Assembly (NCBI GenBank): GCA_016214285.1
Contig: JACROV010000077.1
Span: 1,617 to 65,616, forward strand
Reading direction: 5' to 3'
Length of the DNA: 64,000 bases
Source of the DNA: Candidatus Omnitrophota bacterium
Lineage (GTDB): Bacteria > Omnitrophota > Gorgyraeia > Zapsychrales > Zapsychraceae
Translations under genes and position numbers: made by a program
Notes under the pieces: model-generated
The model's database searches: none
What the model saw: the letters and a program-made list of their open reading frames with translations, nothing else
What the model was told of the DNA's origin: nothing
Shown here: positions 1 to 64,000 of the stretch, in pieces
How positions within the stretch are numbered: position 1 is the first letter of the stretch
Layout: each line of letters starts with the position of its first letter

Positions 1-270
1 AAGAAGAACAGTAACGCCGTGCGCTTCAACCGCGCGGCGTTTACGCGCCAGGCCGAGGCTGTCAAACGCATGCTTATCCGTTTGGCGCTGGAGCGCCTGC
101 AGGGCAACATGAACCGGCTGACGCTGGCGCATATGCGCGCAATCGAAGACGCGCTTTCTCCAACAGCGGTTGATTCTCTCGTCCATTTGCCGGGACATCT
201 GCGGGTGCGTGTTGACAAAACCGGCCTGGAGATAACCCGCTCCGGCAATTCATCTGATTCATCTGAATAA
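1..270 (+). CDS. 3' end of a gene entering from the left edge; possibly tRNA(Ile)-lysidine synthetase (TilS), C-terminal part
   Basis: Frame 1 is open from base 1 to the TAA at 268-270; the track ORF 19..270 is only the part after an internal GTG. The pattern LIRLALERL..LTLAHMRAIEDAL..LPGHLRVRV..LEI resembles the TilS substrate-binding region. tilS directly upstream of ftsH is a common arrangement. Similarity was judged by eye only. Confidence 0.4.
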   Translation, partial: KKNSNAVRFNRAAFTRQAEAVKRMLIRLALERLQGNMNRLTLAHMRAIEDALSPTAVDSLVHLPGHLRVRVDKTGLEITRSGNSSDSSE

Positions 271-372
271 AAGACTTGATTTCCGTCGTGAATTCGTTAC
301 AATAAAAAATCTGAATTTGAGAGTGTTGAAAGAATCAACACTCTCATTTGTCTCCAATCGAGAGAGGTTTTG

Positions 373-2376
373 ATGGCAAAACAAGACAGACAAAACAGTG
401 CCGACTTCAACCAGCCGCAATTTAAAAAACCGCGCAAAGGTTACTCCTCCCGCAGGGATCCTCTCGGCGCGAATAAACCCCGGCCTCAGCCCAATAACGG
501 CAGTTGGCTGTTCTGGGTGGTCTTGCTGTTCATCTTTTTGATCTTCATGAGCCAGAACGACCCGGCGACCTCGATACGCGCTCCCAAGGAACTGACGTAC
601 AGCGAATTCTACAATACCCTCCTGACCAATAAAGAGACCGGCAGGATCCAGACCCTGGAACTTATCGAAAGCACGGAGAACAAGCTCCGCGGGACATTCC
701 ATGACGGGACGGAGTTCGTGCTTAACATCCCGCGTGAAGACGCGGAACTGTTGAAGGTCATCCGTGAAAATGTCTCCAACTTCAAGGTCGTGGTGCCGCA
801 GATTTTCTGGAGCCAGATGTTTTTTTCGTTCATGCCGATCCTGCTGATCATTATGTTCATTTGGTTCCTTTCGCACCGCGGCGCGCAGATGGGCAACAAG
901 ATCTGGTCGTTCGGCAAATCCCGGGCCAAGATGAGCAAGGGCAAGGGTATTATCACATTTCAGGACGTCGCCGGTGTCGATGAAGCGAAAGAAGAACTTC
1001 AGGAAGTCATTGAATTTTTGAAAGATCCCAAAAGATTTGAGCGGCTGGGAGGAAAGATCCCCAAAGGCGTGTTGTTGATCGGCCCGCCGGGGACGGGAAA
1101 AACGTTATTGGCCAAAGCGGTCGCCGGAGAGGCCGACGTGCCGTTCCTTTCGTTGAGCGGATCGGATTTCGTCGAAATGTTCGTCGGAGTGGGGGCCTCG
1201 CGCGTGCGGGATCTCTTCGAGCAGGGACGCAAGGCTTCCATGAGTTCCGGGAAAGGCGCTATCATTTTTATCGATGAGATCGATGCCGTAGGAAGGCTGC
1301 GCTTTGCCGGCATCGGCGGAGGCAACGACGAGCGGGAGCAGACGCTTAACGCGCTTCTGGTGGAGATGGACGGGTTTACCAACCAGAGCGGATTGATCAT
1401 GATCGCGGCCACGAACCGGCCTGACACGCTGGACCCGGCGCTGATGCGTCCCGGGCGTTTTGATCGGCAGGTCGTTGTGGGATTGCCGGATATCAATGGG
1501 CGGGAAGGTATCCTCAAAGTCCATAGCAAGGGAATTAAATTAGCGACGGATATCAATTTGCGAAAAGTCGCCCAGCAAACGGTTTATTTTTCCGGAGCGG
1601 ATCTGGCGAATGTCTGTAACGAAGCGGCCCTTTTGGCGGCACGCAAGAATAAAGATGTCGTGGGCATGGACGAATTTCTTGCCGCCGTGGAACGCGTGAC
1701 GATGGGACCCGAGAAGAAAAGCCGCGCTATTTCAAGAAAGGAAAAAGAGACTACCGCTTACCACGAGGCCGGGCACGCGTTGTTGTCGCTTCTGGTCGAA
1801 GAAGTGGATACGTTCACCAAGGTTTCCATTATTCCCCGGGGCATGGCGGGTGGTTACACGCTGACTCCTCCGACAGAAGACAAACATTATTTAAACAAGA
1901 AAGAACTGTTGGGGCAAATGACGGTGCTTTTGGGCGGCCTGATCGCCGAAGAAATTTATGCCGGGGACACCTCCACGGGTGTTTCCAACGACCTGGAAAG
2001 GGTCGCCCAGATCGCGCGTCATATGGTTTGCGTCTATGGGATGAGCGAAGCGCTGGGGCCATTGTCGTACGGACAGCGCGATCATATGCGTTTTCTCGGC
2101 CGGGACATTCTGGAGAACAAGGAATACAGTGACCTGACCGCCCAGAAGATCGATGAAGAGGTCCGCCGTTTGGTCCAGCATGCCCATGACCGCGGGAAGA
2201 AATTGCTGACCGAACATCGGGATAAACTGGAATTGATGGCGCGCCGGTTGATCGAAAAGGAAGTCATGGATATCGATGAAGCCCGGCAGATGCTTGGTGT
2301 GCCCGATCTGAAAGCCATTCCCGCCGCGGTCGAACCCGTCACGCAAGACATCCCGAAGAACGCGGGATCCGTATAA
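373..2376 (+). CDS. ftsH: ATP-dependent zinc metalloprotease FtsH
   Basis: Walker [19 protein letters not shown], Walker [33 protein letters not shown] and zinc site HEAGHA are present, with two N-terminal TM segments. The ATG at 373 is preceded by GAGAGAGG; the track start at 370 is a TTG one codon upstream. Confidence 0.97.
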
Positions 2377-2408
2377 GTTAAAAAGCATAAGACGCAGCGA
2401 GCCTTTCC

Positions 2409-3401
2409 TTGTCCCATTCCATCCGTCCACGAACGTCACACATCGTTACCGCGGGACCGCGCACCCTGCATCTAGGAAGACGTACGTATATCATGGGTAT
2501 TCTGAATATGACGCCGGATTCCTTCAGCGGGGACGGGTGCTTCACCGGTTCCCCAAAACCGGAGAACCCAAAAGCGGTTAACCGGGCATTGAGGCTCGCG
2601 CGGCGCTTCGTCCGGGAAGGCGCCGATATCATTGATGTCGGCGGTGAGTCCAGCCGTCCGGGGTCAAAAGGAATTTCCGCCAAAGAAGAAATTCGCCGTG
2701 TTATTCCTGCCATTCGCGCTTTGGCGCGAACGATCAAAATTCCCGTTTCCGTGGATACCTGTAAACCCTTGGTGGCGCGGCACGCTCTTGATGAAGGAGC
2801 GTGCATCGTTAATAATATCATGGGGACGAAGATGGAAAAAAGTTTTTTGCGGATGGTCCGTCAATATGGCGCCGCCATCGTGTTGATGCACATGCGCGGC
2901 ACTCCGCGGACCATGCAGCGCAATGTTCGCTATAAAGATGTTATCTCTGAAATTATCGATTCTTTGAAGAAATCCATGGAAAATTGCTTGGAAATCGGCA
3001 TCAAATCGGATAAAATCATTGTGGATCCGGGGATCGGGTTCGCGAAGACCGCTGAACATAATCTGGAAGTCCTTAAACATTTACGCCGGTTCACGGTCTT
3101 GAATCGGCCGTTGCTCATTGGGGTGTCACGCAAGTCTTTTATCGGTAAAGTGTTGGAGAAAGACGTTTCACAGCGATTGTATGGTTCGCTGGCGGCCGCG
3201 TGTGTCAGTATTTTCAATGGAGCGCATATTATCCGCGCGCATGATGTGGGGCCGACCAAGGAGGCCGCGATGATGACGGACGCTATTTTATCCTGCAGCC
3301 AGTCCGCCACAATTATTGGCGGACGGGCAGGATTCCGCCCTACGGGCGGAAAGAATTTGGTGCCACGGGTTGAAGCCCCACGGGCTTCACAGGGAAGGTA
3401 G
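2409..3401 (+). CDS. folP: Dihydropteroate synthase FolP with an unusual C-terminal tail
   Basis: Motifs seen: MGILNMTPDSFSGDG, DIIDVGGESSRPG, VSVDTCK, DPGIGFAKT, GVSRKSFIG, IIRAHDV. The start is TTG at 2409, with no in-frame ATG upstream of the conserved N-terminus. The ftsH-folP order is conserved in many bacteria. The last 36 codons lie beyond the usual FolP C-terminus. Confidence 0.9.
   Translation: MSHSIRPRTSHIVTAGPRTLHLGRRTYIMGILNMTPDSFSGDGCFTGSPKPENPKAVNRALRLARRFVREGADIIDVGGESSRPGSKGISAKEEIRRVIPAIRALARTIKIPVSVDTCKPLVARHALDEGACIVNNIMGTKMEKSFLRMVRQYGAAIVLMHMRGTPRTMQRNVRYKDVISEIIDSLKKSMENCLEIGIKSDKIIVDPGIGFAKTAEHNLEVLKHLRRFTVLNRPLLIGVSRKSFIGKVLEKDVSQRLYGSLAAACVSIFNGAHIIRAHDVGPTKEAAMMTDAILSCSQSATIIGGRAGFRPTGGKNLVPRVEAPRASQGR
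3302..3389. repeat. Three consecutive GC-rich stem-loops inside the folP 3' tail
   Basis: The three stem-loops are GTCCGCC-(9 nt)-GGCGGAC at 3302-3324, TTCCGCCC-TAC-GGGCGGAA at 3333-3351 and TGAAGCCC-CAC-GGGCTTCA at 3371-3389. They were read directly from the sequence. Confidence 0.8.
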
Positions 3402-3403
3402 AT

Positions 3404-4177
3404 ATGTCTTTTTTTTGGATATGGGATTTTATTAAACCCGTTTCCGAGATCTTGATTTTGTGGGTTATCTTTTATCATGTCCTGGTCTTCTTTGAAGGGA
3501 CGCGCGCGTTCCAGGTTTTTCGCGGGATAAGCTACCTGCTGATCCTTTTTCTCGGGGCACAGATCCTGGGCCTGGATATCCTCAACTGGCTTTTGACCAA
3601 ATTCTTCGCCATTTCCATCATCGCGCTTTTGATCATTTTTCAGCCGGAACTCCGCCAGGGGCTCGCCCGGTTAGGGCAGCAGCACCTGTTTAGTATCGCG
3701 TTGGCGGAATCCGAAATTGTCGCGATCATCGAGGAGATCGCCACCGCGGCGTACAAGCTGGCCCGGCAAAAGGTCGGATGCCTGATCGCCGTTGAGCGCG
3801 AAACCAGGTTGCAGGCTTATATCGAAAGCGGCCTGGATCTCGATGCCAGGATATCGTCCGAATTGATCCAGAGTATTTTCCTGGTCCCGTCCCCCTTACA
3901 CGATGGAGGGATCATTGTCCGGGGAAACCGCATCGTGGCGGCGGCATGTCTTTTTCCGCTGTCCGATAATCCCAGTTTCAGCAAGATCACCGGCACGCGT
4001 CACCGCGCGGCCGTCGGCATCACCGAGCACACCGACGCCGTTGTGGTGATGGTTTCTGAACAAAGCGGCGAGGTCTCGGCCGCCGCCGACGGACGGTTTA
4101 TCCCGGTCGACAATCGGGAGAGGTTGGCCGGCATTCTAAAAGACCTGTTGGTCAGTGACGCAAAGAAGAGAAAGTGA
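3404..4177 (+). CDS. cdaA: Diadenylate cyclase CdaA (c-di-AMP synthase)
   Basis: Three N-terminal TM helices are followed by a DAC domain with LHDGGIIV and GTRHRAAVGITEHTDAVVVMVSEQSGEVS. Confidence 0.92.
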   Translation: MSFFWIWDFIKPVSEILILWVIFYHVLVFFEGTRAFQVFRGISYLLILFLGAQILGLDILNWLLTKFFAISIIALLIIFQPELRQGLARLGQQHLFSIALAESEIVAIIEEIATAAYKLARQKVGCLIAVERETRLQAYIESGLDLDARISSELIQSIFLVPSPLHDGGIIVRGNRIVAAACLFPLSDNPSFSKITGTRHRAAVGITEHTDAVVVMVSEQSGEVSAAADGRFIPVDNRERLAGILKDLLVSDAKKRK

Positions 4178-4219
4178 TCCGCCGACGCGCCGCTGGCGCA
4201 ATATAGGGATCGAGCGAAA

Positions 4220-4318
4220 ATGAAGAAATGGTTCACGTATAATTTAACGTTAAAACTGATCGCGCTGGGTTTGGCGGTTATCACGTGGATCTATGCCAAC
4301 CGTGAACTGATGCGATAA
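4220..4318 (+). CDS. 32-codon ORF resembling only the N-terminal membrane anchor of CdaR/YbbR; relic or micro-protein
   Basis: The ORF runs from the ATG at 4220 to the TAA at 4316-4318 and encodes MKKWFTYNLTLKLIALGLAVITWIYANRELMR. It sits where cdaR normally follows cdaA. It is absent from the ORF track because it is too short. No YbbR domain follows. Confidence 0.3.
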   Translation: MKKWFTYNLTLKLIALGLAVITWIYANRELMR

Positions 4319-4323
4319 TTGAA

Positions 4324-4392
4324 AAGTCGTCAGTCTTCAGACTTCAGTCGTCAGATAGCGACTGATGACTGACGACGGATGACTGACGACTT
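4324..4392. repeat. Nested palindrome built from GTCGTCAG / CTGACGAC octamers, abutting the pdxJ start codon
   Basis: AAGTCGTCAGTC at 4324-4335 is the perfect reverse complement of GACTGACGACTT at 4381-4392. An inner GTCGTCAG at 4347-4354 pairs with CTGACGAC at 4369-4376. Overall there are two direct copies of the 8-mer followed by two copies of its complement. Confidence 0.8.
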
Positions 4393-4394
4393 AA

Positions 4395-5108
4395 ATGAAA
4401 CTCGGCGTTAACATCGATCATGTGGCTACCTTACGCCAGGCGCGGCGCGAATTCGATCCTGATCCAACCGCGGCCGCGCGGTGTTGTGAGCGCGCCGGCG
4501 CGGAGGGCATCGTCGCGCATTTACGTGAAGACCGGCGTCACATCCAGGAAAAGGATATCCGCGCCTTGCGCAAGATCGTTGCCACGCGCTTGAATCTCGA
4601 GATGTCGCTGGATGAAAAGATTCTGGCCATCGCCTGCTCCGTTGGTCCGGATGTGGCCACGATCGTCCCGGAAAAACGCGCGGAGATCACGACCGAAGGC
4701 GGTCTGGACGTCGTTAAACATTTCCGGAAGGTAAAAAAAGCGGCGGCGGCATTGACGAAAGCCGGGATCGAGGTCAGTTTCTTTATTGACCCTGTCGCGG
4801 CGCAAATTATCAGGACCAAAGAGGCCGGCGTGGAAATGGTGGAGCTTCACACCGGGGCTTATGCCAACGCTCAACGCCGGCAACAAATTTCACGTGAACT
4901 TGATAAAATCAGGAAAATGACCGCCTTCGCCCGTGGATTGGGGATGACGGTCAATGCCGGGCATGGTCTTAATTACAATAATGTCCAGGCGATCTCCCGG
5001 ATCCCCGGTATCGCTGAATTGAATATCGGCCACGCGATCATTTCCCGCGCGGTATTTGTGGGCTTAGAAGCGGCCGTGCGAGAGATGGTCAAGCGCATCA
5101 AAACGTAA
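4395..5108 (+). CDS. pdxJ: Pyridoxine 5'-phosphate synthase PdxJ
   Basis: The N-terminus MKLGVNIDHVATLRQAR is typical, along with AHLREDRRHI, ELHTG and NAGHGLNY. The length of 237 aa fits. Confidence 0.95.
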   Translation: MKLGVNIDHVATLRQARREFDPDPTAAARCCERAGAEGIVAHLREDRRHIQEKDIRALRKIVATRLNLEMSLDEKILAIACSVGPDVATIVPEKRAEITTEGGLDVVKHFRKVKKAAAALTKAGIEVSFFIDPVAAQIIRTKEAGVEMVELHTGAYANAQRRQQISRELDKIRKMTAFARGLGMTVNAGHGLNYNNVQAISRIPGIAELNIGHAIISRAVFVGLEAAVREMVKRIKT

Positions 5109-5118
5109 GGGGAAGATA

Positions 5119-5469
5119 ATGGTCTTAGGGATCGGCACGGACATTATTGAGATCGATCGGATCCAGAAGGCGATCAGCCGCTGGGGGGACGGTTTTCTTT
5201 CCCATGTCTTTAATGAGGAAGAGATCGAATACGCCCAGAAATATAAATTTTCCGCGCCGCACTTCGCCGGACGTTTTGCCGCGAAAGAAGCGATCTATAA
5301 AGCGATCGGCAACAATAAAAATCTCGCCTGGAAGGACATCAAGATCCTTAATGATGCCAACGGAAAGCCATATTGCGTTTTAAACGACCGGAGATTTGTT
5401 AACAAAATTCTCATTTCCATTTCGCACACGCGCAATTACGCGGTCGCCAGCGCGATCGTCACGCGATGA
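5119..5469 (+). CDS. acpS: Holo-[acyl-carrier-protein] synthase AcpS
   Basis: GIGTDIIEIDRI, FAAKEAIYKA and ISISHT are present in a 116-aa protein. The pdxJ-acpS order is conserved. Confidence 0.93.
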   Translation: MVLGIGTDIIEIDRIQKAISRWGDGFLSHVFNEEEIEYAQKYKFSAPHFAGRFAAKEAIYKAIGNNKNLAWKDIKILNDANGKPYCVLNDRRFVNKILISISHTRNYAVASAIVTR

Positions 5470-6335
5470 TCATGAAATTGCCGACGCCGTTAACCCGCCG
5501 CAAACCGGATGTTCACAAAAATCAATTTGGCCATGTGTGCGTCATCGCGGGATCGGCGAAGATGTTGGGGGCCGCGGCGTTGACCAGTTTGGCCGCGATG
5601 CGCTCCGGCGCGGGGCTGGTGACGGCGGCCGTGCCGCAGAGTCTTAACACGGCCGCGCAGAAGAAAGTCGCCAACGTCGTGATGACATTGCCGCTTGAGG
5701 AAACGGCGGAAAAGACATTGGCCCTGGCGGCATTCACACAAATCCGGCGGGCCTATGAACGGTTTGATGTTTTTGCGCTGGGCCCCGGATTGTCGCGGCA
5801 CCCCTCGACGCAAAAATTGATTTTAAGAATTATAACCACTTCGCCAAAACCACTGGTCATCGACGCCGACGGTCTCAACGCCCTGGCCGGACATCCGGAA
5901 GTTTTGCGCAAGACACCGGCCTTGAAAATTTTGACGCCGCATCCGGGAGAGATGGCGCGTTTGATCAACCGTTCCAAAGATTATGTTGAGAAGAACCGCC
6001 GGCAAACGGCGCTGGAATTCGCGCGCGAATATGACTGCGTTGTATTGTTAAAAGGACATCGCACGCTGGTGGCGTCACCGCAAGGAAAGCTTTACGTAAA
6101 TACAACGGGCAATGCCGGCATGGCGACCGCCGGGAGCGGGGATGTCCTGACCGGCATGATCGCGGCTTTGCTGGGACAAGGATTAACGGGGTTCGAAGCG
6201 GCCAAATTTGGCGCTTATTGGCACGGGAAGGCCGGGGATCTGGCGGCCAAGTCCAGGACGCGCGCGTGTATGATCGCCTCGGATATCATTGATAATATTC
6301 CTGCAGCGGCAAAAAGGATCGAAAGTGGAAAATAG
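5466..6335 (+). CDS. nnrD: ADP-dependent NAD(P)H-hydrate dehydratase (YjeF C-terminal / NnrD type)
   Basis: [43 protein letters not shown] and [17 protein letters not shown] are present. The start overlaps the acpS stop (ATGA). Confidence 0.9.
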
Positions 6336-7047
6336 AAAAGAGAAAATCGATTTTCAATCTTCCAACTTCGATTTTCGAAGACTGAAGTTAACACCGCCTA
6401 ACAGCGAGAAGCGCGTGCTCCTTCATTCCTGTTGCGCGCCGTGTTCCTGCGACGTGATGGCGACGATGGTTGAGTCAGGTATCGATTTGACGATTTTCTT
6501 CCACAATCCTAATATCCATCCCCGTGAGGAATACGAAATCCGCAAAGAGGAAAATATACGTTTTGCCCAAAAGAGCGCCATTCCCATTATTGATGCCGAT
6601 TATGATCGGGAGAACTGGTTCGCGCGCGTCAAGGGGCTGGAATTGGAGCCGGAACGGGGCAAACGCTGCACCATGTGTTTTGATATGCGCTTTGAACGCA
6701 CGGCCCTGTATGCCCATGAGCATGGTTTCAAAGTGTTTACCAGCAGCCTCGGGATAACGCGCTGGAAAAATATGGATCAGGTCAATGAGTGCGGCATGCG
6801 CGCCGCCAGCCGCTATTCCGGCATGGTGTATTGGACGTATAATTGGCGTAAAATGGGCGGGTCTCAGCGAATGTATGAATTATCCAAGCAGGAAGAGTTT
6901 TACCAGCAGGAATACTGCGGCTGCGTTTATTCGTTGCGGGATACCAATGCTTGGCGTTTCAAGAATGGAAAAGGGAAAATAGTACGAGGCGAAAGGTTCT
7001 ATGCTGAAAATCCTGTGAACGTAGATTTTTCCGCTGAAAAGATTTGA
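6325..7047 (+). CDS. queH: Epoxyqueuosine reductase QueH (DUF208)
   Basis: [20 protein letters not shown] and QEYCGCVYS cysteine motifs are present. I prefer the GTG at 6325, preceded by AAGGA, over the track start at 6289, which overlaps nnrD by 47 nt. Confidence 0.85.
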
Positions 7048-7128
7048 TGCGGTGCTGGCCAGCCTATTGAGGGGATGTTATACTAACACTGCGATTAAAG
7101 CAATCAATTTGAGAGAGGAGAATAAGCA

Positions 7129-7995
7129 TTGAAAGGTATTATCCTGGCAGGAGGGAGGGCAACAAGGCTGTATCCTATTACCAAAGGGGTTTGTAAGCAG
7201 TTACTTCCGGTCTATGATAAGCCGATGATTTACTATCCGCTTTCGGTGCTGATGCTGGCGGGGATCCGGCATGTTCTTATCATTTCTACAGCTCAAGACA
7301 TCCCTAATTTTAGAAATTTATTGGGCGATGGGAAGACTCTGGGACTGAATGTCTCATACGCGCTACAACCGCATCCGGGCGGTATCGCCCAGGCCATCTT
7401 GATTGGAGAGCAGTTTATTGGGAAAGATGGGATTAGTTTAATCCTCGGTGACAACATCTTCTACGGCGATAAATTGACGGTGTTTTTGAAAGAATCCGCC
7501 TCAGTGAAGGACGGTGCTACCGTTTTTGCCTACAATGTCAAAGATCCCCAGCGTTATGGGGTTATTACATTTGATAAGGATTTAAAGGCCACCTCGATTG
7601 TTGAGAAACCCCAAGACCCTAAATCCAATTGGGCTGTTACGGGGCTTTATTTTTATGATAATCATGTTGTTGAGATCGCCAAGGATCTAAAACCATCGCA
7701 ACGAGGCGAGCTGGAGATAACGGATGTCAACAAGGTTTATCTCCAGAGGGGGAAATTAAGGGTCAAGTTATTGGGCCGCGGCTACGCCTGGCTGGATACG
7801 GGGACTTATGATTCCCTTATCGATGCCTCCGTTTTCATTAAAACCATCGAGGATCGGCAGGGCTTGAAGATCGGCTGTATCGAGGAGATTGCCTATCGCA
7901 AGGGGTTTATTACGGCCGATCAGCTTTCCGAGATTGCCGGGACCATTCCTACAAGCTACGGCGACTATTTAAGGCAAATCGTTCATGAGAAATAG
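7129..7995 (+). CDS. rfbA: Glucose-1-phosphate thymidylyltransferase
   Basis: [46 protein letters not shown] and the C-terminal YGDYL are present. The start is TTG, preceded by GAGAGAGGAG. Confidence 0.95.
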
Positions 7996-8806
7996 AATAT
8001 TGATCCTTGGAAAAGGATTTATCGGAGAACGCCTGCGGGAAGAATTTTCGTGCGCCGTTTCCACCGCACGGATTGCGACATTTGCGGATATCACCTCCCA
8101 AATTCAAAAATACAAACCTCAAATTCTTATCAACTGCATCGGGCATACGGGCGCAGGCAATGTTGACGGATGCGAACTGGCGTTGGATAAAACCTTGTCA
8201 GCCAACACGTATGTCCCGATTTTGTTGGCCGAGGCCGCTTACCGCAACAAGATTAAGCTTGTTCATTTGAGTAGCGGCTGTATTTTTCATTATAATTATG
8301 GAAGACAGCGGCCGATTACGGAGAATCCCATACCCGATTATTATGACCTGTATTACAGCCGAAGCAAGATTTACGCCGAAAACGTCTTAAGGGAACTTTC
8401 CAAACGATGGAACATTCTCATCGCCCGGGTCAGGGTTCCTCTTGATTGCAAGCCGCACCCCAAAAATCTTTTGACTAAACTCATCAATTACAAAAAAGTT
8501 ATTAATGTGCCCAATTCGGTGACCTATATCCCCGATTTTGTCCAGGCGTTGCGGCATTTAATCAAGGTTGATGCCCGGGGAATCTATAATGTTGTTGCCC
8601 AAGGAGAACTCCGTTATCCGAGATTGTTGGATATTTATTGTAAGTATGTCTCTGATTTTCAATATAAAGTGATCAATCTTGAACAGTTGAATCTGACGAG
8701 AACAAACCTGATCTTATCGACGCGAAAGCTGGAAAAGACGGGGTTCAAGGTCAGGGCGATCGATGAAATTCTTAAAGAATGCGTCCAAGAATATCTAAAA
8801 TATTAG
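7985..8806 (+). CDS. RmlD-like SDR (dTDP-4-dehydro-6-deoxyhexose reductase family)
   Basis: There is a Rossmann N-terminus [10 protein letters not shown] and a YSRSK catalytic Tyr/Lys. The size is 273 aa. The position between rfbA and rfbB fits, but the exact substrate and stereochemistry are not inferable. Confidence 0.6.
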
Positions 8807-9786
8807 TTACGGGAGGGGCGGGTTTTATCGGCAGCACCTTTGTCCGGGAGGGAATCCGGTGCGGCTGCGGGATTACCGTCGTCGACAAGGTGACTTATGC
8901 CGGAGACCTTGCCCGGCTAAGGGAAGTCCAGGGGCAATACACGTTGTATAAGACGGATATTTGCCAAAGACAGAAATTGGAGGATATTATCCGGAGGGAA
9001 AAGCCGCGTTTTATCGTTCATTTTGCCGCCGAAACGCATGTGGACCGCAGCATCCAGGATGTGGCCGCTTTTATCCGGACCAATGTCATGGGGACGCAGA
9101 ATTTAATCGACCTTTCCCTGAAATTCGGGATTGAAAAGTTTTTTCATGTTTCCACGGATGAGGTCTACGGGGAAAGCAGGGAAGGCCGGTTCCTCGAAGA
9201 CAGCATTTTACGGCCCGGCAACCCTTACGCGGCGACAAAGGCCTCGGCCGAGTGGCTTATAAAAGCTGCCGTGAGAACCTTCGGGTTCCCGGCTGTTATT
9301 GTCCGGCCGGCGAATAATTACGGCCCCTGGCAGTATCCGGAAAAATTTGTCCCCGTGATTATCTTAAAGGCCTTGAATAATCAAAATATACCTGTTTATG
9401 GGAAAGGAAAACAGATCCGCGAATGGCTGTACGTTTCCGATTGCGCGGCAGGCATTTTTACTCTTCTGCACAAGGGTAAGATCGGCGAAACGTACAATAT
9501 CGGCAGTTATTTTGAGCAATCCAATTTAGAGACGGCCAGGATGATTCTGCGGTATTTGGACAAATCCGAAAATTTGATTCAGTTCGTCGAGGACCGTCCC
9601 GGCCACGACTTCCGCTACTCCGTGGATTGTGCCAAGATACGCCAGCTGGGATGGCGGCCGCAGGTCAGTTTTGAAGAAGGGATCTCCGGGACCATCTCTT
9701 GGGCGCGGGACAATTTTTCATGGCTCAAAGGCAAGGTGAAGTATCTGCAAAATCACTGGAAAAAGGTGTATAGAAAAAGTGGTTAG
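8779..9786 (+). CDS. rfbB: dTDP-glucose 4,6-dehydratase
   Basis: [39 protein letters not shown] and RPANNYGP are present. Confidence 0.93.
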   Translation: MRPRISKILVTGGAGFIGSTFVREGIRCGCGITVVDKVTYAGDLARLREVQGQYTLYKTDICQRQKLEDIIRREKPRFIVHFAAETHVDRSIQDVAAFIRTNVMGTQNLIDLSLKFGIEKFFHVSTDEVYGESREGRFLEDSILRPGNPYAATKASAEWLIKAAVRTFGFPAVIVRPANNYGPWQYPEKFVPVIILKALNNQNIPVYGKGKQIREWLYVSDCAAGIFTLLHKGKIGETYNIGSYFEQSNLETARMILRYLDKSENLIQFVEDRPGHDFRYSVDCAKIRQLGWRPQVSFEEGISGTISWARDNFSWLKGKVKYLQNHWKKVYRKSG

Positions 9787-11781
9787 ATGCACGGACATCA
9801 AGTGAAAAGTGAACCCCCAAACCATCGACTGTCTTTAATCCGCAAAATAGATCCCCCGGATATCTTCGCCCTGTTGTTAGGATTTATTTTTTTTATTGCC
9901 GGGCTGTATATTCTTGTCGAAAAATACATTGATTTTGGATATAACGACTGGGATTTCGCGCTTTATGCCAACGCGATGTGGAATCTTTCTCACGGGTCAT
10001 TTCATTCTTCAGTATTTGGCACGAATTTTCTGACCAATCATGCCGAATACTTTTCTCTCATCCTTGTCCCTGTGTATCGGCTTTTCGGACACCCGTTTTT
10101 ATTGATCGTCCTGAAGCTTTTTTCCCTTGCCGCCGGGTCGTTCCTTTTGTACCTTATCGCGAAAAAGGATCTCGGCTGGCCTGCCGCGACTGTCCTTATG
10201 CTGCTTTATCAGCTATATCCTCCCAATTTCTTTATGCTCATTTATGAATTTCATTTTGAAAACCTGGCGATTCCTTTTATCTTTCTGATGTATTATTTTT
10301 TCACAAATCAAAAATTTATCCCGTTTCTTATAACGGCTTTTTTTGCCAGTCTCATCAAAGAAAACATCGCTCTTGTCGTCGCGACATTTGGAATTTATGC
10401 CATTTTTAGCAAACGTGAGAATAAACTCGCGTGGATTATGGGGCCGTTGTTTTTGGGAGGAGGGACCTTCTTTTTGAGCATGTTTGTAATTACTCCTCGC
10501 TTGAGGGTGCAGGAAGGGATCAATCATGCCAATCAGTACATTGGTTTCTATTGGAAGAATCCCGGCGATACTCACTTAACTCAATCCCTATTGCTCAACC
10601 TCCATAATGCTTGGGCGAATATGAGCAGCCCTTTGAATATTTTATTTATTAAAGAACTTTTGGGTCCTTTAAATTTTTTACCCCTCTTGAGTCCTCACAC
10701 CTTATTCCTGGGGGCACCAGTCTTACTGCAGAATTTCCTTGGTCCGACTTTCCAGATGCATACGATTTATTACCACTATGCGGCTACAATTGCAGTTTTT
10801 ATTTTCTTGGCGTTGGCAGCATCCCTGAAGTTTTTAAAGATATTTATTCGTCCGTTGGCATTCTATATTATCGTTGCTTTCACCGGGCTGATTTGTATGT
10901 TCAACACTATTAATCATTTGTCCGAATTCCGCGGATGGATGGCATCGTGGCCGGATCGCCTTGACCCGGTCCGCTGGCAGATGGTGAATGTTATCCCTCC
11001 AGACGCGTCTGTCATGGCGACATTTGATTTTCTGGATAAACTTGCCGACCGTAAAGATCTGTATTCTTTTCATAATGTCTGGCGAAACCATAATCCTTTT
11101 ACCGGCGAATCGCCTTACCGCATTCCGCAGAATTTATCATTGGCTTTAATCGATTGGGAGTGCCCATGGTTCTGGTCGGATGTCCTCTCGCAGGGAAGGA
11201 GCGGCCGCCAGGACGCGCTGCGCCATGCCAGCGATTTTTATTTCCAAGGGGCCTGGGCCGTTAAAGAAGCCGCGGAAGAAATTACCCTTCTGGGAAAAGG
11301 GGCCGCCGGTAATTTGCCGCCGCTGGTGGAAGTCTCCAAAGATTTGCCGCTCAATCTTCCCGCAAATCCTGTTTTATCTGTTGACAATAAATTTTCTTTG
11401 CTTGATTTTACCATCGGACAAAAGCAGGGGGTGACGCCAAGACAGAAAATTCCACTCACCTTTTTATGGAAGGCCCAAGAGGATATGGATGATCTCTATA
11501 GCATGATAATTGAATTAAGAAAAGGAAAGGAAACCGTCTTTCGCTGGCATCGTCATCCCGGTTACGGGGTCTACGCGACGCCCTTATGGAAAAAAGGGGA
11601 GTACATCAAAGAACATTACTGGCTTTTTCTGCCGTCTTTATCCCCGGGTGAATATGCCTTTTCCATATCACTGGTTAATATGACAAAGCAACAAGGGGTG
11701 GAGTTGACTTATCAAAATCAAAGCGGGGGGGCAGTCTCGGTCATGACATTCCAGGTCAAGCCCGGCAAGGAGGTTGAGTGA
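9787..11781 (+). CDS. Polytopic membrane protein, DUF2079-like (putative GT-C type glycosyltransferase)
   Basis: There are about 12 predicted TM helices followed by a soluble C-terminal domain of about 270 aa. The N-terminal motif YNDWDFALYANAMWNLSHG...FGTNFLTNHAEYFSLILVP matches my recollection of DUF2079. The ATG follows the rfbB stop directly. Confidence 0.65.
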   Translation: MHGHQVKSEPPNHRLSLIRKIDPPDIFALLLGFIFFIAGLYILVEKYIDFGYNDWDFALYANAMWNLSHGSFHSSVFGTNFLTNHAEYFSLILVPVYRLFGHPFLLIVLKLFSLAAGSFLLYLIAKKDLGWPAATVLMLLYQLYPPNFFMLIYEFHFENLAIPFIFLMYYFFTNQKFIPFLITAFFASLIKENIALVVATFGIYAIFSKRENKLAWIMGPLFLGGGTFFLSMFVITPRLRVQEGINHANQYIGFYWKNPGDTHLTQSLLLNLHNAWANMSSPLNILFIKELLGPLNFLPLLSPHTLFLGAPVLLQNFLGPTFQMHTIYYHYAATIAVFIFLALAASLKFLKIFIRPLAFYIIVAFTGLICMFNTINHLSEFRGWMASWPDRLDPVRWQMVNVIPPDASVMATFDFLDKLADRKDLYSFHNVWRNHNPFTGESPYRIPQNLSLALIDWECPWFWSDVLSQGRSGRQDALRHASDFYFQGAWAVKEAAEEITLLGKGAAGNLPPLVEVSKDLPLNLPANPVLSVDNKFSLLDFTIGQKQGVTPRQKIPLTFLWKAQEDMDDLYSMIIELRKGKETVFRWHRHPGYGVYATPLWKKGEYIKEHYWLFLPSLSPGEYAFSISLVNMTKQQGVELTYQNQSGGAVSVMTFQVKPGKEVE

Positions 11782-12659
11782 AGAATAAAATAAAATTCTT
11801 ATGTGATCTCTTGCGCGTCAAACAGTGGGTCAAGAACGCCTTTATATTTTTTCCGTTGATTTTTTCGGGAAAACTATTCTTGCCGGTCCCGGTCGTCAAC
11901 TGCGTTATTACGTTCCTGGGGTTCTGTCTTGTGGCCAGTGGTCTGTATGTCTTCAATGATTATCTCGACCGTTACAAGGACAGGTTGCATCCCCGGAAAG
12001 CCGGTCGTCCTTTGGCAAAATGGGAGGTCGGCAAACCTGTGATCGCGCTTCTGACCGGCGGCTTGATCAGCGCGGGTCTTTTGGTGTGCTGGCAAGTTGA
12101 TCCGTTGGTCCTGGCCGCGGCCTTGATTTATATCCTTTTGCATCTTGCTTATAATTTCTTTGCCAAAAAGATCGTCATCATCGACGTTGTTTTTATCGCT
12201 CTGGGGTTTCAGATCCGGATCTGGGCAGGGGCTATGGCAAGCGGCGTCGTTCCTTCCGTCTGGCTGCAGATGTGCGTTTTTCTGTTGGCTTTATTTCTGG
12301 GGTTTACCAAGCGCCGCTATGAGCTTTCTGTTTTAAAAGACAAGGCCCCGGAACATCGCAGCGTCCTGGGGCATTACACCTCGTACCTGCTTGATCAGAT
12401 CATTATTATTTGTTCAACGCTGGCCATTGTCTTTTACGGGCTTTACACTGTTTCTCCCGATATCGTCAGCCGCATCGGCAGTCACAATATGGTTTATAGC
12501 GTCGTCTTTGTCATCTATGGGATGTTCCGCTATCTTTATCTCATCCACGTCAAAAAGCAGGGAGACGACCCCGGAGAAATTCTTTCATCCGATCCGTCAC
12601 TCTTGATTAATGTGCTGTTATGGATGTTGTTTATTTGTATTGTACTTTATATGAAATGA
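11778..12659 (+). CDS. UbiA-family prenyl-phosphate phosphoribosyltransferase (decaprenyl-phosphate 5-phosphoribosyltransferase-like)
   Basis: The N-terminus is LLRVKQWVKNAFIFFPLIFSG. The Asp-rich motif is NDYLDRYKDRLHPRKAGRPLA. There are 8-9 TM helices. The GTG start overlaps the upstream stop (GTGA). Confidence 0.72.
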   Translation: MKNKIKFLCDLLRVKQWVKNAFIFFPLIFSGKLFLPVPVVNCVITFLGFCLVASGLYVFNDYLDRYKDRLHPRKAGRPLAKWEVGKPVIALLTGGLISAGLLVCWQVDPLVLAAALIYILLHLAYNFFAKKIVIIDVVFIALGFQIRIWAGAMASGVVPSVWLQMCVFLLALFLGFTKRRYELSVLKDKAPEHRSVLGHYTSYLLDQIIIICSTLAIVFYGLYTVSPDIVSRIGSHNMVYSVVFVIYGMFRYLYLIHVKKQGDDPGEILSSDPSLLINVLLWMLFICIVLYMK

Positions 12660-12693
12660 AGAGCCGACAAGTTCTAAAAGAAAGGACATTCTT

Positions 12694-13476
12694 ATGAAGG
12701 TTGTCATTTTGTGCGGCGGACTAGGGACGCGACTTAGAGAAGAAACGGAATTCAGGCCAAAATCCATGGTCGAGATCGGAGGCCGCCCGATCCTCTGGCA
12801 CATCATGAAAATTTACATGCATTACGGGTTTAATGAATTTGTGCTTTGCCTGGGATATAAGGGGGAGATGATAAAAGAATTTTTCAATAATTACGAGATA
12901 TTAAACAATGACTTTACCATTGAGCTCGGGCACCGGAAGCACATCGAAATACACGCTAACAGCAATGCTCATGAAAAAAGCTGGAAAGTCACTTTGGTGG
13001 AAACCGGCGATAAGGCGATGAAAGGCGCTCGTCTTAAGAAGATCGAAAAATATATCGATGGCGACGAATTTATGATGACCTATGGTGACGGGGTGGCCAG
13101 TGTCGATGTCAGGGCCTTGCTGGCGTTTCATCATAATCACGGGAAATTGGCCACCCTCACCGGCGTCAACCCCGTGTCGCGTTTCGGCGAGCTTAAGGTC
13201 AAGGGTGACCAGGTACAGGTTTTCCGTGAGAAGCCGGATGATTCTACCGGATTGGTCAATGGGGGATTTCTTGTCTTTAACAGGAGGATCTTCAATTATC
13301 TTACCGAAGACGACAATTGTGATCTGGAGATAGGCCCCATGGAGACAATATGTCAGCAAGGGCAGTTGATGGTTTATAAACACACTGGCGCCTGGTTCTG
13401 TATGGATACAATCAGGGATGTGGAACATCTGAACCATCTTTGGGCCAGCGGCAAGGCGGGATGGAAGGTCTGGTAA
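12694..13476 (+). CDS. rfbF: Glucose-1-phosphate cytidylyltransferase
   Basis: MKVVILCGGLGTRLREETEFRPKSMVEIGGRPILWHIMKIY and MTYGDGV are present in a 260-aa protein. Confidence 0.93.
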   Translation: MKVVILCGGLGTRLREETEFRPKSMVEIGGRPILWHIMKIYMHYGFNEFVLCLGYKGEMIKEFFNNYEILNNDFTIELGHRKHIEIHANSNAHEKSWKVTLVETGDKAMKGARLKKIEKYIDGDEFMMTYGDGVASVDVRALLAFHHNHGKLATLTGVNPVSRFGELKVKGDQVQVFREKPDDSTGLVNGGFLVFNRRIFNYLTEDDNCDLEIGPMETICQQGQLMVYKHTGAWFCMDTIRDVEHLNHLWASGKAGWKVW

Positions 13477-13479
13477 TCA

Positions 13480-14571
13480 GTGAAGAAAACACTAAAAAAT
13501 TTTTATAAGGGCAAAAGAGTCCTTCTGACCGGTCACACGGGTTTTAAAGGCGGATGGCTTTCCTTGTGGCTGTTAAAGCTTGGTGCCAATGTGGGGGGAT
13601 ATGCTCTTAAGCCCTCTTCAAATTCTGGTCTTTACAAGGTGTTGGGGCTGGAGAGGCGGATGGAAAGCGTGACCGGGGATGTCAGAAACAAAAAGGAGGT
13701 ACAGTCTCTTTTTAAAGAATTCCGGCCTGAAATCGTTATTCATATGGCAGCTCAAGCGCTTGTAAGGCGTTCTTACGAGGATCCCGTAACCACATTGGAA
13801 ACCAATATCATGGGCACGGTCAATGTCCTGGAAGCCTGCAGGAATTTTCCATCGGTGCGGTCCATAATCAATGTGACCAGTGATAAATGTTATGAGAACC
13901 ATGGCCGGAACAGGGCTTACAGGGAAAATGACCCGATGGGCGGGCACGACCCGTATAGTTCCAGCAAGGGATGTTCGGAACTGGTGACGGCAGCCTATAT
14001 CCGGTCTTTCTTTAATCCGCAAAAATATGGTAAAGATCATAAAACAGCATTGGCGTCGGTCAGGGCCGGCAATGTTATCGGGGGAGGAGATTGGAGCAAA
14101 GACCGGATTATTCCGGATTGCGTGCGAGCGGTCTTAAGCAGTGAAAGTCTTGTGATCAGGTATCCTCAAGCCATACGCCCCTGGCAGCATGTTTTGGAGC
14201 CTCTATATGGGTATCTTTTGCTTGCGAAGAAACTTTATCAAAATGGCCCTGCCTTCTCGGGGGCCTGGAATTTTGGACCGCGCAAGAAAAGTGAGAAACC
14301 GGTTAAGTGGATCGTCGAAGAAGTGAACGAATTATGGGACGGGAGATTGTCCGTTGAAGTTGAGAAACAGCGGCAGCCACATGAATCGATTTGTCTGCGG
14401 CTTAATTCGAAGAAATCTGAATCATTGCTGGGCTGGCATCCGAAAATGGAACTCGCATATGCCCTGAAAGAAACAGTGGAATGGTATAAAGCCTGGCACA
14501 AAAATCAGGATATGTGGGGGTACTCTGTAAATCAGGTTGAAAATTATATGAGTGAAAAACGGCATGAGTGA
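13480..14571 (+). CDS. rfbG: CDP-glucose 4,6-dehydratase
   Basis: GKRVLLTGHTGFKGGWLSLWL, MAAQALVRRSY, YSSSKGCSE and RAGNVIGGGD are present. Confidence 0.92.
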   Translation: MKKTLKNFYKGKRVLLTGHTGFKGGWLSLWLLKLGANVGGYALKPSSNSGLYKVLGLERRMESVTGDVRNKKEVQSLFKEFRPEIVIHMAAQALVRRSYEDPVTTLETNIMGTVNVLEACRNFPSVRSIINVTSDKCYENHGRNRAYRENDPMGGHDPYSSSKGCSELVTAAYIRSFFNPQKYGKDHKTALASVRAGNVIGGGDWSKDRIIPDCVRAVLSSESLVIRYPQAIRPWQHVLEPLYGYLLLAKKLYQNGPAFSGAWNFGPRKKSEKPVKWIVEEVNELWDGRLSVEVEKQRQPHESICLRLNSKKSESLLGWHPKMELAYALKETVEWYKAWHKNQDMWGYSVNQVENYMSEKRHE

Positions 14572-15127
14572 TCGGTTTGTCTTTGGACAAGCCCCATTAT
14601 CCGGGGTCTGGATCGCGCGACGGAATATTTTTGAAGATGCCCGGGGGGCTTTCGGCAGATTGTTTTGCGCCGAGGAATTTCAAAGAATCGGGTTCAATAA
14701 ACCGATTGTCCAAATTAACCATTCCATCACGCCCGTTAAAGGCACTGTCAAAGGTTTGCATTTTCAGCATCCGCCTCATGCCGAAACCAAAATTATAACT
14801 TGTTTAAAAGGGGAAGTCTTTGATGTGGCCGTGGACTTACGGCAGGGGTCGAAGACTTTCTTGTCCTGGTATGGGCAAAGACTTTCGGCAGAAAACCACA
14901 AGAGCATTATTATCCCCGAAGGATTCGCCCATGGTTTTCAGACATTAACGGAGCATTGCGAACTGGTTTATTTGCATACTGAATTTTATGTTCCAAAAGC
15001 CGAAACAGCGTTTAATGTAACGGATAAACGTATTGGTATCAAATGGCCCCTACCCGTCACTGTTCTCTCAGAACGTGATAAATCCAACCCTTTTGTCCCG
15101 CAAGATTACGGTGGAGTAACTCTATGA
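14564..15127 (+). CDS. RmlC-like cupin, NDP-4-keto-6-deoxyhexose 3,5- (or 3-/5-) epimerase
   Basis: RGAFGRLF, GLHFQ..PHAETKIITCLKGEVFDVAVDLR and IPEGFAHGFQTL form the dTDP-4-dehydrorhamnose epimerase fold pattern. I prefer the ATG at 14564, which overlaps the rfbG stop, over the GTG at 14552. Confidence 0.8.
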   Translation: MSDRFVFGQAPLSGVWIARRNIFEDARGAFGRLFCAEEFQRIGFNKPIVQINHSITPVKGTVKGLHFQHPPHAETKIITCLKGEVFDVAVDLRQGSKTFLSWYGQRLSAENHKSIIIPEGFAHGFQTLTEHCELVYLHTEFYVPKAETAFNVTDKRIGIKWPLPVTVLSERDKSNPFVPQDYGGVTL

Positions 15128-16353
15128 AATGCCGGCACTGCGCAGCAGAGCTATCATTGAATTTTGTCGATCTGGGGAATGCCCCGCCTTCCAACGCTTA
15201 CTTGACAGTTGACAAACTTAACGCTCCTGAAAAGTGGTTCCCTTTGAAAGTTAAGGTCTGTTCCTCTTGCTGGCTGGTCCAAATCGAGGATTATCCGGAT
15301 TCGGCGGAACTTTTCTCGGCGGACTACGCTTATTTCAGCTCGTATTCCTCCACATGGCTGGCCCATGCCCAGCGTTTTGTAAAAGACATGCGCGAGCGTT
15401 TTAACCTTGATGCGGCAAGCCGTGTCGTTGAAGTCGCGGCCAACGACGGTTATCTCCTTCAGTATGTCAAAGCCGCGGGTATCCCCTGTCTGGGAATTGA
15501 GCCGACGAAGAGCACGGCTTCCGCCGCCCGTCAGAAAGGGATTGACATTGTTGAGGGGTTCTTTGGCGTCCGCCTTGCGCGAAAGCTTTCAGATGAAGGA
15601 AAACAGGCGGACCTGACGGCTGCCAATAATGTCCTGGCGCACGTTCCCGATATTAACGATTTTGTGTCGGGTTTCGCGGTTTTGTTAAAGCCCGACGGAG
15701 TTGCCATTTTTGAATTCCCGCACTTATTGCAGCTTGTTGCCCAAAATCAGTTTGATACAGTTTATCACGAGCATTTTTCCTATCTTTCGTTGACAGCGGT
15801 TAATCGTATTTTTGAGAAGAATGGACTTTTTATTTTTGATGCCGCGGAATTGTCGACCCACGGCGGGAGCTTGAGGGTTTTTGCCTGCCGTGCGGATTCT
15901 AAGCGCTGTAAACAATCAGAAAGAGTCTTGGAAATTTTATCACGCGAGAAATCGGCGGGGATGACAACAGTTGAATATTACGCGGGTTTTCAAGGCAAGA
16001 CGGATAAAGTGAAGAACGATTTTTTAGTCTTCCTCATTGATGCCTGGAAAAGGGGAAAGAAGGTCGTCGGCTACGGTGCCGCCGCCAAGGGAAATACACT
16101 CCTCAATTATGCGGGCGTGCGCTTTGACCTTTTATCTTTTGTCGTGGATAAGAGCCCGGCCAAACAGGGGAAGTACTTGCCCGGAAGCCGTATCCCTATT
16201 GTTGATGAAAGCCGTATCCGGACATTCCGTCCGGATTGCGTTGTGATATTGCCCTGGAATTTAAAAGAAGAGATCATGGCGCAGCTTTCTTATATCAGGG
16301 ATTGGGGGGGGAAGTTCGTGACGGCCGTCCCCCGGCTTAAGGAGCTGGGATGA
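15124..16353 (+). CDS. NDP-hexose C-methyltransferase (zinc-ribbon + class I SAM methyltransferase + C-terminal C-methyltransferase domain; TylCIII-like)
   Basis: The N-terminal CRHC...CSSC forms a Zn ribbon with FVDLGNAPPSNAYL. The SAM motif is VVEVAANDGYLL. The C-terminal VVGYGAAAKGNTLLNY fits, as does the length of 409 aa. Confidence 0.8.
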   Translation: MKCRHCAAELSLNFVDLGNAPPSNAYLTVDKLNAPEKWFPLKVKVCSSCWLVQIEDYPDSAELFSADYAYFSSYSSTWLAHAQRFVKDMRERFNLDAASRVVEVAANDGYLLQYVKAAGIPCLGIEPTKSTASAARQKGIDIVEGFFGVRLARKLSDEGKQADLTAANNVLAHVPDINDFVSGFAVLLKPDGVAIFEFPHLLQLVAQNQFDTVYHEHFSYLSLTAVNRIFEKNGLFIFDAAELSTHGGSLRVFACRADSKRCKQSERVLEILSREKSAGMTTVEYYAGFQGKTDKVKNDFLVFLIDAWKRGKKVVGYGAAAKGNTLLNYAGVRFDLLSFVVDKSPAKQGKYLPGSRIPIVDESRIRTFRPDCVVILPWNLKEEIMAQLSYIRDWGGKFVTAVPRLKELG

Positions 16354-17189
16354 AGGTCCTCGTCACCGGCGCCACCGGATTTATCGGGCAGTATCTGGTG
16401 CCGGAGCTTCTTGCCCGGCATCACAGCGTTATGGCCGTCGCCCGCGATGCTGGTCGAGCTCAAAAAATGCCGTGGCATAAACAAGTGACGTTTATCGCCA
16501 GCGATATCTATGATCCTGCGCTTGACCCTCTCCGGGTCTTCGGTGTCCCTGATGCCGTTGTTCACCTGGCCTGGCCCGGTCTGCCAAACTATAAAGATTT
16601 ATTCCATTTTGAAAAGAATCTACCCGCGGATTATGCTTTTCTAAAAAGCATGATACTTGGCGGGGTTAAACATGTTCTCGTGACCGGGACTTGTCTGGAG
16701 TACGGGATGCAAAGCGGCGCCCTGTCGGAGGAGACTGTCACGGTGCCCGCAACTCCTTATGGATTAGCCAAAGATACATTGCGGAAATTTCTCCAGGCGT
16801 TACAATCCAAACACCTTTTTACCCTTCAATGGGTCAGGCTTTTTTATATGTATGGACCCGGACAAAATCCCGGCAGCCTGCTCGCGCAACTCGATTCCGC
16901 CATTGCTAGAAAGGAGGCGGTGTTCAACATGTCCGGGGGAGAGCAGGTGCGCGATTATCTTCCGGTTGAAGAGGCCGCCCGTGATCTGGCATCGCTTTTG
17001 GATCACCCGGATTGTTCGGGCATTATCAATTGCTGCAGCGGCAACCCGATTACGGTGCGTCAGTTAGTTGAGCAAAGGATCGCCGACCGCCGATCCGATA
17101 TTAAATTGAATCTAGGCCATTATCCTTACCCCGATTATGAGCCGATGGCTTTCTGGGGAGATAATACCAAAATAAAAAGTTTGAAATAA
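16350..17189 (+). CDS. NAD(P)-dependent SDR, probable NDP-4-ketohexose reductase
   Basis: VLVTGATGFIGQYLV and YGLAKDT (YxxxK) are present. The start overlaps the stop of the methyltransferase gene (ATGA). Confidence 0.75.
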   Translation: MKVLVTGATGFIGQYLVPELLARHHSVMAVARDAGRAQKMPWHKQVTFIASDIYDPALDPLRVFGVPDAVVHLAWPGLPNYKDLFHFEKNLPADYAFLKSMILGGVKHVLVTGTCLEYGMQSGALSEETVTVPATPYGLAKDTLRKFLQALQSKHLFTLQWVRLFYMYGPGQNPGSLLAQLDSAIARKEAVFNMSGGEQVRDYLPVEEAARDLASLLDHPDCSGIINCCSGNPITVRQLVEQRIADRRSDIKLNLGHYPYPDYEPMAFWGDNTKIKSLK

Positions 17190-17193
17190 AACC

Positions 17194-18072
17194 ATGTCTT
17201 TAGCATTAGTCTACTTAGCCCGCGGGGCAAGCGATGGCTTGTCCTCCGTCAAGGAATTCTTTGAAGCTTATCGCCGGTATCCCGCCGATTGTGCGCATGA
17301 GCTCATTGTAATTATAAAAGGCTGGGCAGGGCTGGAAGGGGAAGCGGAAGTAAGACAACTGTCTTTGGCGCACAACGCAAAGGTCATTGACCTCCCTGAT
17401 GATGGATTCGACTGGGGCGCTTACATGCGGGCGGCATCGCTTCTGACGCATGATTGGATATGTTTTTTGAACACGCACAGCCGGCCGCGAGTAAAAAATT
17501 GGCTCGATTTGCTAATGAAGGGAACAGAAGTGCCGGGAATAAATGTCGGGGCTGTAGGTGCTACGGCGTCATATGAATCACTCATTTCAATTTTCTATTG
17601 GCCTTCATGTATTGCATTTCTACTCTATATTCCTCGAATTTTTCTCAATGCACTCCGATTTGCCATCTATAGCAGGAACGCCTTCCGTTCTTTCCCTAAT
17701 CCGCATCTTCGTTCCAATGCCTTCATTGTCCGACGGGAGCTGTTTGTCGATTTTGCCGCAACGCATAAAATCCCGCGCTACAAGCGTGATGCATGGATTC
17801 TGGAGAGCGGAAGGACCGGATTTACGGCCTTCCTGGCCAGCCGCGGCCTAAAACCGCTGGTAGCGGGCGCGGATGGTAAATATTATGAGCCGGAACAATG
17901 GATAAAAAGCGGGACATTCCGTGTCCCAAGGCAGCCTAACCTTCTCGTGGAGGACAATCAAACAATGATTTACGATAAAGCTGGCAGCCGAAATAAAAGG
18001 ATATTGGAAAAGAATACATGGGGAAGGATTTTTGAGAATGTTGAGATGGCAGATGCGAGGGAATGCCCATGA
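17194..18072 (+). CDS. Hypothetical protein of unknown family, possibly a GT-A-like transferase
   Basis: This is a 292-aa ORF packed tightly between the reductase and wzx. I recognise no motif with confidence. DLPDDGFDWGAY could be a DxD-like site. The functional call is speculative. Confidence 0.5.
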   Translation: MSLALVYLARGASDGLSSVKEFFEAYRRYPADCAHELIVIIKGWAGLEGEAEVRQLSLAHNAKVIDLPDDGFDWGAYMRAASLLTHDWICFLNTHSRPRVKNWLDLLMKGTEVPGINVGAVGATASYESLISIFYWPSCIAFLLYIPRIFLNALRFAIYSRNAFRSFPNPHLRSNAFIVRRELFVDFAATHKIPRYKRDAWILESGRTGFTAFLASRGLKPLVAGADGKYYEPEQWIKSGTFRVPRQPNLLVEDNQTMIYDKAGSRNKRILEKNTWGRIFENVEMADARECP

Positions 18073-19571
18073 AGGGCGCTAGTCCGGTACGCCATAACAT
18101 TATTGCCAACTTTGCCGGTGGGGCATGGGTCAGTCTAATCAACTTGGCCTTCGTGCCATTCTTTATAAAATTTTTGGGTGTTGAAGCTTATGGGTTGATC
18201 GGTATCTATATCTCATTAACGGCGCTGTTCGCTGTTTTTGATTTGGGACTTAGTTTCACCCTGAGCCGTGAATTGTCGCGGTTGTCGGTCACCGAAGATT
18301 CCATCCAGGAATCCAGAGATTTGGTAAAAACTTTTGAGGCGGTCTATTGGGGAGTGGGGATATTTATTGGACTCGTCATTGTGTCATTGTCTCCATTTAT
18401 CGCCCGGTACTGGGTTAACCCGCAAGGCATCAGCACGGATACAGTCAGAATCACCATCATGATCATGGGGTTATCAATGGCATTTCAATGGCCAGCATCA
18501 CTTTATAACGCGGGGTTGATGGGGCTTCAGCGTCAGGTGCTGATAAATGTAGTGAGAGTGGTTTTTACTACACTGCAGTATGGGGGCGCAGTCCTTATTT
18601 TGTGGTTTGTCTCTCCGACGATTTTAACGTTTTTTTTCTGGCAATTGTTTATTGGTGTGACCAATACTCTTGTTTTGCGTGCCAGTTTGTGGAAGACACT
18701 TCCGGGCACCCGCCTGAAAGCAGGGTTCAGCGGATCGCTCTTGAAGAAAAACTGGCGCTTTGCTGCAGGGATGACGGGCATTTCTGCACTTGCTACGATC
18801 TTGACGCAACTTGACAAGATTATTCTCAGCAAAATGCTGACGCTAGAATTCTTCGGATATTATATCTTGGCTTTTAGTGTAGCAAACATTCTTAGCCAAT
18901 TAGTATCTCCAATATCTTTAGCTCTTTTCCCAAAATTTTCACAGATTGTTGCTGGAGGGGGAGAGGAAAGCCTTGCATCTCTTTACCATAAGGGGTGTCA
19001 ATGCATTGCTGTCACTGTGTTGCCGATAGCTGTTACAATTGCGGTTTTTTCGAAGCAAATACTTTTTCTATGGTTGGGTAATCCTGTTACGGTTCAGAAT
19101 ACATATTTTCTTTTGACTTTTATAGTCATCGGCACAGCGATTAACGCTCTGGTGACCCTTCCTTTTATCCTTCAACTTGCTCATGGATGGACAAAACTTT
19201 CGTTTTTCAAGAATGTGATTGCTGCCATACTGTACGTGCCCTTGCTGATCTGGTTGGCCCGGGATTATGGGGCCTTGGGAGCCACGACGGCCTGGATAAT
19301 CTTGAATCTTGGTTATTTCCTCTTCGAAATACCGATCATGCATCGGCGTTTGCTTAAACGGGAAATGAGGGCGTGGTATTTACTGGATGTCGCCGTACCC
19401 ATGATAATTGTATGCGTTACAATACTTCTATTTCGTATGGCAATGCCTGCCGGTTTATCTATGAATTTTGAATTCTTATGGATTGTTGTTACGTATTTAT
19501 TTTGTGTGTTCTTGCTGGCCGCAGCTCTTTCTTTCACTCGCGGCATGATTTATACCCTGTTTCAATTATGA
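18063..19571 (+). CDS. wzx: Wzx-type oligosaccharide flippase (MOP/PST family)
   Basis: There are about 12-14 TM helices. The N-terminus is NIIANFAGGAWVSLINLAFVPFFIKFLGVEAYGLIG. The glycan-locus context fits. Confidence 0.8.
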   Translation: MPMKGASPVRHNIIANFAGGAWVSLINLAFVPFFIKFLGVEAYGLIGIYISLTALFAVFDLGLSFTLSRELSRLSVTEDSIQESRDLVKTFEAVYWGVGIFIGLVIVSLSPFIARYWVNPQGISTDTVRITIMIMGLSMAFQWPASLYNAGLMGLQRQVLINVVRVVFTTLQYGGAVLILWFVSPTILTFFFWQLFIGVTNTLVLRASLWKTLPGTRLKAGFSGSLLKKNWRFAAGMTGISALATILTQLDKIILSKMLTLEFFGYYILAFSVANILSQLVSPISLALFPKFSQIVAGGGEESLASLYHKGCQCIAVTVLPIAVTIAVFSKQILFLWLGNPVTVQNTYFLLTFIVIGTAINALVTLPFILQLAHGWTKLSFFKNVIAAILYVPLLIWLARDYGALGATTAWIILNLGYFLFEIPIMHRRLLKREMRAWYLLDVAVPMIIVCVTILLFRMAMPAGLSMNFEFLWIVVTYLFCVFLLAAALSFTRGMIYTLFQL

Positions 19572-19605
19572 CCTATAATAAACAACCTTATGGGAAGGTA
19601 TTAAA

Positions 19606-20280
19606 ATGCAAATAACAGAAAAAATATATAAGAATGTTATTGTCAGAATTTATCGCTTCATTGATAAATTCATAACCCTTTGCCACGTAATTTCCAGAAC
19701 TAATCCGGATTTGGGACCTCATATTACAGTTGGACGACACACCTACGGCATTAACCAGGATACTGTTCTTAGGGCACCGTCATTGAACCCGCCTTCTGTG
19801 TCGGTAGGAAATTTTTGTTCAATTGCGTCCGGGCTTATAATTCTGGCTAATGCAGACCACCCAACAAACCTTCCTTCGACGTATCCTTTCATGACCTTGT
19901 TATTTTCTTCTAAGAAGATTTTCCGGAAGGCTGGTTATTCGAATTTTGATGTTGTTTCTCGTGGCGCAGTTGTAATAGGTCATGACGTCTGGATCGGTCA
20001 AAATGTAATTATTCTCTCCGGGGTGACTATTGGGATTGGTGCCGTGATTGGGGCTGGCTCCGTGGTGACAAAGAACATACCGCCATATGCTATTGCGGTT
20101 GGCAATCCCGCTCAAGTCATACGGTATCGTTTTCCGCCCGAGATTATTGATCAAATGTTAAATTCAGAATGGTGGCTACTTTCAGATGAGCAACTGCGAA
20201 CATTGGAGCCGTTCCTTTATAATACCGATATCTCGGCATTCTTAGATCAAATCCGGCAGGTTCGAAGCCAAAAGATTTAA
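19606..20280 (+). CDS. Hexapeptide-repeat (left-handed beta-helix) O-acetyltransferase, CatB/Vat-like
   Basis: The hexapeptide stretch is VVIGHDVWIGQNVIILSGVTIGIGAVIGAGSVVTKNIPPYAIAVGNPAQVIRYRF. Confidence 0.85.
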   Translation: MQITEKIYKNVIVRIYRFIDKFITLCHVISRTNPDLGPHITVGRHTYGINQDTVLRAPSLNPPSVSVGNFCSIASGLIILANADHPTNLPSTYPFMTLLFSSKKIFRKAGYSNFDVVSRGAVVIGHDVWIGQNVIILSGVTIGIGAVIGAGSVVTKNIPPYAIAVGNPAQVIRYRFPPEIIDQMLNSEWWLLSDEQLRTLEPFLYNTDISAFLDQIRQVRSQKI

Positions 20281-20519
20281 TTTTTTTTTGCCGACAGACA
20301 GGATCTAAGGGGTAAGTCTTGATATTTTCCATTTAAAATGATGATAGAAAGGGAGAGCAGGGATGAAATCTTCGGTGCTACTTCAATCGTCTGAATCTCC
20401 TTAAATAACTGTTGAAGCGGTCAACAAAAGCTTTATTCCTGTCCTCGATAGCCCGGCCAACGCTCTTGAATAATGACATAAGCAATACCGGGCGCCAACT
20501 AAGGACTGCTCTCACATTA

Positions 20520-21575
20520 ATGAACCGAGTCAGCATTATCATCCTGAACTGGAACAATTGGGAACACACGATCCGGTGTCTGGCAACTCTGTTTCAGTCG
20601 ACATACGAAAACTATAATGTCATCCTTGTTGAAAACGGATCCAGGGATATTTCTTTGCAAAATATCCGGAAATGGGCTGCGGGCCGGCTGTCTGCGGCGA
20701 CCAAGATTTTTCCGGAAGATCCCGACGCCAAGCCCTCCAGGGTTTATGAGCAGAAACATTCCAGGATTATGCCCAATCAAGCTGCCGGTGAGTGTATAGC
20801 GAAATCCCTGACCATTATTGAAATTGACGAGAATATCGGATTTGCCCGTGGATGCAACCTTGGCATAACGTATGCCTTGAGAGACAAAACGGTAAAATAT
20901 ATTTTAACGTTAAATAATGATATGGAGATCAGCAAAGATTGTGTTTCGCTGCTTGCTGCACAAGCCGATGCGGATGAAAGTATCGGCGCCTGTCAAGGCA
21001 AGGTTCTTTTAAGCGAGTCTCCGGGGTTCATCGATGGCGCAGGGGTTAACGTGACATGGTATGGTGCCGCGTTTATGGTGGGACACGGTGAGGCCGACCA
21101 TGGACAGTATAATAAAATAACTAAAATTTTTGGCGCGTACCCGGCAACGGCTCTTTTTCGACGAAAAATGCTGGACGATATCGGCCTTTTTGACGAGGAT
21201 TTCTTTGTTTATTATGAAGATGTGGATCTGTGCCTGAGGTCCCGAAGATCCGGATGGACAACGGTGCTCGTGCCATCTGCGGTCACATATCATTTCCATT
21301 CTGCAAGCTACGGCAAAGACTCACCACAAAAATTGTATTATATCTTTCGAAATCTGTTGTTTTATGCGATTAAGGATCTTCCGTTTCCCTCTTTGATCAT
21401 TTTTCTGGCACTTTATTACCCGGCAACTGTGTTAACGTACATTGTCAAAACACGGGCCGATAAAGAGGCGTTTAAATCCATCATGCATGGCGCAAAAGAC
21501 GGCCTCACGGGGATACCACATTCCTGGGAAAAGCGGCAAGCATTATCGCGGCCTTTGCCGCAGGGAATCAAATAA
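20520..21575 (+). CDS. Family 2 glycosyltransferase (rhamnosyltransferase-like)
   Basis: VSIIILNWNNWEHTIRCL, ILVENGSRD and YYEDVDLCLR are present. I prefer the ATG at 20520; the track start at 20412 is a TTG adding 36 non-homologous residues. Confidence 0.85.
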   Translation: MNRVSIIILNWNNWEHTIRCLATLFQSTYENYNVILVENGSRDISLQNIRKWAAGRLSAATKIFPEDPDAKPSRVYEQKHSRIMPNQAAGECIAKSLTIIEIDENIGFARGCNLGITYALRDKTVKYILTLNNDMEISKDCVSLLAAQADADESIGACQGKVLLSESPGFIDGAGVNVTWYGAAFMVGHGEADHGQYNKITKIFGAYPATALFRRKMLDDIGLFDEDFFVYYEDVDLCLRSRRSGWTTVLVPSAVTYHFHSASYGKDSPQKLYYIFRNLLFYAIKDLPFPSLIIFLALYYPATVLTYIVKTRADKEAFKSIMHGAKDGLTGIPHSWEKRQALSRPLPQGIK

Positions 21576-21577
21576 AG

Positions 21578-22498
21578 ATGAAAACCATTACCCGCCAAGA
21601 TATCGCAGCTGTTATCGTCACCTTTTACCCCGACGACGATTTCGAAGCTCACGTTAGCCCGGTATTATCTCAAGTTGACAAAGTTGTGGTTGTTGATAAT
21701 ACGGCTGATCCGAAAATTGAAAAGCTTTTGTTAAGTTTAAGAGATAAGGGCTGTCAGATCATTAGGAATAAGGCCAACCTGGGAGTCGCCTGTGCGCTGA
21801 ATCAAGGCATCTGCCGGGTGGCAGAGCAAGGGTACAAATGGGTATTGACTTTGGACCAGGACACTCATGTCCATGAAGGATTGATCGATTTGTACATTCA
21901 CGCACTTTGCGCGGAACTTGCTGATCAGAAAGCAGGTGTTATTAATACGCTTTATCGCGATGTTAATACCGGAACAATTGGGTTAAGTTTTTCCGGGAAA
22001 AAGATAGACGGATGGATGGACGTGGCGGCCCTGATCACTTCAGGGAGTTTTTTTTCAATTGAAACATATCAAAAAGTTGGCCCCTTGCGGGAATATTTCT
22101 TTCTTGATTGGGCAGATCACGATTTTTGTTTAAGGGCGCGCGCGAAAGGGCTAAGAAATTTTATTTACAACAAGCCCTTTTTCGATCACGCTCTGGGAAA
22201 AAAGACCGAACATAAATTTTTCTTCAGGAAACTTTCGGTTCCTACCAATAATCATTCCCCCTTCCGTTGTTATTTGATCAGCCGGAACCTGACGATTCTT
22301 TTGAAGGAAAATTTTTTTCACGAATTTCGCTGGGCTTTGTTCCTTTCTTTTTATCTATTAACAAAATTCCTTCTGGTGGTATTCTTTGAAAAAGATAAAA
22401 TATCAAAGCTCCAGAATTTATTAAAAGGATTTTTGGATGGCCTGTTTAGTAAATCAAAGGATACGATCTTATTAAAGCACCCTAAACAGCGATCCTGA
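21578..22498 (+). CDS. Family 2 glycosyltransferase (rhamnosyltransferase-like)
   Basis: IAAVIVTFYPDDD, VVVVDNTAD, LTLDQDT and DWADHDFCLRA are present. Confidence 0.85.
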   Translation: MKTITRQDIAAVIVTFYPDDDFEAHVSPVLSQVDKVVVVDNTADPKIEKLLLSLRDKGCQIIRNKANLGVACALNQGICRVAEQGYKWVLTLDQDTHVHEGLIDLYIHALCAELADQKAGVINTLYRDVNTGTIGLSFSGKKIDGWMDVAALITSGSFFSIETYQKVGPLREYFFLDWADHDFCLRARAKGLRNFIYNKPFFDHALGKKTEHKFFFRKLSVPTNNHSPFRCYLISRNLTILLKENFFHEFRWALFLSFYLLTKFLLVVFFEKDKISKLQNLLKGFLDGLFSKSKDTILLKHPKQRS

Positions 22499-22508
22499 AG
22501 GCTCTATT

Positions 22509-23099
22509 GTGAAACTCGCCATTTTTGACTTCGACGGGACGATAACAACCAGGAACAGTTTCGCGGATTTTATTCTGTGGACCCACGGGATCGCGGGGGC
22601 CTTATGGGGGCTGTTGATCCTTAGTCCCGTTGTAACGGCATATGCCCTGGGGTTCATCCCGAATTGGAAAGCTAAACAAAGGGTTTTCGCTCACTTTTAT
22701 GAGGGTTGGGAAAAGGGACGGTTTGAGGCCGCCGCCGGGGAATACGCCCGGGAAAAATTGTCCACGATTATGCGGCCCGTTGCGCTCCAGCGCGTGGAAT
22801 GGCACCAGAAGCAAGGGCACCGGGTCGTGATCGTCTCGGCCTCCTTTGAAAATTATCTTAAACCGTGGTGTGACGCCCATAAGGTGGATTTGCTGGCGAC
22901 ACAGTTAGAGATTAAAGAGGGAAGGCTTACCGGAGAATTTGCGTCAGGGAATTGTTACGGTGAGGAAAAGCTCGACAGGCTCAAGCAGGCCTGCAATTTA
23001 CGCGATTTCGAATTTATCTATGCTTATGGGGATAGCAAGGGTGATAAAGCTCTGGCCAAGATCGCAAATGAATTCCATTTCAAGCCGTTTCGGGGATGA
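22509..23099 (+). CDS. HAD-superfamily subfamily IB hydrolase (phosphatase)
   Basis: Motif I is IFDFDGTIT, motif II is VIVSASF and motif IV is YGDSKGD. The start is GTG. Confidence 0.8.
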   Translation: MKLAIFDFDGTITTRNSFADFILWTHGIAGALWGLLILSPVVTAYALGFIPNWKAKQRVFAHFYEGWEKGRFEAAAGEYAREKLSTIMRPVALQRVEWHQKQGHRVVIVSASFENYLKPWCDAHKVDLLATQLEIKEGRLTGEFASGNCYGEEKLDRLKQACNLRDFEFIYAYGDSKGDKALAKIANEFHFKPFRG

Positions 23100-23110
23100 G
23101 CGGTTTGGCG

Positions 23111-24316
23111 TTATAGCGCCCGTTCAATCGAGCCTTCGATTTTTTTCAGTTTGACTGTCAGGGGCGAGGGGTTGCGTCCGAAGCAAATGCCCAATTGTTC
23201 GTGGTAGGTGATCTGGGCCGGGTTCACATGCCGCTGTTTAATAGCATCGGCGGTATCCATATAGCGGATCTCCTCCCCGTTGACACCGACTACCGTAACA
23301 CCGCTAATCCCTTTTTGAAGCAGAAGGGCCGCGGCCCCGCCGGCTTCTTTCCCAAAATTGACGTCGTAAACTGAAGAATGCCCGCAGCGCACCAGATGCC
23401 CCGGGGTAACCGCGCGGATCTCCGGGATCTCGTTGAGGCTTTTGACATACATTTTCTCGCGCCGCATGAGCTTCGGGATCTCCGGGTCGTTCTTGAAACG
23501 GCTGGTCAGCTGATCGCAGACATATTTGCCCGCCCCGGCTAGGCGTTTGTGTCCGAAAGAATCGAGCCCTGCGGATTCGTCGACGAGTTCTTTGCCGCTC
23601 GCGTCTTTAAGCCCTTCGGCGACAAGGACCAGATAGGTTCCGGCTTTAACGTCGCTGGCGGCGATGCGGTGAAAGTACCGTTCCTTGCAATGGGCATAGA
23701 GTACGTCGAAATCCGCGGGGATCTCAGGGATCAGGATGGCGTCGGCCTCAGCGGCGATGCCGGCGCGAAACGCCGTGTGGCCGGCGTAACGGCCGAACAC
23801 TTCCATGACCATGACGCGATTATGGGTGCGGGCTGTGGTCTTAAGGTCTTCGAGAAAAGCAGCGATACGGTTAACCGTTGAATCAAACCCGACGGAATAG
23901 GTCTGCAGGTCCAGGTCCATGGTTTTCGGGGCGTGGATGCATTTGATCCCCTGGCCGGCCAGGTCAACCATAACGCTGCCGGAATCATCGCCGCCGCTGA
24001 TGACCAGACCGTCCAGCCTGAATTTTTGCATGCCCTTTTTGATCCGGTCATATTTTTGCGGATCTTCGATCTTTTTGATCTTGACCCGTGAATGCCCGGC
24101 CTCGGATCCGGCCAGATTGCAGTCGATCGCGTCCAGCCGATCAGGCGTCAATTCGACCAAGTTGTCGAAGTCAATGAGGTTATAGAGTCCGGCGTAGCCG
24201 TTAGGGATGACAAACGAGGTCATTTCCAGCTTTTGGGCCATCTGGGCGGCTCCTTTGATGACGCCGTTAAGCCCGCCGCAATCCCCGCCACTGGTTAAAA
24301 TCCCGATTCTTTTCAT
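23111..24316 (-). CDS. pfp: 6-phosphofructokinase, predicted pyrophosphate-dependent
   Basis: The N-terminus is MKRIGILTSGGDCGGLNGVIKG. GGDDSG has Asp at the position of E. coli PfkA Gly104, and PKTMDLD has Lys at the position of Gly124. This Asp/Lys pair is the established signature of PPi rather than ATP use. Confidence 0.88.
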   Translation of the reverse strand: MKRIGILTSGGDCGGLNGVIKGAAQMAQKLEMTSFVIPNGYAGLYNLIDFDNLVELTPDRLDAIDCNLAGSEAGHSRVKIKKIEDPQKYDRIKKGMQKFRLDGLVISGGDDSGSVMVDLAGQGIKCIHAPKTMDLDLQTYSVGFDSTVNRIAAFLEDLKTTARTHNRVMVMEVFGRYAGHTAFRAGIAAEADAILIPEIPADFDVLYAHCKERYFHRIAASDVKAGTYLVLVAEGLKDASGKELVDESAGLDSFGHKRLAGAGKYVCDQLTSRFKNDPEIPKLMRREKMYVKSLNEIPEIRAVTPGHLVRCGHSSVYDVNFGKEAGGAAALLLQKGISGVTVVGVNGEEIRYMDTADAIKQRHVNPAQITYHEQLGICFGRNPSPLTVKLKKIEGSIERAL

Positions 24317-24384
24317 CTGTGAAGCTCCGTTAAATGTTGAAAATTACGTTATCATATCCATTTATGAAAATCAACGTATTATCC

Positions 24385-24606
24385 CAAATTTTGCAATAGC
24401 AAAATTTGCCCCGAAGGGGTTGCACGACAAAATCCGAACGGGATTTTGTCGGCTTGCAAGGTAATCCCGGATTTTTCACTGCTAATTTTGTGTAGTTACA
24501 AAATTTGGGATACCTCGCTAAGCCGGCCAAACTCTATAAGAGTTTGGCCGAGCGACCCTTCGCTTCGCTCAGGGCGGATTTTTCTGCAGAAAAATCCGGG
24601 ATTATA
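24385..24606. other. Array of perfect hairpins plus an inverted-repeat-bounded module of about 145 bp (structured RNA or MITE-like element)
   Basis: Local hairpins are CAAATTTTGC-AATA-GCAAAATTTG (24385-24408), CCCC-GAA-GGGG (24409-24419), GACAAAATCC-loop-GGGATTTTGTC (24426-24450), AATTTTGT-GTAGTT-ACAAAATT (24484-24505) and GGCCAAACTC-TATAA-GAGTTTGGCC (24525-24549). There is also a 24-bp perfect palindrome CGGATTTTTCTGCAGAAAAATCCG (24575-24598). The outer inverted repeat is TAATCCCGGATTTTT (24462-24476) against AAAAATCCGGGATTA (24590-24604). Confidence 0.75.
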
Positions 24607-24743
24607 TGGAATTCTGCCTTTACAGCCATTATTATATTTGCTATATTGTTGCCACTTGTGAATGGAATTTTGCTGGCGCCCCGCCAATTTTAATGATTGC
24701 AGAGGAAGGCGGGACTGGCAATTTCTTTGAATAGAAATTGAGG

Positions 24744-24876
24744 AAATTGCTGGCGCAGCTTCCCGACGTTCGCCTTTGGCTCAGTTCCGACGTTCGCTTC
24801 GCTCAGATCGGAATCCCGACCGAGAGAATCGAGCGTCGGGATCGGGACTCCGACCGAGCGTAAGCGAGCGTCGGAG
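24744..24876. repeat. Short GC-rich direct and inverted repeats upstream of tRNA-Thr, including a tRNA-Thr 5'-end look-alike
   Basis: AAATTGCTGGCGCAGCT (24744-24760) mimics the true tRNA 5' end TTTTGCTGGCGTAGCT. Direct repeats are TCCCGACGTTCGCCTTTGGCTCAG (24761-24784) and TTCCGACGTTCGCTTCGCTCAG (24785-24806). Hairpins are TCCCGAC..GTCGGGA (24814-24841) and CTCCGAC..GTCGGAG (24848-24876). TTCGCTTCGCTCAG also occurs at 24559-24572. Confidence 0.7.
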
Positions 24877-24900
24877 CAGTTGGTGTGTAGAATAAATTTT

Positions 24901-24973
24901 GCTGGCGTAGCTCAGTTGGTAGAGCAGCGGTTTTGTAAACCGCGGGTCGGGGGTTCGATTCCTCTCGCCAGCT
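24901..24973 (+). tRNA. tRNA-Thr (anticodon UGU)
   Basis: The cloverleaf was read by hand. Acceptor is GCTGGCG/CGCCAGC. D-arm is TAGCTCAGTTGGTAGAGCA. Anticodon stem is GCGGT/ACCGC with loop TT-TGT-AA. T-arm is GGGGG-TTCGATT-CCTCT. CCA is not encoded. Confidence 0.93.
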
Positions 24974-25071
24974 TTAATTGTTTCATGTGTAAAGTGTTAT
25001 GTGTCATGCCGGAAGAGGCAGAACTTTGCTTTTGCATAACACATAAAACATGACACATAATACGGATTTTC

Positions 25072-25157
25072 GGGCAGATACCCAAGTGGTCAACGGGGAC
25101 AGACTGTAAATCTGTTGCGCTTGCGCTTCGAGGGTTCGAATCCTTCTCTGCCCACCA
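25072..25157 (+). tRNA. tRNA-Tyr (anticodon GUA), long variable arm, CCA encoded
   Basis: Acceptor is GGGCAGA/TCTGCCC. Anticodon stem is ACAGA/TCTGT with loop CT-GTA-AA. The variable-arm hairpin is GCGC-TT-GCGC. T-arm is GAGGG-TTCGAAT-CCTTC. The 3' end is ACCA. Confidence 0.93.
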
Positions 25158-25324
25158 CTTGACTTTCCATAATATAGTTTCAGAGAAAGTCAAGTGTTGT
25201 CCCGAGTGGCTTTCTTTGAGTTTGATGCCACGAGGGATGATGATTTTGTCCCTCGCTTCTGATTGTCACCGATGGAAGCTCGGGACGTTTGAATTTTGAT
25301 AATAAAATTGAGGTAAATTCAAAC

Positions 25325-25395
25325 GCGGGCGTAGTTCAATGGTAGAACACCAGCCTTCCAAGCTGGATACGTGAGTTCGATTCTCATCGCCCGCT
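25325..25395 (+). tRNA. tRNA-Gly (anticodon UCC)
   Basis: Acceptor is GCGGGCG/CGCCCGC. D-arm is TAGTTCAATGGTAGAACA. Anticodon stem is CCAGC/GCTGG with loop CT-TCC-AA. T-arm is GTGAG-TTCGATT-CTCAT. Confidence 0.93.
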
Positions 25396-25423
25396 TGTGT
25401 TTTGTAGAATAGTGTCATCCCAT

Positions 25424-26128
25424 ATGAAAGTCACACTCTTAGTTCCTGCCTTAAACGAAATCGACGGCATGAAAACCGTTATGCCGCACATCAAGCCTGA
25501 ATGGTGCGACCAGATCCTTATTGTCGATGGTCAATCGAAGGACGGCACCGCCGAATATGCCCGCGCTCAAGGATATGATGTGGTCATCCAGAAGAAAAAG
25601 GGTATGCGCCACGCCTATATGGAAGCATGGCCACATATTAAAGGAGATGTTGTTCTGACATTCAGCCCGGATGGGAATTCCATTCCCGAACTGATCCCTG
25701 CCTGCATCGCGAAAATGAAGGAAGGGTATGATATGGTAATTATTTCGCGCTACGCCGAAGGCGCGAAAAGTTATGATGATGATATTATAACGGGTTTCGG
25801 CAATTGGCTTTTTACGACCACGATCAATCTTTTGCACGGCGGCCATTATACGGACGCGATGGTGATCTACCGGGCGTATCGTAAAGACTTGATCGCGGAA
25901 TTGGGCCTGGACAAGGATTCCAGCTACGAATTCGAAGAAAAATTGTTCGGCACGAACGTCAGCTGGGAGCCGTTGCTGTCGGTGCGGTGTGCCAAACGTA
26001 AATTGAAATATACGGATATCCCCGGAGATGAACCGGCCAGGGAGGGCGGCGAGCGTAAGCTCCAGGTGCTGCGCTGGGGCGCCGCGTATATGTTTGAAGT
26101 ATTGCGAGAAGTATTTGTCTGGAAATAG
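25424..26128 (+). CDS. Family 2 glycosyltransferase, polyprenol-phosphate sugar synthase-like (DPM1/GtrB type)
   Basis: MKVTLLVPALNE, ILIVDGQSKDGT, SPDGN and ISRY are present. I prefer the ATG at 25424 because the track GTG at 25397 starts 1 nt after tRNA-Gly. Confidence 0.8.
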   Translation: MKVTLLVPALNEIDGMKTVMPHIKPEWCDQILIVDGQSKDGTAEYARAQGYDVVIQKKKGMRHAYMEAWPHIKGDVVLTFSPDGNSIPELIPACIAKMKEGYDMVIISRYAEGAKSYDDDIITGFGNWLFTTTINLLHGGHYTDAMVIYRAYRKDLIAELGLDKDSSYEFEEKLFGTNVSWEPLLSVRCAKRKLKYTDIPGDEPAREGGERKLQVLRWGAAYMFEVLREVFVWK

Positions 26129-26141
26129 GCAGGGGGAGCGG

Positions 26142-27149
26142 ATGTCCAAGCGAATTTTAAAAATAGGCGTCATTGGCGACGGCAGCTGGGGGACCACCTT
26201 GGCCGTTTACCTGGCGAAGAAAGGCTATGCGGTCAAATTATGGGGGCCGTTCCCCGAATACATCCGTCAGATGCGTCAGAACCATTATAATCCGAAATTT
26301 CTTCCCGGCGTCCGTTTTCCGGAAAAGCTCACCCTTGTTGAGAAACTTAATGTCGTGCTCCAGGAGAGTGACCTCATTGTTTTTGCCATTCCTTCGCAGT
26401 ATGCCTCGAAGATCCTTAGAAAGATCAGCCAGACCGGCGTCAAATTATCAAAACGGATTTTCGTAAGTGTCACCAAAGGCATTGAGAAGACGAGCCTGCG
26501 GCGTATTTCAGAGATTGTCCGTGCGGAATTGGGAAATATTCCTTTCGCGGTCTTGTCCGGGCCGACGATCTCCGCGGAGGTCGCCAAGGGGATACCCACG
26601 ACGGCGGTTGTCGCTTCACGCGATATGCGGATCGCCAGGAAAGTGCAAGAGGTCTTTAATTCCGACAGCTTTCGTATTTACACCAACATGGATGTGGTCG
26701 GCGTCGAGCTGGGTGGAAGCATCAAAAATATCATCGCCATCGCCTGCGGGGTCTGCGACGGGTTAGGGCTGGGAACCAACGCGAAAGCGGCCATTGTCAC
26801 CCGCGGGCTCGCGGAGATGGCGCGGCTGGGAACAGCGTTGGGCGGCAAGGCGAAAACTTTTTCCGGCTTGACGGGCTTGGGCGATCTGGTAACGACCTGT
26901 TTTAGCCCGCAGAGCCGTAACCGGTATGTCGGGGAACAACTGGGCTCGGGAAAACCTATCGGGAAAATCATCAATTCGATGGAGATGGTCGCGGAGGGCG
27001 TTGAAACCGTCAAGGGCGTGTACAAGCTGAGCAAGAAGCGCAGGGTTTCTATGCCGATCACGGCGGAAGTCTATCAGATCATTTGTCGGAATAAAAAGCC
27101 CGCTGATGCCGTGACCGACCTGATGAGCCGCAAGGCGAAGGCGGAATAA
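26142..27149 (+). CDS. gpsA: NAD(P)H-dependent glycerol-3-phosphate dehydrogenase
   Basis: KIGVIGDGSWGTTLAVYLAKKG, GPTISAEVA, GGSIKNIIAIACG and TRGLAEM are present. The ATG at 26142 is preceded by GGGGGAG. The track start at 26028 lies inside the upstream GT2 gene. Confidence 0.93.
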   Translation: MSKRILKIGVIGDGSWGTTLAVYLAKKGYAVKLWGPFPEYIRQMRQNHYNPKFLPGVRFPEKLTLVEKLNVVLQESDLIVFAIPSQYASKILRKISQTGVKLSKRIFVSVTKGIEKTSLRRISEIVRAELGNIPFAVLSGPTISAEVAKGIPTTAVVASRDMRIARKVQEVFNSDSFRIYTNMDVVGVELGGSIKNIIAIACGVCDGLGLGTNAKAAIVTRGLAEMARLGTALGGKAKTFSGLTGLGDLVTTCFSPQSRNRYVGEQLGSGKPIGKIINSMEMVAEGVETVKGVYKLSKKRRVSMPITAEVYQIICRNKKPADAVTDLMSRKAKAE

Positions 27150-27150
27150 A

Positions 27151-27396
27151 ATGGAAAAGGCGATCCACATTCAATATTTCGCGCTTTTGCGCGAGCAACG
27201 TGGGGAAAGTGAAGAAACGCTTCGAACCACCGCCCAAACGCCCCAGGGATTGTACGCTCAGCTTAAAAAAGATCACCGATTTACCTTGCCGGAGCAATCG
27301 GTACGCGTTTCTATCAATGAGCAGTTTGCCGACTGGCAGACTGCGTTGCGATCCGGCGACCGTGTAGTATTTTTACCGCCGGTTTCCGGTGGATAG
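27151..27396 (+). CDS. MoaD/ThiS-family small sulfur-carrier (ubiquitin-fold) protein
   Basis: The protein is 81 aa and ends in ...GDRVVFLPPVSGG with a C-terminal Gly-Gly. It starts 2 nt after the gpsA stop. Confidence 0.72.
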   Translation: MEKAIHIQYFALLREQRGESEETLRTTAQTPQGLYAQLKKDHRFTLPEQSVRVSINEQFADWQTALRSGDRVVFLPPVSGG

Positions 27397-27397
27397 T

Positions 27398-27451
27398 ATT
27401 AGGGGGACACGATACTTAATTCATTGGAATTAAGTATCGTGTCCCCCTAAT
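27398..27451. repeat. Perfect 25-bp stem / 4-nt loop hairpin (terminator-like but without a U-tract)
   Basis: ATTAGGGGGACACGATACTTAATTC-ATTG-GAATTAAGTATCGTGTCCCCCTAAT begins 2 nt after the moaD-like stop. Confidence 0.85.
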
Positions 27452-27477
27452 CGAACTATTAGCGGACGTTTAAACCT

Positions 27478-28824
27478 ATGGTTTCCTATTTGATTTTATC
27501 GTTAACGGCATTTCTGGTCAATATCCCGATGGGATATATTCGGGAAAATTGCCCCAAATTTTCTTTCCGCTGGTTTTTCTGGATCCACGTCTCGATCCCG
27601 CTTATTATTTTTATGCGCGTGACGCTGGGCACATCAAAATGGTTTATTCCTGTCTGTATCTTTTGGGCCATTGCGGGCCAGATCATCGGCGGCCGGTGGC
27701 GCCGCAAACGGACGTCCTGGCAGGAAGCCGAGCGGCTCAAGCAGATACCGGCGATCGACCCTCTGGACCCAACGAAGCTGGATGAGTCCCGGACAACCGT
27801 CGTTCTGTTGAACATGGGAGGGCCGAAGACCAACGCGGATGTTCCCGATTTTCAGAAGAGATTATTCCAGGACCCGATGCTGATCCGTTTTCCAATGTCA
27901 TTTTTGTTCCAGCGGCTTTTTGCCTGGCTTTTGGTGACGTTCCGTGCAAAGGCGGCCATGGCGCGTTATCAGCTCATCGGCGGCGGCAGTCCGATCTTTG
28001 AATCGACCGAGCGTCAGACCCAGGCGTTGCAGCAAGAACTGACCAGACGGGGCAGGAAAGTGGACGTCATTTTCTCCTTCAATTACAGCGCGCCGTTCCC
28101 GGAAGAAACCATCCGCACCATTCTGCGGTCGGGAAGGACCAACACGTTGCTTTTAAGTTTGTATCCGCATTATTCCAGGGCAACGACGGGTTCCAATATC
28201 CATTATCTGAAAAAAGCGGCCGATAAGATCTATCCCGAAATCCAGTTCACGGAGGCGCCGGCATATTATCTGCATGACGGCTACATCCAGGCGCTTGTTG
28301 ACCGGATCCGTGAGCAGATAAAACCCGGTGAATCCCTGGATGATTTTTATTTGATCTTTTCTCCGCATGGCCTTCCTTTATATTCTTTGATGGAAGGGGA
28401 CCCTTACGCGTTTCAGGTTTCTCAAACCGTGGCAAGAATATTGGTGAAGCTGGGACGGACGAATCGCTGGAGCATTGCCTATCAAAGCGCTGTGGGTCCT
28501 CTGCAGTGGTTGAAACCATCCCTGGAAGACATGCTGGAGGCGGTCACACGGCGCGGATATAAAAAACTTTTGATCGTTCCGGTCGCGTTTGTCACGGACC
28601 ACATTGAAACGCTCTGCGAGGTCGACATCGAATACCGCAAGCTCGCGGAAGCTCTCGGCGTTACGGACTACCGCATGTCCCTGGCCATCGAATGCCACCC
28701 GGAATTTATCCGGGCACTGGCGGACAGTGTGGAGGCGGCGCTTACCCCTCGGACAAAAGGCCTGCGGCATACGGTTTCGCTATTAAGGGAGGGAATAGAT
28801 TCTCTCCTGAAATCTTCAAAATGA
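27478..28824 (+). CDS. hemH: Ferrochelatase with an N-terminal membrane domain of about 95 aa
   Basis: The ferrochelatase core runs from VVLLNMGGPKTNADVPDFQKRLFQDPMLIRFP through YQLIGGGSPI, LYPHYS, FSPHGLP, YQSAVGPLQWLKP and AFVTDHIETL. Residues 1-95 contain 3 hydrophobic helices followed by RWRRKR. Confidence 0.88.
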   Translation: MVSYLILSLTAFLVNIPMGYIRENCPKFSFRWFFWIHVSIPLIIFMRVTLGTSKWFIPVCIFWAIAGQIIGGRWRRKRTSWQEAERLKQIPAIDPLDPTKLDESRTTVVLLNMGGPKTNADVPDFQKRLFQDPMLIRFPMSFLFQRLFAWLLVTFRAKAAMARYQLIGGGSPIFESTERQTQALQQELTRRGRKVDVIFSFNYSAPFPEETIRTILRSGRTNTLLLSLYPHYSRATTGSNIHYLKKAADKIYPEIQFTEAPAYYLHDGYIQALVDRIREQIKPGESLDDFYLIFSPHGLPLYSLMEGDPYAFQVSQTVARILVKLGRTNRWSIAYQSAVGPLQWLKPSLEDMLEAVTRRGYKKLLIVPVAFVTDHIETLCEVDIEYRKLAEALGVTDYRMSLAIECHPEFIRALADSVEAALTPRTKGLRHTVSLLREGIDSLLKSSK

Positions 28825-28831
28825 TTGGGTT

Positions 28832-29599
28832 TTGATGAGCGCACCGTTCGATCTTGGAGAATATATTCTGCGTCACACGCAGGACTCCCGCCAATGGCAT
28901 CTTCCGTTTTTGCCGCCGGTGCAATTACCGCTTTTTTTGAGCCTTCACGGCCTTATGCTCATCATCGCCGCGTCGTTTCTCATAGCGCTTTTTTGTCTTA
29001 TTTATGATAAAAAAACGCGGGTCCCCCGGCGGTTCACGAATTTACTGGAATTGATGATCATTTTTATCCGTGATGAGATAGCCGTAAAAAATCTCGGGGA
29101 AGAAGATGGTCGCAGGATGACCCCATTTTTGTGCACCTTGTTCTTCTTCATCCTTACGCTGAATTTGATGGGAATGATCCCGATATTTTCAACCGCCACG
29201 GCCAACCCCAACGTGACGGCTGCCTTGGCATTTTTCACCTTGTGTTTTATGGTTTTCGGAACCTTGTATAAAAGTGGATTTAAGGGATTGCAAAAGGCAC
29301 TTGTCCCGGCGGGCGTGCCCAAAGTGATCCTGATCATCCTGGTCCCCGTTGAGTTTTTCGGCATATTTATAAAAACAGGCGCGTTGACGATCCGTTTATT
29401 CGCTAATATGCTTGCCGGGCATATGGTGATTTTGTCCATGCTGGGCCTGGTTTTATTGCTGGGGTTAGTCGCTTTACCATCCATTCTTTTGGCGGTCAGC
29501 ATTGGGATCCTGGAGACATTTATCGCCTTTTTACAGGCGTATATTTTTACGCTGCTCACGGCCGTTTTTATCGGGCAGATGTATCATCCGGAACATTAG
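28832..29599 (+). CDS. atpB: F0F1 ATP synthase subunit a
   Basis: LTIRLFANMLAGHMV contains the essential Arg. There are 5-6 TM helices. It is the first gene of the atp operon. Confidence 0.93.
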   Translation: MMSAPFDLGEYILRHTQDSRQWHLPFLPPVQLPLFLSLHGLMLIIAASFLIALFCLIYDKKTRVPRRFTNLLELMIIFIRDEIAVKNLGEEDGRRMTPFLCTLFFFILTLNLMGMIPIFSTATANPNVTAALAFFTLCFMVFGTLYKSGFKGLQKALVPAGVPKVILIILVPVEFFGIFIKTGALTIRLFANMLAGHMVILSMLGLVLLLGLVALPSILLAVSIGILETFIAFLQAYIFTLLTAVFIGQMYHPEH

Positions 29600-29713
29600 G
29601 AGGATGCGGCGGATATTAATGCCCCTTTACATAAGGTAGAGCCGTCGTTATAATACGTCCGTTTTGAAAATTATTTCTGTTGTTTAACGTCATAGAGAGA
29701 AAGGAAAGAAGTT

Positions 29714-29938
29714 ATGACGGAAAATATTCATGGAAGTTTGTCGGTTATAGGTATCGGGCTTTCGGTTATGGGCGCGGGATACGGTATAGGAACGCTGGCC
29801 GCTGCGGCCTTGCAGGGGATCGCGCGCCAGCCCGAAGCCGCCAACAAGATCCAGACATTGATGTTGATCGCTGCTGCTCTTGTTGAGGGAATTGCCCTTT
29901 TTGGGATAGTGATCTGTATCATGGCCTTGAAGGGATAA
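29714..29938 (+). CDS. atpE: F0F1 ATP synthase subunit c
   Basis: The 74-aa hairpin protein has the GIARQPE loop and the carboxylate in AAALVEGIALFG. Confidence 0.93.
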   Translation: MTENIHGSLSVIGIGLSVMGAGYGIGTLAAAALQGIARQPEAANKIQTLMLIAAALVEGIALFGIVICIMALKG

Positions 29939-29957
29939 ATACGGGAAATAGAAGACC

Positions 29958-30497
29958 ATGACGAATGCCGTTATCCTGACCGATCCGCAGACAACTCCTC
30001 TGGCCGCGACTGAACCGAGCCTCTTGAGCCCGGATGTCGGTATGGTCGCTCTGACCTGGATCACTTTTCTGTTATTGTCGGTCGTGCTTTATAAATTCGC
30101 CTGGACCCCGATCTTGAAAGCCCTGGATGACCGTGAGGAACTGCTTCGCCGTTCTGTCGAAAATGCCGACAAGATTAAGGCTGAGTTGGACCAGCTCCAT
30201 CAAACCCGAAATCAATTTATTCATGAGGCGGAAGAGAAGGCCAGAAATATCATCAGCGAAGCGAAGCAGGCCGGCACGCAGTTGTCGCGGGTGATCCAGG
30301 ATAAGGCCAGGGAAGAGGCCGGTATCCTGCTGGAAAATACCCGGCGCGATATTAAGGAAGAGATCGCGAAGGCAAAAATTGTCCTGCGGGAAGAAAGCGC
30401 GCAGATCGCCATCGAGTTGGCCGGTAAGCTCATTGAGAAGAATCTGGATACGGAAAGTAACCGCAAACTGATCCACAAGTTAACCGCTGAAGTTTAA
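29958..30497 (+). CDS. atpF: F0F1 ATP synthase subunit b
   Basis: There is a single N-terminal TM segment (VALTWITFLLLSVVLYKFAW) followed by a long charged helix. The operon position fits. Confidence 0.85.
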   Translation: MTNAVILTDPQTTPLAATEPSLLSPDVGMVALTWITFLLLSVVLYKFAWTPILKALDDREELLRRSVENADKIKAELDQLHQTRNQFIHEAEEKARNIISEAKQAGTQLSRVIQDKAREEAGILLENTRRDIKEEIAKAKIVLREESAQIAIELAGKLIEKNLDTESNRKLIHKLTAEV

Positions 30498-30507
30498 AGT
30501 CCGTTCT

Positions 30508-31047
30508 ATGTCCTATAGGATCGCCCAACGTTACGCGCAGGCTTTGTTCGATTTGTCGCAAGAGCGCTCGAATCTCACGGCCGTCCATCACGACCTGCGG
30601 AAGATCAGCGATCTCGTGAACAGGTCCGCGGACCTGAAACATTTTTTGGCTGATCCGGTTATCGCAATGGAGAAATCTCAGGCTGTCCTGCAGGAGATGT
30701 TCCACGGCAAGATCGATGCACTCACCTTTAAGTTCCTGTTGTTCCTTGGACAGAAGAACCGTTTGGGGCATTTGCCATCCATATGTGCGATCTTCAGCGA
30801 TCTCTACGAGCACGCCAAAGGTATTTTACGGACAAAATGGACGAGCAGTGTGGAGCTCTCCGCGAAAGATGTCGACGATTTGTCCGGTTATTTAAAGAAG
30901 AAATTTAACAAAGACGTGATTGCCGAACAGCAGGTCGATCCGGGCTCTTTGGGCGGGATCAAGGTCCAGGCAGGGGACACTGTCTACGATTACACGCTGC
31001 GAACGCAATTGAAAAGATTCCGGGAAACCGTAGGGAACGCGAGTTGA
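30508..31047 (+). CDS. atpH: F0F1 ATP synthase subunit delta (OSCP)
   Basis: The N-terminus [12 protein letters not shown], the C-terminal [20 protein letters not shown] and the operon position all fit. Confidence 0.85.
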
Positions 31048-31051
31048 TCTT

Positions 31052-32566
31052 ATGACGACGAATATCCGGACGGAAGAGATATCCGCCATTTTACGAAAGC
31101 AGTTAAGCGATTTTGAGAAAAGGATTGAAGTCTATCAGATCGGGACCGTTTTAAGCGTAGGCGACGGTATCGCCCGCGTGCATGGCTTAGCCGATTGTAT
31201 GTTAGGTGAGCTGGTGACCTTTGCCGGCGGCATAACCGGCATGGCGCTTAATCTGGAAGAGGACAATGTCGGTGTTGCCATCTTCGGGGACGTCGCGCGG
31301 ATCAAGGAAGGCGACGAAGTCCGCCGGACCAACACGATCTCTTCGGTCCCTGTCGGTGAAAGTCTGGTCGGGCGGATCGTTGATGCCTTAGGCGTAGCCA
31401 TCGATGAAAATACCCCGATCTCCGCGAAGGAATCCCGGCAGATCGAGGTGAAAGCCCCCGGCGTTATGGATCGCCAGAATGTGCACGAGCCGCTGCAGAC
31501 GGGGATCAAAGTCATCGATGCCTTGACGCCCATCGGACGCGGACAGCGCGAACTTATTATTGGGGACCGCAAGACCGGAAAAACAACTTTGGCGATCGAT
31601 ACGATCCTCAATCAGCGCGGCCAGGACGTCTATTGTTTTTACGTTGCCATTGGGCAGAAACGCTCGACCGTAGCTCAAACCCATGAGGTCCTCAAGCGTC
31701 AGGGCGCGATGGAGTACACCACCATTGTCGCCGCGACCGCGTCAGATCCGGCACCGATGCAGTTTCTCGCGCCGTACGCGGCAACGGCCATGGCCGAATA
31801 CTATCGCGACAGCGGCCGTCACGCGCTTATTATTTTTGACGATCTGACCAAACAGGCCCAGGCCTATCGTCAGTTGTCTTTGCTGTTACGCCGGCCGCCG
31901 GGACGTGAAGCTTATCCGGGGGATATTTTCTATCTGCACAGCCGTTTACTGGAGCGCGCCGCCAAGATGAGCGCGGGAAAAGGCGGGGGCAGTTTGACCG
32001 CTTTGCCGATCATCGAAACGCAGGCCGGTGATATCTCGGCGTATATTCCGACTAACGTTATTTCCATCACGGACGGGCAAATTTTTCTGGAGCGGGATCT
32101 TTTTAACGCCGGGCAGCGGCCGGCGGTCAACCCCGGGCTTTCGGTTTCCCGCGTCGGCGGCGACGCGCAGATCAAGGCGATGAAACAAACCGCCGGATCT
32201 TTGCGTCTGGATTTGGCGCAGTATCGCGAGCTGGAAGCATTTTCGCAATTCGCGTCGGATTTGGACGCGGTGACGCGCAAACAACTGGAACGCGGCCAGC
32301 GTTTGATGGAGGTCATCAAGCAGGGCGCGGGCGTACCGTTACCGGTCGCGTATCAGGTCGCCATCATTTATGCCGGGGTCAACGGTTATCTGGACGAGAT
32401 CCCCCGGACGCAAGTGAAGGATTTCGAACAGCGGTTATTTGAAGGGCTGCAATCCTCGCATCAGGATTTCGTCGATCAGCTTAATAAAGAGAAGGCGCTG
32501 ACCGATCCCCTGAAACGATCCCTGAATACTATTCTGACTGACCTTCAAGAACGGATTACGGCCTGA
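31052..32566 (+). CDS. atpA: F0F1 ATP synthase subunit alpha
   Basis: P-loop [20 protein letters not shown] and [31 protein letters not shown] are present. Confidence 0.97.
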
Positions 32567-32573
32567 GGCTGCC

Positions 32574-34864
<2,291 letters not shown>

Positions 34865-34869
34865 TTTAA

Positions 34870-35148
34870 ATGAACACATATCATTTGTCGGTTGTAACGC
34901 CTGCGGGCAAAGTTTTTGAAGGAGAGGCGGAATCTCTGGTCGCGCCGGGAGTGGAAGGCTCTTTCGGCGTTTTAGCCGGGCACGCACCCATGATCGTGGG
35001 GCTTAAAAAGGGAGCACTCACTTTGAAAACCAAAGATCAGACCCGATATTATACGATCAGCCCCGGTATTCTGGAGATCAGCGGGCAGAACAGAGTGCTT
35101 CTCCTTTCCGATGAAATTCTCGAAAAGCAGACACCGCCCGCTCAATAA
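34870..35148 (+). CDS. atpC: F0F1 ATP synthase subunit epsilon, short form (beta-sandwich only)
   Basis: LSVVTPAGKVFEGEAESLVAPGVEGSFGVLAGHAPMI is typical of the N-terminal domain. The ORF ends after 92 aa, whereas typical bacterial epsilon subunits are about 130-140 aa with two C-terminal helices. Confidence 0.85.
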   Translation: MNTYHLSVVTPAGKVFEGEAESLVAPGVEGSFGVLAGHAPMIVGLKKGALTLKTKDQTRYYTISPGILEISGQNRVLLLSDEILEKQTPPAQ

Positions 35149-35163
35149 CGCATTCCTATTCCG

Positions 35164-35940
35164 ATGCTCATTCCCCTGATCGTACTGACGAGTCTTATTT
35201 TCAGCGTCATCTATCCGCTGTGCTTCTGGATTCCTCGAAAAGATCCATTAAAGAATGATTTTCATAAATTTCATATCGCTCTGCCGAATGTTGTGGGCGG
35301 GGTGACGGTCGTGTCTTTGCTGTTCATGGATATTCCGCTGGCGACAAAATTGATCGTTCTATTGTGGAAGGGCGCTCTCATCGTTGTTTCCATGAGATCC
35401 TGGAAACAACAATATCCGGATGCGCTGTGGATGAGCATCCCGCCGCTTCTAGGGACCTGCGCGTTCTATCGCGTTATGGCGGATTTGACCGGGGCAGGGG
35501 GGCCGATTTCCTTGATCGCCTGGATCCTCGGGGGATGTATTTTTAGCGCGGCGCTTTTTGCCATGAATCTGGGGCACTGGTATTTGAACGTTCACGGACT
35601 TCCCATCGCGCATTTAAAACGGGCCGTGAATGTGCTGGGATTTTTTCTGGCCGCGCGTCTGGTTTGGGACGCTTGGTTTTTAGCGACCGGAAAGATATTT
35701 TATGGCGGGGAGTGGATACCAATTGTAAAATTCATCGCTAATCTCGACGGATTCTTTTTGCTGATCGCGCTTGTATTCGGGTTGCTTTTCCCTCTGGTTT
35801 CGCTGTATTTTGTCCACGGGACGTTGAAATTAAAGAACACTCAATCCACGACGGGCATTTTGCATGTTATCCTTTGCGCGGTATTGATCGGGGATATGAC
35901 GTATAAGTATTATATGATCAAGTTTGGAGTTTACTTGTAA
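35164..35940 (+). CDS. Hypothetical polytopic membrane protein (about 8 TM), unknown family
   Basis: This 258-aa hydrophobic ORF starts 16 nt after atpC on the same strand. I recognised no family motif. Confidence 0.6.
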   Translation: MLIPLIVLTSLIFSVIYPLCFWIPRKDPLKNDFHKFHIALPNVVGGVTVVSLLFMDIPLATKLIVLLWKGALIVVSMRSWKQQYPDALWMSIPPLLGTCAFYRVMADLTGAGGPISLIAWILGGCIFSAALFAMNLGHWYLNVHGLPIAHLKRAVNVLGFFLAARLVWDAWFLATGKIFYGGEWIPIVKFIANLDGFFLLIALVFGLLFPLVSLYFVHGTLKLKNTQSTTGILHVILCAVLIGDMTYKYYMIKFGVYL

Positions 35941-36122
35941 GGAGAGATGCTTGGTACTCGATGCAGAAAGCTCTGGGCGAGACCGGTCAAGAGCGGGATA
36001 AAGGTCAAAAGACTCAGGCCATAACATGTGTTCATGAAAAACCACATACATGTATTTTTTTCGCAGGGATCCCTATTTTAGGGAAGAGACGTTTATAGCA
36101 GTTGCGGCCGGGTGTTGCGCGC

Positions 36123-36410
36123 TTAGGTGTTCGGTCTTTTGGCTAAAGGTTCCCGCTTTTCCGTAAGGACGGGCAGATCCTTGGCTTTGGCCTTATTTAA
36201 AGCGACGTAGCTTTTCCATTTCCCAGGGACGTCGTCTTCAACGTAGATCGCCTGGACGGGACATTCGGGAATGCAGGCACCGCAGTCAATGCAGACCTCG
36301 GGGTCGATCACAAGCATTTCTTTATCTTCGTGAAAAGAGTCGACAGGGCAAACGGTAACGCAATCCGTATAACGACATTTTACGCAAGGTTCACAAACGA
36401 CATGAGCCAT
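36123..36410 (-). CDS. fdxA: 7Fe ferredoxin ([3Fe-4S][4Fe-4S], Azotobacter FdI type)
   Basis: [20 protein letters not shown]...[29 protein letters not shown] closely follows the FdxA pattern CIKCKYTDCVEVCPVDCF...CIDCALCEPECP. Confidence 0.9.
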
Positions 36411-36570
36411 AAGAAAGCCTCCTCATTTAAAATAGAATTGGTCGATTTACTAACACGGATATCATAATTGGGTTGTGTTTGAAATTCAAGCATATTTTTA
36501 GTTTCTATTATTATAGAATATCCCCACTGGTTCTGACAGCAAACATATTATTTAACGGAGAATATAAACT

Positions 36571-37434
36571 ATGTGGTTGCTGTTATCCTTAGCCGCGGCC
36601 CTGTTCACGTCTTTAACCGACGTATTGGGTAAAAAGGTCATCGGCCGCTGTGGCGCTTATGTTGTCGTCTGGGGCATGAATCTTTTTGCCATGCCGTTTC
36701 TTTTTGCCGCGGTCTGCGCCCAGCCATTGCCTGTTTTGGGGCCGCTATTTTGGATGGTTCTGATGGTCCAAGGTTCTATGGTCGTTATTGCCTCGATCCT
36801 TTATTTTAAAGCTATTGAGGTCTCGGACCTGTCCCTTACCGTCCCGATGCTGGCGTTCACTCCTTTGTTTTTGCTGATCACCTCACCTTTAATGCTGGGT
36901 GAAAGTCCCAGCTCTCTGGGACTTTCAGGGATCTTTTTGATCGTCGCTGGTTCGTACGTGTTGAACATCACGCAATTGCATAAAGGATATCTTGCGCCCT
37001 TTAAAATGCTGGTCAAGGAAAAAGGGCCGCGGTACATGTTAATGGTGGCGTTATTGTACAGTGTCTGCGCCAATATCGATAAAATCGGAGTACGTCAGTC
37101 GTCACCATTGCTATGGGCATCCGCTTTAAATGCCGTTCTGGCCGTTGCGCTGGGTTTGATTATGCTGCGTAAGAGCAGCCAGGTGCCGCGGCGGATCAAG
37201 GAGGGGTGGAAATATTTGGTCTTGCTGGGGATTACCAACGCTTTCGCTTTGATCGCCAATATGGCCGCCATCCAGTTGACATTGGTCCCGTATTTGATCG
37301 CGATCAAACGGTTAAGTGTTTTTATGACATTGTTCGTTGGGTTTGTGATCTTCAAAGAGAAAGGATGTTGGGAACGTTCTGTCGGGGCCTTGCTGATGGT
37401 CCTGGGGGCGGCACTGATTTCCCTGGCGCACTGA
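36571..37434 (+). CDS. EamA/DMT-family transporter
   Basis: There are ten TM helices in two EamA-like halves, in a 287-aa protein. Confidence 0.8.
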   Translation: MWLLLSLAAALFTSLTDVLGKKVIGRCGAYVVVWGMNLFAMPFLFAAVCAQPLPVLGPLFWMVLMVQGSMVVIASILYFKAIEVSDLSLTVPMLAFTPLFLLITSPLMLGESPSSLGLSGIFLIVAGSYVLNITQLHKGYLAPFKMLVKEKGPRYMLMVALLYSVCANIDKIGVRQSSPLLWASALNAVLAVALGLIMLRKSSQVPRRIKEGWKYLVLLGITNAFALIANMAAIQLTLVPYLIAIKRLSVFMTLFVGFVIFKEKGCWERSVGALLMVLGAALISLAH

Positions 37435-37451
37435 TTTTGAAGAAGGTTGTA

Positions 37452-37479
37452 TTGACTTATCAAGCAGGTTTTATATAAT
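37452..37479 (+). promoter_or_regulatory. Candidate sigma-70 promoter upstream of acnA
   Basis: TTGACT (37452-37457), a 16-nt spacer, then TATAAT (37474-37479). A second TATAAT lies at 37564-37569 in the other arm of the inverted repeat. This is sequence pattern only. Confidence 0.3.
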
Positions 37480-37568
37480 AGGGTTATGCCCTTGACTACC
37501 ACTTCCAGCATACGATGGGCACGAAATCCTGTTGCACTGTTCATCAAAGGCATAACCCTATTATATAA
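37471..37568. repeat. Perfect 20-bp inverted repeat flanking a 58-nt spacer, between eamA and acnA
   Basis: TTATATAATAGGGTTATGCC at 37471-37490 is the exact reverse complement of GGCATAACCCTATTATATAA at 37549-37568. Confidence 0.85.
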
Positions 37569-37607
37569 TACACACCACATCCCCAAGGCGAGGTTTTGAG
37601 GTTACGT

Positions 37608-40304
37608 ATGAATAAATCATTTGATCGCAAATCGGTTGAAAAAATATTTAAGACCAAGCGCGGCTCCTATACCATTTTTTCGTTTGATAAATTGGCCAGG
37701 GCTGGGGCGGGAGATCCGCAAGAATTACCGCTTTCGATCAAGGTTCTTCTTGAAAGCGCGCTGCGTCATTACGATAATTATCAGATCACCGCTCAAGACA
37801 TTCAAACGCTCCTGCAATGGTCCCCTGTTCCCGGCCCGGCCAGGGAGTTCGCCTTTAAACCCGGACGCGTGATCCTGCAGGATTTTACCGGCGTTCCGTG
37901 CATCGCGGATCTGGCGGCCATGCGCGCGGCCATGAAGCGCCTCGGCGGCGATATCCGCAAGATTAATCCCCGGGTGCCGTGCGATCTGGTCATTGATCAT
38001 TCGGTCCAGGTTGATGCGTTCGGGACCAAGAGCGCGTTTGGTAAAAATGTTGTGTTGGAATTTAAACGCAATAAAGAACGTTACGAATTTTTGAAGTGGG
38101 GACAGAAGGCGTTTAAAAATTTCCGCGTTGTACCACCGGCAACGGGCATTGTTCATCAGGTCAATCTGGAATATCTTGCCCAAGGTGTTCTCAAAACAAA
38201 GGCGGGAAAAAAGACGGTCATTTATCCGGACAGCCTGGTAGGGACGGACAGCCATACGACGATGATCAACGGCCTGGGTATTGTCGGCTGGGGTGTTGGC
38301 GGCATCGAGGCGGAAGCGGTCATGCTGGGTGAACCCATTTATATGCTGTTGCCGGAAGTGGTCGGGTTCAAGCTTAAAGGTCAATTGCGGGAAGGGGTCA
38401 CGGCGACCGATCTGGTACTGACGGTAACGCAGATTTTACGTCAAACGGGAGTGGTTGACAAATTTGTCGAATTTTATGGCGACGGGTTAAGGTTTTTAAG
38501 CTTGCCGGACCGCGCGACGGTTTCGAACATGGCGCCCGAATATGGCGCGACGATCGGATTATTCCCGATCGATGAAGAGACCCTCAAATATTATCGTCTC
38601 ACCGGGCGCTCGCCCGCGCAGGTGGACCTGATCGAACGTTATATGAAAGAGCAGGGGATGTTTTATGAGATGGGCGCAAAAGACCCTGCTTTTACGAGTA
38701 CGGTTGAGCTTGATTTAGCAACAGTGGAATCGAGCCTTGCCGGCCCCAAACGTCCGCAGGACCGGGTTTCGCTGGTCAACGTCCGGACGGATTTCGAGCA
38801 GAGTCTGGTCAGGCCGGTCAAAGAGCGCGGGTTCGGGCTGGCCACGCAAGCCCTCGGGAAAACCGTCGCTGTCGATGGCAGAGGGAGCATCACGCACGGA
38901 TCCATTGTCATTGCCGCCATCACAAGCTGTACCAATACTTCCAATCCTTCTGTTCTGGTCGGGGCGGCGCTTTTGGCCAAGAAAGCCGTCGAAAAAGGTC
39001 TTGATGTGAAGGAATTCGTCAAAACGAGTTTTGCTCCGGGTTCCCAGGCCGTTGAGGAATATTTACGGGCGGCCGGGTTGCTGAAATATCTTGAAAAATT
39101 AAAATTTCATATTGTTGGTTACGGGTGCACGACTTGTATCGGCAATAGCGGTCCGCTGCCTGATGATGTCGCGCGAGCGATCCAGCAAGGGGATCTGGTG
39201 GCGGTGAGCGTTTTAAGCGGCAACCGCAATTTCGAAGGGCGCGTCAATCCTTATACAAAAGCCAATTATCTCGCGAGCCCTCCTCTGGTTGTCGCTTATG
39301 CCTTGGCGGGCACGGTTGATTTGGACTTGACCAGAGAACCTGTCGGGAAGGACAAAGCCGGCAAGCCGGTTTACTTGCGGGATATTTGGCCGGCGCAGGA
39401 TGAGATCAACAGTGTCGTCAAGAAATTCGTGATCGTTGAAGCGTTCCGGAAGCGTTACAAAAATGTGAACAAGGGTAATAAAGACTGGAATGCCATCAAA
39501 TCAGCGAAATCCGATCTGTATGCCTGGAATGACAAAAGTACCTACATTCAGGAACCGCCGTTTTTTACGGGTATGTCCAGGACAGTAAATCCGATCCAGA
39601 GCATTAAGGGCGCGCGGGTGCTGGTGATGGTCGGTGACTCTGTTACGACGGATCATATCTCCCCGGCCGGGGCATTTAACGCGCAAAGCCCGGCGGGGCA
39701 ATATCTGACGCAACTCGGCGTTCAACCGTCCGATTTTAACAGTTATGGGTCGCGCCGGGGCAACGACCGCGTGATGACGCGCGGGACATTCGCCAATATC
39801 CGCTTGCGTAATCTCCTCGCGCCGGGAACGGAAGGGTCGTGGACGATTCATTCTCCATCCGGGGAAAAGATGAACATCTACGATGCGGCGATCAAATATA
39901 AAGAACAGAATACACCTTTGATCGTTTTAGCCGGCAAAGAATATGGTACCGGTTCCAGCCGGGATTGGGCCGCCAAGGGGGCTGCGTTATTGGGGGTGCG
40001 GGCGGTTTTGGCGCAGAGTTTTGAACGCATTCATCGCAGTAATCTGGCTGGAATGGGGGTCTTGCCGTTGGAATTTAAAAAGGGGGATTCGGCGGAATTT
40101 TTAGGGCTGAAAGGGAATGAAGTTTTTGATTTCTCCGGTGTGGACGATTCCTTAAAGCCTCGTCAGGATATCCGCGCAATCGCCCGGAGTCCTGATGGTT
40201 CCCGTAAAGAGTTTCTTTTGACCGTTCGGCTGGACACGCCTGTGGAAATAGATTATTTTCGTAACGGCGGCATATTGCCGACAGTCTTGCGTAAACTCAT
40301 GTAA
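37608..40304 (+). CDS. acnA: Aconitate hydratase A
   Basis: [24 protein letters not shown], the [10 protein letters not shown] and [12 protein letters not shown] cluster ligands, SGNRNFEGR, and the swivel-domain [16 protein letters not shown] are present. The ATG at 37608 follows AAGGCGAGG; the track start at 37596 is TTG. Confidence 0.95.
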
Positions 40305-40360
40305 ATTTTCTAACCACAAGATGCTGGACAAGATAAAATAAAATGTTATTATAAGATTTA

Positions 40361-40705
40361 ATGAATATACGGTTAATATTGTCCCAATTTCTGGAGGATC
40401 TTAAAAAGGAGCTGGCCATGGTTACAAAACGAGCGCAAACACAAAAGGACATTTCTTCAATTGCTGTGCGTAGAGGCGTGTCCGCAAAACGTTATCTGCC
40501 CGAAACGACGCCTTCCATCAAAGAGAAAACGAATGCGACGACGCGCAAAGCCGCTAGCGTGGATATCAACACGCCGGCGGCCCGCCAACGCGTTGAAAAG
40601 AAAGCATATGAACTTTACGCGCAACGGGGCTATACCAACGGTAACGATCTGCAGGATTGGCTGACGGCCGAGCAAGTCATTGCTCAAGAGTTATCCGGGA
40701 AATAA
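40361..40705 (+). CDS. DUF2934-domain small protein
   Basis: The C-terminal VEKKAYELYAQRGYTNGNDLQDWLTAEQ matches the DUF2934 consensus (A..Y..RG...G.D..DW..AE). The true start may be the internal ATG encoding MVTKRAQ. Confidence 0.65.
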   Translation: MNIRLILSQFLEDLKKELAMVTKRAQTQKDISSIAVRRGVSAKRYLPETTPSIKEKTNATTRKAASVDINTPAARQRVEKKAYELYAQRGYTNGNDLQDWLTAEQVIAQELSGK

Positions 40706-40829
40706 ATCTTGAATTTCAGCAGTGATGTATTGATGTATTTATGATAATGGCTTGGAACGTTTGTATCCGTATGTGCATGTATCCAGGCAAAATAAAATTA
40801 CAGTTGGCACCAGGGGAGGGAAATAGAAG

Positions 40830-41801
40830 ATGAGTTACCGTTTATTAAAAGCTCTAGCGTATGTGTTTTTCCTTGTCAGTTGTGTCATGGTTTTCCCTCA
40901 AACAGGTAACGCCCGGGACAAAGCGCTTCAGGAAGAACGCCGCAGAGAGGATATGGAAAAGTTGCAGCAAAAGTTTGAATGGTGGCCGACCGACGCCAGG
41001 CCCGCCCCGGTCAAGGATGAAGAGCACGGTGGTTACTGGTGGATGCCGACCGAACCTGGGTCGGCGCGGCCGTGGGGTAATCGGGGGTACATTTATGTGT
41101 ACAAGATCATTTATGATTATAAAGCACAAGATGATGAAGTTTCCGGGCCCGGACCAAAGGCTTCCCTGCTGGTCAAGAAGATCCTTAAGAACGTTAAAAT
41201 TTATTTTGATTACAATAAAGCGGATCTGCGGGATGATCATTTCCCGATCTTGCAAAGCGCGATCAAGTCATTGGGACGCAATCCCGGGGCCGATATTTTA
41301 ATAACCGGCAACTGCGATGTGCGCGGGTCGCCCGAGTTTAATCTTAAGCTTGGGAAAAAGCGGGGCGAAACGGTCAAGCAGTTCATGATCGAGAACGGGA
41401 TCCCTGAAGATCGCATCAAGATCATCAGCCGTGGTAAATTGGACGCCGTGGCGCCGATATCCGATTTGTTCGGGATGCAGAAGGACCGTAACGCGCAGTT
41501 CATGGTGGCGGAAGTTGAGGAAGTTATAATGCCGGCAAGGGGAGAGGGACAATCCGCTCCCGAAGCAACCCGGGTCGAGGACGGGAAAATGGTCGTTGAA
41601 GACCAGGAGAATGTTGAGACAGAAGTCAAAGTGTCCACGCGTGAATATACGGTCCAGAAAAATGATTTTCTGTCAAAAATTGCCCAGGAACAATTGGGTG
41701 GCGCGCACCGCTGGAAATATCTGTATGAACTGAACAAAGACCGGATCAAAGATCCGAATAAGCTGCGTGCGGGGCAGGTCATTCTTATCCCTGTGGAATA
41801 A
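40830..41801 (+). CDS. Pal-like OmpA-domain peptidoglycan-binding protein with C-terminal LysM domain
   Basis: There is a signal peptide. The OmpA/Pal core is IYFDYNKADLRDD...ILITGNCDVRGSPEFNLKLGKKRGETVKQFMIENGIPEDRIKIISRGK. The LysM is YTVQKNDFLSKIAQEQLGGAHRWKYLYELNKDRIKDPNKLRAGQVILIP. Confidence 0.85.
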   Translation: MSYRLLKALAYVFFLVSCVMVFPQTGNARDKALQEERRREDMEKLQQKFEWWPTDARPAPVKDEEHGGYWWMPTEPGSARPWGNRGYIYVYKIIYDYKAQDDEVSGPGPKASLLVKKILKNVKIYFDYNKADLRDDHFPILQSAIKSLGRNPGADILITGNCDVRGSPEFNLKLGKKRGETVKQFMIENGIPEDRIKIISRGKLDAVAPISDLFGMQKDRNAQFMVAEVEEVIMPARGEGQSAPEATRVEDGKMVVEDQENVETEVKVSTREYTVQKNDFLSKIAQEQLGGAHRWKYLYELNKDRIKDPNKLRAGQVILIPVE

Positions 41802-41900
41802 AAAATAAAGTGAGCTGGGTCTACGGTCCCCAGTCAGTCAGAAAACATTTGGGTTTTTCTTTCTTTCCAATCCTAGGCCTGCAGTTTTCGGTTCCGCTTT

Positions 41901-43190
41901 ATGACTGACTCCGCTCGGTTTAATGCAATCGCCCAGCATTTAAGCAATTATTTCGAGATATTTTTCTGGATCGTCTGTGGAGTGACCATCGTTTTGGGCC
42001 TGCTCGTGGTGCTCTTACGCCTGAGGGAGGTCAGCCTTCAGGCCATTTCCAAAGCGGCTATTCAGAATATTTTATTTTCGTCCGTTGTCGTGGGACAGTT
42101 ATTGCTGCTTTTGGCGGTTTGTTATCTGTTCTGGTTCAATTATTATAACCCCGCTCCTGTTCTCCGGTTTCCGGGAGATGTTTTGGCCGATACCTATTGG
42201 GTCAAAGATGATCTGGAAATATATTTCATTGATGAAAACCGTTTGCAAAGCGTCGAAATCAACGGACGGAATAAAAGAGATGTTTTGGTCGCCGCTGATC
42301 CGGTCAAAGAATATCATTTCTCACCTGATGGAGAATATCTGCTTGTCGCGACTTCGCGGGAAATTTATCTGATCGACCGCAATACGGAAGAAAAACAACT
42401 CATCGATTCATGGGGCCAGCCGGATGCGGTCGGGGAATGGAAGGGTGTTATTAGCGGTATCCGCTGGGCGCCGGATAGCCGTCGTTTTTGCTATGAGGTG
42501 GCCCGCTGGTCCAGTTATTCGTCGCAAAATCATTTGTATATCTATGATGTCCAGGAAAAACAAAAACGAACGCTTCAAAGCCCGACTCGGCGGATCTCAT
42601 CACTGTACTGGGACCGTGCCGGCCTAAATCTTTACTATGTTGAGCGGGAGGCAAAGGATACATCCGTTCACGCGTATGCGTTCGATGTCAACGTTTTTCG
42701 CATACCGCTAGTTTCTTTGAACCCGGAGTTTGTGGCGAAAATCCCTTATGATCGATCGGGTATTCCAACGGCAAATTTGACCGTTCGCGGGATCGATCTT
42801 TTCCTGGAAGGAAATGTGTTTTCTTTTTCGCCAGGGACGGCCAGAGATATTTTGGTTTCGGATAAGGGAAAGGTCCTGGGTGTGGATGACGATGATCATC
42901 TTTATTATGTGCCCAGGGAATGGTTCCGCAGGCGGTTATTCCGCATTCAACGCGAAGCCCGTCCCGGCGACATCGCGCGCCACGCGTACAAGGGGGGCGA
43001 CCTGACAATTACCCAAATTCGCTGGATTCCCGGCGGGCGATATGCTATTATTCACCATCGATATTTGGGGCTGCTGGTCGTCGAACCAGCGACACGAAAG
43101 ATCGGACTGTTGATTGCGGCTAGAGGTAACGCGTTTGGCTGGTACGATAAGAATTTTTTGGTGCACGCAGGGACGCACCCGGCGCAATGA
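41901..43190 (+). CDS. Hypothetical membrane-anchored protein with TolB/PD40-like beta-propeller signatures
   Basis: There are two N-terminal TM helices followed by repeated strands: YHFSPDGEYLLVAT, IRWAPDSRRFCYEV, LYWDRAGLNLYYVE and IRWIPGGRYAIIHH. The fold call is by pattern only. Confidence 0.5.
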   Translation: MTDSARFNAIAQHLSNYFEIFFWIVCGVTIVLGLLVVLLRLREVSLQAISKAAIQNILFSSVVVGQLLLLLAVCYLFWFNYYNPAPVLRFPGDVLADTYWVKDDLEIYFIDENRLQSVEINGRNKRDVLVAADPVKEYHFSPDGEYLLVATSREIYLIDRNTEEKQLIDSWGQPDAVGEWKGVISGIRWAPDSRRFCYEVARWSSYSSQNHLYIYDVQEKQKRTLQSPTRRISSLYWDRAGLNLYYVEREAKDTSVHAYAFDVNVFRIPLVSLNPEFVAKIPYDRSGIPTANLTVRGIDLFLEGNVFSFSPGTARDILVSDKGKVLGVDDDDHLYYVPREWFRRRLFRIQREARPGDIARHAYKGGDLTITQIRWIPGGRYAIIHHRYLGLLVVEPATRKIGLLIAARGNAFGWYDKNFLVHAGTHPAQ

Positions 43191-43237
43191 GTGACCTGAT
43201 AAAATTTTAGTGGATGTGGAAGAAACAGGAGGAAGAG

Positions 43238-43855
43238 ATGAAAAGAACATGGCTTGTATGGACCCTGGTGGGCGGTGTGCTGGTGACGGTGTTGATAGCG
43301 TTTAATTATGAACGCGGCAAAGAAGCCGTTCCTTTAAGCGAAATATTCCCGGGAAAAGGGGCGCTTCATAATGAGGTCGAATATGAATTTTTTGATACGG
43401 ACGAGAAGGGATCCGCTTTGGTCGCGACGGCTGAAACGAAACAACCAAGCCGTCCTGCTCAAGCGGCGCCAACGGCTGCGGCCAAAGCGCCGGTGACATC
43501 GGTTCCAGCGAAACCGGCCCCTGCTGGGACGAGTTCCACTGCCAAACCCAAGACAACGGTTGTCACTCCGGCTGGTTCATCGGGCGGCATCACAACACCG
43601 ACGGGGGGAAACGGAAAGATCTATACCATTCAAGTCGCCGCTTTTAAAGAGCGTAGCCGCGCCGATAAGGCCGTGGCCCAGGCCCAACAAAAAGGATATC
43701 CGGCGTATGTCGATGAAAAAAGTCGAAGCGATGGCAGTATTTGGTACCAGATATGTATCGGAAAGTTCGATACGCACTCTCCCGCCAAAGAATTGTTAAT
43801 AAAGATCAAGCAAGATTATAAAGACGGATTCATCCGGACGTTGTCCGGCAAATAG
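43238..43855 (+). CDS. SPOR-domain (septal peptidoglycan-binding) protein
   Basis: There is an N-terminal TM segment and an Ala/Pro/Thr-rich linker. The SPOR domain is YTIQVAAFKERSRADKAVAQAQQKGYPAYVDEK...WYQICIGKFDTHSPAKELLIKIK. I prefer the ATG at 43238 (MKRTW). Confidence 0.8.
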   Translation: MKRTWLVWTLVGGVLVTVLIAFNYERGKEAVPLSEIFPGKGALHNEVEYEFFDTDEKGSALVATAETKQPSRPAQAAPTAAAKAPVTSVPAKPAPAGTSSTAKPKTTVVTPAGSSGGITTPTGGNGKIYTIQVAAFKERSRADKAVAQAQQKGYPAYVDEKSRSDGSIWYQICIGKFDTHSPAKELLIKIKQDYKDGFIRTLSGK

Positions 43856-43952
43856 TCTTTCAATAATTACAACGGTTGAAATATCACGAATAATTAATGA
43901 CGATATCCGGCGGTAGCGCGGCAAAAGATCTCCTGGTCAAATCTTTCCGTCC

Positions 43953-44162
43953 ATGAACGAAGCAAAGCTGCGAATGGTCTTGCGCTGGACCCACATCATC
44001 CTTGGCCTGGTGATCGTGTGTTATATTTATTCGCCGTGGGCAACGTTCGTGTCTTTCCAGGTCATTGTTAAGTTTGTCATCGTGCCCGTTATTGTTGTGA
44101 CAGGAATTTGGATATGGAAATTCACGGCTTTTAACAAGTTGCTTAAGATAAAACATCGGTGA
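43953..44162 (+). CDS. Small hypothetical membrane protein (2 TM)
   Basis: This 69-aa ORF has two clear hydrophobic helices, lies on the same strand as its neighbours and ends at the pckA upstream region. There is no homology evidence. Confidence 0.35.
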
Positions 44163-44197
44163 AACTCTCATCTCAAATAAGCTTTAAGGACGCGAAT

Positions 44198-45844
44198 ATG
44201 AAAACAGAGAGTTTAAATATTCCAGTGATCAGCGAACACCTGGCGTCGGTTGGCGTGAAGGATTGCCCTGCGATTCTTTGCAACTTGACCTATGATGAAC
44301 TTTTTACGCGCGAAACAGATCCTTCGCTGGATGGATACGAGCGTGGCATCGTCGCGGAGTCCGGTGCCGTGGCCGTGGATACGGGAAAATTCACGGGGCG
44401 CTCTCCGAAAGACAAATATATCGTTGAGGATGACCGGACGCGCGATACGGTCTGGTGGCAGACCGGGGAAACCGGCAGTTCGGATAATAAACGACTTTCG
44501 CCGCAGGTCTGGCAGCATCTCAAAAACATCGCGGCCGGTCAGTTGAGCGGGAAAAAGATCTATGTGATGGACGGCTTTTGTGGCGCGAACCCGCAAACGC
44601 GATTGCGGATCCGGCTGGTGACCGAACTGGCCTGGATGGCGCACTTTTTTAAAAATATGTTCATCCGGCCCACCGGCCAGGAATTAGAAGATTTTAAGCC
44701 GGACTGGACGATCCTCAATGCGTGCAAGGCCGCCAATCCGGACTGCGCCAAATTGAATATGCGCTCGGAAGCTTTTGTCGCCTTCAACATGACGGAACAG
44801 ATGATCGTCATTGGCGGAACGTGGTATGGAGGAGAGATCAAAAAAGGGGTCTTTTCCGTTATGAACTATGTTTTGCCGCTCAAGGATATCGGATCGTTCC
44901 ATTGTTCGGCGAATATGGGCAAATCCGGCGACACGGCGCTTTTTTTTGGCCTTTCCGGGACCGGCAAAACCACGCTTTCGGCAGACCCCAAGCGGTTGTT
45001 GATCGGTGATGATGAGCATGGGTGGGACGATGAAGGGGTGTTCAATCTTGAAGGCGGTTGTTACGCCAAATGTATTAATCTCACTTTGGAACGAGAGCCG
45101 GATATTTATCGCGCCATCCGGCGCAACGCCTTGCTGGAAAATGTGGATATCACGAAAGACGGCAAGGTTGATTTTGCATCTAAGAAAAAAACGGAAAATA
45201 CGCGCGTTTCCTATCCGATCGACCATATCCGGCAAATCGTCAAACCGGTTTCCAAGGGAGGACATCCGAAAAAGATTATTTTTTTGACCTGTGACGCGTA
45301 TGGCGTTCTGCCGCCGGTCGCCAAATTAACCAAAGAGCAAGGAATGTACCATTACTTGAGCGGGTACACGGCCAAGATCGCGGGAACGGAGCTCGGTGTC
45401 ACTGAACCCAGAGCGGCATTTTCCGCCTGCTTCGGCCAGGCGTTTTTAATGCTGCATCCGACAAAATACGCGGATATTTTAGGACAGAAAATTGATCAAC
45501 ATGGAGCGTCTATCTATCTTATCAATACCGGATGGGTGGGAGGAAAATACGGGGTTGGCAAACGGATATCCCTTGAAGCCAATCGCCGCATTATTGATGC
45601 GATTTTGAGCGGCCAGCTTGACCAGGGCAAATTTACCGTACTGCCGATATTTAATTTGTATATTCCCGCGCAAATTACCGGAGTTGACCCGCAGATTTTT
45701 AACCCGCGAAATTCATGGAAAGATAAGGCTGACTACGACCAAACGGCGCGCAAACTCGCGGAAATGTTTATCGCGAATTTTAAAAAATTTGAAGATACTC
45801 CGAAAGGGAAATCCCTGGCTGCGGCCGGACCTCGATTACCGTAA
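44198..45844 (+). CDS. pckA: Phosphoenolpyruvate carboxykinase (ATP)
   Basis: [11 protein letters not shown], the kinase-1a motif [26 protein letters not shown] and NTGWVGG are present. I prefer the ATG at 44198 (MKTESL) over the GTG at 44159. Confidence 0.95.
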
Positions 45845-45858
45845 TCTAAATAACGCCT

Positions 45859-46485
45859 ATGTCTCGACGATCCAAATTGCGCGTTACGATTCTTATTGTT
45901 GCCGTTAGCGTCACCGTTGCCCTGGCGGTAAAGTTTTTTTTAGGGCTCACGCCGCGCGATACGCGTTTTCCCGATGAGATGCGGGCAAAGGGAAATAAGA
46001 ACGCTCCGATCCGTATCACCGAATTTATCGACCTGGAATGTCCCGCCTGCGCCCGCGGGGCCGAATATCTGGCCCGGATGATGGCCATGCACCCTGAGGC
46101 GATCCGGTTGGATCTTAAATACTTTCCGTTGCCCGGTCACCGCCATGGTTTTTCAGCGGCCCGCTATACTGAATGCGCTGCCCGGCAGGGGAGATTCTGG
46201 CCGTTCCATGACGCGTTGCTCTCGCGTCAGGCCAATTGGAGCCGCTTGCTGGACGCGACTCCGGCCTTCGCGCTTATTGCTCAAGAGGTCGCCATCGATA
46301 AAGACAAATTGAGCGCGTGTCTGAACGATAAATCCGTTGATGCCCTCATTCAGCAGAGCCGTCTGGAAGGGGCGCGGCGCGGGGTCAGGAGCACTCCGAC
46401 GTATTACGTGAACGGGAAGATGGTCGTCGGCATGCAATCTCTGGAGTCCGAACTTGAACGATTGCTTTCGGAAATTAAAAAATAG
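45859..46485 (+). CDS. DsbA-family thiol:disulfide oxidoreductase, membrane-anchored or exported
   Basis: There is an N-terminal hydrophobic anchor. The active site is LECPACA (CPAC). The thioredoxin-fold C-terminus is GVRSTPTYYVNG. Confidence 0.85.
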   Translation: MSRRSKLRVTILIVAVSVTVALAVKFFLGLTPRDTRFPDEMRAKGNKNAPIRITEFIDLECPACARGAEYLARMMAMHPEAIRLDLKYFPLPGHRHGFSAARYTECAARQGRFWPFHDALLSRQANWSRLLDATPAFALIAQEVAIDKDKLSACLNDKSVDALIQQSRLEGARRGVRSTPTYYVNGKMVVGMQSLESELERLLSEIKK

Positions 46486-46933
46486 CCGATATCCATTGTT
46501 ACGGATGGTCATCGGCGGCATTTTTGTCGTTTCCGGCTTTGAAAAGCTCATCGGGCCATACCAGAATTTTCTTTATGTCATCCAGAATCATTCCTTTTTA
46601 CCACTCTTTCTGGCCGAGTTCGTTGCCCGCGTCTTACCCTGGATCGAATTTTGTCTGGGGATATTCCTTGTCTTGGGTCTTTGGCTCAGATGGACGTTGC
46701 GCGCGGTAATGGCGTTGTTGTTAATGTTCATGGCCGTTGTCATTCAGGCGCTTATTCGTAACTTGCCGATTGGGGAATGCGGTTGTTTCGGCGCGTTGAT
46801 CTCGTTTCCCCTGCCGGTCATCCTGGCATTCGACACAACGATCTTTGTTCTTGCCTGGGTCCTTTCGTTTCGAAGGAAGGAAGCAGAATGTTGCAGTATG
46901 GACAGGTATTTGGCGCAGAATGAAAACGCATGA
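46454..46933 (+). CDS. MauE/DoxX-family membrane protein
   Basis: There are four TM helices, LLRMVIGGIFVVSGFEKL and a GECGCFG cysteine motif typical of MauE-like proteins. It overlaps the dsbA-like gene end; the real start may be the Met in LRMVIGG. Confidence 0.72.
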   Translation: MNDCFRKLKNSRYPLLRMVIGGIFVVSGFEKLIGPYQNFLYVIQNHSFLPLFLAEFVARVLPWIEFCLGIFLVLGLWLRWTLRAVMALLLMFMAVVIQALIRNLPIGECGCFGALISFPLPVILAFDTTIFVLAWVLSFRRKEAECCSMDRYLAQNENA

Positions 46934-48402
46934 TCCGCATTTTTACCGTCATTTTGTTTGTGACCTTTAGTTTCTTTCCGATGGCCCACGCCGACACAAA
47001 GATCAAACGTCCCAATGTCAGCGGCCAGTTTTACACGGCCGAGCCGCGGGAGTTGTCCGCGCAGATCGGGGAATTTTTTCAGCGGGCGGATGTCACGCCT
47101 GCGGACCGGCACATCGATATTGTGATCGCCCCGCATGCCGGGTACATGTATTCCGGGGCGGTCGCCGCGTACGGCTTTAAGGCCGCCAGCCGCAATAAAT
47201 ACACCACGGTTGTTATTTTGGCGCCCAGCCATTATTCCGGGTTTGACGGCATTTCCGTTGGCCAGCAGGACGGATTCCAAACGCCGCTAGGCATCGTCAA
47301 TGTCGATCAGGAATTTGCGAAGCAGCTTATTGCGGAAAACGAAAAATTTTACTTCGCTCCGGAACCCTTTGAGCGAGAGCACTCCCTTGAGGTTGAAATT
47401 CCGTTTTTGCAGAAAATATTTACCAATTTTAAAATTGTTCCTGTGATCATGGGACAACCTGGTTTCGTACTGTTGGAGAAATTTGCCGCCAGTCTAAATA
47501 AAATTATCGGTGAACGCAAGGATGTCCTGATCGTTGTCAGCACGGATCTCTCGCATTATCATCCAGATGTCAAGGCGAGAACGATGGACGCGCTCGCGAT
47601 CAAGGCGATCACTTCCTTTGATGCTAAAGCGGTTTGGGAAGGATGCCAACGGCGCAGCGCCATGGAGATGTGCGGATTTGTGCCAACGACCGCGGCGCTT
47701 TTGTACGCGCGCCAGCGCGGACTCACGCACGCGCAGATGTTGCGCTATGCCAATTCGGGTGATGTGACTGGAGACCGGAATAGCGTCGTTGGGTATACAT
47801 CGATCATTATTTATGGCGATGCGCAAAAAGATGAAGATAAAGATGCTTTAACTCCGGCGCAAAAGAAGCGCCTTCTTGACATTGCCCGGCAGACAATGGA
47901 TGAATACGTGCGCACGGGTAAGACCCTTGAGTTTCTGGAGACTGACCCACGTTTATTGCGGGAGGAAGGAGCCTTTGCAACGATCCATAAACAGGGGCGA
48001 TTGCGCGGGTGTATCGGCAATATCCTGGGGCGTGGGCCGCTGTGCCAAACGGTGCGGGATATGGCGATTGCCGCTGCCGCCAAAGATCCGCGTTTTGATC
48101 CTGTCCAGGCGCAAGAGCTGAAGGACCTGGATATCGAAGTTTCGGTATTGTCAAAGCCGCGTACGATCAAAAATGCCGATGAGATCATTTTAGGGAAACA
48201 TGGCGTGATCGTCAGTCAGGGGCCGGGGCACCAGGGAGTTTTTCTGCCGCAGGTCGCCACCGAAACGGGATGGTCGAAAGAGGAGTTCCTGAACCAGCTG
48301 TGCGCGCAAAAAGCCGGCCTTGCCCCGGATGCCTGGAAAGATCCAAAAACAAAGATCGAGATCTTCACGGCGCAGGTCTTTGGCGAAAAAGACGTCCAAT
48401 AG
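46930..48402 (+). CDS. Fusion of Memo-like (AmmeMemoRadiSam system protein B) and AMMECR1 (protein A) domains, with a signal-peptide-like N-terminus
   Basis: The Memo half has SGQFY, IAPHAGYMYSGAVAAYGF, VILAPSH and STDLSHYH. The AMMECR1 half has GAFATIHKQGRLRGCIGNI, DPRF and GVFLPQV. The N-terminus MIRIFTVILFVTFSFFPMAHA|D resembles a Sec signal. The start overlaps the upstream stop (ATGA). Confidence 0.87.
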   Translation: MIRIFTVILFVTFSFFPMAHADTKIKRPNVSGQFYTAEPRELSAQIGEFFQRADVTPADRHIDIVIAPHAGYMYSGAVAAYGFKAASRNKYTTVVILAPSHYSGFDGISVGQQDGFQTPLGIVNVDQEFAKQLIAENEKFYFAPEPFEREHSLEVEIPFLQKIFTNFKIVPVIMGQPGFVLLEKFAASLNKIIGERKDVLIVVSTDLSHYHPDVKARTMDALAIKAITSFDAKAVWEGCQRRSAMEMCGFVPTTAALLYARQRGLTHAQMLRYANSGDVTGDRNSVVGYTSIIIYGDAQKDEDKDALTPAQKKRLLDIARQTMDEYVRTGKTLEFLETDPRLLREEGAFATIHKQGRLRGCIGNILGRGPLCQTVRDMAIAAAAKDPRFDPVQAQELKDLDIEVSVLSKPRTIKNADEIILGKHGVIVSQGPGHQGVFLPQVATETGWSKEEFLNQLCAQKAGLAPDAWKDPKTKIEIFTAQVFGEKDVQ

Positions 48403-48672
48403 AGAATGGAGTTATAACCTCCAACAGGATATTTAAAAGCCGAATTGGCCGCGCGCTATTGATCGTTGCCGGTGTTTGCCTTTGGCTGTATTTTGTCTGC
48501 CGATTCCCCGCCGTAAGGTTATTCACGCTTCTTGTTCCGCCCCTGCGAGAGCAACGCTTGTTTTTGTTAGCAGAAACGTAAAAATAGTGGAGAAAACGCT
48601 GGAACGTCAGGAAATGCCTGTGTTACAATGCCATTATATTAGTATAATTTTATTTATTAGTTGACCTTCTTT

Positions 48673-51600
48673 ATGCGAAAATTAAAACAAGAACAAATTC
48701 CCCGGATCAAAATTCGCCGGGTGATACTCTTTTTTATTTTTTGTGGATACTCCTGCCTATTTTCCCACTCCGTAGTCGGAGCTGATACAGGGAAAAAGAT
48801 TAAAACTCATCCCAACACGGTCCCAAATTTCCTGCGGAGCACCGAAGATTTAAAAGCGAAAGCTGAAGCATATAATAAGGAGGCCATCGCTTTGTTCGAA
48901 GAAGGTCGTTACGCCGAAGCCCAAGAATTGTGGGAAAAGGCCATTAAGCTCATGGAGCATCCCCTGGCCCGGCACATCGATTTTGAAGCAGTGAGTGAGG
49001 AACAACCATTTGTCGAAGTTCCGGAATTTCCGGCCACCAACGGTGAATCGCTGGAAGCTTCGCCGATCGCCGAGCAGTATCAAGCGGGACTGGCGTTGCT
49101 GGAACAGAAGGAATATGGCGAGGCCAGAAAAATATTTCAGGAAATCGACGCCACGCAGCCCGGTTACCGAAATACAAAGAGATATTTGATCGTGACCGAT
49201 GAGTTGTTGCGCGAGGAAGATCTGTCAGGTGAACAAGGGCAGATGAGTGATGAAGGTATCGTTAAGATCACGGCGGATCAAGAGGAGCCCCCTGAAATAG
49301 CACCGGAACCCCAAGGCGTGGATGCCGAACCGGAATTTGATCGCCGCGGGGAAGAAACGCGATGGGAAGAGGCTGTGAGTGCGGCGGAGCAAAAGTTGTT
49401 GGATCAGATCGCGGAAAAGGTCGAACCGGTCTATCAAAGAGCGCTTCAGCAATATAAAAATAAGGATTATACCGAAGCGCGGCGTAGTTTTGAAGAGGTG
49501 CAGGTCCTTTCTCCCGATTATAAATTGACGGCAAAATATTTGGACGGCATCGATGATGACATTCTCTACGCCCGGCAACAGAAAGAAGAGGAGCAGCGGC
49601 TGGCCGAAGAGCGCTCGCGGCGGCAGGATGAATTGGAGTTTCGAAAGACCATCGCGGCGAAGGAAGCGGCTTATCGAAAAGAATTGACGGGCCAAGCGGA
49701 GCAAATTTATCAACAAGCCATCGAAGATTTCAAGAACAGAAGGTTCGAGGAAGCGGAGGATAATTTTCGTAAAGTTGAGACCATGGCCTCCGGATATAAG
49801 TTGACCGGCAAATATTTGGAACGCATTCAAGATGCCCACAATGATGAGGCGCGCTTGCAGGCGGAAGAAGATTCGCGGCGACAGGCGCTTATGCAGCACA
49901 ACGAAGAGGAAGACATGAAGCGTACGATCGCGGAGAGCGAACGGATGCGTCAGCAAGGATTGCGCGAAAAGGCCGAGGATATTTACCAAAAAGCCAGGAC
50001 CGATTATGGCCAGGGAGAAATAGAAAAAGCCCGTGCCGGTTTTGGCGAAGTCGAGCAAATTCTGCCCGGGTATCGTTCTGCGCGCAAATACCTGGCTCTT
50101 ATTGATGATATGGCGAGTGAACAAAAACTGGGATTGAAAGTATCTTCTCAATCTGAAGTGGCAACAGCTTTAACGGAAGAAGCGAAAAGAGCGGTTGTGC
50201 CGGCGTCACGCAAGCGCTTGGAGGCAGAGGAACTTTATCAGCAGGCAAAGGAATCATACAAAAAGCGCGAGTTTGTTAAGGCGAAAGAGCTTTTTGAGAA
50301 GGTGAATACTGTGGTCAGGGACTACCAGGCCACGGAAAAATTTTTGGCAAGGATCGATTCAGATATACAACAGGAAGCGCGCTATCAGCAGGATCTTCAG
50401 CGAAGAGACGCGCAGCGCAGGCGCGGGGAGGAGGAAAAGGCGCTTGAGCAAAAACGCGCGGCGGCGAAAGCGGCCGCGGTTCGACGCCGTCAGGAAACGC
50501 GCGAATTGAAAGAAACGGCCGCGCGTATCAAAAATGATCGCGATAAAATGGTTACCGACAAGATTCAAGAGCTCTACCGGGAGGCGGAATCCGATTATAC
50601 GCACGGTCTTTATGCCTTGGCCAGGGAGCGTTTTAATGAAGTGCAGCGCATTGCCCCCGGATACAGATCCACGAAGGAATATTTGGGGAATATCGCGTAC
50701 GCGTATGGTAGCGAGGCGGCGGTTGAAACGACACCGCTTCCATTGCACCTTGAGCAGGAAGTATCGCCGGTGCTTGCACCAGCCTCAGTTCCGGTAGTTC
50801 AGGAGAAGATTGTCATCCCTGCTGATGAAATTACAACGCCAAAAGTGGCGGAGCCCGATGATGAGGTCTCTGCGGACTATGACACGGGCATCCTTTTATT
50901 TAAGCGAAAACAATACGTTCGCGCCCGTGAGAAGCTCGATCACGTTGTTCAGGCGGCTCCCGGTTATAAATCAACGTCTGAATATTTGAGCCGTATCGAT
51001 TCTCGGTTGCAAGAAGAACAACAACGACAGCTCGAAAAGCAACAGCAGGCTTTGGCGCGTGCCATCCGCAAGGAAAAGAAGGCTAAGAAAGCTGTACCTC
51101 CCGAGGTTGTTCAACAGACGGTCAGCGAAGCGCAAAAGCCGGAGCCCGAGGGGATGGTAGCGGCGCCGGTCGAGGTCATTGCGAAAGAGGATCCGGACAG
51201 AGAACTTCATGTGAAGGCGCAGGAACTGTTCCAGGAGGCGGAGCGGTTATACGCGTCCCAGCAATACGTTCGCGCCCGTGAGAAATTTTTGGAAATCGAA
51301 GGTCTGGTTCCAGGATATAAATCAACCGCGAAATATCTGGCGTGGATCGACAGGGATCTGCTTGAGGAACAGAAAAAAACACAGCGCACGAAACAAAAGC
51401 AAGAGAGGGAAGCCGCCAGCCGCGCCGCGAAGGAAAAGGCGGCGCAGGCGGTAGCCCAGAAAAAACAATTTAGAATACAACGGGAGGAAGAAAAAACGCA
51501 TGAACGGTTGTTAGCACAAACTGGAAAGAAATACGCGCAAGCCTTGGCCGCTTACGCGAAAAAAGATTTCACCAGCGCTAAACAGAAATTCGCCGAAGTG

Positions 51601-53337
51601 GAAAAACTTTCCGCGAATTTTAAGGAAACCGCGCAATATCTGAGCCGTATTGACGCGGATATCGCGGCCCAGAACCAAAAGCCCCAAGAGGTGGGCGCGG
51701 CCCCGATTTATGTCCAGCCGCAGGGTATCGCAGCAAAGGAACAGACCCGCAAAAAAGCCGAAGAGCTTTTTCGAGAGGCAGTACGATTGTACGCGTCTCA
51801 GAAATTTGTTCCTGCCCGCGAAAAATTCCTGGAAGTCGATGGCCTTGTGCCGGACTACAAATCAGCTAGAAAATATTTGATACGGATCGACCAGTCCATG
51901 CTGGAGGAACAGAAGAAGTCCCGGCGCGCGGAAGAAAAGCAAGAACGAGAAGCCGCCAGCCGCGCCGCGAAGGAAAAAACGGCGGAGAAAATGGCCGAGA
52001 AAAATCAGCTAAATATTCAAAAAGCGGAGGAAAAGAAACGCGCGCGTTTATTAGCGCAGGCTGAAAAGAAATACGCGCAAGCCCTGGCCGCTTACGCGAA
52101 AAAAGATTTCATCAGCGCTAAACAGAAATTCGCCGGAGTGGAAAAACTTTCCGCGAATTTTAAGGAAACCACGCAATATCTGAGCCGTATTGACGCGGAT
52201 ATCGCGGCCCAGAACCAAAAGCCCCAAGAGGTGGGCGCGGCCCCGATTTATGTCCAGCCGCAGGGTATCGCAGCAAAGGAGCAGACCCGCAAAAAAGCCG
52301 GAGAGCTTTTTCGAGAGGCAGTACGATTGTACGCGTCTCAGAAATTTGTTCCTGCCCGTGAGAAATTTCAGGAAGTCGAGAAGTTGGTGCTGGGATATAA
52401 AACAACGGGAAAATATATTGCATTGACCGACCGGGCTATTTTGCGACAGCAGGAGGAAGGATCGCAGGCAAAAAAAACTCACGATGCGCGCAACGCCCGT
52501 CTTGAAGCGGACGCGCAAAAGGTTCGTGAAAAGGCAGAACAGGTCAATCAGGCGAGGGAAAACAAGCAAGTAAAGCAGCTTATTTCGCGGATGGAAAAAG
52601 GGGCGGTCACGGCGGGCAATCGAGGTCAATGGGGTGCCGCAGCGCAGAAATTATCCCGCGTGGAAGATCTTTTAAAGGGCGAGTCTGTGAGCGCGGCTGA
52701 TAAAGAGCAAACCGCGCGCCGTCTTGTCAGTTTGCGGGAACGCATTGTGACTGGACGAGGGGAAGTGCAACAACGGCAGTTGGCGAAAGAACAGGAAATA
52801 AAACAAAGGCAAGATGCGCGCGCTGCCCTTTTGGAAGCGGATGAGCAAAGGGAACGTGAAAGGGTTGAAAAAGCCCGTCAAGAGAATGAACGAAAACAGC
52901 AGGCGCGCGCTAAACGGGTTCCTGCCGCCGCGCCTGCAGTGAAATCGGCCTGGGTCGACCCGCCTGATTTCAACGCTTTTGAACTCACCGACGATGTCGG
53001 GGTATTACGTAGGCAATATGCCAAGATCCAAAAGCAAAGAAAAGGCGTCCAGGCCGCCATCCGGCTCAGGCTTGATCAAACTTATGCCCGGGCCGTTCGA
53101 TTGTATAATCAAGGATATTATGCGGGCGCAAGAAATTTGTTCCAGGAAATAGCCGAAATACAATCGTCATTTAAGGGAACCAAAAACTATCTTGCTCAAA
53201 TCGATCAAAAGCTTGCGAAATTGCCGGCATCCGCTATTATGCCGGGCAAGGGGATCGAAGCCCCGTCGGTATATGTCAAGCCGCGAGCGCGGGTCGTCAC
53301 CGACGCGCTTGATAGTCTAGAGGCGCCGCGGCAATGA
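48673..53337 (+). CDS. Giant (1554 aa) exported or anchored modular repeat protein: about 14 TPR-like modules of about 48 aa separated by E/K/R/Q-rich coiled-coil linkers
   Basis: This is a single uninterrupted ORF with an N-terminal hydrophobic segment VILFFIFCGYSCLFSHSVVGA. The recurring module is (A/E)xx(Y/F)xxAxxx(Y/F)xxxx(Y/F)xxAxxxFxE(V/I)xxxxP(G/D)Y(K/R)x(T/A)xxYLxxID. I prefer the ATG at 48673 to the TTG at 48661. Confidence 0.85.
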   Translation: MRKLKQEQIPRIKIRRVILFFIFCGYSCLFSHSVVGADTGKKIKTHPNTVPNFLRSTEDLKAKAEAYNKEAIALFEEGRYAEAQELWEKAIKLMEHPLARHIDFEAVSEEQPFVEVPEFPATNGESLEASPIAEQYQAGLALLEQKEYGEARKIFQEIDATQPGYRNTKRYLIVTDELLREEDLSGEQGQMSDEGIVKITADQEEPPEIAPEPQGVDAEPEFDRRGEETRWEEAVSAAEQKLLDQIAEKVEPVYQRALQQYKNKDYTEARRSFEEVQVLSPDYKLTAKYLDGIDDDILYARQQKEEEQRLAEERSRRQDELEFRKTIAAKEAAYRKELTGQAEQIYQQAIEDFKNRRFEEAEDNFRKVETMASGYKLTGKYLERIQDAHNDEARLQAEEDSRRQALMQHNEEEDMKRTIAESERMRQQGLREKAEDIYQKARTDYGQGEIEKARAGFGEVEQILPGYRSARKYLALIDDMASEQKLGLKVSSQSEVATALTEEAKRAVVPASRKRLEAEELYQQAKESYKKREFVKAKELFEKVNTVVRDYQATEKFLARIDSDIQQEARYQQDLQRRDAQRRRGEEEKALEQKRAAAKAAAVRRRQETRELKETAARIKNDRDKMVTDKIQELYREAESDYTHGLYALARERFNEVQRIAPGYRSTKEYLGNIAYAYGSEAAVETTPLPLHLEQEVSPVLAPASVPVVQEKIVIPADEITTPKVAEPDDEVSADYDTGILLFKRKQYVRAREKLDHVVQAAPGYKSTSEYLSRIDSRLQEEQQRQLEKQQQALARAIRKEKKAKKAVPPEVVQQTVSEAQKPEPEGMVAAPVEVIAKEDPDRELHVKAQELFQEAERLYASQQYVRAREKFLEIEGLVPGYKSTAKYLAWIDRDLLEEQKKTQRTKQKQEREAASRAAKEKAAQAVAQKKQFRIQREEEKTHERLLAQTGKKYAQALAAYAKKDFTSAKQKFAEVEKLSANFKETAQYLSRIDADIAAQNQKPQEVGAAPIYVQPQGIAAKEQTRKKAEELFREAVRLYASQKFVPAREKFLEVDGLVPDYKSARKYLIRIDQSMLEEQKKSRRAEEKQEREAASRAAKEKTAEKMAEKNQLNIQKAEEKKRARLLAQAEKKYAQALAAYAKKDFISAKQKFAGVEKLSANFKETTQYLSRIDADIAAQNQKPQEVGAAPIYVQPQGIAAKEQTRKKAGELFREAVRLYASQKFVPAREKFQEVEKLVLGYKTTGKYIALTDRAILRQQEEGSQAKKTHDARNARLEADAQKVREKAEQVNQARENKQVKQLISRMEKGAVTAGNRGQWGAAAQKLSRVEDLLKGESVSAADKEQTARRLVSLRERIVTGRGEVQQRQLAKEQEIKQRQDARAALLEADEQRERERVEKARQENERKQQARAKRVPAAAPAVKSAWVDPPDFNAFELTDDVGVLRRQYAKIQKQRKGVQAAIRLRLDQTYARAVRLYNQGYYAGARNLFQEIAEIQSSFKGTKNYLAQIDQKLAKLPASAIMPGKGIEAPSVYVKPRARVVTDALDSLEAPRQ
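51223..52400 (+). repeat. In-frame tandem duplication, period exactly 540 bp (180 aa), about 2.2 copies, inside the giant gene
   Basis: Landmarks recur at +540. The E-L-F codons lie at 51223, 51763 and 52303. GAAGCCGCCAGCCGCGCCGCGAAGGAAAA occurs at about 51410 and about 51950. AAGAAATACGCGCAAGCC occurs at 51526 and 52066. The stretch 51521-51830 versus 52061-52370 is nearly identical, with only a handful of substitutions. Confidence 0.9.
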
Positions 53338-53700
53338 ACCGCAGTATTTATCGCCGGGTCACGGTTCGGGGAATAATTGTTCTTTGCGGGATGACCGGTC
53401 GCGCCCTGGCTCGTCCGCCTACGGAGATAAAGTCGAAGCTGTTTGTAACAAAGTCGGACGCAAAGAAACCACGTTAGTGATCCCTTGAGCCGGCATTCCC
53501 GCCAGAGCCATTTGCTCCGTGAAAAGAGTCCGTATTTACTGCAACACGCGGCCAATCCTGTGATGGGTATCCGTGGGGGCAGGAGGCGGTTGCCAAGGCT
53601 GTCCAAGAGAACAACCCCATCTTTCTTTATCCATTGGATATTCGTCATGTCACTGGTGTCACGTGATGGCGCACGAGTCCTTTGAAAGCGCGGATGATGA

Positions 53701-55728
53701 ATGATTGTGATGAAGATTTTTAAGACCATAATCTTTAGTTCGCTTGGGTTGATCCTTATTGGCGCCATTGTATTGGCCGTATTTATCGCGACATTCGACA
53801 TTAGTCATTATAAACCCCGGATTATTCAGGAACTTAGTTCCGCGCTGTCGCGAGAAGTCCATATCGATCAGCTGCGTTTGGACTTCAAGTTTGACAAGGG
53901 GTTGACGATCTCCGTCAAGGGGCTCTCGATCTCCGATGATCCGGCGTTTTCACGGGACAAGATATTGGCTGTCGACGCGATCTATCTGAATACGGACATC
54001 CTCGCTTTGATATTCCACCGGCAGATTGCCATCGCGCGGATCGAGATCTCCGGCCCCCACGTTCATCTTGTCCGCAATAAGGACGGCCTGCTCAACGTGC
54101 AGACTTTGTTCGGAAGAAATACGGGTGATAACGGCATCCGGGAAAGCCCACGGGAGAATTCTATTCCCGCGGTCGTACCAACCACGACAGCGGCACACAC
54201 AAATGAAACAAAAGATACAATCGTTATCCCGCCGATGTTGATCCGCGCCGTGCGCGTCGAAAACGGCGCCTTAACTTTTGTCGACGAGTCGCTTGAACCG
54301 TCTTTAACCGTCCCGTTACAACAGATCGATTTTCAGGCCACCCGGTTATCGTTGGAAAAGCCGTTTCCGTTTGAGGTCAAGGCCCGGCTTTGGGCGGATC
54401 AACAGAACATCATGGTTAATGGGGAAATCGCGCTGGATATCAAAAACAACCGGGTGAATTTACAAAAGGTAAGATTGGAGACAGATCTTTCTTTATTACG
54501 TTTGCGAACGATGCCGTTTTATGGGGTTCTCAAAGAGCAGCTGTTACTGGAAGGGGACATTGACGGGAAATTGGTTTTGCCGGACATCGCGCTGCGGGCA
54601 GATCACAATGGCCTTGCCGCGTTTTCGGTCAATGGTGAGCTGACCGGTGGAAGAATAAGTTCAGAGCTGCTTAAAAAACCTCTCGAAGATATCCATGGGC
54701 GCTTTCATGCCGATGAATCGAATATCGCCATCAATGAATTGGCTGCCGCCTATGCGTCCGGAACGATTAGCGGGCAAGGACGCTGGAGCGACTATGGACG
54801 GTCCAACATGCTTATGTTCGACCTTAAAGTCGATGGTGTGCAGTTGGGAGAGTTGATCCCGCGCGCGAGTATGCCGGTTTTATCGGATACGGGTAAACCC
54901 TTGGGAGTGGAGGGCGGGATCTCCGCCGTTTTTGACGCGGAGGGACATGGCGCGCAGATCCCCGAATTGCGCGAAGCACTTCAAGGCGATGGTTCCGTGG
55001 AAATACGCGGCGGAAAATTGTTAAACATCAATCTGCTGCGGTTCGTGCTGGAGAAATTATCTTTTATCCCGGACATTGTCCAGAAAGTCGAAGCGAACTT
55101 GCCGCAACGCTACAAGAATGGGCTGAAATCGCCGGCAGGCTCTTCCCCTCAGGCCGAGAGGCTCCCTGCGGGAGGAACCTCTGGCCTTGGGGAGGAAGAA
55201 ACCGTCCTGGAGCGGGTCGTTTTAACGGCCAAATTTAAGGACCAGGCTTTATTTTTTAACGGGGAAGTTCAGGCCGATGGTTTTGCCATAACTGCCAGCG
55301 GCAATTTGGATCTTGATCAGACCATCGCGTTAGCGGCTGATTTTTTCATCCAGGAAGATCTTGCCGCCAGCATGATCGCGTCCGTTCCCGAGTTATCTTA
55401 TTTGTCGGATACGAGCGGAAGAATTCATATTCCATTCAAGCCATACCATGGAAAGTTTCAAAATATAGTTCTGTATCCGGATGTGGAAGAATTAGCCAAG
55501 AAAGTTCTGCAAAATCGCGGTAAAGAAGAACTGAAAAGAGCCATCTTCCGCGCGCTTGACATTGAAGAAACTCCCGCTAACCCCTCCCAAAGGGAGCCTG
55601 CCGGGCAACAGACACCAGGAGAAGCACCCCCGCAAGGTGAAGAAACTCCGCAGAAAGAGACCAAGCCGGAGAAAATCCTCATTGACGGCATTTTTGACGC
55701 CATTTTTAAGGGCAAAGAAACGCCTTGA
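53701..55728 (+). CDS. asmA: AsmA-family protein (outer-membrane biogenesis / lipid-transfer-like)
   Basis: There is an N-terminal anchor followed by the AsmA signature region [30 protein letters not shown]...LSISD...V. The body is long and beta-rich. The C-terminal tail is P/E/Q-rich and low complexity. Confidence 0.82.
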
Positions 55729-55813
55729 AAATTTCTTGTAATTGTCCGCAGTTGTTTATAAACTACGGGAAATAGGCGGGGTCCATAATCTTTGGATTCA
55801 CCTAAACTAAAGT

Positions 55814-56530
55814 ATGCAAAAAAATTTGGTCAGAATGTGGAAGATCAACCGTGCGTTCAGTGTACTGCTGGCCACGGGGGTGATTGGCTTGATCGGATAT
55901 GCGGTGTGGCTGGGTGGGATCATTCTTCAAGATGTTTCCCAATCTAATAAGGGACTTTTGGCCACCGCCACCCAACAAGCTGATCTAACGAGAGAATATC
56001 AAAGATTTTACGCAGATACCACCCATCGGCTGGCTGATGTGACCTTGGAATTGAACCAGACAACGGCGCTTTATGCGGACACCACACGTCAGTTGGCGGA
56101 CGTGACCCTAGGATTAAACCAGACAACAGCGCTTTATCAGGAAAGTCAGAAATCTTTACAGGCCACTCAGCAGGAATTAGCCGGGGTTAAATCTGTCTTG
56201 TCGCAAACAGAAAGTCTTCTTGCCGCGGCACAAGCGAAAAATGTTAAGGCGGAACAGCAGGCAGTCGCTACGGGGAGTCAAGCAGGGCAAGCGTCCGCCG
56301 CGCTGATCAACCAGTTCAAATACGAAAACCACTTGGCCAAGATTTCCGCTCTCGCGGAACGTGACCGCGTGCGGTTGATGTCTGGCAATCAGGGGTATTT
56401 CATGAAAAGCGGCCAGTCAGTTCAGGTCGATACGCGTCAATACCAGGCCGCCAGTTTTGACGCGCTCTCACCCGAAAAAACTCCCAATCCCGATTCCAAA
56501 GTCCGTGTAAATGTAACCGTTTTTCAATAA
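55814..56530 (+). CDS. Hypothetical membrane-anchored coiled-coil protein
   Basis: An N-terminal TM segment (AFSVLLATGVIGLIGYAVWLGGIIL) is followed by a Q/A/L/T-rich helical region with a tandem 21-aa repeat. I recognised no family. Confidence 0.6.
   Translation: MQKNLVRMWKINRAFSVLLATGVIGLIGYAVWLGGIILQDVSQSNKGLLATATQQADLTREYQRFYADTTHRLADVTLELNQTTALYADTTRQLADVTLGLNQTTALYQESQKSLQATQQELAGVKSVLSQTESLLAAAQAKNVKAEQQAVATGSQAGQASAALINQFKYENHLAKISALAERDRVRLMSGNQGYFMKSGQSVQVDTRQYQAASFDALSPEKTPNPDSKVRVNVTVFQ
56009..56134 (+). repeat. 2 x 63-bp in-frame tandem repeat
   Basis: YADTTHRLADVTLELNQTTAL (56009-56071) is followed by YADTTRQLADVTLGLNQTTAL (56072-56134). Confidence 0.9.
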
Positions 56531-56794
56531 TTGCCAAACATCGGTCAAACCCGTTTTCAGGTTGTCCATCCCGTGAAGATTGAAGTTAAAGTCATCCCAT
56601 CTGCGAAAAAGAATGCTATCACTCAGGAAGGTCAGCGTTATAAGATTCATCTGAACGCGCCAGCTGTGGATGGAAAAGCCAATGAAGCTCTTGTCAAGTT
56701 TCTGGCCGAACACTTTCAGGTGCGTAAAAATCAAATTGAGATTACAAAAGGATTGAAATCCCGCCATAAAGTTATTATCATAAGTGATATTTAA
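56531..56794 (+). CDS. DUF167 / YggU-family protein
   Basis: KIEVKVIPSAKKNAI...IHLNAPAVDGKANEALVKFLAEHFQVRKNQIEITKGLKSRHKVIII parallels E. coli YggU (APPVDGQANSHLVKFL...G..GRHK). The real start may be the GTG at 56573. Confidence 0.8.
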   Translation: MPNIGQTRFQVVHPVKIEVKVIPSAKKNAITQEGQRYKIHLNAPAVDGKANEALVKFLAEHFQVRKNQIEITKGLKSRHKVIIISDI

Positions 56795-56800
56795 AAGTCA

Positions 56801-57265
56801 ATGGAGGTAACGTCTATGCTCGAAGATCAGTTGCAAAAAGACTATATCCAGGCAATGAAAGACCGCGATACGGTTAAGTCTTCCACCGTGAATTTCTTGC
56901 GGGCGCAACTCAAGAACGTCCGCATTGAGAAACGAAGCGAAACTTTGGAGGACAAGGATGTCGTCGCGGTCATCAAAAAGCAGATCAAACAGCGCCAGGA
57001 CTCGATCGAACAGTATGAAAAAGGCGGACGCAGGGACCTGGCCGATAAGGAAACTGCCGAGATGGCGATCCTGAAAAGTTATTTGCCTGAGGAGTTATCC
57101 GAACAGGCGTTGCAGCAATTTATCGAGCAAGCAATCCGCGAAACGGGCGCGCAATCCATGAAGGATATGGGCAGCGTGATCAAAGCCGTTGCCGCCAAAG
57201 CGCAGGGCAGGGCCGATAATCGGGTGGTGAGCGAACTAGTCAAAAAGGCTTTGGCTGGAAAATGA
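56801..57265 (+). CDS. yqeY: GatB/YqeY-domain protein
   Basis: LQKDYIQAMKDRDTVKSSTVNFLRAQLKNVRIEKR and EMAILKSYLPEELSE are present in a 154-aa protein. Confidence 0.85.
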   Translation: MEVTSMLEDQLQKDYIQAMKDRDTVKSSTVNFLRAQLKNVRIEKRSETLEDKDVVAVIKKQIKQRQDSIEQYEKGGRRDLADKETAEMAILKSYLPEELSEQALQQFIEQAIRETGAQSMKDMGSVIKAVAAKAQGRADNRVVSELVKKALAGK

Positions 57266-58038
57266 AAAAAAGGATTTGGCTGTCAGTTTTGGCCGCCGCG
57301 GTGGTCATTGCCGGCGGTATCTCGTGGTTGGCATCCCGTCATTATGTCGTTCCGATCATGATGTACCATCATGTCAATAATGTTGATCCCAAGCGTCAGG
57401 ATACGGTCAGTCCCGAGCGTTTTGAATGGCACATGGCCTATCTCAAGAAACATCATTTTAGGGTTCTGTCCTTAAGCACACTTGTCCAGATTATTAAACA
57501 GGGTAAACCCCTGCCGCGTAAAAGTGTCGTTATTACTTTTGACGATGGGTATGCGGATAATTATCAGTACGCCTTTCCTATTCTAAAGAAATATGGTTTC
57601 CCGGCAGCGATATTTGTTATCACGGATGTTATCAGTGCCGGAGAATTCTTGACGACGGCGCAAATGAAGGAGATGCTGGCGCAAGGTATTGAAATCGGCA
57701 GCCATACGCGCCGTCACGCGTATCTTCCCGGGATTCTTGGCAAAACACTCCTTGAAGAGATTCAAGGCAGTAAGGATAGGCTCGAACAAGAATTGGGGGT
57801 GGCGATTACCAACTTTGCCTATCCTAACGGCGGGTTCAATGAAGACGCCAAGCGGATCGTTCAACAGGCCGGGTATGAAAGCGCCTGCACGACGAACCGG
57901 GGATATGACCGTTTTAACCGCGATGTTTATGAACTCAAGCGCGTACGTTTTAGCGACCAGGATGACCGCGTGGATTACCTCTGGATGAAGCTGAGCGGCT
58001 ATTATAATTTGTTCCGCAAGGCCAAGAGTCCGTATTGA
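57262..58038 (+). CDS. Polysaccharide deacetylase (NodB homology, CE4), membrane-anchored
   Basis: There is an N-terminal TM segment, plus VVITFDDGYADNY, IGSHTRRH and FAYPNG. Confidence 0.85.
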   Translation: MKKRIWLSVLAAAVVIAGGISWLASRHYVVPIMMYHHVNNVDPKRQDTVSPERFEWHMAYLKKHHFRVLSLSTLVQIIKQGKPLPRKSVVITFDDGYADNYQYAFPILKKYGFPAAIFVITDVISAGEFLTTAQMKEMLAQGIEIGSHTRRHAYLPGILGKTLLEEIQGSKDRLEQELGVAITNFAYPNGGFNEDAKRIVQQAGYESACTTNRGYDRFNRDVYELKRVRFSDQDDRVDYLWMKLSGYYNLFRKAKSPY

Positions 58039-58067
58039 AGACATAAATATCAGGGAGATGCGCGTGC

Positions 58068-61000
58068 ATGGCTCAGACAGATAACCCAAAATATTTTTTG
58101 GATAAAGAAGGCCGCTTCATTATTGAAAATTATAACGCGGCCAAACCGTTCAGCAACTTTTTTCCCGGCATCGCGGGCGTTTGGGGCACACCGATGTGGG
58201 TGTTTTACGTCAATCGCGGCCAGTGCATCGCCAGTTTCGGGATTGAATCCAAGGATAAGGCGATTCTGGAATTTCAGCCGGCGAATAAATCCTACCGGCT
58301 CACAAGCCTGCAGGGGTTCCGCAGTTTTATCAAAACAAGACAAGGCCGCAAGGTGATCTATTGGGAACCTTTCCAGGATCATCTCCCCGGAACTGCGTTT
58401 CGCAAGAAGCAAAGCTTGAACTTGTCCGCGCATGATCTGACCCTGATCGAAACCAACCTGGACCTGGGGCTGGAGATATCCGTGAATTATTTTACTCTGC
58501 CTGAAGAGAATTATGCCTCCCTTGTCCGTCGGGTACGAATAACTAATTTGAAGAACAAGGTTCGCGATATTGAATTGATCGACGGCTTGCCGGTTTTGAA
58601 TCCCTATGGGCTGAAGGATTGGGCGAGCAAAAATATGTCCCGGACCGTGGAGGCATGGGTCCAGGTCGGCAATATCGCTAAAAAAGCGCCTTATTATCAA
58701 TTGAAGGTTGAAGTTTCCGATACGCCGCAGGTCACGCATATCAAAGAAGGAAATTTTTTCGTCAGTTTTCAGGTCAATGGGAAAACGACGCGGCTATTGG
58801 ACCCGATCGTTGAAGCCGCGAGCGTTTTTGGTGCGGCACATGATTTTGCCGCGCCCGCGCGTTTCCTGCGCGATGATTTCCGTAAACCCGCCTTGCAGCA
58901 AACAAGTAACCGGATGCCCGCGGCGTTGGGCCATTCCCGATTTTCTCTCAAGGCTAAAGGGCATCAAGAGATTATTTCACTGTTCGGCTGCATTCAGGAT
59001 GTTCAGCGTTTAAATAGCGTTGTCCTCCAGGTGAGCAGTCCCGGAGAATTTATCGCGCGCAAGGCGGATCGTAACAAGGAAATCATTGACGGGATCAAGA
59101 ATCACAGTCTCACCGCAAGCGCCTCGCGGGAATTCGATCTGTACGCCGGGCAAACGTTCCTTGATAATATTTTGCGCGGCGGGTTGCCGATTTCCCTGAA
59201 AACCCGTGACGGGAATGCCGCTTTTAACGTCTACAGCCGCAAGCATGGAGATCCCGAGCGCGATTATAACCATTTTGTGCTCGCGCCAACGTTTTTTTCC
59301 CAGGGTAACGGGAACTATCGCGACGTCAACCAGAACCGCCGTAATGATGTTTGGTTTAATACGGACGTGGGCGACAGCCATCTGATCAGTTTCTTAAATC
59401 TCATCCAGGCGGACGGCTACAATCCGCTGGTTGTCAGAGGAACGACATTCCATGTGGCACAGCCCGGGAAGATCGATGACTTGTTAGGGCGCTCTGTCCG
59501 TGAAAAAAGCCGCGGTCCGCTTAACGAATTTTTGCGCAAAAGTTTCTCCCCCGGGGATCTTCTTCAATTCATCGATAACCAGGAGATCGGACTGACGGTG
59601 GATGCAAAAACGTTCCTTGGTTATGTCTTGGAACTATGCCATCGTCAGGAGATGGCGGATCACGGGGAAGGGTTCTGGGCTGATCATTGGACTTATAATC
59701 TGGACCTGGTGGAAAGTTACCTGGCGCTTTATCCGGAGAATTTGCGGCCGTTGTTTTTGGAAAAGAAGGTTTTTAGTTTTTATCATAACAATCATTATGT
59801 CCTGCCGCGCGCGCAGCGGTATATTCTCACCGACCGCGGCGTGCGGCAGTACCATTCCGTTGGAAAAGACATGCATCACGACAAATCCGGCGGACGCGGG
59901 AATGTTTTACGCGCGGGGCATGGGGAAGGTGACGCGTATCATACGAATTTGTTGAGCAAGCTGCTTTGCCTGATCGCCAACAAGATCGCGTCTTTGGACC
60001 CCAGCGGGACAGGCGTGGAAATGGAGGCGGACAAGCCGAACTGGTATGACGCGTTAAATGGTCTGCCGGGATTGATCGGATCATCAAGCTCGGAAACTTT
60101 CGAGATCAAGCGGGCGTGTGAATTCGTCCTTGACGCGCTCAAGCGCTCAGCGGTCAATGATCAGCAGGGTATTAAATTTTTTGAGGAACTGGCCGATTTC
60201 ATTATCCATCTCAAACAAATCCTTGCCGCCCCAACAAGCATTCTGACGTATTGGTTTGATTCAAACGACGCCAAAGAGCATTACCGGGCGAAGATCCGGA
60301 TGGGGGTCAACGGCACGGAAAAAGAATTGACATTTGCCGAGGTCAGAAATTTCTTAAATCTGGTTATTGCAAAGGTGGACCAGGCCATCGGGTCCGCCCG
60401 AAACGAAAAAGGCCAGTTAGCCACGTATTTTTATCATGAGGTGACCGAATACAAGCGTCCCGAAAAAGGGGATGGTAAACATGTGTTGCCGCTGAAGTTC
60501 AAACGGCACGTCCTGCCGCTTTTTTTGGAAGGGTATGTTCACGCGTTGCGGATCGAAAAGGATCCCGGCACAGCGCGGAAACTTTACAAAGAAGTCCGCA
60601 AAAGCGGCCTGTTCGATCAGAAGCTTAAGATGTATCGTGTCAACGCCGATCTCTCCGGTGAGTCTGAGGAGATCGGACGCGCCCGGGTTTTTCCCGCCGG
60701 CTGGTTGGAGAATGCCTCCATTTGGCTGCACATGGAGTACAAATTTATGCTGGAGTTGTTGCGCGGCGGACTTTACGAAGAATTCTTTGAGAATTTCCGC
60801 CACGTATTGATCCCGTTTCTCAAGCCGGCGCGATACGGACGCAGTATCCTTGAGAATTCGTCATTCCTGGTCAGCAGTATGCATGAAGACAGCGCGTTAC
60901 ACGGTCAAGGATTTGTCGCCCGTCTTTCCGGCAGCACGGCCGAGTTTCTTCACATGTGGCTTTATATGAATGCCGGAGCAACCCCCTTTACCCTGGGTCC

Positions 61001-61334
61001 TCAAAATGAATTGCGGCTTGAATTCAAGCCTGTTTTGCAGGGTTGGTTATTTAGCAAGAACGCCAGCGCCATAACTTATGTAAACGCCTCACAAGAGCTT
61101 GAAAAGGTCCAGTTGCCTGCCAACAGTTATGCTTTTAAATTTTTTGGAAACATTTTGGTTGTTTATCATAATCCAAAGCGCCGCGATACTTATAAGGCAA
61201 AAATCAAGGCAATCCATCTCACGTACCCGCATCTGCCGCAACCCGTAGTCCTTGCTGCATCCGTGATACCGCCGCCGCATGCTCAAGATATTCGCCAGAA
61301 AAAACTCCGGCGGATCGATGTTCATTTTGAGTAA
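58068..61334 (+). CDS. Large (1088 aa) uncharacterised protein; resembles proteins usually annotated as cellobiose/glycan phosphorylase-like (GH94-type architecture)
   Basis: The N-terminus FIIENYNAAKPFSNFFPGIAGVWGTPMWVFYVNRGQCIASFGIESKDKAILEFQPANKSY matches a family I recall as labelled cellobiose phosphorylase (COG3459-like). Later motifs are NQNRRNDVWFN and WADHWTYNLDL. The assignment is from memory and unverified. Confidence 0.45.
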   Translation: MAQTDNPKYFLDKEGRFIIENYNAAKPFSNFFPGIAGVWGTPMWVFYVNRGQCIASFGIESKDKAILEFQPANKSYRLTSLQGFRSFIKTRQGRKVIYWEPFQDHLPGTAFRKKQSLNLSAHDLTLIETNLDLGLEISVNYFTLPEENYASLVRRVRITNLKNKVRDIELIDGLPVLNPYGLKDWASKNMSRTVEAWVQVGNIAKKAPYYQLKVEVSDTPQVTHIKEGNFFVSFQVNGKTTRLLDPIVEAASVFGAAHDFAAPARFLRDDFRKPALQQTSNRMPAALGHSRFSLKAKGHQEIISLFGCIQDVQRLNSVVLQVSSPGEFIARKADRNKEIIDGIKNHSLTASASREFDLYAGQTFLDNILRGGLPISLKTRDGNAAFNVYSRKHGDPERDYNHFVLAPTFFSQGNGNYRDVNQNRRNDVWFNTDVGDSHLISFLNLIQADGYNPLVVRGTTFHVAQPGKIDDLLGRSVREKSRGPLNEFLRKSFSPGDLLQFIDNQEIGLTVDAKTFLGYVLELCHRQEMADHGEGFWADHWTYNLDLVESYLALYPENLRPLFLEKKVFSFYHNNHYVLPRAQRYILTDRGVRQYHSVGKDMHHDKSGGRGNVLRAGHGEGDAYHTNLLSKLLCLIANKIASLDPSGTGVEMEADKPNWYDALNGLPGLIGSSSSETFEIKRACEFVLDALKRSAVNDQQGIKFFEELADFIIHLKQILAAPTSILTYWFDSNDAKEHYRAKIRMGVNGTEKELTFAEVRNFLNLVIAKVDQAIGSARNEKGQLATYFYHEVTEYKRPEKGDGKHVLPLKFKRHVLPLFLEGYVHALRIEKDPGTARKLYKEVRKSGLFDQKLKMYRVNADLSGESEEIGRARVFPAGWLENASIWLHMEYKFMLELLRGGLYEEFFENFRHVLIPFLKPARYGRSILENSSFLVSSMHEDSALHGQGFVARLSGSTAEFLHMWLYMNAGATPFTLGPQNELRLEFKPVLQGWLFSKNASAITYVNASQELEKVQLPANSYAFKFFGNILVVYHNPKRRDTYKAKIKAIHLTYPHLPQPVVLAASVIPPPHAQDIRQKKLRRIDVHFE

Positions 61335-61372
61335 CATTTTTAAAGGTCGTTTCTTACGAAGGGAGGGGTGAA

Positions 61373-62368
61373 ATGACGACTTCAGAAATAACTGCCATCA
61401 GCGAAAAGGTTAAAAAAGAGAGTAGTTTTGTTGAAGGTGTTTTGCTGGAAACCCAGAAGATCATCGTCGGGCAAAAGTATCTGCTTGAACGCCTGCTGGT
61501 GGGATTTTTGGCCAACGGGCATGTTTTGCTCGAAGGGGTGCCCGGCCTGGCCAAGACTACGGCCGTCAAGACGATCTCAGCGACCATCCGCACCAAATTT
61601 CAGCGGGTGCAGTTTACGCCGGACATGCTGCCGGCGGATCTCACCGGGACGCTCATCTACGACCAGAAAACAAGTGATTTTAAAGTGAGAAAAGGGCCGA
61701 TCTTTGCCAATATCATCCTGGCTGATGAGATCAACCGCGCGCCGGCAAAGGTTCAGAGCGCGCTTTTGGAAGCCATGCAGGAACGGCAAGTGACGATCGG
61801 CGAAGAAACCTTCAAGCTTGATGATCCGTTTTTGGTCCTGGCCACGCAGAACCCCATTGAGCAGGAAGGCACGTACCCGTTGCCCGAAGCCCAGGTCGAC
61901 CGCTTTATGCTCAAGGTTAAAGTCGATTATCCATCCAAAGAAGAAGAGTTGAAGATATTGCAACGGATGGGGTTCACCAAAAAGGACATCGATCCACAGG
62001 CAATCATTACCCCGCAGGAACTTTTACGGGCGAGAGGTGTTGTGGACGAGATTTATATCGATGAAAAGATCCAGAAATATATCGTGGATATCGTGGATGC
62101 CACGCGCGCGCCGCAGAATTATGGGCTCGGTAATTTAAGAAACCTGATCCATTACGGCGCGTCGCCGCGGGCGAGCATTTATCTGGCCGTTGCCGCCAAG
62201 GCCTGCGCCTTCTTGCAAGGGCGAGGCTACGTCACGCCCCAGGATGTTAAATCGATCGGGATGGATGTCCTGCGCCACCGGGTCATCATCAGTTACGAGG
62301 CCGAAGCGGAGGAAAAGACCTCCGAAGACGTGATCAAAACCATCTTTAACGAGATCGCGGTGCCGTAA
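61373..62368 (+). CDS. MoxR-family AAA+ ATPase
   Basis: IVGQKYLLERLLVGFLANGHVLLEGVPGLAKT, Walker B ILADEINRAPAKVQSALLEAMQERQVT, LATQNPIEQEGTYPLPEAQVDRF and GASPRA are present. Confidence 0.92.
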   Translation: MTTSEITAISEKVKKESSFVEGVLLETQKIIVGQKYLLERLLVGFLANGHVLLEGVPGLAKTTAVKTISATIRTKFQRVQFTPDMLPADLTGTLIYDQKTSDFKVRKGPIFANIILADEINRAPAKVQSALLEAMQERQVTIGEETFKLDDPFLVLATQNPIEQEGTYPLPEAQVDRFMLKVKVDYPSKEEELKILQRMGFTKKDIDPQAIITPQELLRARGVVDEIYIDEKIQKYIVDIVDATRAPQNYGLGNLRNLIHYGASPRASIYLAVAAKACAFLQGRGYVTPQDVKSIGMDVLRHRVIISYEAEAEEKTSEDVIKTIFNEIAVP

Positions 62369-62469
62369 GTCCGGCATGCGGCGGTTTCGCAAAAATGAGA
62401 TCGACGCTTGGAAGCGTAAAGGTTGCATTGGCGCGCTGCCGCGTTTAATGGTAAATTCAGGGAAGAATC

Positions 62470-64000
62470 ATGCCGGGAATATTCGATAACATTGACCAGT
62501 CTCTTTTGCCGTCTCTAAAGCAAACATTGCAGCTTTCTTCCAAGGCTGATTTCTGCGTTGGGTATTTTAATTTGCGTGGCTGGAAGGCACTTGATCATTT
62601 TGTTGAATCTTGGGCCGGAGGGGATGGCCAACAGTGCCGTCTGCTTGTCGGGATGCAGCGTCTGCCGCAGGATGAGCTCAAGCAATTCTATAGTATGATC
62701 CAGCAGGGGCAGGGGATTGATAACGCGACGGCCGTCCGTTTAAGACGGAGGATGGCTGAAGAGTTTCGGGACCAGTTGACCCTGGGTGTCCCAACATCAG
62801 AGGACGAAGCTGGTTTAAGAAGACTGGCAGTACAGTTAAAAGCGGGCAAGTTGGCGGTTAAATTATTCCTTAAACATCCCTTACACGCGAAGCTTTACCT
62901 TTGTTTTCGCCCTGACCCTATAAGTCCGATCGTCGGCTATATGGGGAGCAGCAATCTAACTCTTTCTGGACTGTCCCAGCAGGGGGAACTTAACATTGAT
63001 ATTTTGGACCATGACGCGACAGAGAAATTAGCCCGGTGGTTTGAGGACCGCTGGAACGATCAGTGGTGTTTGGATATCTCAAAAGATCTTGTTGCGGTTA
63101 TTGAATCGAGCTGGGCAAGAGTTGAGCCCATTGCCCCCTATCATATTTATTTAAAGATCGCGTATTATCTTTCACAGGAAGCCCGCGCCGGCCTCAATGA
63201 GTTCGCGATACCAAAAGACTTCGGCAATAAGCTTTTTGATTTTCAGAAGGCCGCGGTCAAGATTGCGGCGCATCATCTTAATAAGCGTGGCGGCGTCCTC
63301 ATTGGCGATGTCGTCGGTCTTGGGAAAACCTTGATGGCGACCGCTGTGGCCCGCATAATGGAGGATGATCATGACCTCGAGACGCTGATCATTTGCCCCA
63401 AGAATATTGTTTCCATGTGGGAGGACTATCGCGAGCAGTATCGATTGAGAGCCAAGATCCTTCCCGTTAGTGTTGTGATCAAGGAATTGCCGGAGTGCAA
63501 ACGCTATCGAATAGTGCTTATCGATGAAAGTCACAACCTTCGCAACCGTGACGGCAAGCGTTTCTTGGCCATCAAAGAGTATGTTGAGAAGAATGACAGC
63601 AAATGCATTCTTCTTTCGGCTACCCCCTACAACAAAACCTATCTCGACTTGTCCAATCAGTTGCGGCTTTTTGTGAAAGAAGATCGGGACCTCGGTATTC
63701 GTCCGGAAAAGTTGATCAAAAAAATGGGTGAGACCGAGTTCATGAAAAAACATCAATGCCCTGTCCGTTCGTTAGCGGCTTTCGAGAAAAGTGAATATGC
63801 GGATGATTGGCGGGATCTCATGCGTTTATACCTTGTTCGTCGTACAAGGAGTTTTATTCAGGATAACTATGCGGAAACAGATCCCGCGAATGGCAGAAAG
63901 TTTCTGCGATTTGAAGACGGCAGGAAGACATATTTTCCGACGCGCGATCCCAGGACGGTTACGTTTGCTCTTTCGGGCGCCGGTGATCAGTATTCACAGC
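62470..64000 (+). CDS. 5'-partial gene: N-terminal PLD-family (HKD) nuclease domain fused to an SNF2/DEAD-like helicase; runs off the right edge
   Basis: My own translation from the ATG at 62470 gives 510 codons with no stop. The ORF track omits it, presumably because it has no stop in the window. The HKD motif is HAKLYLCF...GYMGSSNLTLSG. Helicase motif I is GDVVGLGKTLMA, motif II is VLIDESHNLRN, and LLSATPYNK and LVRRTR follow. Confidence 0.85.
   Translation, partial: MPGIFDNIDQSLLPSLKQTLQLSSKADFCVGYFNLRGWKALDHFVESWAGGDGQQCRLLVGMQRLPQDELKQFYSMIQQGQGIDNATAVRLRRRMAEEFRDQLTLGVPTSEDEAGLRRLAVQLKAGKLAVKLFLKHPLHAKLYLCFRPDPISPIVGYMGSSNLTLSGLSQQGELNIDILDHDATEKLARWFEDRWNDQWCLDISKDLVAVIESSWARVEPIAPYHIYLKIAYYLSQEARAGLNEFAIPKDFGNKLFDFQKAAVKIAAHHLNKRGGVLIGDVVGLGKTLMATAVARIMEDDHDLETLIICPKNIVSMWEDYREQYRLRAKILPVSVVIKELPECKRYRIVLIDESHNLRNRDGKRFLAIKEYVEKNDSKCILLSATPYNKTYLDLSNQLRLFVKEDRDLGIRPEKLIKKMGETEFMKKHQCPVRSLAAFEKSEYADDWRDLMRLYLVRRTRSFIQDNYAETDPANGRKFLRFEDGRKTYFPTRDPRTVTFALSGAGDQYSQ

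Follow-up and report, generated by a model that had tools for sequence, protein, structure and literature searches.

Conservation of Memo and AMMECR1 extends from archaea to humans, and both have links to disease, but to our knowledge neither the reactions of the two proteins nor the function of the prokaryotic AmmeMemoRadiSam system is known. Burroughs et al. 2019 are said to have tied Memo to nucleotide-base and aliphatic isoprenoid modification, and that work may already describe some of the gene contexts considered here. The AmmeMemoRadiSam system consists of component A (TIGR04335), component B (TIGR04336) and a radical SAM enzyme (TIGR04337), and fusions of B to A are common in it. RNA base modification has been predicted for the system, together with a catalytic role for the cysteine of the RGChG motif of AMMECR1 (Balaji and Aravind 2007, PMC2034487).

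The second system to which the present locus can be compared is the DsbA-MauE pathway, which is itself analogous to DsbA-DsbB and to the actinobacterial MdbA-VKOR pathway. MauE of the CXC type complements E. coli dsbB, and the two MauE proteins tested, from two phyla, are generalists that replace DsbB for unrelated E. coli substrates (Gonzalez et al., bioRxiv 10.64898/2026.03.05.709764). The same authors propose that MauE ranks second in frequency among disulfide generators, and MauA is present in only ca 10% of the MauE-bearing species.

The locus lies in a window of 64,000 nucleotides of Omnitrophota DNA, this being the whole stretch that was analysed, and comprises three co-directional genes on the plus strand: gene 1 (45859–46485), gene 2 (46454–46933) and gene 3 (46930–48402). 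An earlier note on this DNA described them as linked by overlaps. This is the case for genes 2 and 3, where stop and start overlap in an ATGA at 46930–46933, but the overlap at 46454–46485 exists only if gene 2 uses a TTG start, which has a GGAG 6 nt upstream. The alternative ATG at 46505, taken in the public gene call on an identical 8.4-kb Logan contig, would give a protein of 142 residues and no overlap. The upstream neighbour, a gene for ATP-dependent PEP carboxykinase (PEPCK; 44159–45844, plus strand; PF01293, 688 bits), is separated from gene 1 by 14 nt and is probably context rather than part of the module. On the downstream side, DNA alignments to a related locus (L001) reveal the decayed 5′ remnant of a gene for a membrane protein of ca 200 residues (48425–48541, plus strand). 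The rest of this gene and an HTTM-DCC1 gene have been deleted from the window (ca 1.9 kb), and homology to L001 resumes at ca 48581, in the intergenic region upstream of a TPR gene. A scan for promoters and terminators delimiting the operon gave nothing above the shuffled background.

Gene 3 encodes a precursor of 490 residues, in which a Memo domain (residues 28–292; 47011–47805, plus strand) is followed by an AMMECR1 domain (residues 317–484; 47878–48381, plus strand). The reading of this gene as a fusion of components B and A agrees with all the comparisons made. The Pfam scores are 222 bits for Memo (PF01875) and 187 bits for AMMECR1 (PF01871), while TIGR04336 and TIGR04335 are matched with 279 bits (cut-off 26) and 178 bits (cut-off 99), respectively. 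The motifs APHAGYMYSG (residue 67), STDLSHYH (residue 204) and LRGCIGN (residue 358) are present. In the alignment, the metal-site residues of the Memo domain (H69, H101, D206, H209, H211 and C248) are invariant, as is the R359-G360-C361-I362-G363 motif of the AMMECR1 domain. In the AF2 model, which has a mean pLDDT of 91.3, both domains are well folded, and the top Foldseek matches are MEMO1 (7kq8, TM 0.82) and PH0010 (1vaj, TM 0.77). Gene 3 has thus the full-length B and A parts of AmmeMemoRadiSam, with all their motifs and folds, but it differs from that system in bearing a secretory leader, in having no adjoining radical SAM gene and in being flanked by a DsbA/MauE pair instead.

The N-terminus of gene 3 reads MIRIFTVILFVTFSFFPMAHA|D and is predicted, from the sequence, the leaders of homologues and the AF2 model, to be a Sec/SPase I signal peptide of 21 residues (46930–46992, plus strand). 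It can be divided into an n-region (MIR), an h-region (IFTVILFVTFSFF) and a c-region (PMAHA), with small residues at −3 and −1 and the predicted cut at AHA|D. In the AF2 model, residues 2–15 form a helix and residues 16–21 have a pLDDT below 50. Leaders with the same n-h-c layout are found in 88 of 117 close homologues; their sequences vary while the character is kept, and an in-frame leader is retained across more than 50% sequence divergence. Fusions from other phyla bear lipoboxes instead, such as LSGC, VPGC and FLVGC.

It is important to point out that a second possible start exists at Met18. This methionine is conserved in the clade, 4–8 residues ahead of the cut, and its equivalent is called as the start in 29 of the 117 homologues. 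In the cases that could be checked, such "leaderless" calls are artefacts of the choice of start, as in L167, where the call conceals an in-frame upstream leader. The exception is L008, which lies inside the clade and has a genuine Met18-type start, with an AGGAGG Shine-Dalgarno sequence and a stop codon upstream. No clear Shine-Dalgarno sequence is found at either start of gene 3 in the window. In every one of the relatives compared, the translational coupling between the MauE stop and the fusion start includes the leader. On account of this coupled start and the hidden leader of L167, Met18 was rejected as the main start, L008 showing that a start of this kind can evolve. The ATG at 46930 is thus favoured over Met18, and the homologues are not uniformly leaderless. 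The leader noticed in the earlier note is therefore very likely real and the fusion very likely exported, with Sec as the predicted route.

We now consider the radical SAM component. Its absence from the window is borne out by the sequence, as no stop-to-stop ORF of at least 150 residues in the 64 kb contains a CX3CX2C motif. Nor is there a radical SAM gene within 6–10 kb of the DsbA-MauE-linked fusions at any locus of the clade, and the best 120 radical SAM matches from Omnitrophota have no apparent contig in common with the best 120 fusion matches. Elsewhere, exported fusions are adjoined by TIGR04337 enzymes, which score 321–379 bits against a cut-off of 220. About 30 of these bear Tat-type leaders (RR/KR-x-F-L-K), one of which passes TIGR01409, and several have a CxxCH (haem) motif. 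Where the fusion has a signal, its radical SAM partner tends to have a leader (47/13 versus 1/9, Fisher p=6e-5); the partner leaders were called by a motif-based classifier with a check by eye and a few PRARFW/CxxCH extensions are over-called as Tat. The h-regions of the Tat leaders are weakly hydrophobic.

These data suggest that export marks a widespread branch of AmmeMemoRadiSam, in which the radical SAM partner usually bears a leader. Of the departure from a cytosolic system that had been pointed out for this fusion, the export holds, but it is not peculiar to the operon, since fusions of other phyla appear to be exported too. In those phyla the branch comprises a TIGR04337 enzyme with a Tat or Sec leader, a B-A fusion with a signal or lipobox, a polytopic membrane protein with a spermidine-synthase-like domain and, in some cases, a CcdA-like protein. 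The window clade shares with it the exported B-A fusion and the phylogenetic neighbourhood, and sister Omnitrophota are of this type. The clade itself, however, has none of the neighbours of radical SAM, spermidine-synthase-like or CcdA-like type, and in their place are DsbA, MauE, the ca 200-residue membrane protein and HTTM-DCC1. The literature searched yielded neither an exported AmmeMemoRadiSam system nor a periplasmic radical SAM enzyme.

Gene 1 encodes a membrane-anchored thiol-disulfide oxidoreductase of the DsbA/MdbA/BdbD type. It matches the Pfam families Thioredoxin_4 (PF13462, 80 bits, 3e-22) and DSBA (PF01323, 57 bits, 2.4e-15), and has a hydrophobic N-terminal anchor, the CPAC motif at residues 61–64 and an S-T-P cis-proline loop at residues 178–180. 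Relatives retain the CPAC motif, which is CPSC in L085. Among solved structures, the closest are C. diphtheriae DsbA (4pwp/4pwo, E 7e-14; aligned with 4pwp over 167 residues) and BdbD (3eu3). These features are those of a DsbA-like thiol oxidase, and the anchor suggests an extracytoplasmic location. The anchored thioredoxin fold with CPAC had been recognized in the earlier note, where the protein was called DsbA/MauD-like. The DsbA half of this name is supported, but a MauD-like identity was rejected, as no MauD model gives a match to gene 1 at E≤0.01 and the nearest structures are DsbA and BdbD.

Gene 2 is a four-helix membrane protein of the MauE/DoxX family, as previously proposed (MauE PF07291, 77 bits; DoxX, 39 bits). 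Its topology, as judged from the hydrophobic segments and the positive-inside rule, places GECGCFG (residue 109) in the loop that joins helix 3 to helix 4; helix 1 has an E-K. The CGC[FY]G motif, which in gene 2 occurs within IGECGCFGAL, is conserved in all nine relatives compared. The four helices, the CGC-F-G loop, the helix-1 E-K and the adjoining DsbA-like gene are all shared with the DsbA-MauE pathway. Because a MauE of the CXC type can replace DsbB in E. coli, the two genes can be taken as a putative equivalent of DsbA/DsbB, in which gene 2, by homology to the tested MauE proteins, would be a functional analogue of DsbB/VKOR. The pair differs from the described pathway in that it sits, across the clade, in an operon with one particular exported enzyme.

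To place this linkage in context, about 170 related loci, designated here by L numbers, were compared. The triad of DsbA, MauE and fusion is found in L001–L003, L005, L006, L009, L085, L088 and L166–L170, and at five out of five MauE relatives whose context was examined. At least 28 MauE homologues appear to share a contig with a fusion homologue, and every placeable member of this MauE subfamily adjoins a fusion. The exceptions within the clade are L004, which lacks the pair, and L087, where the pair is 3.2 kb distant. The triad is usually followed by the ca 200-residue membrane protein, which has no match in Pfam or NCBIfam, and then by an HTTM-DCC1 fusion; DCC1 alone or Thioredox_DsbH is also found downstream of triads. 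In a neighbor-joining tree all the linked loci fall within one clade, and in the sister Omnitrophota lineages the order is instead radical SAM, fusion and a DsbD_2/CcdA-like gene adjoining the fusion. This distribution points to a single swap of modules.

On this basis we propose that the locus is a clade-specific periplasmic redox module, in which the DsbA/MauE relay serves the exported fusion as its oxidising partner, an explanation to which we give about an even chance of being correct. In this mechanism, the precursor encoded by gene 3 would leave the cytoplasm through Sec and lose its leader by cleavage after AHA, giving a soluble periplasmic enzyme of two domains. The metal site of the Memo domain would be formed by three histidines, an aspartate (in the order His, His, Asp, His) and Cys248, and AMMECR1 would supply the invariant thiol of Cys361. 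The periplasmic location is ill-suited to an RNA substrate and, since gene 3 is part of a branch of AmmeMemoRadiSam that is both widespread and exported, the substrate is most likely to be found in the envelope, as a lipid, an isoprenoid, a quinone or an exported protein. The anchored CPAC protein would take electrons from periplasmic thiols, and MauE would, as judged from its tested homologues, hand them through its CGC motif to the membrane quinone pool. In the sister lineages the fusion is flanked by a radical SAM enzyme with a leader and by a CcdA-like thiol transporter, both of which the relay would have displaced in this clade. In most relatives the relay is accompanied by the ca 200-residue and HTTM-DCC1 proteins, only the three-gene core apparently being retained in the window genome. 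It is this replacement, and the company in which the relay occurs, that favour its role as an oxidising partner of the fusion, in addition to any general disulfide formation.

The most serious alternative is that genes 1 and 2 are a general DsbA/DsbB-equivalent pair, inherited in a compact block and with no specific tie to the fusion. We consider this quite possible, although somewhat on the doubtful side. The MauE proteins of two phyla that serve unrelated substrates, and the proposed rank of MauE among disulfide generators, are what would be expected of such a pair. The window is indeed compact: 51 of its 56 ORFs are on one strand, and among the 46 pairs of same-strand neighbours 13 overlap, by 4 nt in seven cases, and in 27 the gap is at most 20 nt. 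Moreover, genes for SPOR and AsmA proteins are also syntenic, and as syntenic as the pair is that for the plainly unrelated PEPCK, which is retained in most members of the clade (the order PEPCK-DsbA-MauE-fusion occurs in L001, L005, L006 and L167–L170). L004 does without the pair altogether. Finally, a comparison of 47 exported with 19 cytosolic fusions revealed no cysteine pair peculiar to the exported ones. The invariant cysteines are C248 and C361 alone, while C458 occurs as often in one group as in the other. The fusion is therefore not an obvious folding client of DsbA, and an oxidising DsbA could even endanger both of its functional thiols.

Against mere synteny stands the fact that the triad outlasts changes of the upstream gene (L166, L009 and L088), and that the MauE subfamily is, wherever it can be placed, next to a fusion. 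Further genes of thiol or quinone type lie downstream (DCC1, HTTM-DCC1, Thioredox_DsbH), sister lineages have a CcdA-like gene in the same operon, and the pair appears just where the adjacent radical SAM gene is lost. Conservation of the linkage, which the earlier note had left to be established, is thus found across one Omnitrophota clade. However, since it has a single origin and the block has also retained PEPCK, the functional coupling in the proposed redox module is something that we infer.

A more far-reaching form of the proposal is that the relay took over the role of the radical SAM enzyme as oxidant, so that a periplasmic Memo-AMMECR1 pathway would run without radical SAM and modify an isoprenoid, quinone or lipid of the envelope or an exported protein. 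We regard this as unlikely, but it has a parallel, by analogy only, in the vertebrate vitamin K cycle (GGCX/HTTM carboxylase, VKOR and a thioredoxin-like partner). The relatives of the operon likewise combine an HTTM-domain protein, a four-helix MauE with a putative quinone link and a thioredoxin-fold partner, but the HTTM-DCC1 gene has been deleted from the window and MauE is not homologous to VKOR. Nothing useful on the combination of HTTM, DCC1 and MauE was found in the literature searched.

Another option considered was a dedicated maturation of the kind suggested in the earlier note, with MauD/MauE pairs as precedent. Here, the pair would introduce disulfides or cross-links into one particular protein or cofactor of the periplasm, and Memo-AMMECR1 would be the modifying enzyme or the client. 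The family membership of gene 2, the predicted periplasmic location of the fusion and the linkage conserved in the clade are consistent with it. However, the likeness to the mau cluster ends with the MauE family: gene 1 is of the DsbA/MdbA type, no mauA, mauB or mauG is nearby, and the neighbours are genes for PEPCK, SPOR, OmpA-LysM, TPR and AsmA proteins, in the genome of an Omnitrophota MAG. The conserved neighbourhood has no cysteine-rich candidate client, the fusion has no extra cysteine pair, and the scarcity of MauA among MauE-bearing species and the generalist behaviour reported for CXC-type MauE speak against the precedent itself. This explanation is very improbable. Of the undescribed periplasmic maturation module put forward in the earlier note, what survives is the predicted export, the linkage within the clade, the lack of a radical SAM gene in the window or near the clade members and the lack of an exported version in the literature searched, but not the MauD/MauE-style maturation. 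Lastly, that the fusion is not exported at all, being either a cytoplasm-facing enzyme held by an uncleaved anchor or a cytosolic protein starting at Met18, is hardly credible despite the conserved methionine, the gene calls that choose it, the example of L008 and the missing Shine-Dalgarno sequence, because the h-region of 13 residues is too short to span the membrane and is followed by P-x-A-x-A, the positive N-terminal charge predicts an outward-facing C-terminus, the lipoboxes of other fusions and the Tat leaders and CxxCH motifs of the partners make sense only outside the cytoplasm, and the leader is both kept over the divergence noted above and part of the coupled start.

The three-gene system of prokaryotes has so far been predicted to modify RNA bases in the cytoplasm. 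One large branch of it now appears to be built for the periplasm: its B-A fusions bear Sec or lipoprotein signals, its radical SAM enzymes bear Tat leaders and haem-c motifs, and it includes membrane partners. If this is true, the periplasmic branch must have a substrate in the envelope, which narrows the search for it. A periplasmic radical SAM enzyme would also raise the question of where S-adenosylmethionine and low-potential electrons come from outside the cytoplasm.

The clade of the present window, which appears to have a quinone-linked thiol oxidase pair and no adjacent radical SAM gene, offers a natural comparison set for the roles of the components. Should the DsbA/MauE pair be merely a housekeeping one, the locus would still document, for Omnitrophota, the disulfide pathway recently proposed for MauE. 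If, on the other hand, the radical-SAM-independent pathway were true, bacteria would have an equivalent of the vitamin K cycle in its logic, and the chemistry of Memo and AMMECR1 could be approached through a tractable system that is independent of oxygen.

The three open reading frames described in the earlier note are all present on the + strand at the coordinates claimed there, and every motif quoted for them was found. Gene 1 (45859-46485) matches Thioredoxin_4 and DSBA and contains CPAC, gene 2 (46454-46933) matches MauE and DoxX and contains GECGCFG, and gene 3 (46930-48402) encodes a fusion of Memo (residues 28-292) and AMMECR1 (residues 317-484) with the motifs APHAGYMYSG, STDLSHYH and LRGCIGN. 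Against TIGR04336 and TIGR04335, the NCBIfam models for components B and A of the AmmeMemoRadiSam system, the fusion scores 279 and 178 bits respectively, both far beyond the cut-offs. The proposed linkage by overlaps holds at the ATGA junction at 46930, whereas the overlap between genes 1 and 2 hangs on a TTG start; the public gene call on the identical contig has an alternative start for gene 2, the ATG at 46505. Overlaps are commonplace in the window (13 of 46 neighbour pairs, with 27 of 46 spaced by 20 nt or less), and only 14 nt separate the stop of the upstream PEPCK gene from the start of gene 1. The strand bias across positions 1-64000 is extreme, with 51 of the 56 ORFs on the + strand, and 31 of the 32 2-kb bins show a positive GC skew, which is consistent with a single leading-strand replichore in a compact genome. 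A cluster of tRNA-Thr(TGT), tRNA-Tyr(GTA) and tRNA-Gly(TCC) at 24901-25395 on the + strand accounts for all RNA-family matches in the window.

The best alignments of the gene 1 product are to membrane-anchored oxidases of the MdbA/BdbD type, and the MauD model gave no match to it. MauE proteins from two phyla have been reported to rescue motility and PhoA activity of E. coli dsbB mutants; their activity needs a CXC motif, with F-G typically next, and MauA is present in only ca 10% of MauE-bearing species (bioRxiv 10.64898/2026.03.05.709764). Gene 2 has exactly the same CXC and F-G motif as the tested proteins. On account of the type of gene 1, these reported results and the motif of gene 2, the pair is best read from its sequences as a putative DsbA/DsbB equivalent. 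The precedent invoked earlier, that of MauD/MauE pairs as helpers of methylamine dehydrogenase, does not apply, and such a role is judged unlikely here, since gene 1 lacks a MauD match and gene 2 is a MauE of the CXC type.

The fusion shows 100% identity to a Candidatus Omnitrophica MAG protein. Its best 120 homologues are B-A fusions throughout, 468-540 aa long and from Omnitrophota wherever the source is named, and the Memo metal-site residues and the cysteine of the AMMECR1 RGCIG motif are invariant. The AlphaFold2 model consists of two well-folded domains (mean pLDDT 91.3), resembling MEMO1 (TM 0.82) and archaeal AMMECR1 proteins (TM 0.77).

The suggested signal peptide of the fusion, a predicted 21-residue Sec-type leader, is supported by five lines of evidence drawn from homologues, start sites, lipoboxes and the structural model. 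A leader with positive charge, a hydrophobic stretch and a small-x-small site is found at the N-terminus of 88 of 117 close homologues, its sequence drifting and its character being retained. The 29 "leaderless" calls start from a conserved Met that lies a few residues ahead of the predicted cut, and the one inspected at the DNA level, in locus L167, is preceded in frame by a hydrophobic leader that has an ATG of its own. Where the fusion start is coupled to the stop of MauE, it invariably takes in the leader; four lineages have an ATGA overlap at this junction, and three have an overlap of 29-38 nt. On B-A fusions of other phyla, the leader is replaced by lipoprotein lipoboxes (e.g. Bacteroidota, Nitrospirota, Latescibacterota, Anaerolineae, Myxococcota and an Altiarchaeota MAG). 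The model, finally, has a helix at residues 2-15 followed by disorder at 16-21. One member of the clade is genuinely leaderless: the fusion of locus L008 (7977-9434, from a MAG labelled Smithellaceae, on a contig of 421 kb) begins at the position corresponding to the conserved Met (MNMRSASFADD), preceded by an AGGAGG Shine-Dalgarno sequence and with stops upstream. Because this start follows a strong Shine-Dalgarno sequence, export can be lost, and L008 appears to be a case of secondary loss, possibly after horizontal transfer.

The linkage of the DsbA/MauE pair to the fusion proved to be conserved within one Omnitrophota clade. The three genes occur together in L001-3, L005, L006, L009, L085, L088 and L166-L170, at fusion identities down to 48%, and in all 5 of 5 context look-ups, three of which were begun from MauE matches; at least 28 MauE homologues lie on contigs of exactly the same size as those of fusion homologues. 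In a neighbour-joining tree the linked loci all fall in one clade, and since this clade is nested among Omnitrophota having radical SAM-fusion-CcdA-like operons, a single module swap is indicated, together with secondary losses at L004 and L008. Downstream of the fusion, most relatives have an unannotated membrane protein of ~200 aa and an HTTM-DCC1 fusion. L167 (8512-11503) instead has a stand-alone DCC1-like gene, an unknown gene of 132 aa and a Thioredox_DsbH protein of 709 aa, which make up a further thiol-redox set in this position. Of the ~200-aa gene, the window keeps only the 5' end, in decayed form (48425-48541, then 48542-48580), beside a ~1.9-kb deletion that took the rest of this gene and the HTTM-DCC1 gene. 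Novel here is an exported B-A fusion that lacks an adjacent radical SAM partner and is embedded in a DsbA/MauE (+ HTTM-DCC1) module. The product of the gene at 48661-53337 is a TPR and coiled-coil-like protein of 1558 aa, and the gene has three tandem 540-nt units (from ~51223, ~51763 and ~52303), which are gapless at ~70% DNA identity and near-identical in places at the protein level; its orthologues in relatives have 746-1424 aa.

We favour, with moderate confidence, the locus being a periplasmic redox module, because the three genes persist across changed flanks, because exported fusions repeatedly have thiol and quinone genes around them, and because acquisition of the pair went together with loss of the radical SAM and CcdA-like neighbours. 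The same three observations speak against plain housekeeping synteny of the DsbA/MauE pair. The latter is nevertheless a serious possibility, though the less likely of the two, as the linkage has a single origin, PEPCK is as syntenic as the pair, the genome is compact, no additional cysteine pair marks the exported fusions, and the MauE proteins tested to date are generalists.

As stated earlier, the window has no radical SAM partner: no ORF of at least 150 aa contains CX3CX2C, and a classical radical SAM gene is therefore absent among these ORFs. Across 165 related loci, the TIGR04337 enzymes (the radical SAM partner) adjoining fusions reach 321-379 bits (cut-off 220), and they usually bear their own leader. 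About 30 have Tat-type leaders of the form RR/KR-x-F-[LI]-K (e.g. DRRSFLKCALASGAALG). Enzymes with such leaders lie beside signal-bearing fusions in L020, L026-L028, L050, L093, L099, L102-L104, L107, L112, L114, L115, L120, L124-L126, L128, L133, L152 and L158; the Bacteroidota leaders have the KR form, and one leader passes TIGR01409. Judged from these leaders, the radical SAM enzyme would be periplasmic, and if so, the source of SAM and low-potential electrons there is a puzzle. An extension N-terminal to the radical SAM domain contains CxxCH in L042, L044, L132, L136, L140 and L147 (e.g. EGVRCLSCHAEDDG); this extension resembles a c-type haem module fused to the enzyme, and electrons might enter there. 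Most Omnitrophota TIGR04337 proteins (P0121-P0240, homologues of the L013 enzyme) have a hydrophobic leader of Sec- or lipobox-like type (e.g. MKNFFKLILGLFFLFGLIAAC...) rather than a Tat one, which is odd on an Fe-S enzyme. The fusion signal and the partner leader are associated (47/13 vs 1/9, p=6e-5), and we infer that export by Sec would be expected for the metal enzyme and export by Tat for the Fe-S enzyme. In L059, L065 (Prevotella), L096, L105, L109, L137 and L164 a leaderless radical SAM protein stands beside a lipobox- or signal-bearing fusion, and the two would occupy different compartments.

Membrane proteins also recur next to exported fusions. A polytopic protein of ~720 aa with a central spermine/spermidine-synthase domain (PF01564), below the cut-off of the NCBIfam fused MFS/spermidine synthase model, adjoins them in many phyla and is present at 19 signal-bearing loci among the first 84 (L015, L018, L020, L022, L026-L028, L030, L038, L044, L045, L050, L053, L061, L063, L064, L066, L067, L069). 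In several Omnitrophota a DsbD_2/CcdA-like protein follows the fusion. No account of an exported AmmeMemoRadiSam branch was found in the searched literature, the coverage of which did not extend to Burroughs et al. 2019, and this broader exported system is possibly a more important lead than the window locus itself.
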